From the NCBI GenBank assembly GCA_046540755.1, contig JBKHEO010000004.1, forward strand, positions 1,072-65,071: a DNA stretch of 64,000 nucleotides. Direction: 5' to 3'. Both the position numbers and the translations under genes were made by a program. How positions within the stretch are numbered: position 1 is the first letter of the stretch; each line of letters opens with the position of its first letter. Source of the stretch: Halomonas sp. (lineage in GTDB: Bacteria; Pseudomonadota; Gammaproteobacteria; Pseudomonadales; Halomonadaceae). This document shows positions 1 through 64,000 of the stretch, one piece after another. Below the pieces are notes generated by a model. The model did not search any database. It was not told where the DNA came from and was given only the letters and a program-made list of their open reading frames with translations.

Positions 1-1277
1 TCGGCGGGCTGATCATCGTGCTGGTGGGCCTCACCTATGCGGAGCTCGCCTCGGCCATGCCCCAGGTGGGCGGCGAGCACGTCTACAGCTATCGCGCCAT
101 GGGCCACTTCGCCTCCTTCCTCTGCACCTGGGCGATCACCCTGGGCTATATCAGCGTGGTGGCCTTCGAGGCCGTGGCACTGCCCACGGTGGTGGAGCAC
201 CTCTTCCCCGACTACGCGGTGGGCCACCTCTGGACCATCACCGGCTGGGAGGTGAAGGCCACCTGGGTGGCGGTCGGCGTGGCCGGCTCGCTGGCCATGA
301 TGTGGATCAACTACATCGGCGTGCGCACCGCCGCCCTGGTGCAGAAGGTGGTGACCCTGCTGATCCTGGTGGTGGGCATCCTGTTCATCACCGGGGCCCT
401 CTTCCAGGGCAGCAGCGAGACCATGCAGCCGCTGTTCAGCATCGAGGAGGGCGTGATGGGCGGCATCATGATGGTGATCATCATGGTGCCCTTCATGTTC
501 GTCGGCTTCGATGTCATCCCCCAGGCCGCCGAGGAGATCAACCTGCCGTTCCGCGAGATCGGCCGGGTGCTGATGATCTCGGTGATCCTGGCGGTATTCT
601 GGTACGCCTTCATCATCCTGGGCACCTCGCTGATGCTCGACCCCGAGGCGCTGGGCGCGAGCTCGCTGGCGGTGCCGGATGCCATGCAGGCGGCCTTCCA
701 GGCACCCTGGGCCGGCAACCTGATGATCCTGGCGGGGATCGCCGGCATCATCACCAGCTGGAACGCCTTCTATATCGGCGGCTCCCGGGCCATCTACGCC
801 CTGGCGCACTCCGGCATGCTGCCGGCCTGGCTGGGCAGGCTGCACCCGAGGTACCGCACGCCCACCAACGCCATCCTGGTGATGGGCATCCTCTCCGCCA
901 TCGCCCCCTTCTTCGGTCGCCCGGCGCTGGTCTGGCTGGTAGTGGCCGGCGGCCTGGGGATCGTCATCGCCTATCTCTTCGTCTCGCTCTCCTTCGTGGT
1001 GCTGCGCCGCCGCGAGCCGGAGATGGAACGCCCCTTCAAGGTGCGCCACGGCAAGCTGGTGGGGGGCCTGGCGGTGCTGCTCTCCCTGGGGCTGACCGCC
1101 ATGTACCTGCCGGGCAGCCCCTCGGCGCTCTCCACCATCGAATGGGGCATGTTCGCCGGCTGGATGCTGATCGGCCTGGCGCTCTACGCCTGGTCCCGTG
1201 TCCGCTACGGCGTCGCCTACAGCGCCGGCATGATGCAGCGCGAGCTGGCCGGGGCGGACCCCTACCAGGGGCGCTGA
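1..1277 (+). CDS. APC-family amino acid/polyamine permease (5' end outside window)
   Basis: Multi-TM hydrophobic ORF with APC motifs YAELASAMPQVGGEH, FVGFD..PQAAEE, SRAIYALA..GMLP, HPRYRTP, RPFKV. Confidence 0.9.
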   Translation, partial: GGLIIVLVGLTYAELASAMPQVGGEHVYSYRAMGHFASFLCTWAITLGYISVVAFEAVALPTVVEHLFPDYAVGHLWTITGWEVKATWVAVGVAGSLAMMWINYIGVRTAALVQKVVTLLILVVGILFITGALFQGSSETMQPLFSIEEGVMGGIMMVIIMVPFMFVGFDVIPQAAEEINLPFREIGRVLMISVILAVFWYAFIILGTSLMLDPEALGASSLAVPDAMQAAFQAPWAGNLMILAGIAGIITSWNAFYIGGSRAIYALAHSGMLPAWLGRLHPRYRTPTNAILVMGILSAIAPFFGRPALVWLVVAGGLGIVIAYLFVSLSFVVLRRREPEMERPFKVRHGKLVGGLAVLLSLGLTAMYLPGSPSALSTIEWGMFAGWMLIGLALYAWSRVRYGVAYSAGMMQRELAGADPYQGR

Positions 1278-1309
1278 TCCTCGGACCCACGCCTCTCGCG
1301 TGATACACC

Positions 1310-1345
1310 CCGAGCCCCGGCCTGTGCGCCGGGGCTCGGCGTTTC
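1310..1345 (+). terminator. GC-rich hairpin after the APC permease
   Basis: ccgagccccgg-N8-ccggggctcgg followed by cgtttc. Confidence 0.6.
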
Positions 1346-1404
1346 CGGCGATGGCAGGCGCCGCCGTCCGGCAGGGATTGGGCAGCCAGCCGCACGGAGT
1401 GTCA

Positions 1405-1450
1405 ATGCTACCTTTTAATATTGATGAAATATAAAAATGTAGATATTTTT
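1405..1450 (+). promoter_or_regulatory. AT-rich promoter/operator of csiD, candidate CsiR/GlaR-type site
   Basis: Imperfect inverted repeat ctaccttttaat (1408-1419) / ataaaaatgtag (1431-1442) in an AT-rich patch upstream of csiD. Confidence 0.5.
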
Positions 1451-1484
1451 AGGGGGCAAGCCCACACGCCCTGGAGACCCCGAC

Positions 1485-2465
1485 ATGACCGTACTGACCC
1501 AGCTTCCCGAGATCGCCATGCCGCTTCCCGCCGACATCCGCGGCTTCACCCTGGCGCCCTCCGCCGCCTCGCCGCGGCTGCTGCAGCTGACGATCTCCCG
1601 CGAGGTGGTCGAGGCCTTCCTGGCGGCCGTCGCCGAGTGGCCGGTGCAGGCGCTGGAGTACAAGTCGATGCTGCGCTTCCGCGTGGCGAAGATTCTCGAC
1701 GACCTGTGCGCCAACACCCTGCAGTCGGTGCTGGTCAACACCCTGGTGGATCGCGCCACCGGCGCCTTCCAGGTGGTGCCGGAGGGGCTGGATCGCGTCG
1801 AGCAGGCCGACGACATGGTCAAGCTGGCCACCGCGGTGGCGCACCTGATGGGGCGCTCCAACTTCGATGCCATGAGCGGCCAGTTCTACGCGCGCTTCGT
1901 GGTGAAGAACGTCGACGACTCCGACAGCTACCTGCGCCAGCCGCACCGGGTGATGGAGCTGCACAACGACGGCACCTTCGTCGAGCAGGAGACCGACTAC
2001 GTGCTGATGATGAAGATCGACGAGCAGCACATGGAGGGCGGCAACTCGCTGCTGCTGCACCTGGACGACTGGGAGGACCTCGCGCGCTTCTTCGCCCACC
2101 CGCTGGCCCATCGGCCGATGCGCTGGAGCGCGCCGCCCAGCAAGAACGTGACCCGGGACGTCTTCCACCCGGTGTTCGACGTCGATCGCGAGGGGCGCCC
2201 GATCATGGCCTATATCGACCAGTTCGTTCAGCCGAGGGACTTCGAGGAGGGCAACTGGCTGTGCGAGCTCTCCGAGTCGCTCGAGAACAGCCCGGCGATC
2301 CTCTCGGTGCCCAACCCGGTCGGCAGCTTCCTGCTGATCAACAACCACTTCTGGCTGCACGGCCGCGACCGCTTCACGCCGCATCCCGAGCTGCGTCGCG
2401 AGCTGATGCGCCAGCGCGGCTACTTCACCCACGCCCGCACGCTGCGCACTCCCGGCCAGGCGTGA
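1485..2465 (+). CDS. csiD: Glutarate 2-hydroxylase, Fe(II)/2-oxoglutarate dioxygenase CsiD/GlaH
   Basis: [69 protein letters not shown]; ggag RBS; next to lhgO. Confidence 0.95.
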
Positions 2466-2571
2466 GATGACGGCCGCCCTCGCGGCCGTCAAGATAGTCG
2501 ATCCGGCCACGTCGACGTCGGCGTGGCCGTTGCCCGTTCCAGCCCGTTCCCAGGTCAAGCAGAGGGGTGAC

Positions 2572-3768
2572 ATGTACGACTTCATCATCATCGGCGGCGG
2601 CATCCTCGGCATGTCCACCGCCATGCAGCTCAAGCGGGCCTGGCCCGAGCGGCGCATGCTGCTGCTGGAGAAGGAGGCCGGGCCGGCGATGCACCAGACC
2701 GGCCACAACAGCGGGGTGATCCACGCCGGGGTCTACTACACCCCGGGGAGCCTCAAGGCCCGCTTCTGCCTGGAGGGCAACCGGGCCACCAAGGCGTTCT
2801 GCGACGAGCACGGGATCCCGTATGACACCTGCGGCAAGCTGCTGGTGGCGACCAGCGACCTGGAGATGCGGCGCATGGAGGCGCTGTGGGAGCGCACCGC
2901 CGCCAACGGCCTGGAGCGCGAGTGGCTCTCCGCGGGAGAGCTGGCCGAGCGTGAGCCCAACATCACCGGTCTGGGTGGGATCTTCGTGCCCTCCAGCGGC
3001 ATCGTCGACTACGCCGAGGTGACCCGGGCCATGGCCGCCGAGTTCGAGCGCATGGGCGGCGAGATCCGCTACGGCGCCGAGGTGACCGCCCTGGCGGAGC
3101 GTCGCCAGGAGGTGGTGGTGCGCAGTGGCGCCGGGGAGTTCACGGGGCGCTACCTGGTGAGCTGCTCGGGGCTGATGGCCGACCGGGTGGTGCGCCTGCT
3201 GGGCCAGGACCCGGGCTTCACCATCTGCCCCTTCCGCGGCGAGTACTACCGCCTGCCGGAGACACACAACGACATCGTCAATCATCTGATCTACCCGATC
3301 CCCGACCCCGCCATGCCCTTCCTCGGCGTGCACCTGACGCGGATGATCGACGGCAGCGTGACCGTGGGCCCCAACGCGGTGCTCGCCTTCAAGCGCGAGG
3401 GCTATCGCCGTCGCGACGTCTCGCTGCCCGACCTGGCGAGGATGATCAGCGACCCCGGCATCCTCAGGGTGCTGGGGCGCAACCTGCGCCCGGGCCTCGC
3501 GGAGATGAAGAACTCCCTCTACAAGCGTGGGTATCTCGAACGGGTGCGCAAGTACTGCCCGAGCCTGACCCTCGCCGACCTCGAGCCCTGGCCGGCGGGC
3601 GTGCGGGCCCAGGCGGTCTCCCGCGACGGCCGGCTGGTGGACGACTTCCTGTTCGTCAATACGCGCCGTACCGTCAACGTGGGCAACGCGCCGTCGCCGG
3701 CCGCCACCTCGGCGCTGCCCATCGGCGCCCATATCCTCGAGAAGGTGCGGGAGATGGTGGCGGGGTGA
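2572..3768 (+). CDS. lhgO: L-2-hydroxyglutarate oxidase
   Basis: MYDFIIIGGGILG FAD motif, HQTGHNSGVIHAGVYYTPGSLKA, PFLGVHLTRM, GVRAQA, NAPSPAATS; start moved to ATG 2572 behind a gagggg RBS. Confidence 0.95.
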   Translation: MYDFIIIGGGILGMSTAMQLKRAWPERRMLLLEKEAGPAMHQTGHNSGVIHAGVYYTPGSLKARFCLEGNRATKAFCDEHGIPYDTCGKLLVATSDLEMRRMEALWERTAANGLEREWLSAGELAEREPNITGLGGIFVPSSGIVDYAEVTRAMAAEFERMGGEIRYGAEVTALAERRQEVVVRSGAGEFTGRYLVSCSGLMADRVVRLLGQDPGFTICPFRGEYYRLPETHNDIVNHLIYPIPDPAMPFLGVHLTRMIDGSVTVGPNAVLAFKREGYRRRDVSLPDLARMISDPGILRVLGRNLRPGLAEMKNSLYKRGYLERVRKYCPSLTLADLEPWPAGVRAQAVSRDGRLVDDFLFVNTRRTVNVGNAPSPAATSALPIGAHILEKVREMVAG

Positions 3769-3932
3769 GCGCCGGGCCGGGGACCGACCATGGTGGTATT
3801 GCCGATATTGTTGAAAAACGTCGAAATGACGCCGTTAGCTTCTCACGCGCCGCGCGTGCTAGCTTGATGCTGGACGTTGAATCGACGTCGACCACAACAA
3901 CATCACAACGGTTCCAGGACCGGAGGATTGCC

Positions 3933-4892
3933 ATGCATCCCATGAAATACGCGATCGCCGCCTCGCTGATGGCCACGGCGCCGCTGGCGGCCGCCCAGCA
4001 GCTCTCCATCGCCACCGGCGGTACCGGCGGCGTCTACTACCCTATCGGCGGCGGCTTCGCCGAGATGATCAACGAGCACATCGAGGGCTACGAGGGCTCT
4101 GCTGAGGTCACCGGTGCCTCGGTGGAGAACATGGGCCTGATCATGCGCGGCGACGCCGACCTGGCCCTGGTGCTGGCGGACACCGCCCTGCAGGCCTACG
4201 AGGGCAGCGGTGACTTCGAGGGGCGCCAGATCGAGAACACCCGCGCCCTGGCCTCGGTCTACCCCAACGCCGTGCAGCTGGTGACGCTGGACGACTCCGA
4301 CATCGAGTCGCTCGCCGACCTGGAGGGCAAGCGGGTCTCCGTGGGCGCCCCCGGCAGCGGCACCGAGCTCAACGCCCGCGCCCTGCTCGAGGCCAACGGC
4401 ATCAGCTACGACGACTTCGATCCCCAGCGCCTCAACTTCAACGAGACCGCCGACGCCATCCGCGACGGCGACATCGACGCCGGCTTCTGGAGCGTGGGCC
4501 CGCCCACCAGCTCGATCATGAACCTGGCCACCACCCGCGACATCCGACTGATCGGCCTCTCCGACGAGGAGATCGCCAACGCCCGGGAGGAGGAGTCGGT
4601 GTTCGCCCGCTATACCCTGGAAGAGGGCCTCTACGAGGGCATGGACGAGGACGTCCAGACCATCGGCATCCCCAACGTCCTGGTGGTCAACGCCGACATG
4701 GACGAGGAGCTGGCCTACCAGCTCACCCAGCTGCTCTTCGAGCGCACCGACGAGCTGATCGACGTCCATCCGGCCGCCAACGACACCACCGTGGAGTTCA
4801 CCATGGAGTCCACCCCGGTGCCGCTGCATCCCGGGGCGATCCGCTACTTCGAGGAGGTCGAGGCGGAGATCCCCGATGACCTGCGTCCCTGA
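3933..4892 (+). CDS. TAXI-family TRAP solute-binding protein
   Basis: Signal peptide, IATGGTGGVYYPIGG, TGASVEN, KRVSVGAPGSGTE, PLHPGA.RYF; ggagg RBS before ATG 3933. Confidence 0.9.
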   Translation: MHPMKYAIAASLMATAPLAAAQQLSIATGGTGGVYYPIGGGFAEMINEHIEGYEGSAEVTGASVENMGLIMRGDADLALVLADTALQAYEGSGDFEGRQIENTRALASVYPNAVQLVTLDDSDIESLADLEGKRVSVGAPGSGTELNARALLEANGISYDDFDPQRLNFNETADAIRDGDIDAGFWSVGPPTSSIMNLATTRDIRLIGLSDEEIANAREEESVFARYTLEEGLYEGMDEDVQTIGIPNVLVVNADMDEELAYQLTQLLFERTDELIDVHPAANDTTVEFTMESTPVPLHPGAIRYFEEVEAEIPDDLRP

Positions 4893-4910
4893 CGCGGCGT
4901 GACGTCGAGC

Positions 4911-5432
4911 ATGGCGTCACCCGCCGCGAGGCAAGGTGCGACAGGGCGGAAGCTGGCTTCCGCCCTGTCGGCGTGTGTGCTGCTGACCGCGGCGGGACCG
5001 GCCCTGGCCGAGCCCGCCGCGCGCCTCGAGGCGGTCGACCAGGACGACGAGGTCCTGGCCCGCCGCGACCTCGAGGAGGGCGACACCTGGTGCCTGGCCT
5101 GGAACCACTCGGTCGAGGGCTTCACGGTCCTCGACTGCTACGTCTTCCGCGACGCGCGCATGGTGCTCCAGCGCAGCCACCTGCCCGACTTCGCCGCCGG
5201 CCTCGACCATATCCCCGGTCGCGGCGAGCAGGTCTCCGACGGCGAAGGCGGCTACTGGATCGAGGAGATCGACGAGCCGGTGCCGGACAACCGCTACACC
5301 CTGCGCGTCGGCGCCGACGAGGTCGACCATCGCCTGCGCTGGGAAGAGGACGACGAGGCCTTTCAGGTCAGTCTCTCCGCCCAGGCGGCCGGCGAGCGCG
5401 TGACCCTGCGCATCGTCGAACTGGATGATTGA
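4911..5432 (+). CDS. DUF1850-like exported accessory protein of TAXI-TRAP loci
   Basis: WCLAWNHSV..F.V.DCY, SH.PDFAAGL motifs; lies between the SBP and the permease; start 4899 or 4911. Confidence 0.7.
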   Translation: MASPAARQGATGRKLASALSACVLLTAAGPALAEPAARLEAVDQDDEVLARRDLEEGDTWCLAWNHSVEGFTVLDCYVFRDARMVLQRSHLPDFAAGLDHIPGRGEQVSDGEGGYWIEEIDEPVPDNRYTLRVGADEVDHRLRWEEDDEAFQVSLSAQAAGERVTLRIVELDD

Positions 5433-5458
5433 ACCCCTTTTCCCCTGACGAGACCGGC

Positions 5459-7462
5459 ATGACAGAATCCACTTCACCTCCCCCCGTGGCCATGCCCGGC
5501 AGCCAGGCGCCCCATCCGCGGGCCGTGCTGCTGGCCATCACCCTGGTCGGGGTGGGGCTGTCGCTGTTCCAGCTCTACTCCGCCGGCATCCAGCCGCTGG
5601 GCCTGTTCTACCAGCGCGGCATCCACCTGATGCTGATCATGGTGCTGGCCTTCCTGATGTTCCCGGTGTTCGGGCCGAAACGGCGCCGCGGCCCCGTGGC
5701 CTGGGCCCTCGACCTGGTGTTCCTGGGCGGGGCGCTGATCACCGGGGGCTACCTGGTGCTCTACCTCGACGAGATCATCAACCGCGCGGGGTTCTGGAGC
5801 CAGACCGATATCTGGGTGGCGATCATCGCCACCGTCACCGTGCTGGAGGCGAGCCGCCGGGCGATCGGCCTGGCGATGACGCTGATCGGCACCTTCGCCA
5901 TCCTCTACGCCTTCGCCGGCCCCAACGGCGAGCTGCCGTGGCTCGGCGAGTGGCTGCCGGGCATCCTCGGCCACCGCGGCTATAGCCTCGACCGGGTCGC
6001 CGGGCAGCTCTACCTGGGCCAGGAGGGCATCTTCGGCCTGCCGCTGGGCGTGGCCGCCACCTACATCTTCATCTTCGTGCTGTTCGGTGCCTTCCTGGAG
6101 AGCACCGGCGCCGGCAAGTTCTTCATCGACCTGGCCTACGCCGCCACCGGGCGCCAGCGCGGCGGCCCGGCCAAGGCGGCGGTGATCGCCTCTGCCGGCA
6201 TGGGCTCCATCTCCGGCAGCGCCATCGCCAACGTGGTCACCACCGGCGCCTTCACCATCCCGCTGATGAAGCGCCTGGGCTACAAGCCCAAGCAGGCGGG
6301 CGGTATCGAGGCGGCGGCCTCCACCGGCGGCCAGATCATGCCGCCGCTGATGGGCGCCGGGGCCTTCCTGATCGCCGAGTACACCCGGATGCCCTACCTG
6401 GAGGTGGTCAAGGTCAGCATCCTGCCGGCGATCATGTACTTCGCCACCGTCTACCTCTTCGTGCACATCATCGCCCTGAAGAACGGCATGCAGGGCATGG
6501 CGAAGAGCGAGCTGCCCCAGATGCGCGACGTGATGCGCGAAGGCTGGCACTTCCTGCTGCCGCTGGCGGTGCTGGTGTGGCTGCTGGCGATGAGCCTCTC
6601 GCCGATGCGGGTGGGCTTCTACGCCGTGGTGACCATGGTGGTGGTGGCGGTGCTGCGCTACGCCTTCTGGTTCTTCTTCATGGCCCCCAAGGAGGGGCAG
6701 CCGGTGACCGGCGAGCGCCTGCAGGCGATGCTGCGTGCCGGCCTGAACAAGCTGGTGGAGAGCCTGGAGCTGGGCGCGCGCAACGCCGTGGCGGTCTCCA
6801 TGGCCTGCGCGGTGGCCGGCATCATCGTCGGCGTGGTGGGCCTCACCGGCCTGGGCTTGAAGTTCTCCTCCATGATGATGGCCTTCTCCGGCGGCAATAT
6901 CGTGCTGGCGCTGGTGATGGTGCTGCTGGCCAGCCTGGTGCTGGGCATGGGCCTGCCGGTGACCGCCAGCTACATCGTGCTGATCGTGCTGGTGGGTCCG
7001 GCCCTGACCGACGAGTTCGGCATCCCGCTGCTGATCGCCCACCTGGTGGTCTTCTGGTACTCCCAGGACTCCAACGTCACGCCACCGGTGGCCCTGGCGG
7101 GCTTCGCCGGCTCGGCGATCGCCGGCAGCAAGCCGATGGAGACCAGTTTCCAGGCCTGGAAGTTCGCCAAGGGGCTCTATCTGATCCCGCTGTTCATGGT
7201 CTTCAACCCGGAGATCATCGTGGGTGGGCCGGTGCCCCTGGTGGTCTGGAACGCGCTGATCGCCATCGCCGCGCTGCTGGCCTTCGCCGCGAGCCTTGAG
7301 GGCTACCTGTTCACCCGCATGGGCTGGCCGCTGCGTCTCCTGCTCGCGGCCGGCACGGTGGCGGTGTTCTATCCCGACCTGAGGGTCGAGGTGGCCGGCA
7401 TTGCGGCGATCCTCGCTGGGCTTGGGGCCAACTGGCTGGCCTCCCGGCGCGCGGCGGGGTGA
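5459..7462 (+). CDS. TRAP fused 4TM/12TM permease (TAXI type)
   Basis: RGGPAKAAV, GSISGSAIANVVTTGAFTIPLM, EAAASTGGQIMPPLMGAGAF, LGMGLPVTASY, TPPVALA; alternative start 5429. Confidence 0.92.
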   Translation: MTESTSPPPVAMPGSQAPHPRAVLLAITLVGVGLSLFQLYSAGIQPLGLFYQRGIHLMLIMVLAFLMFPVFGPKRRRGPVAWALDLVFLGGALITGGYLVLYLDEIINRAGFWSQTDIWVAIIATVTVLEASRRAIGLAMTLIGTFAILYAFAGPNGELPWLGEWLPGILGHRGYSLDRVAGQLYLGQEGIFGLPLGVAATYIFIFVLFGAFLESTGAGKFFIDLAYAATGRQRGGPAKAAVIASAGMGSISGSAIANVVTTGAFTIPLMKRLGYKPKQAGGIEAAASTGGQIMPPLMGAGAFLIAEYTRMPYLEVVKVSILPAIMYFATVYLFVHIIALKNGMQGMAKSELPQMRDVMREGWHFLLPLAVLVWLLAMSLSPMRVGFYAVVTMVVVAVLRYAFWFFFMAPKEGQPVTGERLQAMLRAGLNKLVESLELGARNAVAVSMACAVAGIIVGVVGLTGLGLKFSSMMMAFSGGNIVLALVMVLLASLVLGMGLPVTASYIVLIVLVGPALTDEFGIPLLIAHLVVFWYSQDSNVTPPVALAGFAGSAIAGSKPMETSFQAWKFAKGLYLIPLFMVFNPEIIVGGPVPLVVWNALIAIAALLAFAASLEGYLFTRMGWPLRLLLAAGTVAVFYPDLRVEVAGIAAILAGLGANWLASRRAAG

Positions 7463-7560
7463 CCGCCCGGTCAAGATGACGGGGGAGGGCCGCGCGGCTA
7501 GAATGTGCGGCCTTCCTTTCCGCACCCTCACCCGCAACAGGCAGTCGCCGAGGAGCATCG

Positions 7561-8070
7561 ATGCAGTCCGAACAGTCGCCGAAGGTCGGCGTGATCATGG
7601 GGTCGAAGTCCGACTGGCCGGTGATGGAGCACGCCGTGGCGATGCTGGAGCGCCTGGGCGTGCCCTGCGAGACCCGGGTGGTCTCCGCCCACCGCACCCC
7701 GGACCTGCTGTTCGACTACGCCAAGTCCGCCGCCGGGCGCGGCCTTGAGGTGATCATCGCCGGCGCCGGCGGCGCCGCCCACCTGCCGGGCATGGTGGCC
7801 TCCCAGACAGCGCTGCCGGTGCTCGGCGTGCCGGTGGAGTCCAAGGCGCTCAAGGGCCTGGACTCGCTGCTCTCCATCGTGCAGATGCCCGGCGGCATCG
7901 CGGTGGGCACGCTGGCCATCGGCAAGGCCGGCGCCACCAACGCCGGCCTGCTGGCCGCCCAGATCGTCGGTCTGCAGGACGACAGCGTGCGTCACGCGGT
8001 GGAGGCCTTCCGCGCCGAGCAGACCCGCACGGTGCTGGACAACCCCGATCCCCGGCCCGACGGCGAATGA
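7561..8070 (+). CDS. purE: N5-CAIR mutase
   Basis: [40 protein letters not shown]. Confidence 0.97.
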
Positions 8071-8081
8071 AGGAGCCCACC

Positions 8082-9194
8082 ATGAACATCGGCGTCCTGG
8101 GAGCCGGCCAGCTCGGTCGCATGCTGGCGCTGGCCGGCTACCCCCTGGCCAACCGCTTCACCTTCCTCGACACCACCGGCCACCCCAGCGCCGGCATCGG
8201 GGACGTGATGATCGATACCGACCGCAGGCATCTCGAGGCCTTCCTGGCGAAGGTCGACCTGGTCACCTACGAGTTCGAGCACCTGCCCGTCTCGCTGGTG
8301 CAGGCGATCGAGGAGGTGACGCCGGTCTATCCCTCCAGCGAGGCGATCCGCGTCTGCCAGAACCGCGCCGAGGAGAAGGCGCTGTTCGACCGCCTGGGCA
8401 TTCCCACCCCGGCCTATCGCCTGGTGGAGCACGCCGACGAGCTCGAGGCCGCGGCCCGAGAGCTGGGCACCCCGGTGGTGGCCAAGTCGGTCACCGAGGG
8501 CTACGACGGCAAGGGCCAGGCGGTGCTCCGCGATCCCGCCGAGGCGGCCGAGGCGTGGCGCTCGATCGGCCATCCGCGGCTGATCGTCGAATCCTTCGTC
8601 GACTTCGTGCGCGAGGTCTCGATCATCGCCGTGCGCGGCCGCGACGGCGAGGTGGCCTTCTACCCCATGGCCGAGAACCAGCACGTCGACGGCATCCTGC
8701 GCTACTCCATCGCCCCCGTGCCGGACCTGGCCGACAGCGTGCAGCAGACCGCCGACGGCTACATCCGCGCGCTGCTCGACGCACTCGACTACGTGGGGGT
8801 GCTGACCCTTGAACTCTTCCAGTGCGCCGACGGCAGCCTGCTGGCCAACGAGATGGCGCCGCGGGTGCACAACTCCGGCCACTGGTCCATCGATGGCGCG
8901 GTGACCAGCCAGTTCGAGAACCACCTGCGCGCCATCCAGGGGCTGCCGCTCGGCGACACCTCGGCGCGCATGCCCACCTGCATGGTCAACGTGATCGGCC
9001 GCGAGGGCGACCCGGCGGCGATCCTGGCCCTGCCGGACGCCCACCTCCACCGCTACGACAAGGGCGAGCGTCCCGGTCGCAAGCTCGCCCACGTCAACCT
9101 GCTGGCGCCCACCCACGAGGCGCTGCTGGAGCGGGTGCGCGCCTGCGCGGCGCTGCTGCCGGACGCCCCGGCCCCCGCCTTCAGCTTCGAGTAG
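8082..9194 (+). CDS. purK: N5-CAIR synthase (ATP-grasp)
   Basis: GVLGAGQLGRML, TYEFEH, GYDGKGQ, NEMAPRVHNSGHW, SQFENHLRA, RPGRKLAH; aggag RBS before ATG 8082. Confidence 0.96.
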   Translation: MNIGVLGAGQLGRMLALAGYPLANRFTFLDTTGHPSAGIGDVMIDTDRRHLEAFLAKVDLVTYEFEHLPVSLVQAIEEVTPVYPSSEAIRVCQNRAEEKALFDRLGIPTPAYRLVEHADELEAAARELGTPVVAKSVTEGYDGKGQAVLRDPAEAAEAWRSIGHPRLIVESFVDFVREVSIIAVRGRDGEVAFYPMAENQHVDGILRYSIAPVPDLADSVQQTADGYIRALLDALDYVGVLTLELFQCADGSLLANEMAPRVHNSGHWSIDGAVTSQFENHLRAIQGLPLGDTSARMPTCMVNVIGREGDPAAILALPDAHLHRYDKGERPGRKLAHVNLLAPTHEALLERVRACAALLPDAPAPAFSFE

Positions 9195-9200
9195 GGCAGG

Positions 9201-10103
9201 GTGCAGGGAGGCACTACCACCCCCGCCGTGTTGCGGGCGACCCGCCCGGGCTTCCTGGTGCTGGCGCCGCTCTGCGTGTTGCTGGGCATCGTCCTGGCAT
9301 CCCGCCAGCCCATCGACATCGCCCCGCTGCAGGCGGCGCTGGTGCTGCTCGGCGGCCTGCTGGCCCATGCCGCGGTGAACCTGCTCAACGAGTACGACGA
9401 CTTCCGCTCGGGCCTGGATCACCTGACCCGGCGCACCCCCTTCTCCGGCGGCAGCGGGGCGCTGCCGCAAGCCCCCGAGGCGGCGCCGGCGGTGCTGGCC
9501 GCGGGACTCGTGGCGCTGGCCGGGGTGGTGGCCATCGGTGCGGCCTTCCTGTGGTGGCGGGGCTGGCCGATGCTCGCCGTGGGCGTGCCGGGGCTGGGGC
9601 TGGTCGTCGCCTACACCCGCTGGCTCACCCGCTCGCCCTGGCTCTGCCTGCTGGCGCCGGGACTCGGCTTCGGCCCGCTGATCGTGCTCGGCACCCTGCT
9701 GGCGCTGGGTGGCACGCCGGACGCGGCGGCGCTCTGGGTGGCCGCGGTGGTGGGGTTGCTGGCGAGCGAGCTGCTGCTGCTCAACCAGCTGCCCGACCGC
9801 GACGCCGACCGCCGGGTGGGGCGCCGCCACCTGGCGATCCTGTTCGGCCCGCGTCGCACCGCCCGCCTGGTGGCAGGGCTGCTGCTCGCCGCCCCGGCGA
9901 TGGTGGCCCTGGGCGTGATGGGCGGCGGGCTGCCGGCGACGGCCGGGCTCGCCTGCCTGGTCCTGCCCGGGGCGTTGTGGCTGGCCTGGCGCCTGCCTGC
10001 CGTGCTGGAGGAATGTGGTCGCCTGGAGGCGCTGATGGGCCTCAACGTGATCGTGCTGCTGGCCACCCTGGCGCTGCTGGCCCTGGGGCTCGGGCTCGGC
10101 TGA
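9201..10103 (+). CDS. UbiA-superfamily prenyltransferase, MenA/UBIAD1-like
   Basis: RP.FL, N.LNEYDDFRSGLD, TPFSGGSG, NQLPD..AD..VGRRHL; multi-TM. Confidence 0.8.
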   Translation: MQGGTTTPAVLRATRPGFLVLAPLCVLLGIVLASRQPIDIAPLQAALVLLGGLLAHAAVNLLNEYDDFRSGLDHLTRRTPFSGGSGALPQAPEAAPAVLAAGLVALAGVVAIGAAFLWWRGWPMLAVGVPGLGLVVAYTRWLTRSPWLCLLAPGLGFGPLIVLGTLLALGGTPDAAALWVAAVVGLLASELLLLNQLPDRDADRRVGRRHLAILFGPRRTARLVAGLLLAAPAMVALGVMGGGLPATAGLACLVLPGALWLAWRLPAVLEECGRLEALMGLNVIVLLATLALLALGLGLG

Positions 10104-10167
10104 TGCCCAGGGGATCGCGGGCGAGGGTCGCCTGCAGGCGGTGACCGGGGAATATCGGGAGGTGACC

Positions 10168-11337
10168 ATGGAAGACTTCGATGCGGCAGCTGGCCTGATC
10201 CTGCTGGGGCTGATCCTCTCCTCCAGCATCCTGGCCGACGTGGTCGCCAGCCGTACCCGGCTGCCGCGGATCTCGCTGCTGGTGCTGGTGGGCCTGGGCG
10301 TGGCGGTGGTGCAGCAGCTGGTGCTGGGCAAGGCCGAGGCGGTGCCGCTGGGCGGGCTGGGGGAGCCGCTGATCCAGCTGGCGCTGGTGATGGTGGCCTT
10401 CCTGCTGGGCGGGGAGCTGACCCTGGAGCGGCTGCGCACCACCGGGCCCTTGATCCTGATCCTCTCGCTCTCGGTGGTCGTGGTGGGGGCGGCGCTGGTC
10501 GGGGTGGGGCTCGCCGCGCTGGGCTTCCCCCTGGCGGTGGCGGTGTCGCTGGCCGCCATCTCGGTGGCCACCGATCCTGCGGCGGTGAGCGAGACGGTGC
10601 ACGAGAGTGGCGACACCCGGCTGAGGGCGCGCCTGCTTCTGGGCATCGTCGCCATCGACGACGGCTGGGGCATCATGGCCTTCGGCCTGGCCATGGCGCT
10701 GCTCGGCTGGTGGCTCTCCGGGGACGGCCAGGCCGCCCTGGCGATGGCGGGCTGGGAACTGGGCGGGGCGCTGCTGCTGGGGGCGGCGGTGGGCTTGCCG
10801 GCGGCCTGGCTCACCGGTCGCCTGCGCCCCGGCGAGCCGACCCAGGTGGAGGCGCTGGCGCTGATCCTGCTGCTGGCGGGCCTCTCCGGCTGGCTCGAGG
10901 TCTCGGCGCTGCTGGCGGCCATGCTGGCCGGTGCCCTGGTGGCCAATCTGTCACGCCACCACACCCGCTCGTTCAACGAGATCGAGCATATCGAGTGGCC
11001 CTTCCTGGTGTTCTTCTTCGTGCTCTCCGGGGCCAGCGTCGACCTGCGTCACCTCGACGACGCCCTCGGCCTGATCCTGGCCTATATCGTGCTGCGCCTG
11101 GCGGGGCGCTATCTCGGCGGGGTGCTGGGGGTGCGCCTGTCGCGAGAGCGCCAGGCCGAGCTGCCCCGCGACATCGGGCTGGCCCTGACGCCCCAGGCCG
11201 GCGTGGCCATGGGCATGGCGCTGCTGGCCGCCGAGCGCTTCCCCGAGCACGGGCCGCTGCTGCTCTCGGCGGTGGTGGGCTCGACGCTGGTGTTCGAGAT
11301 GGTCGGCCCGCTGCTGGTGCGCCGGGTGCTGCGCTGA
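10168..11337 (+). CDS. Cation:proton antiporter (CPA family, Na+/H+ exchanger domain)
   Basis: About 12 TM segments, ATDPAA, VAIDD, FFVLSGA, PQAGVAMG; ggaggt RBS before ATG 10168. Confidence 0.85.
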   Translation: MEDFDAAAGLILLGLILSSSILADVVASRTRLPRISLLVLVGLGVAVVQQLVLGKAEAVPLGGLGEPLIQLALVMVAFLLGGELTLERLRTTGPLILILSLSVVVVGAALVGVGLAALGFPLAVAVSLAAISVATDPAAVSETVHESGDTRLRARLLLGIVAIDDGWGIMAFGLAMALLGWWLSGDGQAALAMAGWELGGALLLGAAVGLPAAWLTGRLRPGEPTQVEALALILLLAGLSGWLEVSALLAAMLAGALVANLSRHHTRSFNEIEHIEWPFLVFFFVLSGASVDLRHLDDALGLILAYIVLRLAGRYLGGVLGVRLSRERQAELPRDIGLALTPQAGVAMGMALLAAERFPEHGPLLLSAVVGSTLVFEMVGPLLVRRVLR

Positions 11338-11349
11338 GACCCCGGAAAC

Positions 11350-11383
11350 GCCACAGGCCGGCTGCGAAGAGCCGGCCTGTGGC
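11350..11383. terminator. Bidirectional terminator hairpin between convergent genes
   Basis: 14-bp perfect stem gccacaggccggct / agccggcctgtggc; a second hairpin follows at about 11392-11420. Confidence 0.75.
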
Positions 11384-11424
11384 ACGGGGATGGGCTCCGG
11401 CGGCGTATGCCGGGAGCCCCGATC

Positions 11425-12201
11425 TCACTCCTCGGCTTCGCCGAAGTACTTCTCGTGGATCTCGTCGTAGGTGCCGTCTTCCTTGAGCTCGGCCAGGGCC
11501 TCGTTGAAGGTCTCGGCCAGCGCCTCGTCGCGCTTGCGGAAGGCGATGCCGAAGCCGTCGCCGAAGTACTCCTTGGGCTCGGTGATCATCTCGCCGACCA
11601 CCTGGTAGTCGCCGGCGTCGCTGTCGAGCAGGGTCGACTTGCCCACCGGGTAGTCGAGGAAGACGATGTCCAGGCGGCCGGAGTCCATGTCCAGCACCAT
11701 GTCGTCGGCGGTGGCATAGCGGCTGACGTCGGCTACGTCGCCGTAGTGGTCGGTGACGTAGTTGTCCTGGAGGGTGCCGCGCTGTACGCCGATGGTCAGG
11801 CCGTCGAGGTTCTCCTCGTCCGGCTCGCCGATCTCCAGGTCGCCGGGGGCGAACCAGGCCGAGGGCGGGGTGATGTAGGGGTCGGAGAACAGCACCTGCT
11901 CGCGGCGCTCGTCATTGATGGTCATCGAGGACATGATGGCGTCGTACTTGCGCGCCATCAGGCCGGGGATGATGCCGTCCCAGCCCTGCTCGACCCATTC
12001 GCAGTCGATGCCGATCTCGTCGCACAGGGCGTTGCCCAGCTCGATGTCGAAGCCGGTGAGCTCGCCATCCGGGGTGCGATACTCCATGGGCTCGTAGGGG
12101 ACGTCGACGGCGATGCGGATGTCGCGAACGTCGGCGCTGGCGGTGCCGGCGGCCAGGGCGGCGCCCAGGACGCCGAGGGACAGGATCTTGTGAGTCTTCA
12201 T
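11425..12201 (-). CDS. Basic amino acid (Lys/Arg/Orn/His) ABC transporter substrate-binding protein
   Basis: Signal peptide, GFDIELGNALC, WDGIIPGL...KYDAIMSSMTI, GVQRGT; ArgT/HisJ-like. Confidence 0.9.
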   Translation of the reverse strand: MKTHKILSLGVLGAALAAGTASADVRDIRIAVDVPYEPMEYRTPDGELTGFDIELGNALCDEIGIDCEWVEQGWDGIIPGLMARKYDAIMSSMTINDERREQVLFSDPYITPPSAWFAPGDLEIGEPDEENLDGLTIGVQRGTLQDNYVTDHYGDVADVSRYATADDMVLDMDSGRLDIVFLDYPVGKSTLLDSDAGDYQVVGEMITEPKEYFGDGFGIAFRKRDEALAETFNEALAELKEDGTYDEIHEKYFGEAEE

Positions 12202-12334
12202 GCTGTTTTCCCTTGTGTTGGGTGGGTGCACCTTGTGGGTGACAACGGACTCACCATAGCGGATCGCCGATGAGCCCGGAAGGGGTGACGGGAGGGCGAG
12301 GCGTCCCGTTTTCCAACGCTCGTTTGACGCTGTC

Positions 12335-13066
12335 TCAGCCGCCCGCGGGCCTGAGATGGGCCAGCAGGCGCTTCTCCAGCCAGCGGAAGAAGTAGAGGAT
12401 GGCGAAGGTCAGGCAGAGGTAGATGGCCGCCACGAACAGGAAGGCCTCGAAGGGGGCGTAGTAGCGCGCATAGATGAAGCGTGCCGCCCCGGTGAGGTCC
12501 ATGATGGTGACCACGCTGGCGATGGCGCTGGCGTGGAGCATGAAGATCACCTCGTTGCCGTAGGCGGGCAGCGCCCGGCGGAAGGCGCTGGGTAGCACGA
12601 TGCGCCGCAGCATCAGGTTCCGCGACATGCCGTAGGCCTTGGCCGCCTCGACCTCGCCGCGCGGCGTGGCCTTGATGGCGCCGCGGAAGATCTCGGTGGT
12701 GTAGGCCGCCGTGTTGAGGGTGAAGGCGATCAGCGCCGGCACGAAGGGCTTCTCGAGGATCACCCAGAGCCAGCTCTCCTGTATCCCCTCGACGAACACC
12801 ACCCCGTAGTAGATCAGGTAGAGTTGCACCAGAAGCGGCGTGCCGCGGAACACGTAACAGTAGAGGAAGATCGGCAGGCTGAGCCAGCGGTGGCGCGAGC
12901 CGCGGCCGATGGCCAGGGGGACCGCCAGCACCAGGCCGATCACCAGCGACAGGAAGACCAGCTGCACGGTGGTGACCAGGCCGTCGCCGTAGTAGGAGAG
13001 GGTCTGCAGGGTGAAGATGCTGTTGTCGGCCAGCAGCGCTTCCAGGCGTTCGAGCAGGGCTTGCAT
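12335..13066 (-). CDS. Polar amino acid ABC permease (HisM-like)
   Basis: FRGTPLLVQLY, LNTAAYTTEIFRG, EAAKAYGM, PAYGNEVIFML. Confidence 0.9.
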   Translation of the reverse strand: MQALLERLEALLADNSIFTLQTLSYYGDGLVTTVQLVFLSLVIGLVLAVPLAIGRGSRHRWLSLPIFLYCYVFRGTPLLVQLYLIYYGVVFVEGIQESWLWVILEKPFVPALIAFTLNTAAYTTEIFRGAIKATPRGEVEAAKAYGMSRNLMLRRIVLPSAFRRALPAYGNEVIFMLHASAIASVVTIMDLTGAARFIYARYYAPFEAFLFVAAIYLCLTFAILYFFRWLEKRLLAHLRPAGG

Positions 13067-13770
13067 CAGTCCGCCTCCCCGTAGCCGACGTCATAGCGCT
13101 TCTGCAGGCGGGCGAAGGCCCACTCCGAGAACGTGGCGATCAGCAGGTAGATCGCCGCGACGATGATCATGAAGGTAAAGGGCTCACGGGTCGCCTTGGA
13201 GGCTTCGGAGGCCACCCGCACCATGTCGGAGAGGCCGATCACCGAGACCAGGGCGGTGGTCTTGAGCAGGACCATCCAGTTGTTGGAGAGCCCGGGAATG
13301 GCGTGGCGCATCATCTGCGGGAAGCGGATGCGCCGGAACACCAGCCAGGGGCTCATGCCGTAGGCGCGGCCGGCCTCGATCTGGCCGTTCTCTACCGCCA
13401 TGAAGGCGCCGCGGAAGGTCTCGCCCATGTAGGCGCCGAAGATCAGGCCGATGGAGACGACCCCGGCCACGAACTCGTTGATGTTGATGAAGATGTCCCA
13501 GCCGTAGCGCGCGTAGAGCAGGTCGGTGACGGCGTTGATGCCGATCTGGCCGCCGAAGAAGAGCAGCATCATCAGCACCAGATCCGGGACCCCCCGGATG
13601 ATGGTGGTGTAGAGGGTGCCGATGCCCCGGGCCAGGCGGTGGCGCGACATCTTGGCGCTGGCGGTGACCAGTCCCAGCACGATGGCGAGTACCAGCGACA
13701 GCAGCGCCAGCTCGATGGTGATCAGGGCGCCCTCGAGGAGGCGCGGGCCGTAGCCGTGAAGATCGATCAT
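13066..13770 (-). CDS. Polar amino acid ABC permease (HisQ-like)
   Basis: YTTIIRGVPDLV, AYMGETFRGA, GQIEAG.AYGM, NNWMVLLKTTALVS. Confidence 0.9.
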   Translation of the reverse strand: MIDLHGYGPRLLEGALITIELALLSLVLAIVLGLVTASAKMSRHRLARGIGTLYTTIIRGVPDLVLMMLLFFGGQIGINAVTDLLYARYGWDIFININEFVAGVVSIGLIFGAYMGETFRGAFMAVENGQIEAGRAYGMSPWLVFRRIRFPQMMRHAIPGLSNNWMVLLKTTALVSVIGLSDMVRVASEASKATREPFTFMIIVAAIYLLIATFSEWAFARLQKRYDVGYGEAD

Positions 13771-13792
13771 GGGTCTCTCCGCGTGGGACGGC

Positions 13793-14563
13793 TCAGTGCT
13801 TGGGCGCCAGGAACTGCCTGAGGCGCTCGGAGCGGGGGTTGTCGAACACCGCCTCGGGCGGGCCGGCTTCCTCGATCACCCCCTGGTGGAGGTAGATCAC
13901 CTGGCTGGAGACATCCCGGGCGAAGGCCATCTCGTGGGTCACCAGGATCATGGTGCGCCCCTCCTCGGCGAGGTCGCGCACCACCCTGAGCACGTCGCCG
14001 ACCAGCTCCGGGTCCAGCGCCGAGGTGGGCTCGTCGAACAGCATCACCTCGGGGTCCATGGCCAGCGCCCTGGCGATGGCGCCGCGCTGCTGCTGGCCGC
14101 CGGACATCTGGGCCGGGTAGGCGTCGGCACGCTCGGTGAGGCCGACCCGCTCGAGCAGCTCGCGAGCGTGGCCGATGGCCTCGTGCTTCGGCTTGCCGAG
14201 CACGTGCACCGGCGCCTCGATGATGTTCTCCAGCAGGGTCATGTGCGCCCAGAGGTTGAAGTTCTGGAACACCATGGAGAGGCGGGCGCGCATGCGCACC
14301 ACCTGCTTCCAGTCGGCCGGCTCTCGGCCGTGCCTGGTCACCTTGAAGCGGATCGACTCGCCGTGGACGATCAGCTCGCCCTCGTCGGGCTGCTCGAGCA
14401 GGTTCATGCAGCGCAGGAAGGTGCTCTTGCCGGAGCCGGAGGCCCCGATCAGGGTGATGACATCGCCCTGGTGCGCCTCTAGCGAGAGTCCCTTTAGGAC
14501 CTCGGTGTCGCCGAAGCGCTTCTTGATGTTGCGCACTTGCAGCGGAATCGGGGTATCAGCCAT
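13793..14563 (-). CDS. Polar amino acid ABC ATPase (HisP-like)
   Basis: Walker A GASGSGKS, MSGGQQQR, FDEPTSALDPELVG, VTHEM; start moved to MADTP. Confidence 0.93.
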   Translation of the reverse strand: MADTPIPLQVRNIKKRFGDTEVLKGLSLEAHQGDVITLIGASGSGKSTFLRCMNLLEQPDEGELIVHGESIRFKVTRHGREPADWKQVVRMRARLSMVFQNFNLWAHMTLLENIIEAPVHVLGKPKHEAIGHARELLERVGLTERADAYPAQMSGGQQQRGAIARALAMDPEVMLFDEPTSALDPELVGDVLRVVRDLAEEGRTMILVTHEMAFARDVSSQVIYLHQGVIEEAGPPEAVFDNPRSERLRQFLAPKH

Positions 14564-14794
14564 GGGGTCGGACTCCGGATGGGGCGTGTCGCGGGGAGGC
14601 ATCGGCCCGACGGGCGGATCCCGGCCGGCCCTCGTGAGGCCGGAAGCGACACGCGTCGGGTGCGGATCGGCAAAGGGGCATGATTCTACCTCCACTTTAT
14701 CGTCGTTATAAGCGTTTTGGACCCCATCCAGAGTGGCTGTCGTCGGATGCATCGCTTGCGGCTGTTCCGGCGCCTCTCGCGATGCGTTACTGCC

Positions 14795-15832
14795 TCAGCC
14801 TGAGGTATTGGCCGGGGGCGGCACCGGGCGAGCCAGCAGGGCGGCGCGGGCCCCCAGCTCCACCGCGGCGTTGGGGAAGACCACCGCCAGCGGCGCCTCG
14901 CCGACCCGGGTCTCGCCATGCTCGCCATCCTCGGCGAGCAGGGTGCCCGGCGCGAACTGGGTGAAGTTGGGCGTGTCGTCGGCGAAGGCCAGCCGGAAGG
15001 CCTCGCCGTGGCGCATCAGCTCCTGCTCGACGCGGAAGAACGCCAGCCTCGCCGGGTCACCCTCGGCCGGCCGCCGGCCCGCCAGCAGCGCCTGAAGCAG
15101 CCGCCCCATGGGCGCCAGCGGCGCCAGGTCGTTGTGGCCGAAGGGACGCACCCGGCCGAGCTCCAGGGTGAAGGCCGTCGCCCCGTGAGTGTGCTTGCTG
15201 TAGTGGGAGAAGGTCCAGCTGTGGCGGTGCTGGTGGAGCACCGCCTGGAGCCCGGCGGCGGCCAGCCAGCGCCACTGCTCTGCGGGGGTGCGGGTCTTGT
15301 CGTCGAAGGGCTCCACCGCGAAGCGCGGGTAGCGGCTGTCGCGGATGGCGGTATGCAGGTCGTAGTGCAGGCGCTCCCGGTCGGGGTGGCGGGCGAAGAA
15401 GGCATCCACCGCGGCCATCAGGGTGCGCGCCCTCTCGGGCTCCGCGCCCACCTCGTCGAGGTCGCGGCGGAAGAGCCGGTTGAGGTTGGTGGCGACGAAG
15501 CGCACCTGGCGGCGGACCGCCTCGGGGCTGCCGAGGACCAGTAGGGCCGGTGCCCCCGCTCCGGCCTCGCCCTCGGCGAGGCGCGCGAGGCACGCCTGGA
15601 GCAGCTCGATGGGTGCCGTCTCGTCGCCGTGGATGCCCACCGAGATCACGCAGGCGCGTGCCGCCTCGGCGGGATGCTCGGGCTGGAGCTCGAGGACCCC
15701 CTCGCCGCGCGGTACGGCGCGCGCCCCGGGCAGCGCGAAGGGAGCGATCGCCTCGCCCTCCAGGCAGCGCCGCAGCCAGGTTGCCAGGGGCGCGCGGGAG
15801 GCCGACAGGGAAGGGGGGCACGATGGGCTCAT
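14795..15832 (-). CDS. astE: Succinylglutamate desuccinylase (M14 zinc peptidase family)
   Basis: SVGIHGDETAPIE, NLNRLF, YDLHTAIR.S, FTLELG.V.PFG.NDL, VVFPNA.VE.GARA. Confidence 0.85.
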   Translation of the reverse strand: MSPSCPPSLSASRAPLATWLRRCLEGEAIAPFALPGARAVPRGEGVLELQPEHPAEAARACVISVGIHGDETAPIELLQACLARLAEGEAGAGAPALLVLGSPEAVRRQVRFVATNLNRLFRRDLDEVGAEPERARTLMAAVDAFFARHPDRERLHYDLHTAIRDSRYPRFAVEPFDDKTRTPAEQWRWLAAAGLQAVLHQHRHSWTFSHYSKHTHGATAFTLELGRVRPFGHNDLAPLAPMGRLLQALLAGRRPAEGDPARLAFFRVEQELMRHGEAFRLAFADDTPNFTQFAPGTLLAEDGEHGETRVGEAPLAVVFPNAAVELGARAALLARPVPPPANTSG

Positions 15833-16042
15833 GGGGCGGGATCCTCGACACGACGGGTCCGGCTACCTTCCGCCAGCCCGCGGCGGGGGGCAAGGGGGGC
15901 GTCGAGGGCGTGTAAGAGCCGGTGCTTGGGTGAAAGTCGCCGTCGGCGGGACCTTTGGCCTATGGGGCGGGACGAGGCAGGACGCTATGCTGGTGCGCTG
16001 ATTTCCCCTTCGTTCGTATCGACGCCTGCCGAGGAGCCCCTC

Positions 16043-16918
16043 ATGCCCGATTCCCCCCCTTCGCCATCCCCCTCCCTGGCGGGCCACTACGATGCCCCGA
16101 GCCGCGATGGCGGCGAACCGCTGGTGGCGCGCCTGGCGGCCGCCTTCCGCGCGGCGGGGTGCGACCCCGGGAAGCTGAGCCTCGACGATGTCGCCGGCAT
16201 CGACCAGCTGCATCTCGGCGGGCGCCGGGCCAGCCGCCACCTGGCGGCGCTGGGGAGGCTCACGGCCGGTGAGCGGGTGCTGGATGTGGGCTGCGGCACC
16301 GGCGGGGCCAGTCGCCTGCTGGCCGACGAGCTGGGCTGCGAGACGGTGGGAGTGGACATCACCGCGGCCTTCGTCGCCGCGGCCGAGTGGCTCAGCCGCG
16401 CCACCGGCATGGCCGAGCATACCCGCTTCCTGTGCGCGGATGCGGCGCGCACCCCGCTGCCTGGCCGCCGCTTCGAGGCGGTGTGGTGCCAGCATGCGCT
16501 GATCAACATGCCCGACATGGCGGCGGTGCTGGCGGAGTGGCGCCGGCTGCTGGTGCCGGGCGGACGGGTACTGCTCCACGAGGTGGTGGCTGGTGACAAC
16601 CCCGAGCCCCTGGCGCTGCCGGTGCCCTGGGCCAGCACGGCGGCGGCGAGCCACCTGCAGCCCCGGGAAGCGCTGGAGGCGCGCCTGGCCCAGACGGGCT
16701 TCGTGGCCGAGGGGCTCGAGGACGTGACCGCGGCGGCCCTGGCCTGGCGGCAGAAGCACAGCCGCCGCGAGGCCACCACGCAGGCCCCCGACGGCCCGGC
16801 GCTGCCCGGCCCCGGACTGATCTTCGGCGAGCGCTTCGTCGAGATGGGGCGCAACCTGCGCGACAACCTGGCCGCGGACAAGGTCCGCATCCTGGCCGGT
16901 TGCTGGCGACTGGCCTGA
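16043..16918 (+). CDS. Class I SAM-dependent methyltransferase
   Basis: DQLHLGG, VLDVGCGTGG, GVDIT, LPVPWA; gaggag RBS before ATG 16043. Confidence 0.88.
   Translation: MPDSPPSPSPSLAGHYDAPSRDGGEPLVARLAAAFRAAGCDPGKLSLDDVAGIDQLHLGGRRASRHLAALGRLTAGERVLDVGCGTGGASRLLADELGCETVGVDITAAFVAAAEWLSRATGMAEHTRFLCADAARTPLPGRRFEAVWCQHALINMPDMAAVLAEWRRLLVPGGRVLLHEVVAGDNPEPLALPVPWASTAAASHLQPREALEARLAQTGFVAEGLEDVTAAALAWRQKHSRREATTQAPDGPALPGPGLIFGERFVEMGRNLRDNLAADKVRILAGCWRLA
16893..16918 (+). repeat. Left copy of a direct repeat (3' end of the methyltransferase gene)
   Basis: tggccggttgctggcgactggcctga; 24/26 identical to 18985-19010 with an 18-bp exact core. Confidence 0.85.
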
Positions 16919-16950
16919 GGTGGGTCGCCGATACTCGATCCGCGGGAGGT

Positions 16951-17298
16951 TCAGGCCCGGCGGGGCCCGCGCACCAGGAAGCTCAGCGGGTGGAGCACCA
17001 GCCAGGTAACCAGGGCCACGCCGAGGGAGGCGGCGATCAGCGCGGCCCAGTCGGTGACGGTGGCCACGAAGGCGAGCCGCGAGCTGGTCAGCAGGGGCAG
17101 CCACCAGAGGGTCGAGAGTCCCGCCAGCAGGGCGACGATGCCCGCCGGACGACAGCGGTAGTCGGTAAGGCGATAGCCTCGCAGGCGACCGATCAATTGT
17201 GCCAGCACCAGCAGGGCCAGGATCGCCAGGATCAGCGGCAGGAAGGGCGGGATGGCGTGGGACAGCACCGCGAGGATGCCGGCAAGCGAGAATTGCAT
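16951..17298 (-). CDS. Small membrane protein (DUF5368-like) co-transcribed with the SQR-like gene
   Basis: 115 aa, about 3 TM segments, WWLP..T.S.L..V.T..DW motif; ggag RBS right after the upstream stop. Confidence 0.7.
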   Translation of the reverse strand: MQFSLAGILAVLSHAIPPFLPLILAILALLVLAQLIGRLRGYRLTDYRCRPAGIVALLAGLSTLWWLPLLTSSRLAFVATVTDWAALIAASLGVALVTWLVLHPLSFLVRGPRRA

Positions 17299-17309
17299 GG
17301 CGAGTCTCC

Positions 17310-18644
17310 TCAGACGCGGCCTTCGAGCATGGCGTAGTAGGCGGGCTGCAGCAGGTAGTCCTTGAGGACCCAGGCGGCCCAGGACTCCTCCTTCGGATCG
17401 ATGAAGGAGAAGGAGGGCAGGAAGGCCATGTCGTCGTCGTAGCCGAACTCCACCAGCATCGCCTTGCCGATATCGGTGATCAGCGGGCAGGAGGTGTAGC
17501 CGTTGTGTCGCGCCGTGAGCGGTCGGTCCTGCAGGAAGGAGACGATGTTGGCTTCCACCACCGGCGCCTGGGCCTTGACGCTGGCCGCGGTCTTGTTGAT
17601 GGGCGCGCCGATCACGTCGCCGATACCGAACACCTCCGGGTAGCGTTGGTGCTGCAGGGTATGGATGTCGGTATCCAGCCACTGGCCGGCGAAGGGAGGT
17701 TCCAGGGCGATCAGGTCGCTGGCCTTGACGACGTCCGGGGCGCTCATGGGTGGCACCACGTGGAGGAAGTCGTAGTCGCGCACCTCGGTGCTGCCGTCCC
17801 GTGCGGTGAACTCGGCCTGGCGCGCCTCGGGGTCGATGGCGGTCAGGTGCTGCCCGTGATGGCGGGTGATGCCGTCGCGATCGAAGCGCTGCTTCAGGAA
17901 GTCACTGATCCAGGGCTGGCTGAACATGGCGTCGCTGGGAGTGAAGTAGTCCAGGGCGAAGTCGTCGCGATTACCGACCTTCTTGATGCGCGATTGGGTG
18001 GTGAAGGTCATCTTGATCGGCGCGCCGGCACACTTGATGGCGGTGGGCGGGTTGGTGAAGAGCCCCTGGCCGCCACCTTTCGCCAGCCAGGCGTCGATGG
18101 CATCCCGCGTTCGGCTCGCTCCCTCCAGGCTGGCGTAGACGCTGCCGATGCCATGGCGGCCCACCAGCTCCGGCGACATGCCGTCGATCAGGTGGTAGTT
18201 GAGCTGCAGCCCAGTGGCGACTACCAGTATGTCGTAGTCTAGAGTGGTGGCATCGGCGAGGGTCACGCGGCGCTTCCCGGCATCGATGCCCACGGCCGGT
18301 CCCTTGACCCAGTCGATGCCGGCGGGGCGGAAGTCGGCGTTGGGGCGCAGGGTGCGCTCGGCCTCCCAGACGCCGGAGGCGACCAGGGTCCAGCCGGGCT
18401 GGTAGTGGTGCTGCTCGCGGGGCTCGACCACGGTGATGCGGGCGCCATCGAGGCGCATGGCCAGGCGGTTGGCCATGGACATGCCGGCGGCGCCGCCGCC
18501 GAGGATGACGACACGGGCGCGGGTGGAAACGGTATCGGCCTTGAGGCCGGTGAGCGGTAGCAGGCCAGCCGCACCGGCACCCAGCCCCAGCTTGAGTAGC
18601 TGGCGGCGGCCGATCAGGGAGGCTTCTCGAGGGTGGCGTGACAT
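17310..18644 (-). CDS. Tat-exported FAD-dependent oxidoreductase, type II sulfide:quinone oxidoreductase-like
   Basis: Twin-Arg signal GRRQLLK, GGGAAG, HHYQPGWTLV, IKCAGAP.K and NGYTSCPL catalytic-Cys motifs, KTAASVKAQ. Confidence 0.85.
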   Translation of the reverse strand: MSRHPREASLIGRRQLLKLGLGAGAAGLLPLTGLKADTVSTRARVVILGGGAAGMSMANRLAMRLDGARITVVEPREQHHYQPGWTLVASGVWEAERTLRPNADFRPAGIDWVKGPAVGIDAGKRRVTLADATTLDYDILVVATGLQLNYHLIDGMSPELVGRHGIGSVYASLEGASRTRDAIDAWLAKGGGQGLFTNPPTAIKCAGAPIKMTFTTQSRIKKVGNRDDFALDYFTPSDAMFSQPWISDFLKQRFDRDGITRHHGQHLTAIDPEARQAEFTARDGSTEVRDYDFLHVVPPMSAPDVVKASDLIALEPPFAGQWLDTDIHTLQHQRYPEVFGIGDVIGAPINKTAASVKAQAPVVEANIVSFLQDRPLTARHNGYTSCPLITDIGKAMLVEFGYDDDMAFLPSFSFIDPKEESWAAWVLKDYLLQPAYYAMLEGRV

Positions 18645-18984
18645 GGCGACTCCTGCGTCGGTGATCACCGTTAATCTATTTCGTTATATGGTTATTATTA
18701 TCTAGAGATTGTGCCCTGTCCTTTATTCATTGGTCTGAGATGATTTGTCGCAATCCCGGTGTTGGCTGCTTCCTGGCAGGAGATGGCGACATCTTGCCGT
18801 GATTCGTGGCAGCGGCATCTCGACCCCCCGTCAAGGCGATCCGGCCGGGGTTTGCCATGCCCACTCCAGTCCTGCCGGCTGGAGGACCGCCGAGGAAGGA
18901 AGTGTGATGGGGGACGGGGTTCACGGCCGCAACCCGGCTACCCGAAAGGCGTGCCAAGGCACTGCGCCCACGAGGCGGGGGCCA

Positions 18985-19010
18985 TGGCCAGCTGCTGGCG
19001 ACTGGCCTGA
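18985..19010 (+). repeat. Right copy of the direct repeat bracketing the SQR-like cassette
   Basis: tggccagctgctggcgactggcctga; weaker similarity continues about 14 bp past the stop-codon position. Confidence 0.85.
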
Positions 19011-19137
19011 AGTCGGCCACCGGTCGGTGGCGTCCGTTCGACGGAATCGTCGCCGGCCCTCGAATTCCTTCGCTTTTTCTCTTCGCAAGCCCGGCTATGC
19101 TCTGGCGTGTCACATCCACTTCATTCAGGAGGTCTGC

Positions 19138-19734
19138 ATGACACGTGTTCTGGTGCTGTACCACTCCATGTACGGTCACATCGATACCCTGGCCCAGGCG
19201 GTCGCCGAAGGGGCTCGTCGCGTTGATGGTGCCGAGGTGACCATCAAGCGGGCCCCCGAGACCATGGACGCCGAGGCCTTCGAGAAGGCCGGCGGCCAGC
19301 GCTTTGACACGCCCGAGGCGTCACCGGCGGAGCTGGCCGACTATGACGCCATCCTCTTCGGCAGCCCCACGCGCTTCGGCAACATGACCGCCCAGATGCG
19401 CACCTTCCTGGACCAGACCGGCGGCCTGTGGGCCAAGGGGCAACTGCGCGGCAAGGTGGCCAGCGTCTTCACTTCCACCGGCACCGGCGGCGGCCAGGAG
19501 ACCACCATCACCTCCTTCTGGCACACCCTGGCCCACCACGGCATGCTGATCGTGCCGCTGGGCTACGGCATCGAGGAGCAGTACATCTTCGACCAGGCCG
19601 GCGGCGGCAACCCCTACGGCGCCTCCACCATCGCCGGTGGCGACGGCTCCCGGCAGCCGGATGAACGCGAGCTCAAGATCGCGCGCTTCCAGGGCGAGCA
19701 CGTGGCGCGCATCGCCGCCAGGCTGGCCGGCTGA
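19138..19734 (+). CDS. wrbA: NAD(P)H:quinone oxidoreductase WrbA
   Basis: [64 protein letters not shown]; aggagg RBS. Confidence 0.96.
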
Positions 19735-19759
19735 CCTCCCGCCTCTGGCTGCCCATCGA

Positions 19760-19792
19760 CGAGGCCCGCCCCTGCTCAGGGGGCGGGCCTCG
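19760..19792 (+). terminator. Hairpin after wrbA
   Basis: 13-bp stem cgaggcccgcccc / ggggcgggcctcg. Confidence 0.65.
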
Positions 19793-19818
19793 CCGCGTTC
19801 ACCCCGCGAGGCGCGCGG

Positions 19819-19914
19819 CGATGGCATCCCGCGTTTGGCTCGCTCCCTCCAGGCTGGCGTAGACGCTGCCGATGCCATGGCCGCCTCTTGGCAGGAGATG
19901 GCGACATCTTGCCG
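19819..19914. pseudogene. Chimeric remnant of a second copy of the SQR-like locus
   Basis: 19819-19881 matches 18095-18157 (62/63); 19878-19914 matches 18763-18799 (34/37). Confidence 0.85.
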
Positions 19915-20016
19915 CCTGTCCCGCGCCAAGCAGTGACGCTCCACCAGCGGCGAGGAGGTGATGGCGCCACGGCCCCGCAAGGGCTGAGGCATTGGCAGGG
20001 AAGGCGGGATAACGCA

Positions 20017-20048
20017 GCGACGGCCACCGCCAAAGCGGTGGCCGTCGC
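20017..20048 (-). terminator. Terminator hairpin downstream of the TonB-dependent receptor
   Basis: 14-bp perfect stem gcgacggccaccgc-caaa-gcggtggccgtcgc. Confidence 0.7.
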
Positions 20049-20096
20049 GTAATCGGGAGGTCTTGGTGGTCAGCCGGCGATGCGATCGAACCGCAA

Positions 20097-22586
20097 CTAG
20101 AACCGCAACCCAACCTCCAGGCTACCGCTACGCCCTGTTGTGGCCTGGCTGGAGTAGTCGCTGGTACTGTAGTCAACGCTGTCGTTGAACAAGTTAAGCA
20201 CCTCTAACTGGATGAAACCCTTGGCTTGACGCAGGATGGGAGGCTCCCAGCGAAGACGGGTGTCCACCGTCATCAGGGCATCGAAGTCGACATCCTCGTA
20301 GATATCGTAGTGGCGTCCCGTCTCCGGATCCTGTTGGTCCTCGAAGCTGTCGCGCGCGACGCTGCCGCCCTGACGCAAGTTGAAGAAATTGGACCAGGTG
20401 AGGTGCCAGCCGGGTACTTGCGTCACTGTCTGAAGGCGAACATCGACCGGTATATTGAAGTCCCAGGCCGGCAGTTCGTCCTCGTCGATCAGTTTACCCT
20501 GGTAGTAGACAGGATCCTCTTCCGGCTCGAGGTCATAACCGCTGCTGCCCTGATAGCTGCTGCGGCTGGTCTCCCGGTAGCTGATACCCAGAGAGGCGTG
20601 GTTGAGCGTGGCACCAAGCTCCCAGGGGCGGGCCATGGCGATATCCAGTGTTAGGCTGTCGGTGCTGCTGCGGCCTTCATTGCGGTAGTAGCTCAGGCCG
20701 TCGTCCTCCTCGAAGCGCAAGATGCCGTCTCGACTCTCGCGATTGACGAACTGGAGCTTGGTGTGGACCGGGCCCAGCTCCTGCATCCAGCCGATCATCA
20801 GCTCGTCGGAGTAGGGGGTGTCGAGGTCGCTGACGCCTGATTCGTCCTCGTAGGTGCGTGTGAAAAGAAGAGTGCCATCATCCTGGTAGAAACTCAGCTC
20901 CCTCCAGCTGCCAATGGTGTCATTGAGCTTGTAGCGAAGGAAATTACGACCGTAATAGCGGTTGGCCCCGGCAACAAGCCGTGTGCTGTCATCGCCAAAG
21001 GTATCCCATTCGGCCTTGAATCGTGGTGCGATGTCGAGGTTGTCCATGTAGCCGTTCCAGTCGGCGCGGACCCCGGGGGTAAAGGTCCAGTCGCCTAGCT
21101 CTATCCGGTCCTCCAGATACCAGGCTAGGTCGTTGTAGGTCAGGTCGACCTCGCCTGCGAAATAGTCGAAATTCTGGGCGAGGTAGGCGTCTCCTCGCCC
21201 GCTCTGACCGTCGCCGTCCTGGTCGACGCAGCCTTCGGCACCGTCCTCGATACACTGGTAGGACTCATAGGTGACGTCGTCGGGGCGCTCGTAGAAGCTG
21301 CGTGTGTGACGCAGCTGGGCGCCTATCGATACCTGGTGCCGCGAGTTGCCGAAATCAAGCTCGTCGAAGCGCAGCTCCGGGGCCAGAGTCGCCCGCGTCT
21401 GGGCCTGTTCGGTATCGCCGAAGCCGCCGCTCTGGGAGGGTTGACCGCTTCCTTCCCGATATTCGGCCATGGTGAAAGTGTTGCTGTCGCTGTCCAGGGT
21501 GTCGCTCAGGCGATCGACGCCGAGGTCCAGAGAGAAGTCGCCGATGGCCACTTCTCGCTCCCAGTGCAGCGTTGCCCCATACGCTTCATGACTCTTCTTG
21601 AAACGGTCATCGTAGCGAGTGCTGGTCAGCCCGTCGTGGCTGCGGTCGGTATAGCGAAACGAGAGCCCTAGCTCATCCTCTCCCAGGCGGGTATCGACAC
21701 GTCCCAGGATATTGCCGATGCGATCCTTATAGTCGATATTGTGAAGGACGCCTTCGCCGTCTTCATAGCTCTGGGCGAAGCGGGAGCTGCGCCGAGAGAC
21801 GTTTAAGGTTAAGCCGCTGTCATCGCCCAGGCTTTGTTGCAGGCTGATGCCATAATTCTGACGCAGGTAGTCGGGGGTATAGTCGCCCCGATAGTTGCTC
21901 TCAGGATCTTTGCGGTCGGCCTCGTCGACGTGAAAGCTCTCCCATTCGTCGCGCTTCTGGCCATGACGAAGGGACAGACTGTCTTCACCGTCATAACGTT
22001 TCAGCTCGGTGGATACCACGCCGCCGGTGAAGCCGCCATAGGCGGCGGGCACGTTGCTATCGAAGACCTCGACGCTCTCCAGCAAATCGACATCGAGAAA
22101 AAAGCCCTGAGGGGAGCTGCCCCCCGTAGGGTTGACCAGGCTGGGAGTTGACCAGACGTCCTCGTTATTGGCCGGATCCAGGTCGCTGCTCGTGTCGATC
22201 CCATCGAGAACGAACAGGTTCTGGTAGAAGGGTTGGCCGTGGATAGAGATCTCGCCGGGCTTGAGGGTAGCGCTGTTGGCCGACTGGTTGGCATCTCGGG
22301 AGAAGTCCACGGCGGTGTTCAGACGAAGGAGGTCCGAGAGATGGCCATCGCCGGTGGGCATCTCTGCAATATCCTTGTGATCATAGTGTGATCGATCAGC
22401 AAGCAGCTGACGACCGGCTTCAACTACGATAGTGTCGAGCCGATCCAACGTGGCAGCAGGGCATTCGCTCCCCTCAGGGCATTGATCCTGGGGCGCTTCG
22501 GCCCATGCCACACTGTAGCAGGTTAACAGGCTAGCGAGGCTTAACCCGAATTGTGCGGGTGTACGGCTTCGTGAAGGTTCGCTCAT
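20097..22586 (-). CDS. TonB-dependent outer-membrane transporter, YddB/FusA-like plug
   Basis: Signal peptide (AWA/E), TonB box DTIVV, plug motifs G.LSDLLR.N.AV, P.EISIHG..FYQN.F.LDGI, QGFFLDV.LL..VEVFDS.VP..YGGFTGGVV, IAPRF..EWD.FGD, GANRYYG, LDTPYSDE, C-terminal Phe; aggag RBS. Confidence 0.9.
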   Translation of the reverse strand: MSEPSRSRTPAQFGLSLASLLTCYSVAWAEAPQDQCPEGSECPAATLDRLDTIVVEAGRQLLADRSHYDHKDIAEMPTGDGHLSDLLRLNTAVDFSRDANQSANSATLKPGEISIHGQPFYQNLFVLDGIDTSSDLDPANNEDVWSTPSLVNPTGGSSPQGFFLDVDLLESVEVFDSNVPAAYGGFTGGVVSTELKRYDGEDSLSLRHGQKRDEWESFHVDEADRKDPESNYRGDYTPDYLRQNYGISLQQSLGDDSGLTLNVSRRSSRFAQSYEDGEGVLHNIDYKDRIGNILGRVDTRLGEDELGLSFRYTDRSHDGLTSTRYDDRFKKSHEAYGATLHWEREVAIGDFSLDLGVDRLSDTLDSDSNTFTMAEYREGSGQPSQSGGFGDTEQAQTRATLAPELRFDELDFGNSRHQVSIGAQLRHTRSFYERPDDVTYESYQCIEDGAEGCVDQDGDGQSGRGDAYLAQNFDYFAGEVDLTYNDLAWYLEDRIELGDWTFTPGVRADWNGYMDNLDIAPRFKAEWDTFGDDSTRLVAGANRYYGRNFLRYKLNDTIGSWRELSFYQDDGTLLFTRTYEDESGVSDLDTPYSDELMIGWMQELGPVHTKLQFVNRESRDGILRFEEDDGLSYYRNEGRSSTDSLTLDIAMARPWELGATLNHASLGISYRETSRSSYQGSSGYDLEPEEDPVYYQGKLIDEDELPAWDFNIPVDVRLQTVTQVPGWHLTWSNFFNLRQGGSVARDSFEDQQDPETGRHYDIYEDVDFDALMTVDTRLRWEPPILRQAKGFIQLEVLNLFNDSVDYSTSDYSSQATTGRSGSLEVGLRF

Positions 22587-22652
22587 GAATGTCAGGACTC
22601 CTGTACGGAATGGTTGGAACACGGTTGTGGTCAAATCCGACTTGTTATTGGG

Positions 22653-23753
22653 CTATGGCGTTTTTTTCGGGGAAGGGGGTAGCGCAGGAGGGTGGACTCT
22701 GGCCGGACGCCGGCTCAGGCTATGCAAGAAAGCTTCCAGGGCATCTAGCTCTTCATGGCTGAGCCCTAGAGGCTCGATCAGGTCTGACATCTCGGGCTGA
22801 CCGCCACGGTGGCCCTGTTGCATGCCCTGGTTGTAGGCGGCCAGGGTGCCGCGCAGATTGACGAAGAGCCCGTTATGCATCCAAGGCGTCGTGTACGTGA
22901 GATCGCGCAAGGAAGGTGTGCGAAAGGCTCCCTTGTCTTCTTCCTGGCCGGTGATAGAAAAGCGCCCCAGGTCTTCATGACGAGAACCGACGAGAGCCAG
23001 GCCGATATTGTGAAAACGGCCATCGGAAAACAGCGGACCATGGTGGCAATTCATGCAACGGGCCTTGGTGCGGAAGAGGTGCAGTCCTTCAATCTCTTGA
23101 TCGTCGAGACTGGCCTTGCCCTCCAGGAAGCGGTCAAAGCGGCTGGGGCGAGAGATCAGCGTGCGCTGGAAGGCAGCCAATGCCTTGCCAAGGGCTGATG
23201 CGGTTACGGAAGGCGTCCCGAGCGCTCGCTGGAAGGCTTCACGATAGCCTGGAATGGCGTTCAAAGTTTCTAGAACGGTATCGAGGTCTGCTGCCATCTC
23301 GATGGGATCTTCGATGGGAAGCAGCGCCTGCTCTTCCAGGCTGGAGGCACGGCCGTCCCAGAAGAAGCTGTCGAAGTAAGCCACATTGAGCAGCGTCATG
23401 GCATTTCGGGTGCCACGCTGTCGATCATGGCCGAACGACGTCGCTCGTCCATCACCCCAGCCAAGGTCGGGATCATGGCAGCTGGCGCAGGCTAGCTGTC
23501 CGGAGCCGGACAAACGTGGATCGAAGAAGAGCTGCTTGCCGAGTTCCTCCACCGCTGTGGTTTGCCAGGCCGGCAGCGCCGGCGCAGGGAGGCGACCCAG
23601 AGGCTCTGCATCGACGCCTTCCGCGACCGAGAAGGATGGCCACTGCCCTTGACGATAGCGGTCCAATAGCTCCTTGCTGAGATCCGCAGCGGCAGAAGAC
23701 GAGAGGAGGCAGCATGCCAAGAGCAGAATCCAACGAGAGGCGAGAGGAGTCAT
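22653..23753 (-). CDS. Periplasmic di-haem cytochrome c peroxidase (bCcP/MauG/MbnH superfamily)
   Basis: Signal peptide, LGKQLFFDPRLS, CASCH, RNAMTLLN, FWDGRASSLEEQA, CMNCH, FRTPSLR, PWMHNG. Confidence 0.92.
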   Translation of the reverse strand: MTPLASRWILLLACCLLSSSAAADLSKELLDRYRQGQWPSFSVAEGVDAEPLGRLPAPALPAWQTTAVEELGKQLFFDPRLSGSGQLACASCHDPDLGWGDGRATSFGHDRQRGTRNAMTLLNVAYFDSFFWDGRASSLEEQALLPIEDPIEMAADLDTVLETLNAIPGYREAFQRALGTPSVTASALGKALAAFQRTLISRPSRFDRFLEGKASLDDQEIEGLHLFRTKARCMNCHHGPLFSDGRFHNIGLALVGSRHEDLGRFSITGQEEDKGAFRTPSLRDLTYTTPWMHNGLFVNLRGTLAAYNQGMQQGHRGGQPEMSDLIEPLGLSHEELDALEAFLHSLSRRPARVHPPALPPSPKKTP

Positions 23754-23770
23754 GAGCGAACAAGAAGCCA

Positions 23771-23814
23771 AACGATAATTGTTCGCATCATATATTGTTG
23801 TTGATTTATGTCAA
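23771..23814 (-). promoter_or_regulatory. Promoter of the peroxidase-receptor operon with Fur-like and FNR-like boxes
   Basis: Minus strand TTGACA (23814-23809)-16-TATGAT (23792-23787); TTGAT-TTAT-GTCAA at 23801-23814; cGATAAT-t-gTTcgCA at 23773-23787. Confidence 0.7.
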
Positions 23815-23888
23815 CCCTGCATACTTCCTTGGTCGTGTTCAGGGGCCGAGACGTGGCTACCCCGTGCTAGGCACGGGGCGTCGGGGTC

Positions 23889-24965
23889 TTAGTCGGCGCC
23901 AAGCCGCGCAGCGATGGCGCGGCCCAGGGCCTCGGTGCTGCCCTGGCCGCCCACGTCGGGGGTGAGCACGGACGGGTCACCCTCGGCGAGCACCGCCTCG
24001 AAGGCGGCGACGATGGCATCCCCTGCCTCCTGGTGGCCGAGGTGCTCGAGCATCATCGCCGCCGACCAGATCTGGCCGATGGGGTTGGCGATGCCGCGCC
24101 CGGCGATGTCCGGGGCGCTGCCGTGGACCGGCTCGAAGAGGCTCGGGAAGGTACCCTCGGGGTTGATGTTGGCCGAGGGAGCCACGCCGATGGTGCCGGT
24201 GCAGGCCGGCCCCAGGTCGGAGAGGATGTCGCCGAACAGGTTGCTGGCCACCACCACGTCGAACCAGTCCGGGTGCATCACGAAGTTGGCGGTGAGGATG
24301 TCGATATGGAACTGGTCGACGCTGACGCCGGGATAGTGCCTGCCCATCTCGGCGACGCGCTGGTCCCACCAGGGCATGGTGATGGCGATGCCGTTGGACT
24401 TGGTGGCCGAGGTGAGCTTCTTCCGGGGTCGCGAGGCGGCCAGCTCATAGGCGAATCTCAGCACCCGGTCGACGCCGTGGCGGGTCATCACCGTCTCCTG
24501 GATCACCACCTCGCGCTCGGTACCCTCGAACATCTTGCCGCCGACGCTTGAGTACTCCCCCTCGGTGTTCTCGCGCACCACGTAGAAGTCGATCTCGCCG
24601 GGCTCACGGTCGGCCAGCGGGCTCCTCACGCCGGGCAGCAGCCGGCAGGGGCGCAGGTTGACATACTGGTCGAAGCGGCGGCGGAACTGCAGCAGCGAAC
24701 CCCACAGCGAAACATGGTCGGGCACGGTCTCCGGCCAGCCCACGGCGCCGTAGAAGAGGGCGTCGAAGTCCTTGAGCTGCTCGAACCAGTCGTCGGGCAG
24801 CATCTGGCCATGTTCGGTGTAGTAGTCGCAGCTGGCGAAGTCGAACGACGAGAGCTCGATCTCGATGCCGAAGCGCTCCGCGGCGGCCTGCAGGACGCGC
24901 ACGCCCTCGGGCATTACCTCCTTGCCGATGCCGTCGCCGGGGATCACCGCGATTCTGTGGGTCAT
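23889..24965 (-). CDS. dmlA: D-malate/tartrate dehydrogenase (decarboxylating), DmlA/TtuC family
   Basis: IAVIPGDGIGKEV, VPDHVSLWG, VVRENTEGEYS, NLFGDILSDL, FEPVHGSAPDIAG. Confidence 0.9.
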   Translation of the reverse strand: MTHRIAVIPGDGIGKEVMPEGVRVLQAAAERFGIEIELSSFDFASCDYYTEHGQMLPDDWFEQLKDFDALFYGAVGWPETVPDHVSLWGSLLQFRRRFDQYVNLRPCRLLPGVRSPLADREPGEIDFYVVRENTEGEYSSVGGKMFEGTEREVVIQETVMTRHGVDRVLRFAYELAASRPRKKLTSATKSNGIAITMPWWDQRVAEMGRHYPGVSVDQFHIDILTANFVMHPDWFDVVVASNLFGDILSDLGPACTGTIGVAPSANINPEGTFPSLFEPVHGSAPDIAGRGIANPIGQIWSAAMMLEHLGHQEAGDAIVAAFEAVLAEGDPSVLTPDVGGQGSTEALGRAIAARLGAD

Positions 24966-25071
24966 GAGGGCCTTCCTCGCTATCCGGGGATGGGTGGATG
25001 GGCTCCTCGCAGTCTAGCCCTCCTCGCCGCGTCGATAATCGGGCTAGAATGCAAGGTATTGTTGAGCAGAA

Positions 25072-26034
25072 GTGGAGAACCCGGTGGCCCAGCTCGATGA
25101 CCTGGCCTTCTTCCAGCGCCTGGCCCAGGCGGGAAGCCTTACCGCCACCGCCCGGGAGCTCGGCCTGTCGCTGTCGGCGGTGAGCAAGCGGCTCAAGCAG
25201 CTCGAGGCCCGCCTGGGCGCGACCCTGGCCAGCCGTACCACCCGCCGCCTGACCCTGACGCCGGAGGGAGAGCGCTACCTGACGCGCGGGGCGGCGATCC
25301 TCGAGGAGCTGGTGGAGCTCGAGGAGGCGCTCGGGGCGCAGCGCGCCGAGCTCTCGGGCCCGCTCAAGATCAACGCCCCCTTCGGTTTCGGGCGGCGCCA
25401 TGTGGCGCCGCTGCTGTCGAGCTTCCGTGCCCTCCACCCCGGGGTGGAGGCCTCCCTGGAGCTCACCAACTTCCCGCTGACCCCGGGGGAGCAGGGGGTG
25501 GATATCGGCATCCGGGTGGGCGAGCCTCCCGACTCGCGGCTGGTGGCCCGGCGCATCCTGGCCAACCGGCGTGTGCTGTGTGCCTCACCCGGCTACGCGG
25601 CGCGCATGGCGCCGCTGGCCTCGCCGGCGGACCTGGCCGCCCACCCCTGCCTGGTGCTGCGCGAGAACGACAGCGACTTCGCCCTGTGGCGCTTCCAGCG
25701 TCGCGGCGGGGCGGGGGAGGAGCAGGCGGTGAAGGTCTCGGGGCCACTGGCCAGCAACGACGGCGAGGTGATCGTGGGGCTGGCGCTGGATGGCCACGGC
25801 ATCGCGCTGCGTTCCTGGTGGGACGTGCATGCCCACCTGGCCGCCGGGCGGCTGGTCGAACTTCTGCCCGGCTGGCAGGGAGTGCGTGCCGACTTCCACG
25901 CGGTCTATCCCCAGCGCCGCCACGTGCCGCTGCGAATCCGCGCCTTCATCGCCTATCTTGAGCAGGAGATGGCGCGTCGCGTGCCGTCGCAGCCGGCAAC
26001 GGAAATCGCCAGACAAGGAGTCTCTCCACCGTGA
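25072..26034 (+). CDS. LysR-family regulator, DmlR-like, divergent from dmlA
   Basis: HTH GSLTATARELGLS.SAVSKRL..LE, RTTRRLTLT.EG, FGFGRRHVAP, SNDGE, GIALRSWWDV. Confidence 0.9.
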   Translation: MENPVAQLDDLAFFQRLAQAGSLTATARELGLSLSAVSKRLKQLEARLGATLASRTTRRLTLTPEGERYLTRGAAILEELVELEEALGAQRAELSGPLKINAPFGFGRRHVAPLLSSFRALHPGVEASLELTNFPLTPGEQGVDIGIRVGEPPDSRLVARRILANRRVLCASPGYAARMAPLASPADLAAHPCLVLRENDSDFALWRFQRRGGAGEEQAVKVSGPLASNDGEVIVGLALDGHGIALRSWWDVHAHLAAGRLVELLPGWQGVRADFHAVYPQRRHVPLRIRAFIAYLEQEMARRVPSQPATEIARQGVSPP

Positions 26035-27356
26035 ACGTGCTGATGTTCACCAACACCTATCTGCCGATCGTCGGCGGAGTCAGCGAATCGGTGCAGCGCC
26101 TCAAGCAACGGCTACAGGAAGCCGGGCACCGCGTGCTGGTCGTGGCGCCGCGTCTCGCGGGGCAGCCACGCTGCGAACCCGACGTGGTGCGGGTAACGGC
26201 GGTCCAGCACTTCAACGGCAGCGACTTCTCCCTGCCGGTGCCCATTCCCGGTCAGCTCGTCGAGGCGATCGAGGCCTTCGACCCCGATATCGTGCATGCC
26301 CACCACCCCTTCCTCCTCGGCGACACCGCGGTGCGAGCGGCGCAGACCTATGGGCTGCCGCTGGTGTTCACCCACCACACCCTCTACGAGCACTACACCC
26401 ACTACGTGCCCGGCGACTCGCCGCGCATGCAGCGCTTCGCCAAGGCGCTGGCCACGGAGTACACCCACCTGTGCGATGCGGTGATCGCCCCCAGCGAGAG
26501 CATTCGCGACCTGCTGCTCGCGCGCGATGCCAACCCGGCGATTCACGTGGTGCCCAGCGGCGTGGACACGCTGCGCTTCGCGGCCGGCAGCGGCGAAGCC
26601 TGGCGGCGGCGCCTGGGCATCGCGGCCGACGCCTACGTGATCGGCCACCTGGGCCGCCTGGCCCGGGAGAAGAACCTGGCCTTTCTCGCCGCGGCCGTGG
26701 CCAGGGCGCTGGCGGCCCTGCCGACGGCGCACTTCCTGGTGGTGGGCGAAGGGGACGCGCGCGGTGCGATGATCGAAGCCGCGGAGAAGCAGGGCGTCGC
26801 TTCGCGGGTGCACTTTACCGGGCGCCTGGAGGGGCAGGCGCTGATCGATGCCTACCACGCGATGGACGTCTTCGCCTTCGCCTCGCACAGCGAGACCCAG
26901 GGCATGGTGATCGCCGAGGCCATGGCAGCCGGCTTGCCGGTGGTGGCCGTGGACGCTCCTGGCGTTCGCGAAGTGGTCCATGACGGCAAGAACGGGCGAC
27001 GGCTCGACGAGGATGATGCCGACGCCTTCGCCGAGGCCCTGGTGTCGCTGTCGGCTCGCGACCCACGCATGACGCTGGGGAAGGGGGCGGGCGTCACGGC
27101 GGCGGCCTACGACGAGGCACGCTGTGCCGAGCGCTGTCTGGCCGTCTACCGAACCGCCATCGCGCGCAGCGGCGACTTCACCCACGCCGACGACGGCGGC
27201 TGGGAGCGAGTGCGGGCCCGGCTCGGCGCCGAGTGGTGCATGCTGCGCCATCGCGGACGGCTGCTGAAACAGCTGGTGCAGGAGGAGTGGGAGCACGACC
27301 GCCCCGACTGGTGGCCGCGCCGGCATCCGGCTGCATCGAAACTGCCCGAAAAGTGA
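26031..27356 (+). CDS. GT4 glycosyltransferase (GT-B fold)
   Basis: FTNTYLPIVGGVS, HAHHPF, FTHHT, GRLAREKN, ETQGMVIAEAMAAGLPVV; aaggag RBS. Confidence 0.88.
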   Translation: MNVLMFTNTYLPIVGGVSESVQRLKQRLQEAGHRVLVVAPRLAGQPRCEPDVVRVTAVQHFNGSDFSLPVPIPGQLVEAIEAFDPDIVHAHHPFLLGDTAVRAAQTYGLPLVFTHHTLYEHYTHYVPGDSPRMQRFAKALATEYTHLCDAVIAPSESIRDLLLARDANPAIHVVPSGVDTLRFAAGSGEAWRRRLGIAADAYVIGHLGRLAREKNLAFLAAAVARALAALPTAHFLVVGEGDARGAMIEAAEKQGVASRVHFTGRLEGQALIDAYHAMDVFAFASHSETQGMVIAEAMAAGLPVVAVDAPGVREVVHDGKNGRRLDEDDADAFAEALVSLSARDPRMTLGKGAGVTAAAYDEARCAERCLAVYRTAIARSGDFTHADDGGWERVRARLGAEWCMLRHRGRLLKQLVQEEWEHDRPDWWPRRHPAASKLPEK

Positions 27357-27360
27357 GGCT

Positions 27361-28038
27361 TCAGCGCCGGCGACGACGCTCGGCCCAGTATTTGAGCCCG
27401 GCCAGTAGCAGCACGCCCCCCAGCACGCCTCCGAAGGCCCAGGCCAGCTCGCCACGGCTGTCGGCGGTGGCCAGCTCGCCGAGCTGGCTGCCCAGCAGGG
27501 TGACGCCGGCCAGGCCGGGGACGATCCCCAGGGTCGAGCCGATCAGGTAGTCGCGAAAGCGCAGCCGGAAGGCGCCGGCCATCAGGTTGGTGAGCGTGAA
27601 AGGGGCCAGTGGCAGCAGGTTCACCAGGGTCATGGTGCGAATGCCGCGGCCGGCCAGGTAGCGCGCCAGGCCGCGCAGGCGGTGGCCGCCGTGGCGCAGC
27701 AGGGCCTCTCGGCCCAGGCGCCTGCCCACCCACCAGGTGAGTGTCGAGGCGGCGAGGGTGCCGGCCAGCGCATAGGCGAAGCCCCACCAGGGACCGAACA
27801 GCAACCCGGTCAGTGCCACCAGCAGGCTCAGCGGGAACATCACCAGCGAGGCGCTGGCGTAGACGGCCATCACCACCAGGACCGCCCAACTGGCGTCGCG
27901 CCAGGCAACGGAGCCCCTCACCAGCGCCATCAGCGCCTCGACGGTGAGCACCTCTTCCAGCGCCAGCCACTGCCAGCCGAGTCCCAGGGCCACCAGCACG
28001 GACAGCGCGACGAACAGGAGAAGGAGCGAGCGGGGCAT
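27361..28038 (-). CDS. TVP38/TMEM64 (DedA/SNARE-associated) membrane protein
   Basis: FP..LL....GLLFGPWWG, GRRLGR, LLPLAPF...N..AG. Confidence 0.85.
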   Translation of the reverse strand: MPRSLLLLFVALSVLVALGLGWQWLALEEVLTVEALMALVRGSVAWRDASWAVLVVMAVYASASLVMFPLSLLVALTGLLFGPWWGFAYALAGTLAASTLTWWVGRRLGREALLRHGGHRLRGLARYLAGRGIRTMTLVNLLPLAPFTLTNLMAGAFRLRFRDYLIGSTLGIVPGLAGVTLLGSQLGELATADSRGELAWAFGGVLGGVLLLAGLKYWAERRRRR

Positions 28039-28285
28039 GAACGGGCGCCTTGCTGCGGAATGGCTACAGGATACGAGGGCGGCGCCCGCCTTCCAATGGC
28101 GGCCGCTTCGGCGCGGCGACCATCCCCACGCGCTGCTATATGTGGGAGTGGCTGCAGGCCGGTGGCGGCGTGAGCCTCGCCCAGGAGCAGTGGGCATGAA
28201 ATGCCATGGGCATAAGCGAGATGTCTGTTAACACCAAAGTATTTTTTTCATTTTTCCTTGGCAGTGATTTTCCTTGTGGCTGTGA

Positions 28286-28344
28286 TTGCGAGCGCGGAGG
28301 TGCCTGGGTAAACTGGAATGGTTTCTAGTTGACAATAATTCTCG
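28286..28344 (+). promoter_or_regulatory. Sigma70 promoter and Fur box of the fecIR-like operon
   Basis: TTGCGA (28286)-17-TAAACT (28309); TGAcAAT-a-ATTcTCg at 28330-28344 resembles the Fur 7-1-7 motif. Confidence 0.7.
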
Positions 28345-28357
28345 AGAAATATGCCCC

Positions 28358-28885
28358 ATGCCTTCCCCCTTGTCTCCGGCGTCTCATGACCAGGCCGAAA
28401 CGCTTTATCGCTCCGAGTACGGGTGGCTCAGAGGCTGGCTGAGGCAGAAACTCGGGTGTCCTGCACGGGCCGACGATTGTACCCAGGACACCTTTCTGCG
28501 TGTCCTCGACAGCCCCAGGACAGAACCCGTGGAGCGTCCCCGGGCCTTTCTGGCCCGTATCGCCACCCGCCTGTTGATCGATGATGCCCGCCGGGCCCGG
28601 CTGGAACAGGCCTGGCGCGAGACCTACGCCCTGGTGGTAGCCGAGCATGCCAGGGCCCCCTCGGCCGAGGAGATCAATGAACTGGTTGACACCCTGGAGC
28701 AGGTGGCCCGGCTGCTCGAGGGGCTGCCCGAGAAGCCGCGCCAGGCGTTTCTCCGCTTCCGACTGGACGGTGCCTCCCAGGCCGAGATAGCCAGCGAGCT
28801 CGGCGTCAGCGTCAGCATGGTCAAGAAGTATGTCGCCCAGGGCCTGCTGCATTGCCATCGGGCGTTACAAGATGGTGGAGACTGA
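28358..28885 (+). CDS. FecI-type ECF sigma factor
   Basis: WLRGWLRQKLGC...ADD.TQDTFLR, PRAFL.RIA, L.GLP.K.R.AF, IA.ELGVS.SMVKKY. Confidence 0.92.
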   Translation: MPSPLSPASHDQAETLYRSEYGWLRGWLRQKLGCPARADDCTQDTFLRVLDSPRTEPVERPRAFLARIATRLLIDDARRARLEQAWRETYALVVAEHARAPSAEEINELVDTLEQVARLLEGLPEKPRQAFLRFRLDGASQAEIASELGVSVSMVKKYVAQGLLHCHRALQDGGD

Positions 28886-29911
28886 ATGAGCCACAGGGTC
28901 AATAGCACTGGCGCCACGCATCAGCACTCACCGAGCGAGCGAGCACTGACCGAGGCGGCAGAGTGGCGGGTCGTGCTCGCGGAGGACGATGTGCCCGACG
29001 CGGAGCGATCCGCTTTCCGGCGCTGGCTCGAGGCCGACAGCGAGCATGCGCTGGCCTGGCAGGAAATGGAGACCACCTGGAATGCCCTGGCCGGCGCAAG
29101 GCGCCCGGCCGCCCGCCTTGCCCTGGAGCGCACCTACCAGCAGGAGCGCCATGACCGACGCCGCCTGCTGGGGGCAGGCGCCGGCTTCGTGCTGCTGCTC
29201 CTGACCCTACTGCCGGTGGTCTGGCTATCGCTGGGCATCGATTCGCCGAGCCATCTCTTCGCCGACCGCCACACTGCCATTGGCGAGCGCCGCACTCTGG
29301 AGCTGCCCGATGGTAGCCGCCTGGTGCTGGATACCGCCACGGCCGTGGAAGTGGACTTCGACACGGAGGCGCGGCGCATCCGATTGCTCGATGGCCGGGT
29401 GTTCATCGATGTGGCCCCCGATCCGGATCGTCCCCTGGAGGTGGTCACCGCCGAGGGGCGGGCCCGGGCCCTGGGCACCCGCTTCAGCGTGCAGCGCCTG
29501 CAACTGGACGGTACCGATACCACCCGCGTTTCGGTCTACGAATCCCGGGTGGCACTATGCCCCCCCGCGTCGAGCCAGGGCTGTCAGCGCCTGACCAGTG
29601 ACCAGCGTGCGGATGCGGCAAGCAACCGGGTCGGTCCGGTGGCCCGCTTTTCAGCGCCGGCCGAACCGGACTGGGTGGATGGCTACCTGCATATCGAGAA
29701 TCGACCGGTGGCGGCGGTGCTGGCCGAACTCGCGCGCTATCACCCTGGGGTGCTGCGATACGACACGGAGGAACTGGCAGGCCTCGAGGTATCGGGCGTG
29801 CTGCCGCTGGATGACACAGGTCGGGCACTCAAGTCCCTGACCGCCGCGCTGCCACTGGAGGTGAGTCGCTACACACCCTGGATGATCGCAGTGAAACGCA
29901 AAACTGAATAA
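28886..29911 (+). CDS. FecR-type anti-sigma/sensor
   Basis: AAEW...L (DUF4880-like N-terminus), one TM segment, T.IGE.R...LPDGS.L.LDT, ALGTRFSV, VSGV.PL.D. Confidence 0.92.
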   Translation: MSHRVNSTGATHQHSPSERALTEAAEWRVVLAEDDVPDAERSAFRRWLEADSEHALAWQEMETTWNALAGARRPAARLALERTYQQERHDRRRLLGAGAGFVLLLLTLLPVVWLSLGIDSPSHLFADRHTAIGERRTLELPDGSRLVLDTATAVEVDFDTEARRIRLLDGRVFIDVAPDPDRPLEVVTAEGRARALGTRFSVQRLQLDGTDTTRVSVYESRVALCPPASSQGCQRLTSDQRADAASNRVGPVARFSAPAEPDWVDGYLHIENRPVAAVLAELARYHPGVLRYDTEELAGLEVSGVLPLDDTGRALKSLTAALPLEVSRYTPWMIAVKRKTE

Positions 29912-29988
29912 AAATTTTTTGTATTTGCTGTCCTTCGCGGTGGCGAGTTCGTCAGTACAGGTAGAACCCCCCACTCGAGGACAGCAAG

Positions 29989-32406
29989 ATGCGGTTGAAT
30001 CACGACTCTCTGCGCCCCTTGGTACTGGCGATGGGGCTGGCAGCCTCGCTGGCGCTGCCCGGCACTGCCCTTGCCCAAACCGCCAACGGCACCGTCGAGG
30101 CCAGCCAGCGCTTTGACATCCCGGCCGGCTCTCTCTCCCAGGCGCTGAATCGTCTCGCCTCTCAGGCCGGACTGGCACTGAGCTACGATCCCGCCCTCGC
30201 TTCCGGCAAAACAACCGGCGGGCTGCAGGGAGAGTACAGCCCCGACCAGGCCCTGCAGCGACTCCTGGCGGGTTCAGGGCTCGGCTATCGCCTCGGCGAG
30301 AACGGCACCGTGACCCTGTCGCGCCAGGCGAGCGGCACCACGGCACAGCTTGACACCATCACGGTACAGGGCTGGCGGCCCACCGCCACCGAGGGCTACC
30401 GTGCAGGACTCATCTCTTCCGCCAGCAAGACCGATGAGCTGCTGGTGGACGTGCCGGCCGCCGTCTCCGTGGTAACCGAGGATCTTATCGAGGACCAGAA
30501 TGCCCGAAGTGTCGCCGAGGCGCTGCGCAACGTGCCGGGAGTAGAGGTAGGACCCAACCCGGCCAATGTTTCGGTGCAGGAGGAGTTCACCATCCGCGGC
30601 TTCGAGAATTCGTTGATCAACGTCAATGGTGTGGAACGGCGCTCCACCGGCCCGCTCAGCACCGCCAACGTCCAGAGCGTCGAAGTGCTCAAGGGACCGT
30701 TCTCCGTCCTCTACGGCCAGCTTACGCCCGGCGGTTTCATCAACGTTCAGACCAAGCGTCCCGAGAGTGAGGCCGCCTACGAGATCAGCGGCAGCCTCTC
30801 GCACACCCCCGAGGGCTCAGGCAGCGACGGAAGGGGAAGCGTCGATGCCACCGGCCCCCTCAACGAGAGCGGCTCAGTGCTCTATCGCTTCATCGCCTCG
30901 GCCGATGGTGGATCCTCCTTCATCGACGAGGTGGACAGCGAGCAGTACCTGATCAACCCCATGCTCTCGCTTTTTGCTCTGGACAATGACCTACGGGTGG
31001 ACCTCGACTTCAGCTACCTGCGCAACGATGAAACCTTCCTCTTCGGGATACCCGCGCGGGGCGACCGCCCCGATGGACGCATCGATTACACGGATTTTCT
31101 GGGCTCCAAGGAAAACGAAAAGTTCACCGAAGATTACAATGCCGAGGTGCGTCTGGAGTATTTCCTGAGCGATGCGACCCAGGTCGATGCGGCGCTCACT
31201 TACCACCTCAACGAGCATGACCACAAGGCCCTGCGCCCCTTCGGTCCGCCCGGCTGGGAGGTTCAGTCCGACGATACCATCAGACGTAGCTTGAGCCTGA
31301 ACGACTTCCAGACAGCCGATGAGGAGTTCGAGGTCAACCTGATTCACAACCTCGACACGGGCCCCGCGGAGTGGCGCTTCCTGACAGGGGCAGACGTCCG
31401 CCAGACAGAAGTGAAAAGCGTCGGATTGGGCCGGCGAAATATCCTCGATTTCGATCGCATCAATGTGCTCGATCCCAATAACGACGTTTCCCTGCCAGCA
31501 GGAAATGACGCGACACTCAGCTTCTTCCCCAAGACAAACAATACCGTCGATTCCTACGGGTTCTACGCTCAGGCCGAGACTTGGCTGCATGACCGGCTAA
31601 AGCTGCTCGGCGGTGTCCGCTACGACAACATCGAGTACGACTACACGGATGAAGGCGGCTATGCCTTCAACCAAAAGGATGACAAGGTCAGCCCGCGTGC
31701 CGGGGTGCTGTACAAGCTGACGCCGAACACCTCCCTGTACGGGAGCTACTCCTCCTCCTTCGAGCAAGAGTTCAACTGGGATCCCAGTGCAGAACCGTTC
31801 AAGCCCACCGAGGCCGAACAGTGGGAGGCCGGCATCAAACAAGAATTCTTCGACGGCGACCTGCTGGCCACCCTCTCTGCCTACACCCTGACCCAGGAGA
31901 ATCTGGCCGTCTCCGATCCGGACAACCCCGACCAGAATGTCCAGATCGGCGAGGTCGAGTCCCAGGGAGCGGAGCTAGAACTCCAGGGCCAACTCAGCGA
32001 CAGGCTGCGGCTCATGGCGGGCTATGCCTGGCTCGATAACAAGATTGCCCGGGACCCCTTGGGCAACGAGGGCAACAGGCTAGGTAACGTGCCGGAAGAG
32101 TCTGCCAACCTCTATCTCATGTATGACTTTCTCGAGACTGCCCGGGAGCGCTTCAGCGTCGGCGGCGGGGCTTTCTACACCGGTGAGCGATTCACCAGCG
32201 AAAGCAACAACGTGACCCTGGACAGCTACACCACTGTGGACCTGACAGCCCAGTATGAGTGGATGGTCGGCGATACCCGCCTGGAGCTGCAGGGCGGCGT
32301 AAAGAACCTCTTCAATGAGGAGTACTTCGCCGGTGGCTTCGGCAACGGCATTGCCTTCCGCGGCGAACCGATGACGCTCTACACCACCCTGAAGGCCAAC
32401 TTCTAA
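29989..32406 (+). CDS. TonB-dependent ferric-siderophore receptor with N-terminal signalling (STN) domain
   Basis: FDIPAGSL..AL signalling domain, TonB box DTITV, VEVLKGP.SVLYG, PGG.IN..TKRP, NLFNEEY, C-terminal Phe. Confidence 0.93.
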   Translation: MRLNHDSLRPLVLAMGLAASLALPGTALAQTANGTVEASQRFDIPAGSLSQALNRLASQAGLALSYDPALASGKTTGGLQGEYSPDQALQRLLAGSGLGYRLGENGTVTLSRQASGTTAQLDTITVQGWRPTATEGYRAGLISSASKTDELLVDVPAAVSVVTEDLIEDQNARSVAEALRNVPGVEVGPNPANVSVQEEFTIRGFENSLINVNGVERRSTGPLSTANVQSVEVLKGPFSVLYGQLTPGGFINVQTKRPESEAAYEISGSLSHTPEGSGSDGRGSVDATGPLNESGSVLYRFIASADGGSSFIDEVDSEQYLINPMLSLFALDNDLRVDLDFSYLRNDETFLFGIPARGDRPDGRIDYTDFLGSKENEKFTEDYNAEVRLEYFLSDATQVDAALTYHLNEHDHKALRPFGPPGWEVQSDDTIRRSLSLNDFQTADEEFEVNLIHNLDTGPAEWRFLTGADVRQTEVKSVGLGRRNILDFDRINVLDPNNDVSLPAGNDATLSFFPKTNNTVDSYGFYAQAETWLHDRLKLLGGVRYDNIEYDYTDEGGYAFNQKDDKVSPRAGVLYKLTPNTSLYGSYSSSFEQEFNWDPSAEPFKPTEAEQWEAGIKQEFFDGDLLATLSAYTLTQENLAVSDPDNPDQNVQIGEVESQGAELELQGQLSDRLRLMAGYAWLDNKIARDPLGNEGNRLGNVPEESANLYLMYDFLETARERFSVGGGAFYTGERFTSESNNVTLDSYTTVDLTAQYEWMVGDTRLELQGGVKNLFNEEYFAGGFGNGIAFRGEPMTLYTTLKANF

Positions 32407-32411
32407 ACGTG

Positions 32412-33437
32412 ATGGAAGCGATCACCGCCTCGGTCGGTCTGCGTCGTCACCCCCGGGTCGTGGCCCTGGCATCATTGCTGGGGCTTTTCCTGGTGGCGGC
32501 GCTGTTGAGCCTGCGGATCGGCTCAGTGTCGCTGGATACGGCCACCGTTCTCGCGGCGCTCTTTGCCTACGACGGCTCCGATGCCCATGCCATCGTACGC
32601 CACCTGCGCCTGCCGCGCACCGTGCTGGGCATGACCGTCGGCGCGGCCCTGGCCGTCGCCGGCGCCATCATGCAGGCGGTGACCCGCAACCCGTTGGCGT
32701 CGCCCACCATCTTCGGCCTCAACGCCGGGGCGATCTTCGCCGTGGTGGTGGCGATCTTCCTGCTGGGCATTGCCGAGCCCGCTGCCTACGTCTGGTTTGC
32801 CTTTGTCGGGGCGCTGGTGGCGGTCGGCATGGTGTTCATGGTGGCATCTGCCGGACCGGGCGGGGCCACCCCGGTGAAGCTGGCACTGGCCGGCACCGTG
32901 GTCAGTGCGCTGCTCTCCAGCTGGGTGAGCGGCATCCTGGTGTTCGACCAGGGCACCCTGGACGCCGCCCGCTTCTGGCTGGCCGGCGCCCTGGGCGGGC
33001 GCACCCTGGAGGCCTTCGTGCCGGTGGCGCCGCTCATGGGGCTGGCGCTGGTGGTGGGCGTGGGCCTGGGGCGTTCGCTGAATGCGGCGGGGCTGGGCCG
33101 CGATGTCGCCGTCGCCCTTGGCCAGCAGCCACGCAAGCTGTTGGCGGTCGCCACCGTGACCGTGGTGCTGTTGGCGGCTGGGGCGGTCGCCTGTGCCGGG
33201 CCCATCGGCTTCGTCGGGCTCGCCGTCCCCCATGTGGTGCGCGGCATCATGGGGCCGGACTACCGCTGGATTCTCCCGGCCTGTGTGCCGGCCGGCGCCG
33301 CGCTGCTGCTCCTGGCAGACGTGCTGGGGCGAGTGATTGCCGCGCCCGGCGAGATCGAGGCGGGGGTGATCACCACCATCATTGGCGCTCCCATACTGAT
33401 CCATATCGTGCGCCAGGCACGCCTGGCGAGGGCCTGA
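32412..33437 (+). CDS. Iron-siderophore ABC permease (FecCD family)
   Basis: LRLPRT, GAALAVAGAIMQ..TRNPLASP, GPIGFVGL.VPH. Confidence 0.92.
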   Translation: MEAITASVGLRRHPRVVALASLLGLFLVAALLSLRIGSVSLDTATVLAALFAYDGSDAHAIVRHLRLPRTVLGMTVGAALAVAGAIMQAVTRNPLASPTIFGLNAGAIFAVVVAIFLLGIAEPAAYVWFAFVGALVAVGMVFMVASAGPGGATPVKLALAGTVVSALLSSWVSGILVFDQGTLDAARFWLAGALGGRTLEAFVPVAPLMGLALVVGVGLGRSLNAAGLGRDVAVALGQQPRKLLAVATVTVVLLAAGAVACAGPIGFVGLAVPHVVRGIMGPDYRWILPACVPAGAALLLLADVLGRVIAAPGEIEAGVITTIIGAPILIHIVRQARLARA

Positions 33438-33439
33438 CC

Positions 33440-34477
33440 ATGTCCCGTTTGACGCTTCGCCTGCGCCGCCCCGTCGCCCTGTCATGGCGCCTCGAGCGGC
33501 GAGTGCTGATCCTCGCGCTGCTGGCGCTTGGCGCCCTGCTGGCCGGCACCGTGGCGGCCCTCTCCTTGGGCTCCTACCCCCTGCCGCTTCATGAAGTGCT
33601 CCATTCGCTGCTGGCCCAGGCGCCGTCTCCCCTGGCCGATCTGATCGTCAATGAGCTGCGTGCCCCGCGGGTAATGGCCGCGCTGCTGGTGGGCGCGGCG
33701 CTGGGCGTGTCGGGAGCGATATTCCAGGATCTGGTACGCAACCCCCTGGTGGCGCCTGACATCATCGGCGTCAATGCCGGCGCGGGCCTGGCCGCAGTGC
33801 TGGTGATTGCCGGCGGCGCGCCCCTGGTCTCGGTGCCCGTGGCGGCACTGGGCGGTGCGCTCGTCAGCGCCTTCGCCGTTTACGGTATTGCCTGGCGCCG
33901 GGGCGTGAGCGGTGCGCGCCTGGTACTGGTGGGTATCGGTCTCAATGCCCTATTGGCGGGGCTGACCACCCTGGTGATCCTGAGCACGCCGGTGGAGCAG
34001 GTCACCCCGGCCGTGGTCTGGCTCGCCGGCACCCTGGCCTTGTCGGACTGGCAGCAGGTCAGGGTCACGGCCGGCGGCGGAGGGGTGCTGCTGCTTTACA
34101 CCCTGCTGCTGTGGCCACGCCTGCGGGTGCTGGAACTGGGTGATGACGGCGCCCGCGCCCTGGGGGTGCGGGCAGAGCGCGACCGGGCGCTGCTGCTGGC
34201 CTGCGGTGCCGGGCTGGCGGGGCTGGCGGTGGCCGTTGCCGGCCCCTTGGCCTTTGTCGCTTTGGTGGTGCCCCACCTGACCCGTCTGCTGGTCGGCCCT
34301 CTGAGCGGCGGCGGCGTGGTGCTGGCGGCCCTGATGGGGGCGCTGCTGGTATTGGGCTCGGATCTCGCCGGCCAGCACCTGCTGGCGCCGGCCACCCTGC
34401 CGGTGGGCCTGGTGACCGCCAGCATCGGCGCTCCCTTTTTCCTGTTTCTGCTCTACCGGATGAACCGCCATGGCTGA
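33440..34477 (+). CDS. Iron-siderophore ABC permease (FecCD family)
   Basis: [45 protein letters not shown]. Confidence 0.92.
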
Positions 34478-35288
34478 CTGCGCTGACCTGCGTGCCGAGC
34501 GGCTCAGCCTGGGCTATGACGAGCGTACCGTCATGACCGGGCTGGACCTTGCCATACCGGCACACAAAGTAACCGCCATCGTGGGGCCCAACGCCTGCGG
34601 CAAGTCGACCCTGCTGCGGGCGCTGGCGCGGCTGCTTCGGCCTCGCCAAGGGGCCGTGCTGCTCGACGGTAAACCCCTGCATCAAATACCCACCCGCCGC
34701 CTGGCCCAGCGCCTGGGCCTGCTGCCCCAGGCGCCCAATGCTCCCGAAGGGCTAACCGTGGAAGACCTGGTCAGCCGCGGCCGCTTTCCCCACCAGCGGC
34801 TGTTCGACTACTGGAGCCCAGAGGATGAGCAGGCCGTGGACGAGGCCCTGACGCAGACGGCGCTGAGCGCGCTGCGCCAGCAGCGCCTCGATGCGCTCTC
34901 CGGGGGCCAGCGCCAGCGGGCCTGGATTGCCATGGCCCTGGCCCAGCAGACCGACCTGCTGCTGCTCGACGAGCCGACGACCTTCCTGGATATCGCCCAC
35001 CGCCTGGAAGTACTGGAGCTGTTGCGTAGGCTCAATCGGGAGCGGCAGTGCACGGTGGTGATGGTGGTGCACGAGCTCAACGAGGCGGTGCGCTATGCCG
35101 ACCATCTGGTGGCCATGCGCGATGGCGCCATCGTCGCCGAGGGGCCGCCCGCCGAGGTGGTCACCGCCGATCTGGTGGAGCGGGTCTTCGGTATCGTGAG
35201 CCGCATCATTCCCGACCCGGTCACCGGGCTGCCGCTGGTGGTTCCCGAGGCCAGCCAGGAGGCACCCCCCACGCTGAGGAGGGCGTGA
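34470..35288 (+). CDS. Iron-siderophore ABC ATPase (FecE/FhuC-like)
   Basis: [36 protein letters not shown]. Confidence 0.94.
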
Positions 35289-35290
35289 CC

Positions 35291-36100
35291 ATGGTCCCCC
35301 ATCCCTTGCGCGAGATCCTCGCCACGGCCAATCGACACGAGCGCTGGCTGCCAGTGATCCTGGCCGAGATCGACCATGAGCAAAGCCTGGCGACCCTGGT
35401 GAACGACAGGGAGCGCCTGCTGAACTGGGCGAGCGCGGTGGGTGACCGCCTGGGAGCCGAGGATGCGAGAGTCGGTCCAACCCTGCTGTTCGAGAGCCTG
35501 GTGGGCCTGACGGCACTGGCGCTGATCGGCCCCTATTTCATGGCTCGGCGGCTTCCCCTGGCGGGCGTGGCGCAGATCGAGCCGCGGTTCGACCCTGGCA
35601 ATCGGCCCGAGGAGCTGCGCCTGGCGCCGGGGCCGTTTGCCTGTCTGCCCGAGGACAAGGCGGCCGACCATCCGCTGGCCATCCCCGTGGCGTCGTCCGG
35701 GGAACTGTTCGCCCGCCTGCGGGAGCAGCTTATCGTGGTCAGCGAACCGTTGGTCCAGGCGATGGCGCGGCCGGCACGACGCGGGCTGCGTACCCAGTGG
35801 CGCGGGGTGAGCGACAGGGTCACCAATGCTGCCTGGTATGCCGGCATCCAGGCCGGGGATGAAACAGCCGGCATGGCCCTGGCCGAGGCACTCTGCGACG
35901 GCCGCGAGCCGCTGCTTGGCCGGCCCAATTTTCGTTCCTTCGACTATGAGGGGATCACCCATACCCACCGGGTCCGCAACACCTGCTGCCAGCATTTCCG
36001 CTTGCCCACCGGACGGCTCTGCTTTACCTGCCCGCTGACCAAGGCCAAGGATCGGGATCAGTTCTGGCGGGCACGCTACGACGAAAGGAAGACAAGATGA
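35291..36100 (+). CDS. FhuF-like [2Fe-2S] ferric-siderophore reductase
   Basis: C-terminal R.TCC-x10-C-x2-CP (TCCQHFRLPTGRLCFTCP); position inside the siderophore uptake operon. Confidence 0.85.
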   Translation: MVPHPLREILATANRHERWLPVILAEIDHEQSLATLVNDRERLLNWASAVGDRLGAEDARVGPTLLFESLVGLTALALIGPYFMARRLPLAGVAQIEPRFDPGNRPEELRLAPGPFACLPEDKAADHPLAIPVASSGELFARLREQLIVVSEPLVQAMARPARRGLRTQWRGVSDRVTNAAWYAGIQAGDETAGMALAEALCDGREPLLGRPNFRSFDYEGITHTHRVRNTCCQHFRLPTGRLCFTCPLTKAKDRDQFWRARYDERKTR

Positions 36101-37023
36101 GAGCCTGGCTGTTGACAGTGCTACTGCTCGCCATGGGAGCCGTTCAGGCGAGCGAGTGGCCGCGGGTGATCGTGCATTTGCAGGGCGACACCGAGCTGAC
36201 TGCCCCGCCGCAGCGGGTGGTCGCCCTGGATCCGACCGTGACCGACCATCTGCTTGCCCTGGGGCTGCCGCCGATCGGCTCTTTGACGTATGGCCTGGCG
36301 AGGCCTGACAGCCGCGACGCCTGGCCACCGGCCATTGCTGAGCAGGCAGTGGAAGCCAGCATTGCCCGGGTGGGTACCCCGGGCAATCTGGATCTGGAGG
36401 CCATCGCGGCGCTGGAGCCCGACCTGGTGTTGGCGTCCGGCTATGTCGGACAGAGTACTTACAACACTCTTACACGGATCGCACCCACGGTAATCATCGA
36501 ATCGGAGCGGCATTTTCGGAGCGACCTGCACCAGATCGCTGTTGCCGTGGGACGGGAGCAAGAGGCCGAGGCCGTGCTCGAGCGCTATGCCAAGCGGGTG
36601 GCGGCGATGCGGGCCCGCCTCGGGGGAGAGCGGGTCGCCATCGTTCGGCCGCGCCAGCAGTCGGTGTGGATGTACGGGCCGTCCTCCAATGCCGGCCGTC
36701 TGCTGACAGAAGCCGGCATCAACGTGAAGGCGGTACCGGACGGGGCCTCCATCACCTCGGATCCTCCGGGGGCTATCGGTGAGCTCTCTCTCGAACGTGT
36801 GTCTGCCATCGATGCCCCGCATCTGTTTGTCATTCTCTATAACCTCGACCATCACGCGGGGCTAGAAGGCTACCTGCAGGGACCGATGTGGCAACGCCTG
36901 CCGGCGGTACAGCAGGGCAACGTCCATGGCGTCGAAGGCATCGCCTGGACCAACCACGGACCCATCGGTGCCCTCAGGATGCTGGAGGAGGCGGCAGCCG
37001 CCCTGGAGGGGGGCCAACCCTGA
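36097..37023 (+). CDS. Periplasmic iron-siderophore binding protein
   Basis: Signal peptide, PQRVVAL, LEAIAALEPDL, IAPT, W.RLPAV.QG.V. Confidence 0.9.
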   Translation: MRAWLLTVLLLAMGAVQASEWPRVIVHLQGDTELTAPPQRVVALDPTVTDHLLALGLPPIGSLTYGLARPDSRDAWPPAIAEQAVEASIARVGTPGNLDLEAIAALEPDLVLASGYVGQSTYNTLTRIAPTVIIESERHFRSDLHQIAVAVGREQEAEAVLERYAKRVAAMRARLGGERVAIVRPRQQSVWMYGPSSNAGRLLTEAGINVKAVPDGASITSDPPGAIGELSLERVSAIDAPHLFVILYNLDHHAGLEGYLQGPMWQRLPAVQQGNVHGVEGIAWTNHGPIGALRMLEEAAAALEGGQP

Positions 37024-37085
37024 GTTATCGCCTTTCGGGGGCCGGCGACGCTGCTAGGAAGGCTCGCCCGCACCCGCAGGCGCCC

Positions 37086-38093
37086 TCAGCGTCGGGTGAA
37101 GTAGTCGCCCAGGGCCTCGAGCACCCGTTCGATGGCGTCGTCGTCGAGGTCGCGATGGACCACCAGGCGGGTGGCGTAGAGCAGCTCGACGAGGATCCCA
37201 CGCTCGGCGAGCCAGGCGTGCAGCGGGGCGAGATGCCGCTCGGGCACGCGCAGGAACACCATGTTGGTGGCCTGGTAGGCCACCTCGAGCTCGGGGAGCG
37301 CGCGGATTCCCTCGGCCAGGCGTGCGGCGCGGCGATGGTCACAGGCGAGGTCGGCCACGTGGTGGTCCAGCGCATGGTGGCAGGCGGCGGCGATGATCCC
37401 GGACTGGCGCATGCCGCCACCGAGCACCTTGCGCCAGCGCCGGGCGCTGTCGATCAGCTCGCGGGAGCCCGCCAGGGCCGAGCCCACCGGGGCACCGAGC
37501 CCCTTGGAGAAGCACAACGAGACCGTGTCGAAGGGGGCGCAGAGCGCGGCCAGCGGGGTGTCGGCGGCCACCGCGGCGTTGAACAGCCGGGCGCCATCCA
37601 GGTGGGTCGCCAGGCCGTGCTCCCGGGCCAGTTCGGTGGCCGCCGCCACGTAGGCGGGGTCGAGCACGCGCCCGCCGATGGTGTTCTCCAGCGCCAGCAG
37701 GCGGGTGCGAGCGAAGTGGAAGTCGTCGGGCTTGATGGCGGCGCGCAGGCGCGACAGCGGCAGGGAGCCGTCCTCGGCGTGCTCCACCGGCTGGGGCTGG
37801 ATGCCGCCGAGTACCGCGGCGCCGCCGCCCTCGTACTTGTAGGTGTGGGCCTGCTGGCCGGCAAGGTACTCGTCGCCGCGCTGGCAGTGGGCGAGCAGGG
37901 CGGCCAGGTTGCTCTGGGTACCGCTGGGGAAGAGCAGGGCGGCGGCCTTGCCGGCGCGCTCGGCCACGGCGGCCTCGAAGCGCACCACGCTGGGGTCGTC
38001 GCCCCAGACGTCGTCGCCCACCGGGGCGGCGTGCATGGCGTCGCGCATGGCGGCGCTGGGGCGGGTGACGGTGTCGCTGCGCAGGTCGATCAT
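37086..38093 (-). CDS. ltaE: Low-specificity L-threonine aldolase
   Basis: MIDLRSDTVT.P, PSGTQSN, LENT, HLDGARLFNA, CFSKGLGAPVGS, GGGMRQ.G; aggagg RBS. Confidence 0.95.
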   Translation of the reverse strand: MIDLRSDTVTRPSAAMRDAMHAAPVGDDVWGDDPSVVRFEAAVAERAGKAAALLFPSGTQSNLAALLAHCQRGDEYLAGQQAHTYKYEGGGAAVLGGIQPQPVEHAEDGSLPLSRLRAAIKPDDFHFARTRLLALENTIGGRVLDPAYVAAATELAREHGLATHLDGARLFNAAVAADTPLAALCAPFDTVSLCFSKGLGAPVGSALAGSRELIDSARRWRKVLGGGMRQSGIIAAACHHALDHHVADLACDHRRAARLAEGIRALPELEVAYQATNMVFLRVPERHLAPLHAWLAERGILVELLYATRLVVHRDLDDDAIERVLEALGDYFTRR

Positions 38094-38121
38094 CGGCGCC
38101 TCCTGGGTAACGGGCGGTGGG

Positions 38122-38961
38122 TCAGTGGCGCTCGGGATGGCTCGGCAGGGGCCGCGCGTGGCACTCGGCCGGCAGGCGGGCCAGGGGCGCCTGGCGGAAG
38201 TAGCGGCCGAGCAGCGTGAACAGCGCCGGATAGGCATCATGCAACAGGTCGGGGGCGGTGAAGAAGGCCTCGCAGCACACCGCGAAGCACTCGCCGGGGT
38301 GGGTGGCGGCGTAGTCGTCGATGGGGGTGGCCTCGCCGCGCTCGAGGTGGGCCTTCAGGTCCTCCCACACCGCCATGAACGTGCGGTGCCACTCCCGCGG
38401 GTCGATCTCGGCGGGCAGCGGCGGGAAGCCGTCGACGTCCAGCGAGTTGCCCAGGTCCAGCTTGTGGGCGAACTCGTGGATCAGCACGTTGAAGCCCGTG
38501 AAGTCGCCGCTCTCCATCAGATCGGGGAAGGCCACCACCACCGGTCCCTGGTGGGAGGTCTCGCCGGCGCGCTCGTCGTCGTACTCGTGCATCACGCCGA
38601 ACTCGTCCATCTCCTCCACCCGGCGCTGGAAGGCGTCCGGCAGCACCAGCACCTCGTGGACGTTGGCGAAGGCTTCCTGGTGCTCGTCGTCGTGCCAGCC
38701 CAGGGTGAGCAGGCAGGCCTGGGCGGCCAGCGCCAGCCGGGCGGGCAGGTCGAAGGGGGTGGCCTCGGCGAGCTCGGGGTGCAGGGTGACCCGCTTGGCG
38801 TGCAGGAAGCGCCAGGCGCGCCGCCCCAGGCGTTCGGCCTCCTCCTCGGCGAGGGCGGCGAGCAGCGGCACGCGCCCGCGGGCCTCGGCCCAGGCCTGAT
38901 CGGGGAAGGGGTGATTCGCCGCGAAGCGCTGCTCGCGCCAGCGTTTCAGGCGCCCCAGCAT
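38122..38961 (-). CDS. mtfA: Zinc-dependent peptidase MtfA (M90 family)
   Basis: AAQACL, NVLIHEFAHKLD, DDYAAT.PGE.FAV..E.FF. Confidence 0.88.
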   Translation of the reverse strand: MLGRLKRWREQRFAANHPFPDQAWAEARGRVPLLAALAEEEAERLGRRAWRFLHAKRVTLHPELAEATPFDLPARLALAAQACLLTLGWHDDEHQEAFANVHEVLVLPDAFQRRVEEMDEFGVMHEYDDERAGETSHQGPVVVAFPDLMESGDFTGFNVLIHEFAHKLDLGNSLDVDGFPPLPAEIDPREWHRTFMAVWEDLKAHLERGEATPIDDYAATHPGECFAVCCEAFFTAPDLLHDAYPALFTLLGRYFRQAPLARLPAECHARPLPSHPERH

Positions 38962-38965
38962 CGGC

Positions 38966-40537
38966 TCAGCCCTCGTCGAGGTCCGCCCCGGACTTCCACG
39001 ACCAGTCGCGCCAGCGCAGGTCGAAGAGGTCCTTGCGGCGGTCCTTGAGGTTGGTCACCGAGCCCTCGTTGCGCACCATGGTCAGCCGCGTCAGGTCGAG
39101 GTCCGAGAACATGATCATCTCGGTGTTGGGGGTGGTCTCGGAGAGCACGGCATCGTGGGGGAAGGCGAAGTCCGAGGGCGAGAAGACCGACGACTGGGCG
39201 TACTGGATCTCCATGTTCTCGATGGAGGGCACGTTGCCCACGCTGCCGCACAGCACCACGTAGCACTCGTTCTCGATGGCCCGGGCCTGGGCGCAGTGGC
39301 GTACCCGCAGGTAGCCATTCTTGGTGTCGGTCCAGAAGGGCACGAAGAGGATGTCCATCTCCTGATCGGCCAGCAGCCGCGGCAGCTCCGGGAACTCCAC
39401 GTCGTAACAGATCAGGATGCCGATGCGCCCGGCGTCGGTGTCGAACACCTGCAGGTCGTCGCCGCCCTCGATCACCCAGTCGCGGCGCTCCTGGGGAGTG
39501 ATGTGCAGCTTGGCCTGGCGCTCCAGGGTGCCGTCGCGGTGGCAGAGGTAGGAGACGTTGTAGAGGCGCTCGTCCTTGCCCACCTCGATCATCGAGCCGG
39601 CGATGATGTTGATGTTGCAGGAGACCGCCATGCGCGAGAGCTCGGTCTTGAACTGCTCGCTGAAGCTGGCCAGGAAGCGGATGGCGGCCATCTGGTCCTG
39701 CTGGGCGGCGCGGTCCTGGAGGCCCATCAGCGGGGCGTTGAACAGCTCCGGGAAGACCGCGAAGTCGCTCTTGTAGTCGGAGAGGGCGTCGACGAAGTAC
39801 TCCACCTGCTGCAGCACCGCCTCCACGGAGTCGAACTCGCGCATCTGCCACTGCACGGCACCCACCCGGACCTGGGTCTTGCGGGTGTCGAGCACCAGCT
39901 CGGCGGGTTCGTAGAGGAAGTTGTTCCACTCCAGCAGGGTGGCGTAGCCCTGGGAGCGCTCGTCCTCGGGGAGGTAGTCCCGCAGCAGGCGCTTGACCTG
40001 GAAGTCGTTGGCCAGCTGGAAGGAGAGGATGGGGTCGTGGATCTCCTTGCGCGCCACCCGGTCGATGTACTGGGTGGGGGTGAGCTCCTCGGCGTGCTGG
40101 TGGTACTGGGGGATGCGCCCGCCGGCGAGGATCGCTCGCAGGTTGAGCGAGCGGCACAGCTCCTTGCGGGCGTCGTAGAGGCGCCGGCCCAGGCGGTAGC
40201 CGCGGTAGTCGGGGTGAATCAGTACGTCCAGCCCGTACATGGCGTCGCCCTCGGGGTCGTCGAGGATCACCTCGCGCTTGCCGATCAGGTCGTCGTACTT
40301 GTGCGGGTTGGTGAACTCGTCGTAGTCGACCCGCACGGACAGGGCGATGCCCACCAGGCGACCGTCGTCCTCGATGGCGATCTGGCCGTCGGGGAAGGAC
40401 TCGATCAGCTTCTCGATGGTGTGCCGCGACCAGGCCCCGCCGATGTCGTGGTAGACCGCGTCCATCAGCGACTCGAGCTGGGGGTAGTCGTCCAGCGTCA
40501 GGTTGCGAAGCGTGAGGTGGAGGTCGTCGAGGGACAT
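38966..40537 (-). CDS. Fused GNAT acetyltransferase / carbon-nitrogen hydrolase
   Basis: N-terminal GNAT (HPDYRGYRLGRRLY); C-terminal nitrilase triad FPE / QAKLH / ICYDVEFP, ARAIENECYV. Confidence 0.9.
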   Translation of the reverse strand: MSLDDLHLTLRNLTLDDYPQLESLMDAVYHDIGGAWSRHTIEKLIESFPDGQIAIEDDGRLVGIALSVRVDYDEFTNPHKYDDLIGKREVILDDPEGDAMYGLDVLIHPDYRGYRLGRRLYDARKELCRSLNLRAILAGGRIPQYHQHAEELTPTQYIDRVARKEIHDPILSFQLANDFQVKRLLRDYLPEDERSQGYATLLEWNNFLYEPAELVLDTRKTQVRVGAVQWQMREFDSVEAVLQQVEYFVDALSDYKSDFAVFPELFNAPLMGLQDRAAQQDQMAAIRFLASFSEQFKTELSRMAVSCNINIIAGSMIEVGKDERLYNVSYLCHRDGTLERQAKLHITPQERRDWVIEGGDDLQVFDTDAGRIGILICYDVEFPELPRLLADQEMDILFVPFWTDTKNGYLRVRHCAQARAIENECYVVLCGSVGNVPSIENMEIQYAQSSVFSPSDFAFPHDAVLSETTPNTEMIMFSDLDLTRLTMVRNEGSVTNLKDRRKDLFDLRWRDWSWKSGADLDEG

Positions 40538-40823
40538 GGCGCATCCTTGGTCGGCCAGGGGCAGAGCGGAAAGTCTAGCACGCTCGCCCGGCCCTCCTGC
40601 GAGCCGTCCGTTCACCGTGGGGCTGGGGACCTCCTTTGCGCCGGGGACCGGCGTCAACTGGGCCACCATCAGCGCCTGCCACCCTGCTCAGCATCGCGCC
40701 ACTGCTGGTCGCTTTTCGGCTTTTCCAGCGCCAGTTCGTGCAGTCGTTCCTCAGGGCGGGGATTCGCTGAGAAAGGTCGATTGACTACCCTTGGGGTGAA
40801 CACATGATCCAAGGGGAGCTGCC

Positions 40824-41591
40824 ATGGCTCAAGGACAGTCGGCAGGGCAGGACAATCGCGCTCGGCTTTACCGCATGGTCATGGAGGAGCACCTTTGCCC
40901 CTTCGGACTGAAGAGCAAGGATCTGCTGGAGCGCAAGGGGTTCGATGTCGAGGATCACCACCTGACCACGCGGGAGGAGACGGAGGCCTTCATGCAGGAG
41001 CAAGGGGTGGAGACGACACCCCAAGCGTTCATCGATGGCCGGCGCATCGGCGGTTACGACGAGCTGCGGGAATATTTCGGCCTGGACTCGCCGGACGAGG
41101 ACGAGACCACCTACCAGCCGGTGATCGCGCTGTTTGCGACGGCTCTGCTGATGGGGTTTGCCGTCAGCTGGACCGCCACCGGCTCTCTTCTGAGCTCCCG
41201 GATGCCGGAGTATTTCGTGGCTATCGCCATGGCCCTGCTGGGGCTGCAGAAGCTCAAGGACGTGGAGGGCTTCAGCACGATGTTCCTCAACTACGATCTC
41301 CTGGCCCAGCGCCAGGTGCGCTACGGCTACGTTTATCCCTATGCCGAGACGCTGGCGGGCATCCTGATGCTGGCGGGTGCCCTGGTGTGGCTGGCCGCGC
41401 CCATGGCGCTGTTCATCGGTACGGTGGGTGCCGTCTCGGTCTTCAAGGCCGTCTACCTCGACAAGCGTGAGCTAAAGTGCGCCTGTGTGGGCGGCGACAG
41501 CAAGGTGCCGCTGGGTTTCGTGTCGCTGACCGAGAACCTGATCATGGTCGGCATGGGCCTCTGGATGCCGTTGCGCCTTTACGTTCTCTAG
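40824..41591 (+). CDS. Glutaredoxin-MauE/DoxX membrane fusion protein
   Basis: CPFG, TTPQ.FIDG.RIGGYD, then TM segments with F.NYDLLA, YP.AE, CACVG, LG.VSLTEN. Confidence 0.85.
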   Translation: MAQGQSAGQDNRARLYRMVMEEHLCPFGLKSKDLLERKGFDVEDHHLTTREETEAFMQEQGVETTPQAFIDGRRIGGYDELREYFGLDSPDEDETTYQPVIALFATALLMGFAVSWTATGSLLSSRMPEYFVAIAMALLGLQKLKDVEGFSTMFLNYDLLAQRQVRYGYVYPYAETLAGILMLAGALVWLAAPMALFIGTVGAVSVFKAVYLDKRELKCACVGGDSKVPLGFVSLTENLIMVGMGLWMPLRLYVL

Positions 41592-41662
41592 GGCCGTTAG
41601 CTGTGATCTATCGTCGATTGCGAAGCGAAGGCGTTCGCAATTGAGGTGCATAATATCGAACT

Positions 41663-42562
41663 TCATAAGGGGCTCGGCGTCCTGCATGCCAGTGGCTTTG
41701 TCAGCGTCTGGGCCATGATCACCCCGGCCAGTATCAGCGCGCCGCCCAGGAAGTGGAACAGCGCCATGCGCTCGCCCAGGGCGAGCATGGCGATGATGGC
41801 GCTGAACAGCGGCATCAGGTTGATGAAGATGCTCGCCTGGCTGGCGCCGATCCGGCGGATGGCGAGCATCCACAGGAAGGTGGTGACGATGGAGGCAGGG
41901 ATGCCGGCGTACACGATCAGCCCGACATTGCCCGCATCCACCGGCGTCATCGGCCCCAGCAGGTAGGGCGGGAGCAGGAAGAGCACCGCGAAGATCACCT
42001 GGGCATAGAGCACCACCCAGGGCGGCAGATCCAGCGGCCAGCGCCTGAGCATCACGCCGTAGAGGGCGTAGCAGGTGGCGGCCACCAGCATCAGCGCATC
42101 GCCCACCGCGACCTCCAGGTCGAGTAGGGAAGCGGGGTTGCCGCGACCCAGCAGCACCAGCACGCCGACCAGGGCCGCACCGCCGCCCAGGGTGCCGCCG
42201 AGCGTCGGTGCCTCCCGCAGGATCAGGGCGCTGAGCAGTACGGTGAGCAGCGGCACCAGGGCGGCCAGGATACCCATGTTGGTGGCGCTGGTGGTTTCGG
42301 CCGCCACGTAGGCGAGCCCCTGCCACAGTCCCATGCCCAGCAGGCCCAGCACGGCGAGCTTCGGCCACTCGCGACGGATCGTCGCCCGATGCTGCCAGGC
42401 CGCCGGGGCCAGAAAAGGGGTGAGCACCGCGAGCGCCAGCACCCAGCGCAGGAAGGCGATGCTGCTCGGTGCGATGGCGCCGACGGTGAGCTGGTTGATG
42501 GTCATGTTGCCCGACCAGATCAGCACGGCGCCGAGCGGGGGCAGGAAGTGCAGGGGAGACAT
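41663..42562 (-). CDS. DMT/EamA-family transporter
   Basis: IWSGN, AFLRW, LAYVA..TTSATN.GI, GASQASIFINLMP; about 10 TM segments. Confidence 0.88.
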   Translation of the reverse strand: MSPLHFLPPLGAVLIWSGNMTINQLTVGAIAPSSIAFLRWVLALAVLTPFLAPAAWQHRATIRREWPKLAVLGLLGMGLWQGLAYVAAETTSATNMGILAALVPLLTVLLSALILREAPTLGGTLGGGAALVGVLVLLGRGNPASLLDLEVAVGDALMLVAATCYALYGVMLRRWPLDLPPWVVLYAQVIFAVLFLLPPYLLGPMTPVDAGNVGLIVYAGIPASIVTTFLWMLAIRRIGASQASIFINLMPLFSAIIAMLALGERMALFHFLGGALILAGVIMAQTLTKPLACRTPSPL

Positions 42563-42733
42563 CGCGGTTCCGTATCCGTTGAAAACCGGCCGGTCATGGC
42601 CAGGGGAGTCGAAGGGGCACATGGTAGACTGAACCTGTTCCTCATTCCCATCGCGCGAGGCCGTTTCCCATGAACGACTCCAGGGATCCTGACGATCCCG
42701 GCATGACTTCCCCCCCATGCCGAGACCAGTGAC

Positions 42734-44225
42734 ATGCAGACCGACTATGTCGTCGGTCAGGACAACATCGAGGGGCAGTTGGGGCCTATCGGGTTCGACA
42801 TCCACAACCGGGTGTTCGTCGTCTCGGCGCTGACCTCGGTGGTATTCATCCTGCTCACCCTGCTGTTTCCCGAGCGGGCGGGAAGTCTCTTCCAGTCCAT
42901 CGTCGGCTTCTCGACCGGCAGCCTGGACTGGTACTTCATGATCGTCTTGGACTTCTTCATCCTGTTCTGCGTGGCGCTGGTACTGTTGCCTTATGGCTCG
43001 GTGCGGCTGGGTGGCCCCGACGCCCGGCCCGAGTACGGCTACCTCTCCTGGTTCTCGATGCTGTTCGCCGCGGGCATCGGCATCGGGCTTCTGTTCTTCG
43101 GGGTGCTGCCGGTCTATCACGCCAACGTCTCGCTCCCCCTGGGGGTGACGTCCCCCTTCGGCGGCGACGGGGAGCTCGACACCGCGGCGATCGCCGACGC
43201 CAGCGCCCTGGGGCTTGCCGGCACTTACCTGCACTGGGGGCTGCACGGCTGGGCCGTCTATGTGGTGATGGCGCTGGCCCTCTTTACCTACAACAAGGGG
43301 CTGCCGTTCTCCATCCGCTCGGCCTTCTTCCCGATCCTCGGTGACCGTGTGTGGGGCTGGTGGGGACACGTGATCGATATCCTGGCGGTCTTCTCGACCC
43401 TGTTCGGGCTAGCCACTTCCCTGGGACTCGGCGCGCAGCAGGCCAACGCGGGCATGAACTTCGTGTTCGGCCTGGAGGTCAGCACCAGCTTCCAGGTCAT
43501 CACCATCATCCTGGTGACTGCCGTGGCGATGGTCTCGGTGTGGCGTGGCCTCGATGGCGGCGTCAAGAAGCTCTCCGAGATCAACATGGTGCTGGCCGTG
43601 CTGTTCTTCCTGTTCGCCTGCCCGACCCTGCTGGCCCTGAGCGGCTTCTGGACGGGGCTCGTGACCTATGTGACGGACTTCATCCCGCTGTCGGCGCCCT
43701 TCGGCCGGGAAGATGACGCCTTCCGCGAGGCCTGGACCATCTTCTACTGGGCCTGGTGGATCAGCTGGGCGCCCTTCGTGGGTATGTTCATCGCGCGGGT
43801 GTCCCGCGGGCGCACGGTGCGGGAGTTCATCGTGTCGGTGCCTGGTCAAGGAGTACGTGATCGACAACTACAGCCCGGAGCTGTCGCTGTTCGGGATGCT
43901 CAAGGAGTTGCCGCTGACCGGGCTGATGTCCACCCTGGCCATCTTCCTGGCGCTGGTCTTCTTCGTCACCTCCTCGGATTCCGGCTCGCTGGTGATCGAT
44001 ACCATCACCGCCGGCGGCAAGATCGACGCGCCGCGCACGCAGCGCATGTTCTGGGCGGCGGTGGAGGGGTTGATCGCCATCGTGCTGTTGCTCGGGGGCG
44101 GCCTCTCGGCGCTGCAGGCCGGGGTCACCGCGACGGCGATCCCGTTCTCGGTGGTGATGCTGCTGATGTGCTACACCATCGTCCGGGCACTCGACGGCGA
44201 ACTGCGGCGACATCGCGGCGGATAG
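42734..44225 (+). pseudogene. BCCT (betaine/carnitine/choline) transporter, frameshifted with deletions
   Basis: WFSMLFAAG.G, HWGLHGW, WAWWISWAPFVGMFIARVSRGRTVREF in one frame; FFVTSSDSGSLVID...GGGLSALQ in another; junction near 43841; span of 1492 bp is not a multiple of 3. Confidence 0.88.
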
Positions 44226-44266
44226 GCCGGGTGGCTGGCAGGGCGCCTCTCAGGCCCGGCGCACAG

Positions 44267-44302
44267 ACGACACAGGCCCCACCGAGGTGGGGCCTGTGTC
44301 GT
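44267..44302. terminator. Bidirectional terminator hairpin
   Basis: 16-bp stem acgacacaggccccac / gtggggcctgtgtcgt between convergent genes. Confidence 0.8.
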
Positions 44303-44339
44303 TACCGCGTCCGGGAAGGCTCGGGCGAAAGGGGGCGCC

Positions 44340-44741
44340 TCAGGCGATGGCGGCGACGCCGGCGCGGGCGATCTGCACGTCCTGGTCGGGCTTGACGCCG
44401 GAGATGCCCACGGTGCCGGCGACCTCGCCGTCCACCAGCACCGGCACGCCGCCGGCCAGCAGCGACTGCATGGGGGCGGTGACGAAGGCGGTGCGGCCGC
44501 CGTTGATCATCTCCTCGAAGGCCTGGGTCTCGCGACGGCCGATGGCGGCGTTGCGCGCCTTCTGGGCGGCCACCTCGGCGCTGAAGGGCGGGGCGGCGTC
44601 CAGGCGGCGCAGGCCGAGCAGGTGGCCGCCGTCGTCGGCCACGGCGATGGTCACGGCCCAGGCGTTGGCCTCGGCCTCCTGCTGGGCGGCATCGAGGATG
44701 GCGTTGACGTCGGTCAGGGTCAGGGCAGGCTTGGTCTTCAT
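44340..44741 (-). CDS. glcG: GlcG haem-binding protein
   Basis: MKTK..L, W.VTIAVADDGGHLL.L.R.D, KAR.AA..RRET..FEEMINGGRTAFVTAP, G.SGVK. Confidence 0.92.
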   Translation of the reverse strand: MKTKPALTLTDVNAILDAAQQEAEANAWAVTIAVADDGGHLLGLRRLDAAPPFSAEVAAQKARNAAIGRRETQAFEEMINGGRTAFVTAPMQSLLAGGVPVLVDGEVAGTVGISGVKPDQDVQIARAGVAAIA

Positions 44742-44753
44742 GGTTCTCTCCTT

Positions 44754-45989
44754 TCAGGGGGTCAGGGCTTCGTCGACGATCTCGATCCAGTGGCGAACGG
44801 GCGTGCGGTTGGCGCCGGCCAGGTGCGTCTGGCAGCCGATGTTGGCGGTGACGATCACCTCGGGATTGCCGGCCTCGAGGTTGTCCAGCTTGTTGTCGCG
44901 CAGCTGCTTCGAGAGCTCGGGCTGGGTGATGGAGTAGGTGCCTGCGGAGCCGCAGCAGAGGTGGGCGTCGGCCACCGGGGTCAGCGCGAAGCCGAGCCTC
45001 GTCAGCACGCCCTCCACGGCGCCGCCGAGCCTCTGGGCATGCTGCAGGGTGCAGGGGCAGTGGAAGGCGAGCCGGCGGCCCTGCTTCACCTGGAGGTCGT
45101 CGAGGGCCTCGTCGCGCAGCACCTCGACCAGGTCCTTCGCCAGCTCGCTCACCCGGGCGGCCTTGTCGGCGTAGTCGGGGTCGTCGGCCAGTATCTCGGC
45201 ATACTCCTTGACGAAGGCGCCGCAGCCGCTGGCGGTCTGCACGATGGCTTCGGCCCCGGCCTCGATATGGGGCCACCAGGCGTCGATGTTGGCCCGCGCC
45301 CGGGCGCGCCCCTCGTCCTGGGCATTCAAGTGGAAATCGATGGCCCCACAGCAGCCGGCTTCGGCCACCGGGGTCAGGCCGATGCCGAGGCGGTCGAGCA
45401 CCCGGGCGGTGGCGGCGTTGGTGTTGGGCGAGAGGCCCGGCTGCACGCAGCCCTCCAGAATCAACATCCGTCGGGCGTGCTGCTTGCCCTCGGGGCGCTG
45501 GCCGGCATCCACCGGGGCCGGGGGCATCTTGTCGCGGAGTGCGCCCGGCACCAGCGGCTTGAAGGTCAGCCCCAGCTTGAGCAGCACCTGGAAGCGCTTG
45601 GGCTCCACCAGCGCCTTGCGCAGGCCGAAGCGCAGCGCGCGCTCGGCGGGCTTGCGGGGCACCCGGCGCTCGATCTCGGCGCGGCCGATGTCGAGCAGCT
45701 TGTGGTACTCCACCCCCGAGGGGCAGGTGGTCTCGCAGTTGCGGCAGGTCAGGCAGCGGTCGAGGTGAAGCCGGGTCTCCTCGGTCACCTTGTCGCTGCC
45801 CTCGGGGGCCTCGAGCATCTCCTTCATCAGGTAGATGCGCCCGCGCGGGCCGTCGCGCTCGTCACCCAGCAGCTGGTAGGTGGGGCAGGTGGCGTTGCAG
45901 AAGCCGCAGTGCACGCAGGTGCGCAGCACCCGATCGGCCTCGCGGATATGCGGCTTCTGGAGGTCTTCCGCGGTGAAGTGCGTCTGCAT
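44754..45989 (-). CDS. glcF: Glycolate oxidase Fe-S subunit
   Basis: CVHCGFCNATCPTY, DGPRGRIYL, CLTCRNCETTCPSGV, CCGA, CCGSAGTYS. Confidence 0.96.
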   Translation of the reverse strand: MQTHFTAEDLQKPHIREADRVLRTCVHCGFCNATCPTYQLLGDERDGPRGRIYLMKEMLEAPEGSDKVTEETRLHLDRCLTCRNCETTCPSGVEYHKLLDIGRAEIERRVPRKPAERALRFGLRKALVEPKRFQVLLKLGLTFKPLVPGALRDKMPPAPVDAGQRPEGKQHARRMLILEGCVQPGLSPNTNAATARVLDRLGIGLTPVAEAGCCGAIDFHLNAQDEGRARARANIDAWWPHIEAGAEAIVQTASGCGAFVKEYAEILADDPDYADKAARVSELAKDLVEVLRDEALDDLQVKQGRRLAFHCPCTLQHAQRLGGAVEGVLTRLGFALTPVADAHLCCGSAGTYSITQPELSKQLRDNKLDNLEAGNPEVIVTANIGCQTHLAGANRTPVRHWIEIVDEALTP

Positions 45990-46008
45990 GGTGGCGTCTC
46001 CCCGTGTC

Positions 46009-47112
46009 TCAGAATGCCGCGTAGAGCCGGCCCGGGTTGAAGATCCCCTTGGGGTCCAGCTGGGTCTTGAGGTTGCGGTGGTACTTCTCGACCACCGGTT
46101 CGAGCGGGGTGAAGGGGGCATCCACCGTCGTGCCGCCGGCGCCTCGCCAGCAGGTGGCGTGGCCACCGGCCCGGCGCGCCACCGCGCGGATCGTCTCGTC
46201 ATCGGCGTCGCTGCGCACCCAGCGCTGGGTGCCGGCCCAGTCGTAGAGCATGTCGGTCTCGGCGGTCACGCCCGGGATCTCGAGAGCCGGGGTATGGTGG
46301 GGCAGCGAGAGCCGCCACAGCGCTCTGGGGTCCTCGGCGCTGAAGAAGTCCAGCCGCTGCTCGCGCAGGGCGTCCCAGAAGCCCTCGAGCAGCTCGTCAC
46401 CGCCCAGGCGCTCGGCGGTGGCCGCCACCGAGCTGGGGCCGCCCTCCAGGCGCAGGTGCAGGGCGCCCTCGAGCCAGGCGGCGGCGGTGATGGGAAGCGG
46501 CTGGCGGCCCCACTCGGCGAGCCGCTCCAGGGCGTCGGCCAGCGGCATGTCGAGGTGCAGGCTGCGGCTGGCGCCGGGCAGCGGCAGCACCTTCATCGAG
46601 ACCTCGGTGATCAGCCCCAGGGTGCCCTGGGCACCCACCATCAGGCGCGAGAGGTCATAGCCGGCGACGTTCTTCATCACCTGGCCGCCGAAGCGCTGCT
46701 CGCTGCCCTGGCGCATGATGATGCGGGTGCCCAGCACGAAGTCGCGCACGCTGCCGGCCCAGGGGCGGCGCGGGCCGGAGAGGCCGGTGGCGATCATGCC
46801 GCCCACGGTGGCGTTGTCGCCGAAGTGGGGCGGCTCGCAGGGCAGCATCTGCCCCTGGGCGGCCAGTACCGCCTCGAGCTCACGAAGTGGCGTGCCGGCG
46901 CGCACCGAGACGATCAGCTCCACCGGGTCGTACTCGGTGATGCCGCGGTGCTCGCGGGTCGAGAGCGCCTCGCCCTCGACGGGGCGGCCGTAGAAGGCCT
47001 TGGTGTCGCCGCCGACGAGGCGCAGCGGGGTGCCCTCGGCCTCGGCGCGGCGGATGCGATCGGCCAGCGCCTCGCTGGCGTCATGGCTCGGGATGTCGTT
47101 CATGGTCACCAT
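46009..47112 (-). CDS. glcE: Glycolate oxidase FAD subunit
   Basis: GGDTKAFYG, YDPVEL, GLSGPRRPWAGSVRDFVLG, FGGQVMKNVAGYDLSRL, DPKGIFNPGR. Confidence 0.96.
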   Translation of the reverse strand: MVTMNDIPSHDASEALADRIRRAEAEGTPLRLVGGDTKAFYGRPVEGEALSTREHRGITEYDPVELIVSVRAGTPLRELEAVLAAQGQMLPCEPPHFGDNATVGGMIATGLSGPRRPWAGSVRDFVLGTRIIMRQGSEQRFGGQVMKNVAGYDLSRLMVGAQGTLGLITEVSMKVLPLPGASRSLHLDMPLADALERLAEWGRQPLPITAAAWLEGALHLRLEGGPSSVAATAERLGGDELLEGFWDALREQRLDFFSAEDPRALWRLSLPHHTPALEIPGVTAETDMLYDWAGTQRWVRSDADDETIRAVARRAGGHATCWRGAGGTTVDAPFTPLEPVVEKYHRNLKTQLDPKGIFNPGRLYAAF

Positions 47113-47148
47113 GTCGTCCTGTCTCTCGGCCTGTCTCTTGCTCAGCTC

Positions 47149-48639
47149 TCAGGCGTGGGTCGGCGCGGGCGCGTCGCCGGCGCTCTTGGTCAGGCGGAAC
47201 TCGGAGCAGCGCGCCGGCGTGGGGATGTTCTTGCCCGGGTTGAGCAGCCCCTGCGGGTCGAAGGCCGCCTTGGCGGCGCGGAAGGTGACAAGCTCGGCCG
47301 GGCTGAACTGCACGCACATCTGGTGGATCTTCTCGCGTCCCACGCCGTGCTCGCCGGTGATGGTGCCGCCCACCTCGACGCAGAGCTCGAGGATGCGACC
47401 GCCGAGCGCCTCGGCGCGCTCGAATTCGCCGGGCTGGTTGGCATCGAAGAGGATCAGCGGGTGCATGTTGCCGTCGCCGGCGTGGAAGACGTTGGCCACG
47501 CGCAGGCCGTACTCCTCGCCGAGATCGCCGATGCCCTTGAGTACCCGGGCCAGCTCGCGGCGCGGGATGGTGCCGTCCATGCAGTAGTAGTCCGGCGACA
47601 TGCGGCCCACCGCGGGGAAGGCGTTCTTGCGCCCGGCCCAGAACAGCGCTCGCTCGGCCTCGTCGCGGGCCTGCTGGATGTCGGTGGCGCCGGCCTGCTC
47701 CAGCACGCGGCGCACGGTCTGGCAGTCGTCGTCGACGTCGGCCTCGACGCCGTCCAGCTCGCAGAGCAGGATCGCCTCGGCCTCCACCGGGTAGCCGGCG
47801 CCGATGAAGTCCTCGGCGGCGCGGATCGCCAGGTTGTCCATCATCTCCAGCCCCCCGGGGATGATGCCGGCGGCGATGATGGCGCCCACGGCGTCGCCAG
47901 CCTTCTCGATGTCGTCGAAGCTGGCCATCAGCACCTTGGCGGTCTCGGGCTTGGGCAGCAGCTTGACGGTGATTTCGGTGACCACCCCGAGCATGCCCTC
48001 GGAGCCGTTGAACAGCGCCAGCAGGTCGAAGCCGGGGGCGTCCAGGGCGTCGGAGCCCAGGGTCATGCGCTCGCCCTCGATGGTCAGCACCTCGACCCTG
48101 ATGACGTTGTGGACGGTGAGGCCGTACTTGAGGCAGTGCACCCCGCCGGCATTCTCGGCCACGTTGCCACCGATGGAGCAGGCGATCTGGGAGGAGGGGT
48201 CCGGGGCGTAGTAGAGCCCGTAGGGGGCGGCCGCCTCGGAGATCGCCAGGTTGCGCACCCCGGGCTGGACCCTCGCGGTGCGCGCATCGGGGTCGATTTC
48301 GAGGATGCGGTTGAAGCGCGACAGCACCAGCAGCACACCGTGCTCCAGGGGCATGGCGCCGCCGGAGAGGCCGGTGCCGGCGCCGCGGGTGACCACCGGC
48401 ACGCCCAGGGCGTGGCAGCGCTTGAGCAGGGTCTCGACCTGCTCGAGGGTCTCGGGCAGGGCGACCAGCATGGGCAGGGCGCGGTAGGCGGAGAGGCCGT
48501 CGCACTCGAAGGGGCGCAGGTCCTCCTCGCGATGCAGCAGGGTCATGCCGGGCAGGGCCTGGCGCAGGTCGGCCAGCACCTCGGGCTGGGCGATGCGGGG
48601 CGGCTCGCCATCGAGCCGGGCGTCATACTGGGTGTTCAT
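47149..48639 (-). CDS. glcD: Glycolate oxidase subunit
   Basis: ECDGLSAY, RGAGTGLSGGA, YAPDPSSQIACSIGGN.AEN.GG.HCLKYG, FHAGDGNMHP, GEHGVG.EK. Confidence 0.96.
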   Translation of the reverse strand: MNTQYDARLDGEPPRIAQPEVLADLRQALPGMTLLHREEDLRPFECDGLSAYRALPMLVALPETLEQVETLLKRCHALGVPVVTRGAGTGLSGGAMPLEHGVLLVLSRFNRILEIDPDARTARVQPGVRNLAISEAAAPYGLYYAPDPSSQIACSIGGNVAENAGGVHCLKYGLTVHNVIRVEVLTIEGERMTLGSDALDAPGFDLLALFNGSEGMLGVVTEITVKLLPKPETAKVLMASFDDIEKAGDAVGAIIAAGIIPGGLEMMDNLAIRAAEDFIGAGYPVEAEAILLCELDGVEADVDDDCQTVRRVLEQAGATDIQQARDEAERALFWAGRKNAFPAVGRMSPDYYCMDGTIPRRELARVLKGIGDLGEEYGLRVANVFHAGDGNMHPLILFDANQPGEFERAEALGGRILELCVEVGGTITGEHGVGREKIHQMCVQFSPAELVTFRAAKAAFDPQGLLNPGKNIPTPARCSEFRLTKSAGDAPAPTHA

Positions 48640-48772
48640 GCGGACTCCCCATGCGTCTCGTCAGGGCGGAACGGCCGGTCGCGGCGCGCCCCGGTCACGG
48701 CGGAGGGCGCGCCTGGCGGCACAACTGGCCACTATCGTGGCAGTACTGGCGCTGCTGTCCAGTCTGTGGTGC

Positions 48773-48803
48773 ACTGGTCAGACCAGTAATTGGTCTACTA
48801 TTT
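48773..48803. promoter_or_regulatory. Tandem FadR/GntR-type operators (candidate GlcC sites) in the glcD-glcC divergent region
   Basis: Perfect palindrome ACTGGTC-A-GACCAGT (48773-48787) followed by aattggtctactattt. Confidence 0.7.
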
Positions 48804-48891
48804 GGAAGTATTTTCCAGTGTATGCTCCAAGCCTAACCGCGCGTCGCCCGGACCGCCACCGTGGCGATGCCCCCTGTGCGAGGAGGAGCCC

Positions 48892-49674
48892 ATGACGCCA
48901 AGCCACGACGACGCCTACGGCGGCCGGCGCACGCCGGAGGGGGTTGCCGCGCGCCTCGAGCGCCTGATCCTGGACGGCACCTTCCGCACCGGGCAGCTGC
49001 TGCCCTCCGAGCGCCGGCTGTGCGAGCGGTTGGGGGTGTCGCGCGCCTCGCTGCGCGAGGGGCTGCGTATCCTGCGCAGCAAGGGCATCATCGAGACCCG
49101 TCAGGGGCGCGGCTCCACCGTGGCCTCGCTGCTGCCGGCCCGGGAGCAGAGCCCGTTGATGCACCTCTTCCGCGACCATCCGCGCACCCTCTTCGACCTG
49201 CTCGAGGTGCGCGCCCTGCTCGAGGGCGAGTCGGCGCGGCTGGCCGCCAGTCGCGGCAACCCCGCGGACCGGGTGCTGATCACCCGGCGCTACCGGGAGA
49301 TGGCCGACTACGTGGCGAGCGCCGAGCCCATCGACGTGGAGCGCCTGGCGCGCCTCGACCACGCCTTCCACCTGGCGATCTCCCAGGCCTCCCACAACCC
49401 GGTGCTGGTGCACACCCTGCAGAGCCTGACCGACCTGCTGCTCAGCTCGGTGTTCGCCTCGGTGAAGAACCTCTACCACCGCCCCGAGCCCCGGGAGATG
49501 ATCAATCGCCAGCATGCCAGGCTCCACGACGCCGTGGTCAAGGGCAAGCCGGAGCTGGCCCGCCGCGTGTCGCTGGAGCACCTCAAGGGCCTCGGCGAGG
49601 CGCTGCGCGAGATCGAGGCGGAGGACGAGCGCCTGGAGCGCTCGGCGATGCGGCTGGAGGGGTGGGGCGACTAG
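48892..49674 (+). CDS. glcC: GntR/FadR regulator GlcC
   Basis: LPSERRLCE.LGVSR.SLREGL..LR, PLMHLF..HPRTL.DLLEVRALLEGESARLAA, SHNPVLVHTL.SL; divergent from glcDEFG. Confidence 0.92.
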   Translation: MTPSHDDAYGGRRTPEGVAARLERLILDGTFRTGQLLPSERRLCERLGVSRASLREGLRILRSKGIIETRQGRGSTVASLLPAREQSPLMHLFRDHPRTLFDLLEVRALLEGESARLAASRGNPADRVLITRRYREMADYVASAEPIDVERLARLDHAFHLAISQASHNPVLVHTLQSLTDLLLSSVFASVKNLYHRPEPREMINRQHARLHDAVVKGKPELARRVSLEHLKGLGEALREIEAEDERLERSAMRLEGWGD

Positions 49675-49679
49675 GGACC

Positions 49680-50363
49680 TCAACCGTTGGCGGCATCCCG
49701 GGGCTCGTCCTCCTCGATGACGCCGGACAGCGTCGCCACCTCCAGCTTGTTGCACAGGTGTTCGCGCAATACCTGGCCCAGTCGCTTGCTGTCGCGGGCC
49801 TCCAGGGCGGCGATCATCTCCTCGTGGTCCTGCACGGCCCGGCGCCAGAAGTCGTCGGTCATCTTCTTGGAGTAGCGGACCCGCTTCACGCGCTGGCTCA
49901 GGTTGTCGTACATCTCCTGCAGCACCTCGTTGCCCGAGGCGCTCATGATGGCCTCGTGGATACGCTGGTTGACCTGAAAGTAGCGTGCCAGGTCACGCTC
50001 GCGGTAGTGCACCAGCATGGTGTCGTGCAGCTCGCGGATCGCCGCGATGCCTTCGTCGCTGATGTGCTGGCAGGCCAGCTCCCCGGAGAGTCCCTCGAGC
50101 GCGGCCATCAGGTCGTAGGTGTCCTTGACCATCTTCAGGGTCAGGCGCACCACCCGGGAGCCGCGATTGGGCAGCAGCTCCACCAGCCCCTCCGACGCCA
50201 GGACCTTCAACGCCTCCCTGAGCGGCGTGCGGGAGACCCCGAAGCGTTCGCACAGCTGTTTCTCCGAGATGCGCTCTCCCGGGGCCAGGTCGCCCTGCTC
50301 GATCAGCTCCCGGATGCGATCGGCGACGTCCAGATAAAGGCTGCGTTGCTGGATCTTGCTCAT
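49680..50363 (-). CDS. GntR-family (FCD) transcriptional regulator
   Basis: LAPGERISE..LCERFGVSRTPLREALKVL..EGLV...PNRG; aaagga RBS. Confidence 0.92.
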   Translation of the reverse strand: MSKIQQRSLYLDVADRIRELIEQGDLAPGERISEKQLCERFGVSRTPLREALKVLASEGLVELLPNRGSRVVRLTLKMVKDTYDLMAALEGLSGELACQHISDEGIAAIRELHDTMLVHYRERDLARYFQVNQRIHEAIMSASGNEVLQEMYDNLSQRVKRVRYSKKMTDDFWRRAVQDHEEMIAALEARDSKRLGQVLREHLCNKLEVATLSGVIEEDEPRDAANG

Positions 50364-50479
50364 TGGACGGTTCCTTTCAGAGGCGTCACTGCCGTGACTG
50401 GCTGGCGGCATGGCGGTGCCGGCGGGCAGGCGGTGTTCCAGAGTTGGATGATGCCATTTTGACAGGGGGTCGTGTAAGG

Positions 50480-50500
50480 GATTATGAATTCAAAATTCAA
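50480..50500. promoter_or_regulatory. Palindromic operator TGAATT-N3-AATTCA (copy 1)
   Basis: gattatgaattcaaaattcaa in the divergent gntR / glcG-like intergenic region. Confidence 0.7.
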
Positions 50501-50561
50501 TAAGTCCAGGCAGCAGACCGCAAGCCAGGCAACGCAAGCCGGATAACACGAGGAGAGTTCG

Positions 50562-51023
50562 ATGGCAGGCAAGGTGTTTCGCAGTCATTTCCAGCTGGGT
50601 CGGCGCCAGGCCCGCGACATCCTGGACGGGGCCTTCGCCCGTGCGCGGGAGCAGGGCATGGAGCCCCTCACCGTGGTGGTGATCGATGCGGGCGGGCACG
50701 TCGTGGCCGCCGAGCGCGAAGACGGCTGTGCCCCGCTGCGCTTTCCGGTGGCCCAGGGCAAGGCGTTCGCCGCCCTGGGCAACGGGGTCGCCAGCGGTGT
50801 GGTGGGGGAGCGCAACGCCGAGCGTCCCGCCTTCCTCGCCAGCGTGGCCGCCGCCTCCGGCGGGCACTTCGTGCCGGTGGCCGGCGGGGTGCCCATCCTC
50901 GACGAGGAGGGACGGGTGATCGGTGCCGCCGGGGCCAGCGGGGCGAGCTCCGCCGAGGACGAGGCCGCCGTGATCGCCGGCATCGAGGCCGCCGGTCTCG
51001 ACTGGGGCCGTGAGCCGGAGTGA
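50562..51023 (+). CDS. GlcG/HbpS-family haem-binding protein (second paralog)
   Basis: PLTVVVIDAGGH....REDG, A.GKA, VPVAGGV.I, IGA.G.SGA.S..DE; aggag RBS. Confidence 0.88.
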   Translation: MAGKVFRSHFQLGRRQARDILDGAFARAREQGMEPLTVVVIDAGGHVVAAEREDGCAPLRFPVAQGKAFAALGNGVASGVVGERNAERPAFLASVAAASGGHFVPVAGGVPILDEEGRVIGAAGASGASSAEDEAAVIAGIEAAGLDWGREPE

Positions 51024-51062
51024 GCGTGCCCCTCGAGCGCGGACGACTAAAGTTTAATACCT

Positions 51063-51083
51063 GATTATGAATTTTGAATTCAA
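51063..51083. promoter_or_regulatory. Palindromic operator TGAATT-N3-AATTCA (copy 2)
   Basis: gattatgaattttgaattcaa upstream of the TRAP operon. Confidence 0.7.
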
Positions 51084-51243
51084 ATTGAGTGAGTGAGGCC
51101 TGGCGAGCAACGCCGAACGTCGGAATCCCGTGGCGTCAACAACACAAACACAAACGCGATGCCCGCCTCAGCCCCAGGCTGCCGGCGCGAGGTCGCCTCC
51201 CCGGCAAGATGCGCACAACAACAAGCCAGCACCGGAGTATCCA

Positions 51244-52230
51244 ATGAAAGTGATCAAGACAGCATTCGCCGCCACCGCCCTTGCCGCCGCCATGGCACCC
51301 GGCGTGGGCATGGCGCAGACCGAGCTGCAGTTCGGCCATGTCGGCAACCCCGGCTCGCTTTTCGACGCTTCCGTCAAGGAGTTCGCCGAGCGAGCCAACG
51401 AGAAACTGGGCGACGACTACAAGGTGGAGGCCTACGGCTCGAGCCAGCTGGGTGGCGACAACTCCATGATGCAGAAGCTCAAGCTCGGCCAGGTCACCTT
51501 CACCCTGCCGTCCACCGTGATGTCCTCGGTGGTGGACGAGTTCGGCCTGTTCGAGATGCCCTACCTGATCAAGGATCGGGAGCACATGAAGCGGGTCATC
51601 GAGGAGGTGATCGAGCCCGAGCTCTATCCGCTGGTCGAGGAGGAGGGCTACAAGATCCTCGCCGTCTGGGAGAACGGCTTCCGCCAGATCACCAACAACC
51701 AGCGGCCCATCGAGGCCCCCGAGGACCTGGATGGCCTGAAGCTGCGGACCCCGAAGGGCAAGTGGCGGGTGCGCATGTTCGAGGAGTACGGCGCCAGCCC
51801 CTCCCCGATGGCGCTCTCCGAGGTCTTCACCGCCCTGCAGACCGGCACCATGGACGGCCAGGAGAACCCCCTGGTGCAGATCCACTCCCAGAAGTTCCAG
51901 GAAGTCCAGGACTACCTGTCGATGACCAACCACGTCTACACCCCGGCCTATGTGGTGGTCTCCAAGAGCCACTGGGAAGACCTGCCGGAGGACGTGCGTG
52001 AGGTGCTCCAGGAGACCGCCGAGGAGGTCCAGGGCTTCGTCTACGAGACCGCCGCCGAGCAGGACGAGGAGCTCCTGCAGGAGATGAAGGACGCCGGCAT
52101 GGAGGTCAACGAGGCCGACCAGCAGGCCTTCATCGACGCCAGCGGCCCCATCTACGACCGCTTCGGCGAGGAAGTGGACGGCGGCAGCGACCTGATCGAG
52201 CGCGTGCTGGAGCTCGGCGAGGAGGAGTGA
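51244..52230 (+). CDS. TRAP transporter DctP solute-binding protein
   Basis: Signal peptide, SSQLG, WENGFRQITN, DL.GLKLR.P, EVFTALQTG.MDGQENP, MTNHVY. Confidence 0.93.
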   Translation: MKVIKTAFAATALAAAMAPGVGMAQTELQFGHVGNPGSLFDASVKEFAERANEKLGDDYKVEAYGSSQLGGDNSMMQKLKLGQVTFTLPSTVMSSVVDEFGLFEMPYLIKDREHMKRVIEEVIEPELYPLVEEEGYKILAVWENGFRQITNNQRPIEAPEDLDGLKLRTPKGKWRVRMFEEYGASPSPMALSEVFTALQTGTMDGQENPLVQIHSQKFQEVQDYLSMTNHVYTPAYVVVSKSHWEDLPEDVREVLQETAEEVQGFVYETAAEQDEELLQEMKDAGMEVNEADQQAFIDASGPIYDRFGEEVDGGSDLIERVLELGEEE

Positions 52231-52307
52231 TCCTCTCCCGCTGAGCCGCCTTCCCTGACCGCCCCGCCCGGGGCGGTCCTTCCCTGACTCGACGGAGTGC
52301 TTCCTCC

Positions 52308-52826
52308 ATGTCCCTGGCAAGATTGCGATCCGGCTTCGAGTGGCTGCTCGAGGTCATCACCATGTTCCTGGTGGTGTCGCTGGCGGTGATCGTGCTGCTC
52401 GGCGTCACCTTTCGCTTCACCGGTAACTCCCTGGGCTGGTACGACGAGGTCGCCGCCGTGATGCTGGCCTGGGTGACCTACTATGGTGCCGCCCTGGCCG
52501 CCCTCAAGCGCGCCCATATCAGCGTGCCGGGCCTCGTCTACGCGCAGCCCCGTGCCGTGAGAGTGGCGCTGGTGGCGCTGGGCGAAGTCATCATCCTCAC
52601 CTTCTTCGTGCTGCTCGCCGCCTACGGCGTCTATGTGATCGGCGTCCTCGGTGGCTCCACCCTGGTCAGCGTGCCGATCCCCACGGCCTTGACTCAGTCC
52701 ACCATCCCCGTCGGCGCGGCGCTCTATGTCATCGCCGAGTTGATCAACCTGCCGACCATCCTGCGTGAGGCCTGGGAAGGCAAGGCGCCGCCCTCGGAGC
52801 AGGACATCGTGGAGGAACTGCAATGA
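52308..52826 (+). CDS. TRAP small permease DctQ
   Basis: 4 TM segments, W.DEVA...LAW.TY.GA......HI. Confidence 0.88.
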   Translation: MSLARLRSGFEWLLEVITMFLVVSLAVIVLLGVTFRFTGNSLGWYDEVAAVMLAWVTYYGAALAALKRAHISVPGLVYAQPRAVRVALVALGEVIILTFFVLLAAYGVYVIGVLGGSTLVSVPIPTALTQSTIPVGAALYVIAELINLPTILREAWEGKAPPSEQDIVEELQ

Positions 52827-54103
52827 CGACGGCACTGATCCTCCTGGCCGGCCTGGCCATGATCTTCATCAACATCCCCATCGCCGTGGCGCTCGGCGCG
52901 GTGTCCATCGTCGCCATGCTGGTACTGCAGGGACCGGGCAGCCTGCTCGGCTTTCCGCTGGTGATGTTCGAGGGTTCCACCAAGTTTCCCCTGATCGCCA
53001 TCCCGCTGTTCATCCTGGCCGGGGCCATCATGAACACCGGTGGCATCTCCCGGCGGCTGATCGACTTCGCCTCGGCGCTGCTCGGCTTCATCCGCGGCGG
53101 CCTGGCGATGGTCAACGTCGGCACCTCGCTGTTCTTCGCCGAGATCTCCGGCTCCGCGGTGGCCGATGTCGCGGCCCTGGGCTCGATCCTGATGCCGGCG
53201 ATGAAGAAGAAGGGCTATCCGCCGGAATTCAGCGCGGCCCTCACCTCCTCCTCGGCATCCCTGGCGATCATCATCCCGCCCTCGATCCCGATGATCCTCT
53301 ACGCCGCCATGGCCGACACCTCGGTGGTGCAGCTGTTCGTCGCCGGTATCGTGCCCGGTGTGGTCGGCGGGCTCTTTATGATGGCGCTCTCCTGGTACTT
53401 CGCGGTCCGCTACAACTGGCCCGTGGAACATGTCTTCCAGCTCAGCCGGGTGTGGAGCACCTTCAAGGCCGCGGGCCTGGCCTTCGTGCTGCCGCTGGTG
53501 ATCCTGGGTGGCATCTTCGGCGGCTTCATGACCGCCACCGAGGGGGCGGCGCTGGCGGTGGTGGCCTCGCTGGTGATCAGCTTCCACTACCGCGAACTGA
53601 AGTGGTCGAAGCTGCGCGCGGCCATGGTCGAGGGCGGCGTGCAGACCGCCGTGGTGATGTTGCTGGTGGCAAGCTCCGCGCTGCTCGGCGACTTCCTGAC
53701 CCGGGCCCAGCTGCCGCAGATGCTGGCGTCGATGATCAGCGACTTCACCGACAACAAGTACATGGTGCTGGCGCTGCTCAACATCTTCCTGCTGCTGATC
53801 GGCATGATCCTGCACTCGGCGGCGGCGATCATCCTCACCGTGCCCATCGTCATGCCACTGGTGATGATGGTCGGCATCGATCCGGTGCACTTCGGCATGA
53901 TCGTCACCCTGAACCTGGCGATCGGCCAGCAGACGCCGCCGGTGGCGAGCGTGCTGATGACCGCCTGCTCGGTGGCCAAGGCGGACATCTGGGAGGTGTC
54001 GAAGGTCAACGTGCCCTTCGTCATCCTGCTGTTCGTGCTGCTGATGCTGGTGACCTATGTGCCGGTCTTCCCGATGGGCCTGGTGGAGCTGTTCTACCGA
54101 TGA
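52823..54103 (+). CDS. TRAP large permease DctM
   Basis: AIPLFILAGAIM, ISGSAVAD, IIPPSIPMILY, TATE, GIDPVHFG, IGQQTPPV. Confidence 0.94.
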   Translation: MTTALILLAGLAMIFINIPIAVALGAVSIVAMLVLQGPGSLLGFPLVMFEGSTKFPLIAIPLFILAGAIMNTGGISRRLIDFASALLGFIRGGLAMVNVGTSLFFAEISGSAVADVAALGSILMPAMKKKGYPPEFSAALTSSSASLAIIIPPSIPMILYAAMADTSVVQLFVAGIVPGVVGGLFMMALSWYFAVRYNWPVEHVFQLSRVWSTFKAAGLAFVLPLVILGGIFGGFMTATEGAALAVVASLVISFHYRELKWSKLRAAMVEGGVQTAVVMLLVASSALLGDFLTRAQLPQMLASMISDFTDNKYMVLALLNIFLLLIGMILHSAAAIILTVPIVMPLVMMVGIDPVHFGMIVTLNLAIGQQTPPVASVLMTACSVAKADIWEVSKVNVPFVILLFVLLMLVTYVPVFPMGLVELFYR

Positions 54104-54131
54104 ACCCCTTGACCCCGAAAGGAGAGCCCTG

Positions 54132-54917
54132 ATGTCCGATCAGCCCCTGATCGTCCGGCGCGAGGGCCACCTCGCCTGGATCGGCTTCAACCGGCCCGAG
54201 AGCCGTAACGCCATGACCTGGGAAATGTACGACGCCCTGGAGGCGTGTTGCGAGGACCTGGCCGAGGACGACGCCATCCAGGCGGTGGTGCTGCACGGGG
54301 TGGGCGGCGAGGCCTTCGTCGCCGGCACCGACATCACCCAGTTCGCGCACTTTGCCACCCCCGAGGACGCCATCGGCTACGAGCGGCGCATCGACCGGGT
54401 GGTGGGCAAGTTGGAGGCGCTGCCCAGGCCCACCATCGCCCTGATCGAGGGCGCCTGCGTGGGGGGCGGGGCGGCCCTGGCGCTGGCCTGCGATTTCCGC
54501 TACTGCACGCCGTCGATGAAGTTCGGCGTGCCCATCGCCAGGACCCTGGGCAACACCCTGTCGATGACCAACGTCTCGCGGATGGTCGACATGATCGGCG
54601 TGGCCCTCACCAAGGAGGCGCTGATGATGGCTCGGTTGTTCGGTGCCGAGGAGGCCCGGCAGGCGGGGCTGGTCAACGCGGTGTTCGAGGCCGAGGTGAT
54701 CCACGACGAGGTGGCCGCCATCGCCGCCGGCTTCGCCAAGCGCGCGCCGCTCACCGTCCAGGCCAGCAAGGCGCTGGTGGGGCGGGTCCTGGAGCAGCGC
54801 CGGGCGGCCGCGGAGGCCGGCGACGACTGGGTCACCGCCTGCTACATGAGCGATGACTTCAAGGCCGCGGTCGACAAGTTCATCCACAAGACGCCCTTCG
54901 AGTGGACGGGCCGCTAG
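54132..54917 (+). CDS. Crotonase (enoyl-CoA hydratase/isomerase) superfamily protein
   Basis: FNRPE.RNAM, AFVAGTDI, PTIA.IEG.CVGGG..LALACD; ggag RBS. Confidence 0.88.
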   Translation: MSDQPLIVRREGHLAWIGFNRPESRNAMTWEMYDALEACCEDLAEDDAIQAVVLHGVGGEAFVAGTDITQFAHFATPEDAIGYERRIDRVVGKLEALPRPTIALIEGACVGGGAALALACDFRYCTPSMKFGVPIARTLGNTLSMTNVSRMVDMIGVALTKEALMMARLFGAEEARQAGLVNAVFEAEVIHDEVAAIAAGFAKRAPLTVQASKALVGRVLEQRRAAAEAGDDWVTACYMSDDFKAAVDKFIHKTPFEWTGR

Positions 54918-54944
54918 ACAGACACCATAAGGAGGGAGCACGCG

Positions 54945-56132
54945 ATGCTGCCACTCGAGAACCTCAAGATCCTGGATGTCTCCCAGATCATGGCCGGCCC
55001 CTACTGCACCATGGTGCTGGCCGACATGGGCGCGGAGGTGATCAAGGTCGAGAAGCTCAACGGCGGCGACGACAGCCGCCAGATGGGCCCCTACGTCAAC
55101 GACGAGTCGACCTGCTTCTCGCAGATCAACCGCAACAAGAAGAGCATCTCGCTCAACCTCAAGGACGACCGCGGGCGCGAGATCTTCTACCGCCTGGCCC
55201 GTGAGGCCGACGTCATCGTCGAGAACTACCGCACCGGGGTGACCAAGTCGCTGGCGATCGACTACGACACCATCAAGGCGATCAATCCGGCGATCGTCTA
55301 CTGCTCGATCTCCGGCTACGGCCAGACCGGCCCCTACAGCCACAAGGGGGGGTTCGACCTGGTCGCCCAGGGCATGACCGGGCTGATGTCGATGACCGGG
55401 GAGCCGGGGCGGCGACCGCTGAAGACCGGCATCGCCGTCTACGACATCGGAGCGGGGATCACGGCCGTCTACTCGATCCTGGCTGCGGTCATCCACCGGA
55501 TGAACACCGGCGAGGGCCAGCACATCGACATCGCCATCACCGAGTGCGGCCTGCCTTGGTTCACCTGGGAGGCGGCGGCCTACTTCGCCGAGGGGCGGGT
55601 GCCCCAGCCTACCGGCTGGCGGCACCGCGTCTCGGCCCCCTACCAGGCGGTCAAGGCCCGCGACGGCTACCTGATGCTGGGCTGCGCCAACCAGCGCACC
55701 TGGGAGCGCTTCGCCGGTGACGTTCTGGGGCGCCCGGAGCTGATGAAGGACCCGCGCTTCCTCACCAACCACGATCGCGGCCAGCACGTCGAGGAACTCG
55801 AGGCGCTGCTGGAGACGATCCTCGCCGAGCGCGACGTCGACGACTGGCTCACGCGCTGCGATGCGGCCGGGGTGCCCGCCGGGCCGATCAACGACTTCGC
55901 CCAGGCCATGCAGGACGAGCACTACCTGGCGCGCGGCATGGTGCAGGAGATGGACCACCCCAGGATCGGCCGGATGAAGACCATCGGCTTCCCCAGCAAG
56001 TTCTCACGCACTCCGTCCCGGATCCGCCAGCCGGCGCCGCTGTTCGCCCAGCACACCGATGAGGTGCTGGGCGAGATGGGGCTCTCCGCCGAGGAGCTCG
56101 AGAGCCTGAGGGCCGAGGGCTGCATCAAGTAG
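54945..56132 (+). CDS. Family III (CaiB/BaiF) CoA-transferase
   Basis: AGPYCT..LADMGAEVIKVE, NRNKKSI.LNLK, ENYR.G, SISGYGQTGPY....GFD. Confidence 0.93.
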   Translation: MLPLENLKILDVSQIMAGPYCTMVLADMGAEVIKVEKLNGGDDSRQMGPYVNDESTCFSQINRNKKSISLNLKDDRGREIFYRLAREADVIVENYRTGVTKSLAIDYDTIKAINPAIVYCSISGYGQTGPYSHKGGFDLVAQGMTGLMSMTGEPGRRPLKTGIAVYDIGAGITAVYSILAAVIHRMNTGEGQHIDIAITECGLPWFTWEAAAYFAEGRVPQPTGWRHRVSAPYQAVKARDGYLMLGCANQRTWERFAGDVLGRPELMKDPRFLTNHDRGQHVEELEALLETILAERDVDDWLTRCDAAGVPAGPINDFAQAMQDEHYLARGMVQEMDHPRIGRMKTIGFPSKFSRTPSRIRQPAPLFAQHTDEVLGEMGLSAEELESLRAEGCIK

Positions 56133-56198
56133 GTGCGTTTCCTGTGGCACCCGCTGCATTCATTATCCAAACAACAACGACGCACGGAGATTCTCCCC

Positions 56199-57407
56199 AT
56201 GCTGAAGCTCGATTTCCACCCGTCCGGCCGCCACTTCCTGCAGATCCCCGGTCCCTCGCCGGTGCCGGATCGCATCCTGCGCGCCATGAGCCTGCCTACC
56301 ATCGACCACCGCGGCCCCGAGTTCGGCGCCCTGGGCCTCGAGATCCTCGACAAGGTCAAGCAGGTCTTCAAGACCGACAGCCCGGTGATCATCTACCCGG
56401 CGTCGGGGACCGGGGCCTGGGAGGCGGCGCTCTCCAATACCCTCTCACCCGGGGATCGGGTGCTGATGTTCGAGACCGGCCACTTCGCCACCCTGTGGCA
56501 CAAGATGGCGCTCCGCCTGGGGCTCGACCCCGAGTTCCTCGGCCTGCCTGGCTACGAGGGCTGGCGCCAGGGCGTTCAGGCGGAGATGATCGAGGCGCGC
56601 CTCAAGGAAGACACCGCACATGAGCTCAAGGCGGTCTGCGTGGTGCACAACGAGACCTCCACCGGGGTGACCAGCGACATTGCCGCGGTGCGGCGAGCCA
56701 TCGATGCCGCCGGCCATCCGGCGCTGCTGCTGGTCGATACCATCTCGGGGCTGGCCTGCGCCGACTATCGCCACGACGATTGGGGCGTGGACGTGACCAT
56801 CTCCGGCTCCCAGAAGGGCCTGATGCTGCCGCCGGGCATCAGCTTCAATGCCGTCTCCGACAGGGCCGTCGAGGCGAGCCGCCACAATCGCATGCCGAAG
56901 AGCTTCTGGGCCTGGGACGAGATCCTCGAGGCCAACCAGAACGGCTACTGGCCCTATACCCCCAACACCAACCTGCTGTATGGCCTCAACGAGGCGCTCG
57001 ACATGCTGCTGGAGGAGGGCCTGGGCCACGTGCTGGCGCGCCACGAGCGCTGGGCCGCCGGCGTGCGCACGGCGGTCGAGGCCTGGGGCCTGGAGGTCCA
57101 GTGCCAGGATCCTGCGGTCTACTCCCCGGTGCTGACGGGGGTGGTCATGCCCGAGGGCATCGATGCCGACGAGGTACGCCGGATCATCTACGAGCGCTTC
57201 GACCTGTCGCTGGGGATGGGCCTCGGCAAGGCCAAGGGCAAGATGTTCCGCATCGGCCATCTGGGCGACTGCAACGATCTGACGCTGATCGCCACCCTGG
57301 GCGGCTGCGAGGCGGGCATGAAACTGGCAGGGGTAGAGCTCAAGGAGAGCGGTGTCTGCGCCGCGCTCGAGTACTTCGCCAATCACCCCCTGGAAAGCGC
57401 TCGTTGA
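56199..57407 (+). CDS. Class V PLP aminotransferase (serine/alanine-glyoxylate type)
   Basis: GRHFLQIPGP, DHRGPEF, SGTGAWEAA, VVHNETSTGV, VDTIS, SGSQKGLMLPPG, FRIGHLG. Confidence 0.92.
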   Translation: MLKLDFHPSGRHFLQIPGPSPVPDRILRAMSLPTIDHRGPEFGALGLEILDKVKQVFKTDSPVIIYPASGTGAWEAALSNTLSPGDRVLMFETGHFATLWHKMALRLGLDPEFLGLPGYEGWRQGVQAEMIEARLKEDTAHELKAVCVVHNETSTGVTSDIAAVRRAIDAAGHPALLLVDTISGLACADYRHDDWGVDVTISGSQKGLMLPPGISFNAVSDRAVEASRHNRMPKSFWAWDEILEANQNGYWPYTPNTNLLYGLNEALDMLLEEGLGHVLARHERWAAGVRTAVEAWGLEVQCQDPAVYSPVLTGVVMPEGIDADEVRRIIYERFDLSLGMGLGKAKGKMFRIGHLGDCNDLTLIATLGGCEAGMKLAGVELKESGVCAALEYFANHPLESAR

Positions 57408-57442
57408 TCATCGGCTATGGCCAGCACGGCCAGGAGTGACGC

Positions 57443-60439
57443 ATGACATCCCTTAAGGATAACGCCCGGTCTCGGAATGCGAGGATCAAGCCGGTAACCG
57501 ACTTGGCCGCCCGGCTTTCCCGGGAGTTGCAAGGCGAGGTGTTGTTCGATCATGCCTCCCGGGGTCGCTACGCGACCGATGCCTCGATCTACCAGGTCAC
57601 CCCGGTCGGGGTGGTGATCCCTCGTCACCAGGACGATCTGGGCATGGCACTGGAGATCGCCCGGGACGCCGGCGTGCCGGTGCTGCCGCGTGGAGCCGGC
57701 ACCAGCCAGTGCGGCCAGACGGTGGGCGAGGCGCTGGTGATCGACACCAGCCGCTACCTCAACGGGGTGGTCGAGTTCGACGCCGAGGCTCGCACCGTGG
57801 TGGTCGAGCCGGGCATCGTGCTCGACCATCTCAACGCCTGGCTCAAGCCCCATGGGCTCTGGTATCCGGTGGACGTCTCCACCAGCGCCCAGTGCACCCT
57901 GGGTGGCATGGCCGGCAACAACTCCTGCGGCTCGCGCTCGATCCGCTATGGGAATATGGTCCACAACGTATTGGGGGTGGACGCCATCCTCGCCGACGGA
58001 GGCGAGGGCCACTTCGGCTTCGTCGACCAGCTACCCGATACCGGGCGCATTCGCCAACTTGCCGAGGGCGTGCGCGCCATCGCCGAGGGGGTGGCGCCGG
58101 AGATCCGCGAGCACTTCCCCAAGGTGCTCAGGCGGGTCGGCGGCTACAACCTGGACCTCTTCGACTGCCAGAACCCCAAGCCCTACGACCCGGATGGCCG
58201 TGCCAACCTGGCCCACCTGCTGATCGGCTCCGAGGGTACCCTGGGGATGAGCCGGCGGATCACCCTTGCGCTCTCGCCGCTGCCCGACCACAAGGTGCTG
58301 GGGGTGGTGAACTTCCCAACCTTCTACCAGGCCATGGACCTGACGCAGCACATCGTCACCCTGGACCCCACGGCGGTGGAGCTGGTCGACCGCACCATGA
58401 TCGACCTGTCGCTCGAGAACCCGGCCTTCCGGCCGGTGATCGAGAAGGCGCTGATCGGCCGGCCCGAGGCGGTGCTGCTGGTGGAGTTCGCCGGCAGCGA
58501 CCGCGACGCCCAGCTGGCCTCGCTGGCGCGCCTCTCCGAGCTGCTGGCCGACCTGGGCCTGCCCGACAGCGTGGTGGAGATGCCCGAAGCGGCGGAGCAG
58601 AAGGCACTGTGGAACGTGCGCAAGGCCGGGCTCAACATCATGATGAGCATGAAGGGCGACGGCAAGCCGGTCTCCTTCATCGAGGACTGTGCGGTGCCCC
58701 TGGAGCATCTGGCGGAGTACACCGACAAGCTGACCCAGGTCTTCCACCGCTACGGCACCGAGGGGACCTGGTACGCCCACGCCAGCGTCGGCACCCTCCA
58801 CGTGCGGCCGATCCTCGACATGCGCCGCGACGGCGCCGAGAAGATGCGCGAGATCGCCGAGCAGGCCTCCGCCCTCGTGCGCGAGTACAAGGGCGCCTAC
58901 TCGGGGGAGCATGGCGACGGCCTGTGCCGCGGCGAGTGGGTGGCCTGGCAGTTCGGCGACACCGTCAACGACGCCTTTCGTGAGGTCAAGCGGCTCTTCG
59001 ATCCCGATAACCGCTTCAACCCGGGCAAGATCGTCGATACCCCGAAAATGGACGATGACCGCTACTTTCGCTTCTCCAGTGACTATCGGCGTATCCCGTT
59101 GACCCCGGTGTTCGACTGGTCGGCCTGGAACGTCGAGCGTGATCCACTGACCGGTGAGCAGAGCGCGCCCGGCAGCGGTGGCGACGTCACCCATGGCCTC
59201 GCCATGGCGGTGGAGATGTGCAACAACAACGGCCACTGCCGCAAGTTCGATGCCGGCACCATGTGCCCCAGCTACCGCGTCACCCGGGACGAGCAGCACC
59301 TGACCCGTGGCCGCGCCAACACCCTGCGGCTGGTGCTCTCGGGACAGCTGGGCGAGGAGGGGCTGGCCGGCGACGCCGTCAAGGAGGCGCTTGATCTCTG
59401 CGTCTCCTGCAAGGGCTGCAAACGCGACTGTCCTACCGGCGTCGACATGGCCAAGTTCAAGATCGAGGCGCGCAGCGCCCGGGCCCGCGCCCGGGGGCTC
59501 TCGCTGCGCGACCGCCTGATCGGCGAGATGCCGCGCTACGCTCCCTGGGCGAGCCGCTTCGCCGGGCTGGTCAACGGGGTCGAGCGGGTGCCGGTCCTGG
59601 CCCGCGCCATCAAGCGCACCCTCGGTCTGGCGCCGCAGCGCTCGCTGCCGGCCTTCCGCGGCAACTTCCTGGCCGAGCCGCACGAGAGCCCAGCTTCCGC
59701 CTCGCGGGAGGTGCTGCTCTTCGTCGACACCTTCAACAACTACCAGGAGGGGGCCAACGCCCGGGCCGCCAGACGCGTGCTGGAGGCGGCCGGCTATCGC
59801 GTGCATCTCAACGTCGCGCCCGGTCAGCGCCCGCTCTGCTGCGGGCGTACCTACCTCTCGTCCGGGCAGTTCGACAGGGCACGGCTGGAGGCGCGGCGTA
59901 CCCTCGACCATCTGATGCCCCATGTGAAGCGGGGCGTGGTCATCGTCGGGCTCGAGCCCTCCTGCCTGCTGACCCTGCGCGACGAGTTCCTGCAGTACGG
60001 GTTCGGCAAGGAGGCCGAGGCGCTTTCCCGCTCGGCCTTCCTGTTCGAGGAGTTCCTGGTCCGGGCGCGTGACGCCGGCGAGCTGCCGCTCGAGTTGAGG
60101 GCGTTGCCTCGGCGGCGCGCCCTGCTGCATGGCCACTGCCACCAGAAGGCCTTCGATGCGCTGCGCCCGGTGGAGACGGTGCTGTCGTGGATCCCCGACC
60201 TCGAGGTGGAGATCATCGAGTCCTCCTGCTGCGGCATGGCGGGCAGCTTCGGCTACGAGGCCGAGCACTACGATGCCTCGATGCAGATGGCCGAGCTCTC
60301 GTTGCTGCCGGCGATCCGCGACCGCGGCGACGATGCGGTGCTGGTGGCCGACGGCACCAGCTGTCGCCACCAGATCCACGACGGCAGCGGCCGCGAGGCG
60401 GTGCATGTGGCACGCCTGCTGGAGCAGGCCCTGGCCTGA
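57443..60439 (+). CDS. FAD-linked 2-hydroxy-acid oxidoreductase fused to Fe-S/CCG domains (GlcD-GlcF/YdiJ-like architecture)
   Basis: RGAGTSQCGQ, GGMAGNNSCG, GSEGTLG, HASVG.LHVRP, GEHGDG, CVSCKGCKRDCP, CCGR, CCGMAG. Confidence 0.92.
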   Translation: MTSLKDNARSRNARIKPVTDLAARLSRELQGEVLFDHASRGRYATDASIYQVTPVGVVIPRHQDDLGMALEIARDAGVPVLPRGAGTSQCGQTVGEALVIDTSRYLNGVVEFDAEARTVVVEPGIVLDHLNAWLKPHGLWYPVDVSTSAQCTLGGMAGNNSCGSRSIRYGNMVHNVLGVDAILADGGEGHFGFVDQLPDTGRIRQLAEGVRAIAEGVAPEIREHFPKVLRRVGGYNLDLFDCQNPKPYDPDGRANLAHLLIGSEGTLGMSRRITLALSPLPDHKVLGVVNFPTFYQAMDLTQHIVTLDPTAVELVDRTMIDLSLENPAFRPVIEKALIGRPEAVLLVEFAGSDRDAQLASLARLSELLADLGLPDSVVEMPEAAEQKALWNVRKAGLNIMMSMKGDGKPVSFIEDCAVPLEHLAEYTDKLTQVFHRYGTEGTWYAHASVGTLHVRPILDMRRDGAEKMREIAEQASALVREYKGAYSGEHGDGLCRGEWVAWQFGDTVNDAFREVKRLFDPDNRFNPGKIVDTPKMDDDRYFRFSSDYRRIPLTPVFDWSAWNVERDPLTGEQSAPGSGGDVTHGLAMAVEMCNNNGHCRKFDAGTMCPSYRVTRDEQHLTRGRANTLRLVLSGQLGEEGLAGDAVKEALDLCVSCKGCKRDCPTGVDMAKFKIEARSARARARGLSLRDRLIGEMPRYAPWASRFAGLVNGVERVPVLARAIKRTLGLAPQRSLPAFRGNFLAEPHESPASASREVLLFVDTFNNYQEGANARAARRVLEAAGYRVHLNVAPGQRPLCCGRTYLSSGQFDRARLEARRTLDHLMPHVKRGVVIVGLEPSCLLTLRDEFLQYGFGKEAEALSRSAFLFEEFLVRARDAGELPLELRALPRRRALLHGHCHQKAFDALRPVETVLSWIPDLEVEIIESSCCGMAGSFGYEAEHYDASMQMAELSLLPAIRDRGDDAVLVADGTSCRHQIHDGSGREAVHVARLLEQALA

Positions 60440-60503
60440 TCCGTAGAGCCCCGGACCCTGCCACGCTGGCGGCAGGGCAACCCCCACGCAAGCGGAGGAT
60501 GGC

Positions 60504-61028
60504 ATGGCGATCTATCAGTACGGGGAGGAGGCCCCCACCATCGAAGAGAGTGTCTACGTGGCCGAGACGGCCGACGTGATCGGACGGGTCACCCTGAAGC
60601 GTGACGCCAGCGTCTGGTACCAGGCGGTACTGCGCGGTGACACCGAGCGGCTGGAGGTGGGCGAGGGCAGCAACATCCAGGACGGCGCCGTGCTCCATGC
60701 CGATCCCGGCTACCCGCTCAGGGTCGGTGTGGGGGTCACCGTGGGCCACCAGGCGATGCTCCACGGCTGCACCATCGGCGATGGCAGCCTGGTCGGCATC
60801 CAGGCGGTGATCCTCAACGGCGCGCGGATCGGACGCAACTGCCTCGTCGCCGCCGGTGCGGTGGTCAAGGAGGGCGCGGCCTTCCCCGACAATGTCCTGA
60901 TCGTCGGGGCGCCGGCCAGGGTGGTCAGGGAGCTCTCCGAGGAGCAGGTCACGGGGCTTTCCCGCAACGCGGCCGGCTACGTGGAGCGGGCAGGACGACA
61001 CGCCGAAGGGCTCAAGCGTATCGGCTGA
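60504..61028 (+). CDS. Gamma-carbonic-anhydrase-like hexapeptide-repeat protein (PaaY/CaiE/YrdA family)
   Basis: VLRGD, SNIQDGAVLH, TVGH.AMLHGC.IG, G.PARVVR. Confidence 0.9.
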   Translation: MAIYQYGEEAPTIEESVYVAETADVIGRVTLKRDASVWYQAVLRGDTERLEVGEGSNIQDGAVLHADPGYPLRVGVGVTVGHQAMLHGCTIGDGSLVGIQAVILNGARIGRNCLVAAGAVVKEGAAFPDNVLIVGAPARVVRELSEEQVTGLSRNAAGYVERAGRHAEGLKRIG

Positions 61029-61067
61029 CGCCAGGCCCATGGCCGCCCCGGTCCAGAGCCCCAACGC

Positions 61068-61097
61068 AAGCGCCCCCGGCATATGCCGGGGGCGCTT
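61068..61097. terminator. Bidirectional terminator (30-bp perfect palindrome)
   Basis: aagcgcccccggcat|atgccgggggcgctt followed by ctcttc, between convergent genes. Confidence 0.8.
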
Positions 61098-61123
61098 CTC
61101 TTCTAGCGAGGGGCGAGGCCCGG

Positions 61124-62824
61124 TCAGTCGAGTCCGAGCAACGGGTCCGCGACGCCCAGCACGTAGAAGGCGATCAGCGCGATGATCCCGCTGGCGACGA
61201 GGTAGTAGATCGTCGGCAGGATCGTCTTGCGGATGGTCTCGCCCTCGCGGCCGAGCAGGCCCACGGTGGCCGAGGCCGCCACCACGTTGTGGATGGCGAT
61301 CATGTTGCCCGCCGCGGCGCCCACGGCCTGCAGGGCCACCATGAAGGCGGTGGAGATCCCGAGCTGCTGGGCGACGTTGAACTGGAAGTCGGACAGCATC
61401 AGGTTGGAGACCGTGTTGGAGCCGGCGATAAAGGCACCCAGCGCGCCCACGGCCGGGGCGAAGAAGGGGTAGACCCCGCCTACGCTGTCGGCCACGAACT
61501 GCGCCATGGCGACCGGCATGGAGACCAGGTCGGCCTGGTTGACGCCGGAGTTGATCAGGATCCGCACCATGGGAATGGTGAAGATCAGCACGAAGCCAGC
61601 GCCGAGGATGGTCTTGGAGGACTCGCCGAAGGCGGCCTTGAGCTCACCCAGGCGCATGCGGTGGAGCAGGCCGGTGAGCAGCACCACCATCAGCAGGATG
61701 CCGCCGGGCAGGTAGAGCGGCTCGATGGTGCCCGAGACGCCCGCCTCGCCGAGGATGTTGGTCCAGCCGATGGAGAGCGAGTTGAGGGCGTTCTTGAACG
61801 GCTCGATGGTGCGCGAGGCGACCAGGATCACCGCGAGCAGCACGTAGGGCACCCAGCCCATCAGGGTGGAGATCGGGGCCTTGCCGGTGACGTCGTCCAG
61901 CTTGATCTCGAGCTTGCCGATCCACTGGTCCGGCCAGGAGGAGTACTCGGGGAAGTCCCAGGTGTCCTTGGGGATGAGGAAGCCGCGGCGCGCCGCCGGC
62001 ACGACGATGGCGAGGCCCACCATGGCACCGATCATCGATGGGAACTCCGGCCCCAGCAGCACGCCGGCCAGCATGTAGGGCACCACGAAGCTGATCCCGG
62101 CGAAGATGGCGAAGGGCGCGATGGAGAGTCCTTCCTTCCAGGAGCGATTGGCCCCGAAGAAGCGCACCATGATGACCACCATGATCAGCGGCATGAGGAT
62201 CCCGACGATGCCGTGGATGATGGCTACCTCACCGGCGATCAGCCGGAAGTATTCCATCCAGGTGGCGCCGCCGGCCTCCAGGGTCTCGGTGATGCCGTCA
62301 CGGTCGAGGCCACCGGTGACGCCCACCACGATGGGCGTGCCCACGGCGCCGAAGGAGACGGGGGTAGACTGGATCATCATGCCGACGACCACGGCTGCCA
62401 GCGCCGGGAAGCCCAGGGCGACCATCAGCGGGGCGGCCACGGCCGCGGGGGTGCCGAAGCCCGAGGCGCCCTCGATGAAGCAGCCGAACAGCCAGGCGAC
62501 GATGATCGCCTGCACGCGGCGGTCCGGGCTGATGCCGGAGAAGCCGTTGCGGATAGCCTTGATGCCGCCGGAGTGCTTCAGGGTGTTGAGCAGCAGGATG
62601 GCACCGAAGATGATCCACAGGATCGAGACGGTGAGGATGAGGCCCTGGAAGGTGGAGGCCAGCACGCGGGTGGCGCTCATCTCCCAGGCGAAGAGGGCTA
62701 TTAGGGCGGTGACCACGAACACGACTGGCATGGCGACCTTGGCCGCCAGGCGCAGACCGATCAGCAGCACACCGGCCAGCACCAGCGGCGTGAAGGCCAG
62801 CAGTGCAAGGAGGGTGTCATTCAT
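61124..62824 (-). CDS. L-lactate/glycolate permease (LctP family)
   Basis: [58 protein letters not shown]. Confidence 0.93.
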
Positions 62825-62938
62825 GGAGCAGGTTACCTCGATCAGCTGTCAATGTTGTTCCGGCCGGCGACGGCGCCGGTCGGGCTTATTGGTCAGCGTG
62901 ACCTTAAGTCCTGTCGAGCCGGCTTTCCAGAGATGGGA

Positions 62939-62996
62939 AATTGGTATGACCAAAATGTATTGCGCCACAGCAAGAGGGAAATGGTACTTAACCACT
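62939..62996. promoter_or_regulatory. FadR-type (GlcC/LldR/PdhR-like) operators upstream of the permease
   Basis: TTGGT-ATG-ACCAA (62941-62953) and TGGT-actta-ACCA (62982-62994). Confidence 0.6.
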
Positions 62997-63170
62997 TGTG
63001 GATCATGGAGAAAGCCTGGGCCATGCCGAGTCCGGCTGCTTGATCCGGGCGCAGGGCATTAGACTAATGGACAGCATGAAACCGGGCGATGTCCGCTGTT
63101 GGCGCGCCTGGCGATCCCTGCCAGACTGCATCGGTATCGCTTCGAAATCCCCTGCGAGAGAGGAGATGGC

Positions 63171-63878
63171 ATGACCCGAGTGCTCTATGACCTGTGTGGC
63201 GTCGACGAGGGGCTGCGCTTCTCGCCCTACTGCTGGCGCGTGCACTACGCCCTGGCCCACAAGGGGCTGGCGGTGGAGACGCGCCCCTGGCGCTTCACCG
63301 ACAAGGCGGCGCTGGCCTTCGCGGACCACGACAAGGTACCGGTGCTGGTGGATGGCGACACGGTGGTGGCCGACAGCTACGAGATCCTGCGCTACCTGGA
63401 TCGCGCCTACCCCGAGGCCCCGCTGCTGGGCGATGGCCTGGCCGAGGGGCGGGCGCGATTCGTCAAGCACCATGCCGAGCGCACCCTGCAGCCGGCAATG
63501 CTGCGCACCATCGTCATGGACCTGCTCAACGCCATCCACCCCGACGACCGCGCCTACTTTCGCGAGACCCGCGAGAAGCGACTGGGGCGCACCCTGGAGG
63601 AGTTCCACTCGCCGTCGAAAGGGCTCTCCCAGCTGGATGCCGGCCTGGAGCCCCTGCGCGGCCGGCTCAAGGAGGCGGCCTACCTGGATGGCGACGCCCC
63701 GGCCGGCGCCGACTACATCGTCTTCGGCTGCTTCATGTGGGCACGTTGCGTCTCCAGCGCCGACCTGGTCTCCAACGCCGACCCGGTCCACGCCTGGCTC
63801 GAGCGCATGCTCGACCAGCATGATGGCCTGGGGCGAAAGGCGATGCGAATCACCGACGTCGAGGGGGCCTATCGCTGA
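63171..63878 (+). CDS. Glutathione S-transferase, LigE/beta-etherase-like subfamily
   Basis: RFSPYCWR...ALAHKGL, VPVLVDG...V.DS..I..YLD, D..YFR..RE...G, ADY.VFG.FMWAR; aggag RBS. Confidence 0.85.
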   Translation: MTRVLYDLCGVDEGLRFSPYCWRVHYALAHKGLAVETRPWRFTDKAALAFADHDKVPVLVDGDTVVADSYEILRYLDRAYPEAPLLGDGLAEGRARFVKHHAERTLQPAMLRTIVMDLLNAIHPDDRAYFRETREKRLGRTLEEFHSPSKGLSQLDAGLEPLRGRLKEAAYLDGDAPAGADYIVFGCFMWARCVSSADLVSNADPVHAWLERMLDQHDGLGRKAMRITDVEGAYR

Positions 63879-63889
63879 GGCTAGCGGAG

Positions 63890-63932
63890 ATGTTGCAATG
63901 CACAAAAACGCCTGCTATGTTGCATTGCAGCA
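63890..63932. promoter_or_regulatory. Two TGC-rich boxes resembling PhaR operators
   Basis: atgttgcaatgcacaaa (63890-63906) and atgttgcattgcagca (63917-63932). Confidence 0.55.
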
Positions 63933-63976
63933 CAGGGCATGTCGTCCTGTCCGGCCACCAGTGACGGAGGTTTTCC

Positions 63977-64000
63977 ATGACCACCAAGGCAACCCAGCAG
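63977..64000 (+). CDS. Start of a truncated ORF (MTTKATQQ...), possibly a phasin
   Basis: ggagg RBS before ATG; product is inferred only from the upstream PhaR-like boxes. Confidence 0.4.

What the first reader, a model, noticed from the sequence alone, without database searches (positions are those of the whole stretch)
20097..23814. Candidate undescribed system: di-haem peroxidase plus YddB/FusA-type TonB-dependent transporter operon
Seen: a self-contained, visibly more AT-rich unit of promoter, exported di-haem c peroxidase (CASCH, CMNCH, FWDGR, MHNG), a roughly 830-aa TonB-dependent transporter and a terminator. The plug motifs (EISIHG..FYQN..LDGI; QGFFLDV.LL..VEVFDS.VP..YGGFTGGVV) recall E. 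coli YddB and Pectobacterium FusA rather than siderophore receptors. Known: FusA imports ferredoxin for iron, and FusA/YddB are encoded with an M16 protease (FusC/PqqL) and an ABC transporter. MauG and MbnH oxidise Trp residues of partner proteins, and MbnH usually comes with MbnP. Neither an M16 protease nor MbnP is present here. Inference: a redox-coupled import system in which the peroxidase oxidatively processes an imported metalloprotein or chelate, or modifies the transporter, in place of proteolysis.
Basis: partly seen in the sequence, partly recalled or inferred. Interest (0 to 1): 0.85.

Follow-up and report, generated by a model that had tools for sequence, protein, structure and literature searches.

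The report
Protein importer with two-haem oxidant partner
This two-gene unit pairs an outer-membrane importer of the ferredoxin-receptor family with a tyrosine-bearing two-haem enzyme that likely frees iron from imported cargo by oxidation where related systems use a protease; the pairing is already in print, but no test of the enzyme's job was found.

Summary
A GC-poor unit (59% against 69% genome-wide) encodes a 366-aa di-haem enzyme and an 829-aa receptor whose only PDB relatives are YddB and FusA.

It is not undescribed. Grinter et al. 2019 (PMC6793856) reported FusA homologues with a cytochrome c peroxidase where FusC is absent and proposed reductive iron release; their S1 table has 74 'C550' entries. 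This scan noted the same pairing in another genome (e1-7206067).

Added here:
- The enzymes form one clade apart from bacterial CcP, MbnH and MauG-like outgroups.
- Tyr sits at the MauG Tyr294 ligand position in 106 of 107 members.
- Of 24 FusA-type loci sampled by receptor alone, 13 have this enzyme only, 10 an M16 protease only, 0 both and 1 neither; the receptor tree needs at least 5 swaps.
- The clade also serves two other TonB-receptor families in Bacteroidota.
- A Fur-like box overlaps the -10.

Best reading (0.4): Fur-controlled import of a small iron protein, with oxidative iron release. Substrate, chemistry and regulation are untested.

The parts
23787..23814 (-). sigma-70-like promoter, TTGACA-16-TATGAT
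   Evidence: 11 of 12 match; the number of sites found is not above shuffles
23774..23792 (-). Fur-box-like site overlapping the -10 hexamer
   Evidence: 13 of 19 to the recalled Fur consensus, 1% of 500 shuffles as good; 110 sites of equal score genome-wide, so position carries the argument
22653..23753 (-). predicted exported di-haem c enzyme (CCP_MauG family), 366 aa, member of a TBDT-linked clade with predicted His/Tyr ligation
23475..23489 (-). haem 1 motif CASCH (residues 95-99)
23043..23057 (-). haem 2 motif CMNCH (residues 239-243)
22833..22835 (-). Tyr313 codon; aligns with MauG Tyr294, with an MbnH Tyr, and with a Met in canonical CcP
   Evidence: Tyr in 106 of 107 clade rows, Met in 10 of 10 CcP rows
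20097..22586 (-). FusA/YddB-family TonB-dependent transporter, 829 aa
20017..20048 (-). 14-bp perfect hairpin after the receptor, weak U-tail; terminator-like
   Evidence: (I23)

Best explanation
This is a two-gene unit, likely switched on by iron starvation, whose FusA/YddB-family receptor likely imports a small iron-bearing protein and whose two-haem enzyme, predicted to be periplasmic and His/Tyr-ligated, would use peroxide to oxidise that cargo and free its iron in place of the FusC protease. Shown here: gene anatomy, receptor family, Tyr at the ligand column, one enzyme clade, near-exclusive alternation with M16 proteases, and patchy distribution with atypical composition. Inferred: Fur control (motif only); protein cargo (family analogy); a bis-Fe(IV)-type oxidant (known for MauG and BthA, which share the Tyr); oxidation rather than reduction (no conserved electron-donor partner was noticed beside the pair, and an oxidant needs only H2O2); uptake of the freed iron by general Fe transporters. 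Acquisition by horizontal transfer is likely.
For: (1) The receptor's only PDB relatives are YddB and FusA. (2) Of 24 FusA-type loci found by receptor profile in family, order and class genome samples, 13 have the enzyme only, 10 M16 only, 0 both and 1 neither. Fisher p is 6e-6, overstated because kin are not independent. (3) On a 61-row receptor tree the M16 label needs 5 changes, all forced by well-supported branches, and the window's 7-row clade is sister to a 4-row M16 clade at support 100. (4) All 59 FusA-linked enzymes fall in one 107-row clade, SH-aLRT 98. (5) Tyr313 aligns with MauG Y294 and is Tyr in 106 of 107 rows; W138 and E158 are in 107 of 107 and Q148 in 104 of 107. In BthA the Tyr is needed for bis-Fe(IV), and the enzyme is not reduced by ascorbate (PMC6405878, passages). 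(6) Iron links: the Fur-like box here and in 7 of 15 related loci, two of which are the same site; an imelysin/DHOR/DUF1513 cluster or its DUF1513 end directly upstream in 4 close relatives; FecI/FecR, SBP/ABC and FecCD neighbours. (7) SbmA-like or MFS transporters follow the M16 gene or receptor in 5 of the 7 M16 loci whose neighbour was scanned; none is in the window's unit, as expected if no peptides are harvested. (8) The genome has a separate Met-type CcP on C11.
Against: No substrate is known for any enzyme-linked receptor, and no expression or biochemical data were found. Enzyme and M16 occur together in 3 loci (L052, L143, L144), so exclusion is not strict. MauG's surface hopping Trp199 has no counterpart here (Ala in 104 of 107; the W199 position is recalled). 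The fold is nearer to canonical CcPs (Z 35.1 MacA, 34.5 P. aeruginosa CcP) than to MbnH (32.9) or MauG (29.9), and the CcP-type His115 is kept in 86 of 107. The BthA Tyr mutants still turn over H2O2 with an artificial donor, so Tyr does not exclude a plain peroxidase role. In a phylum-wide sample of 16 Bacteroidota DUF6850 loci only 2 had the enzyme and 1 an M16, and 13 had neither. The clade's Tyr-rich loop at 260-261 is Leu-Val in the window protein.
Confidence: 0.4

Rival explanations
1. Reductive release, as proposed in PMC6793856: the di-haem protein passes electrons to the imported iron protein or chelate and frees Fe(II).
For: It explains the alternation with M16 equally well. The closest fold is Geobacter MacA, recalled to work in electron transfer. 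Low-potential His/Tyr haems would be strong reductants when reduced (inference). FeoA/FeoB are listed beside one A/C550 locus in the paper's S1 Table.
Against: No conserved donor cytochrome or quinol dehydrogenase was noticed in the gene maps (only selected neighbours were scanned). The peroxide-site residues W138, Q148 and E158 are conserved. The Met that lets CcPs hold a stable reduced haem is replaced by Tyr.
Confidence: 0.2
2. Protective peroxidase: the enzyme removes periplasmic H2O2 while iron is being imported and does not touch the cargo.
For: CcP-like fold and retained His115. It sits beside three distinct receptor families, as a generic helper would. It co-occurs with M16 in 3 loci. 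BthA shows that Tyr/His enzymes can turn over H2O2.
Against: It does not explain why the 10 M16-only loci lack it and why only 1 of 24 loci has neither. The genome already has a Met-type CcP. A two-haem protein is costly under iron starvation (inference).
Confidence: 0.2
3. MauG/MbnH-like post-translational modifier: the enzyme oxidises a Trp or Tyr in the receptor or a surface partner to build a metal site.
For: Every characterised Tyr/His relative with a known substrate modifies a protein (MauG; MbnH-like/MopE pairs, PMC3621798 passages). Here the receptor is the only co-encoded protein. Enzyme and receptor distances correlate: Mantel rho 0.31 against a maximum of 0.23 in 999 permutations, 42 pairs; shared ancestry alone could give this.
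Against: No Trp or Cys column separates 47 enzyme-linked from 10 M16-linked receptors. The three partner receptor families share no special kinship. No MbnP was found in the genome. The SusCD-linked lipoprotein has no conserved Trp.
Confidence: 0.1
4. The cargo is not a protein but haem or a hard-to-reduce organic chelate, which the enzyme degrades oxidatively.
For: Three Chitinophagaceae clade members lie near a TBDT plus HmuY. SusC/SusD-type partners usually carry non-protein or peptide cargo (recalled).
Against: Close sister receptors, 44% identical to the window's over the best segment (L108), are paired with an M16 protease, which points to polypeptide cargo.
Confidence: 0.1

Closest known systems
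FusA-homologue clusters with a cytochrome c peroxidase gene ('A/C550') in Grinter et al. 2019, PMC6793856
   Same: Same two-gene content, and FusC is absent. The paper proposes redox release of iron without proteolysis. 'C550' occurs 74 times in S1 Table; I saw 30 of those rows.
   Different: In the sections read (6, 7, 11) the paper does not analyse the enzyme's ligands or phylogeny, and it proposes reduction. Here the enzymes are shown to be one clade with Tyr at the ligand column, also linked to Bacteroidota receptors. In the window the enzyme gene comes first.
Pectobacterium Fus (FusABCD) and E. coli YddB/PqqL
   Same: Homologous receptor; Fur-like control; predicted periplasmic processing partner.
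   Different: No FusC/PqqL protease, dedicated TonB or peptide ABC transporter in the unit; cargo unknown.
MauG and BthA (His/Tyr di-haem, bis-Fe(IV))
   Same: Tyr at the Y294 column, conserved distal Glu and Gln, and the inter-haem Trp as in MauG.
   Different: TIGR03791 score 235 against a cut-off of 444; no Trp199 equivalent; no mau genes adjacent; CcP-like N- and C-terminal arms.
MbnH/MbnP
   Same: Tyr-type di-haem enzyme, often near TBDTs.
   Different: TIGR04039 score 208 against a cut-off of 363; a separate clade; no MbnP found; an iron rather than copper context.
Canonical bacterial cytochrome c peroxidases (CcP, MacA)
   Same: Best sequence and fold matches; Gly-His loop and calcium-site motifs retained.
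   Different: Met ligand replaced by Tyr; separate clade; fixed linkage to TBDTs.

Membership tests
FusA/YddB TBDT family | Full-length homology to FusA/YddB, to the exclusion of other TBDTs | tested here: met
   only 6ofr and 4zgv at E<=1, covering residues 81-845
FusA/YddB TBDT family | Large open extracellular pocket for a globular protein | not tested
FusA/YddB TBDT family | Import of an intact protein | not testable with these tools
   needs binding and uptake assays
Fus system (FusABCD / YddB-PqqL) | Linked M16 protease | tested here: not met
   none in the unit; the one M16 gene found is on another contig (genome 85% complete)
Fus system (FusABCD / YddB-PqqL) | Linked SbmA-like ABC transporter or dedicated TonB | tested here: not met
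   flanks are a flavodoxin-fold gene and an Iso_dh-family gene; only ATPase-domain matches genome-wide
Fus system (FusABCD / YddB-PqqL) | Fur regulation | tested here: inconclusive
   13 of 19 site on the -10, shuffle p 0.01; no expression data
A/C550 clusters of Grinter 2019 | FusA homologue adjacent to a CcP-family gene, usually without FusC | tested here: met
   Pseudomonas helleri and Azonexus appear both in the paper's A/C550 rows and in my clade (L024, L052)
Canonical bCcP | Two CXXCH motifs, inter-haem Trp, distal Glu | tested here: met
Canonical bCcP | His/Met electron-transfer haem | tested here: not met
   Tyr313 at the column that is Met in 10 of 10 CcP rows
MauG | Tyr at the Y294 ligand position | tested here: met
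   by alignment; actual ligation is not shown
MauG | TIGR03791 cut-off, surface Trp199, mau operon | tested here: not met
   235 against 444; Ala237; the W199 position is recalled; flanking genes
MauG | bis-Fe(IV) state with H2O2 | not testable with these tools
   needs spectroscopy
MbnH | TIGR04039 cut-off and adjacent MbnP | tested here: not met
   (208 against 363)
His-Xaa-Ser system MauG-like protein | TIGR03981 cut-off | tested here: not met
   (143.5 against 340)

The most novel reading that the evidence does not exclude
A widespread clade of His/Tyr di-haem enzymes, for which no characterisation was found, is a general periplasmic iron-release module: a bis-Fe(IV) oxidant that strips iron from imported proteins, recruited by three separate TonB-receptor families and swapped repeatedly with M16 proteases. 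It would be the first MauG-type chemistry used for nutrient release rather than cofactor building.
Probability: 0.3. Interest if true: 0.75.

Novelty: new member of a known kind. Interest (0 to 1): 0.42.

Why it matters
How protease-less FusA-type systems free iron is an open question left by PMC6793856. In my receptor-based sample, more than half of the loci are of this type (13 of 24). The Tyr ligand gives a cheap test that separates the published reductive idea from an oxidative one, and this minimal two-gene unit is a clean system for it. If oxidation is right, it adds a new job to the CcP/MauG superfamily and a new route of iron scavenging in marine and soil bacteria.

Tried and rejected
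Searches that gave nothing:
- The search for related loci with the single receptor found no relative among 51 pattern matches.
- No RNA holder was listed for the unit; this is no evidence on expression.
- Literature searches for expression or biochemical data returned 0 papers. Searches gave listings with no paper on this pair's function; I read passages from 3 of them. Searches gave the context papers. The library lacks most subscription journals, so 'no test found' is limited to these 10 searches.
- Earlier-findings look-ups showed nothing.

Models:
- The first AlphaFold model (25 sequences) was poor, pLDDT 59.7, and was replaced by one at 95.9.
- Enzyme plus isolated receptor plug: no verdict. 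The full pair exceeds the size limit.

Ideas rejected or left open:
- My recalled idea that the DUF4876 loci are the Capnocytophaga ICS was wrong: the ICS homologues are SusC/SusD-based. Whether the SusC/SusD-linked loci relate to ICS was not tested.
- Kinship of the DUF4876-type receptor to FusA is rejected: its profile score (152) is below that of FusA against ordinary TBDTs (176).
- An enzyme-specific Trp in the receptor was not found.
- An MbnP-like role for the SusCD-linked lipoprotein is not supported.
- The ESM Atlas gave only unnamed or weak clusters for the 1075-aa neighbour.
- A shared contig length for 31 of 120 top hits of each protein hints at co-location and was not used as evidence.
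Full report
Observation. The unit is as described. On the minus strand come a sigma-70-like promoter at 23814-23787, a di-haem CCP_MauG gene (22653-23753), a 66-base gap, an 829-aa receptor (20097-22586) and a 14-bp hairpin with a weak U-tail. It sits between an Iso_dh-family gene and a convergent flavodoxin-fold gene. GC is 0.592 against 0.694 for the genome, and 1 of 615 tiles is as low. The receptor family was found in 0 of 15 same-genus and 3 of 150 same-family genomes, and those 3 are M16-linked. The best enzyme matches in those 150 genomes reach only E 9e-64; the top 19 score 274-313 bits on the clade profile, and the representatives placed on the tree fall outside the clade. Near-identical receptors exist elsewhere, at 81-84% identity, one named uncultured Halomonas sp.. 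Patchiness plus composition suggests horizontal acquisition (inference).

Receptor. Its only matches among 177,635 PDB sequences at E<=1 are YddB (7e-90) and FusA (1.5e-69). PMC6793856 (abstract, sections 6, 7 and 11, and parts of S1 Table read) defines this family as putative protein importers. It states that where FusC is absent, cytochrome c peroxidase family genes were found in multiple cases and might reduce the imported protein to release its cofactor. S1 Table holds 74 'C550' entries, of which I saw 30. So the pairing is published. The scan's earlier finding e1-7206067 reached the same view on another genome; I had found the paper before seeing it.

Enzyme. It is below the cut-offs for MauG, MbnH and the His-Xaa-Ser enzyme. 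Tyr313 aligns with MauG Tyr294 and an MbnH Tyr, and with a Met in G. sulfurreducens CcpA. A tree of 134 dereplicated rows, from 181, puts 107 rows, including all 59 FusA-linked ones, on one side of a branch with SH-aLRT 98. The other side holds 27 outgroup rows of CcP, MbnH-family and MauG-like proteins; none of the MauG-like rows passes the MauG cut-off, so true MauG and BthA were not on the tree (quick search, no bootstrap). In the clade, Tyr313 is in 106 of 107 rows, W138 and E158 in 107, Q148 in 104 and H115 in 86. Clade-specific near-invariants are Y39, W44, H231, R234, T235 and A237. The AlphaFold model (pLDDT 95.9) is closest to canonical CcPs (Z 34-35), then MbnH (32.9) and MauG (29.9). 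It is thus a CcP-like scaffold carrying a MauG-type ligand. PMC6405878 (passages) reports that the Tyr is needed for bis-Fe(IV) in BthA and MauG, that BthA resists ascorbate reduction, and that BthA Tyr mutants still turn over peroxide with an artificial donor.

Neighbourhoods from the enzyme side. Of 80 GTDB loci (the best 80 of 595 confirmed in a partial scan), 69 show a TBDT of one of three kinds within 7 kb. These are 20 FusA-type (20 of the 21 proteobacterial loci), 35 TBDT-DUF4876-DUF6850-type and 14 further SusC/SusD-type. Three more lie near a TBDT plus HmuY. The three receptor kinds are no closer to each other than to ordinary TBDTs. DUF4876-TBDT loci appear in the iron-stimulon tables for P. 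gingivalis and B. thetaiotaomicron (PMC10434189, table passages only); those rows list no peroxidase.

Neighbourhoods from the receptor side. In genome samples searched by receptor profile only (151 + 401 + 401 genomes, overlapping; the two larger searches scored at most 2 candidates per genome), 24 loci were fetched. Of these, 13 have the enzyme only, 10 M16 only (2 of them cut by contig ends), 0 both and 1 neither. In 67 metagenome loci, found with patterns from the window's clade and therefore biased, 1 was dropped for low score and 10 for short flanks. Of the other 56, 49 have the enzyme, 2 both, 2 M16 and 3 neither. On a 61-row receptor tree (FastTree) the M16 label needs at least 5 changes, and the window's clade is sister to an M16 clade. 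No Trp or Cys column marks enzyme-linked receptors. Against generality: of 16 DUF6850 loci from a phylum-wide Bacteroidota sample, 2 have the enzyme, 1 an operonic 933-aa M16, and 13 neither, carrying for example HEAT-repeat, amino-acid permease, ABC/DUF4857 or CobW genes.

Iron. A 13-of-19 match to the recalled Fur consensus overlaps the -10 (shuffle p 0.01). Seven of 15 related loci, two of them the same site, have 13-16 of 19 at p<=0.04, and 8 do not; in several of those the enzyme is not the first gene. Four close relatives follow an imelysin/DHOR/DUF1513 cluster or its DUF1513 end, which I recall as iron-uptake genes. Others carry FecI/FecR, SBP/ABC or FecCD genes. No expression data were found.

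Mechanism. The enzyme occupies the slot of the processing protease, so it most likely acts on the cargo. Oxidation is preferred over the published reduction because the peroxide site is intact, the Met that stabilises a reduced haem is replaced by the bis-Fe(IV)-enabling Tyr, and no conserved electron donor was noticed, whereas an oxidant needs only H2O2 (confidence 0.4). Reduction (0.2), peroxide protection (0.2), modification of the receptor (0.1) and a non-protein cargo (0.1) remain open. The missing Trp199 equivalent, the CcP-like fold and three loci with both partners count against the preferred reading.

Verdict. This is a real unit and a new member of a gene pairing noted in print in 2019, for which my 10 literature searches found no functional test. 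The added value is the ligand and clade analysis, the repeated swap with M16 proteases, and the link to Bacteroidota receptors. Interest 0.42.

Noticed in passing
window 19805-19885 and 18081-18161; 18763-18799 and 19878-19914: An 81-nt, 91%-identical copy of part of the Pyr_redox_2 (sulfide:quinone-reductase-like, by my reading) gene and a 37-nt repeat lie in the gap just beyond the unit's hairpin; possibly a duplication or insertion scar around the flavodoxin-fold gene.
   Followed up: no
L003:8125-11352 and L004, L063, L165, L189, L191, L195, L196, L200, L203, L205: A family of roughly 950-1100-aa proteins sits beside FusA-type receptors in 11 loci, with either partner type. The L003 member is acidic and has a lipobox; L003 and L189 have no Pfam hit and L191 has cadherin/Ig domains. 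It is a candidate surface cargo-binding protein.
   Followed up: partly
L231:12823-15624; L217, L218, L232, L233: Bacteroidota TBDT-DUF4876-DUF6850 operons end either in this enzyme or, once, in a FusC-sized M16 protease, echoing the proteobacterial swap; most sampled loci carry other modules.
   Followed up: partly
L008, L012-L015, L017, L019, L021, L023, L026, L030, L065, L074: SusC/SusD loci linked to the enzyme carry a conserved lipoprotein (about 190-490 aa; the member scanned has no Pfam hit), many behind FecR.
   Followed up: partly
window 28286-37023: An ECF sigma/FecR/TBDT/FecCD/ABC/periplasmic-binding-protein iron-siderophore-type cluster lies 4.5 kb from the unit.
   Followed up: partly
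G000:C11:39097-39990 (L186) and L082-L100: The genome's second CcP-family gene and 9 relatives have Met at the ligand column but Asn in place of the His of the MHNG-type motif.
   Followed up: no
L114, L119, L122: Tandem arrays of two or three FusA-type receptors, followed in L114 and L122 by one enzyme gene, like the A/A/A/C550 rows of the published table.
   Followed up: no
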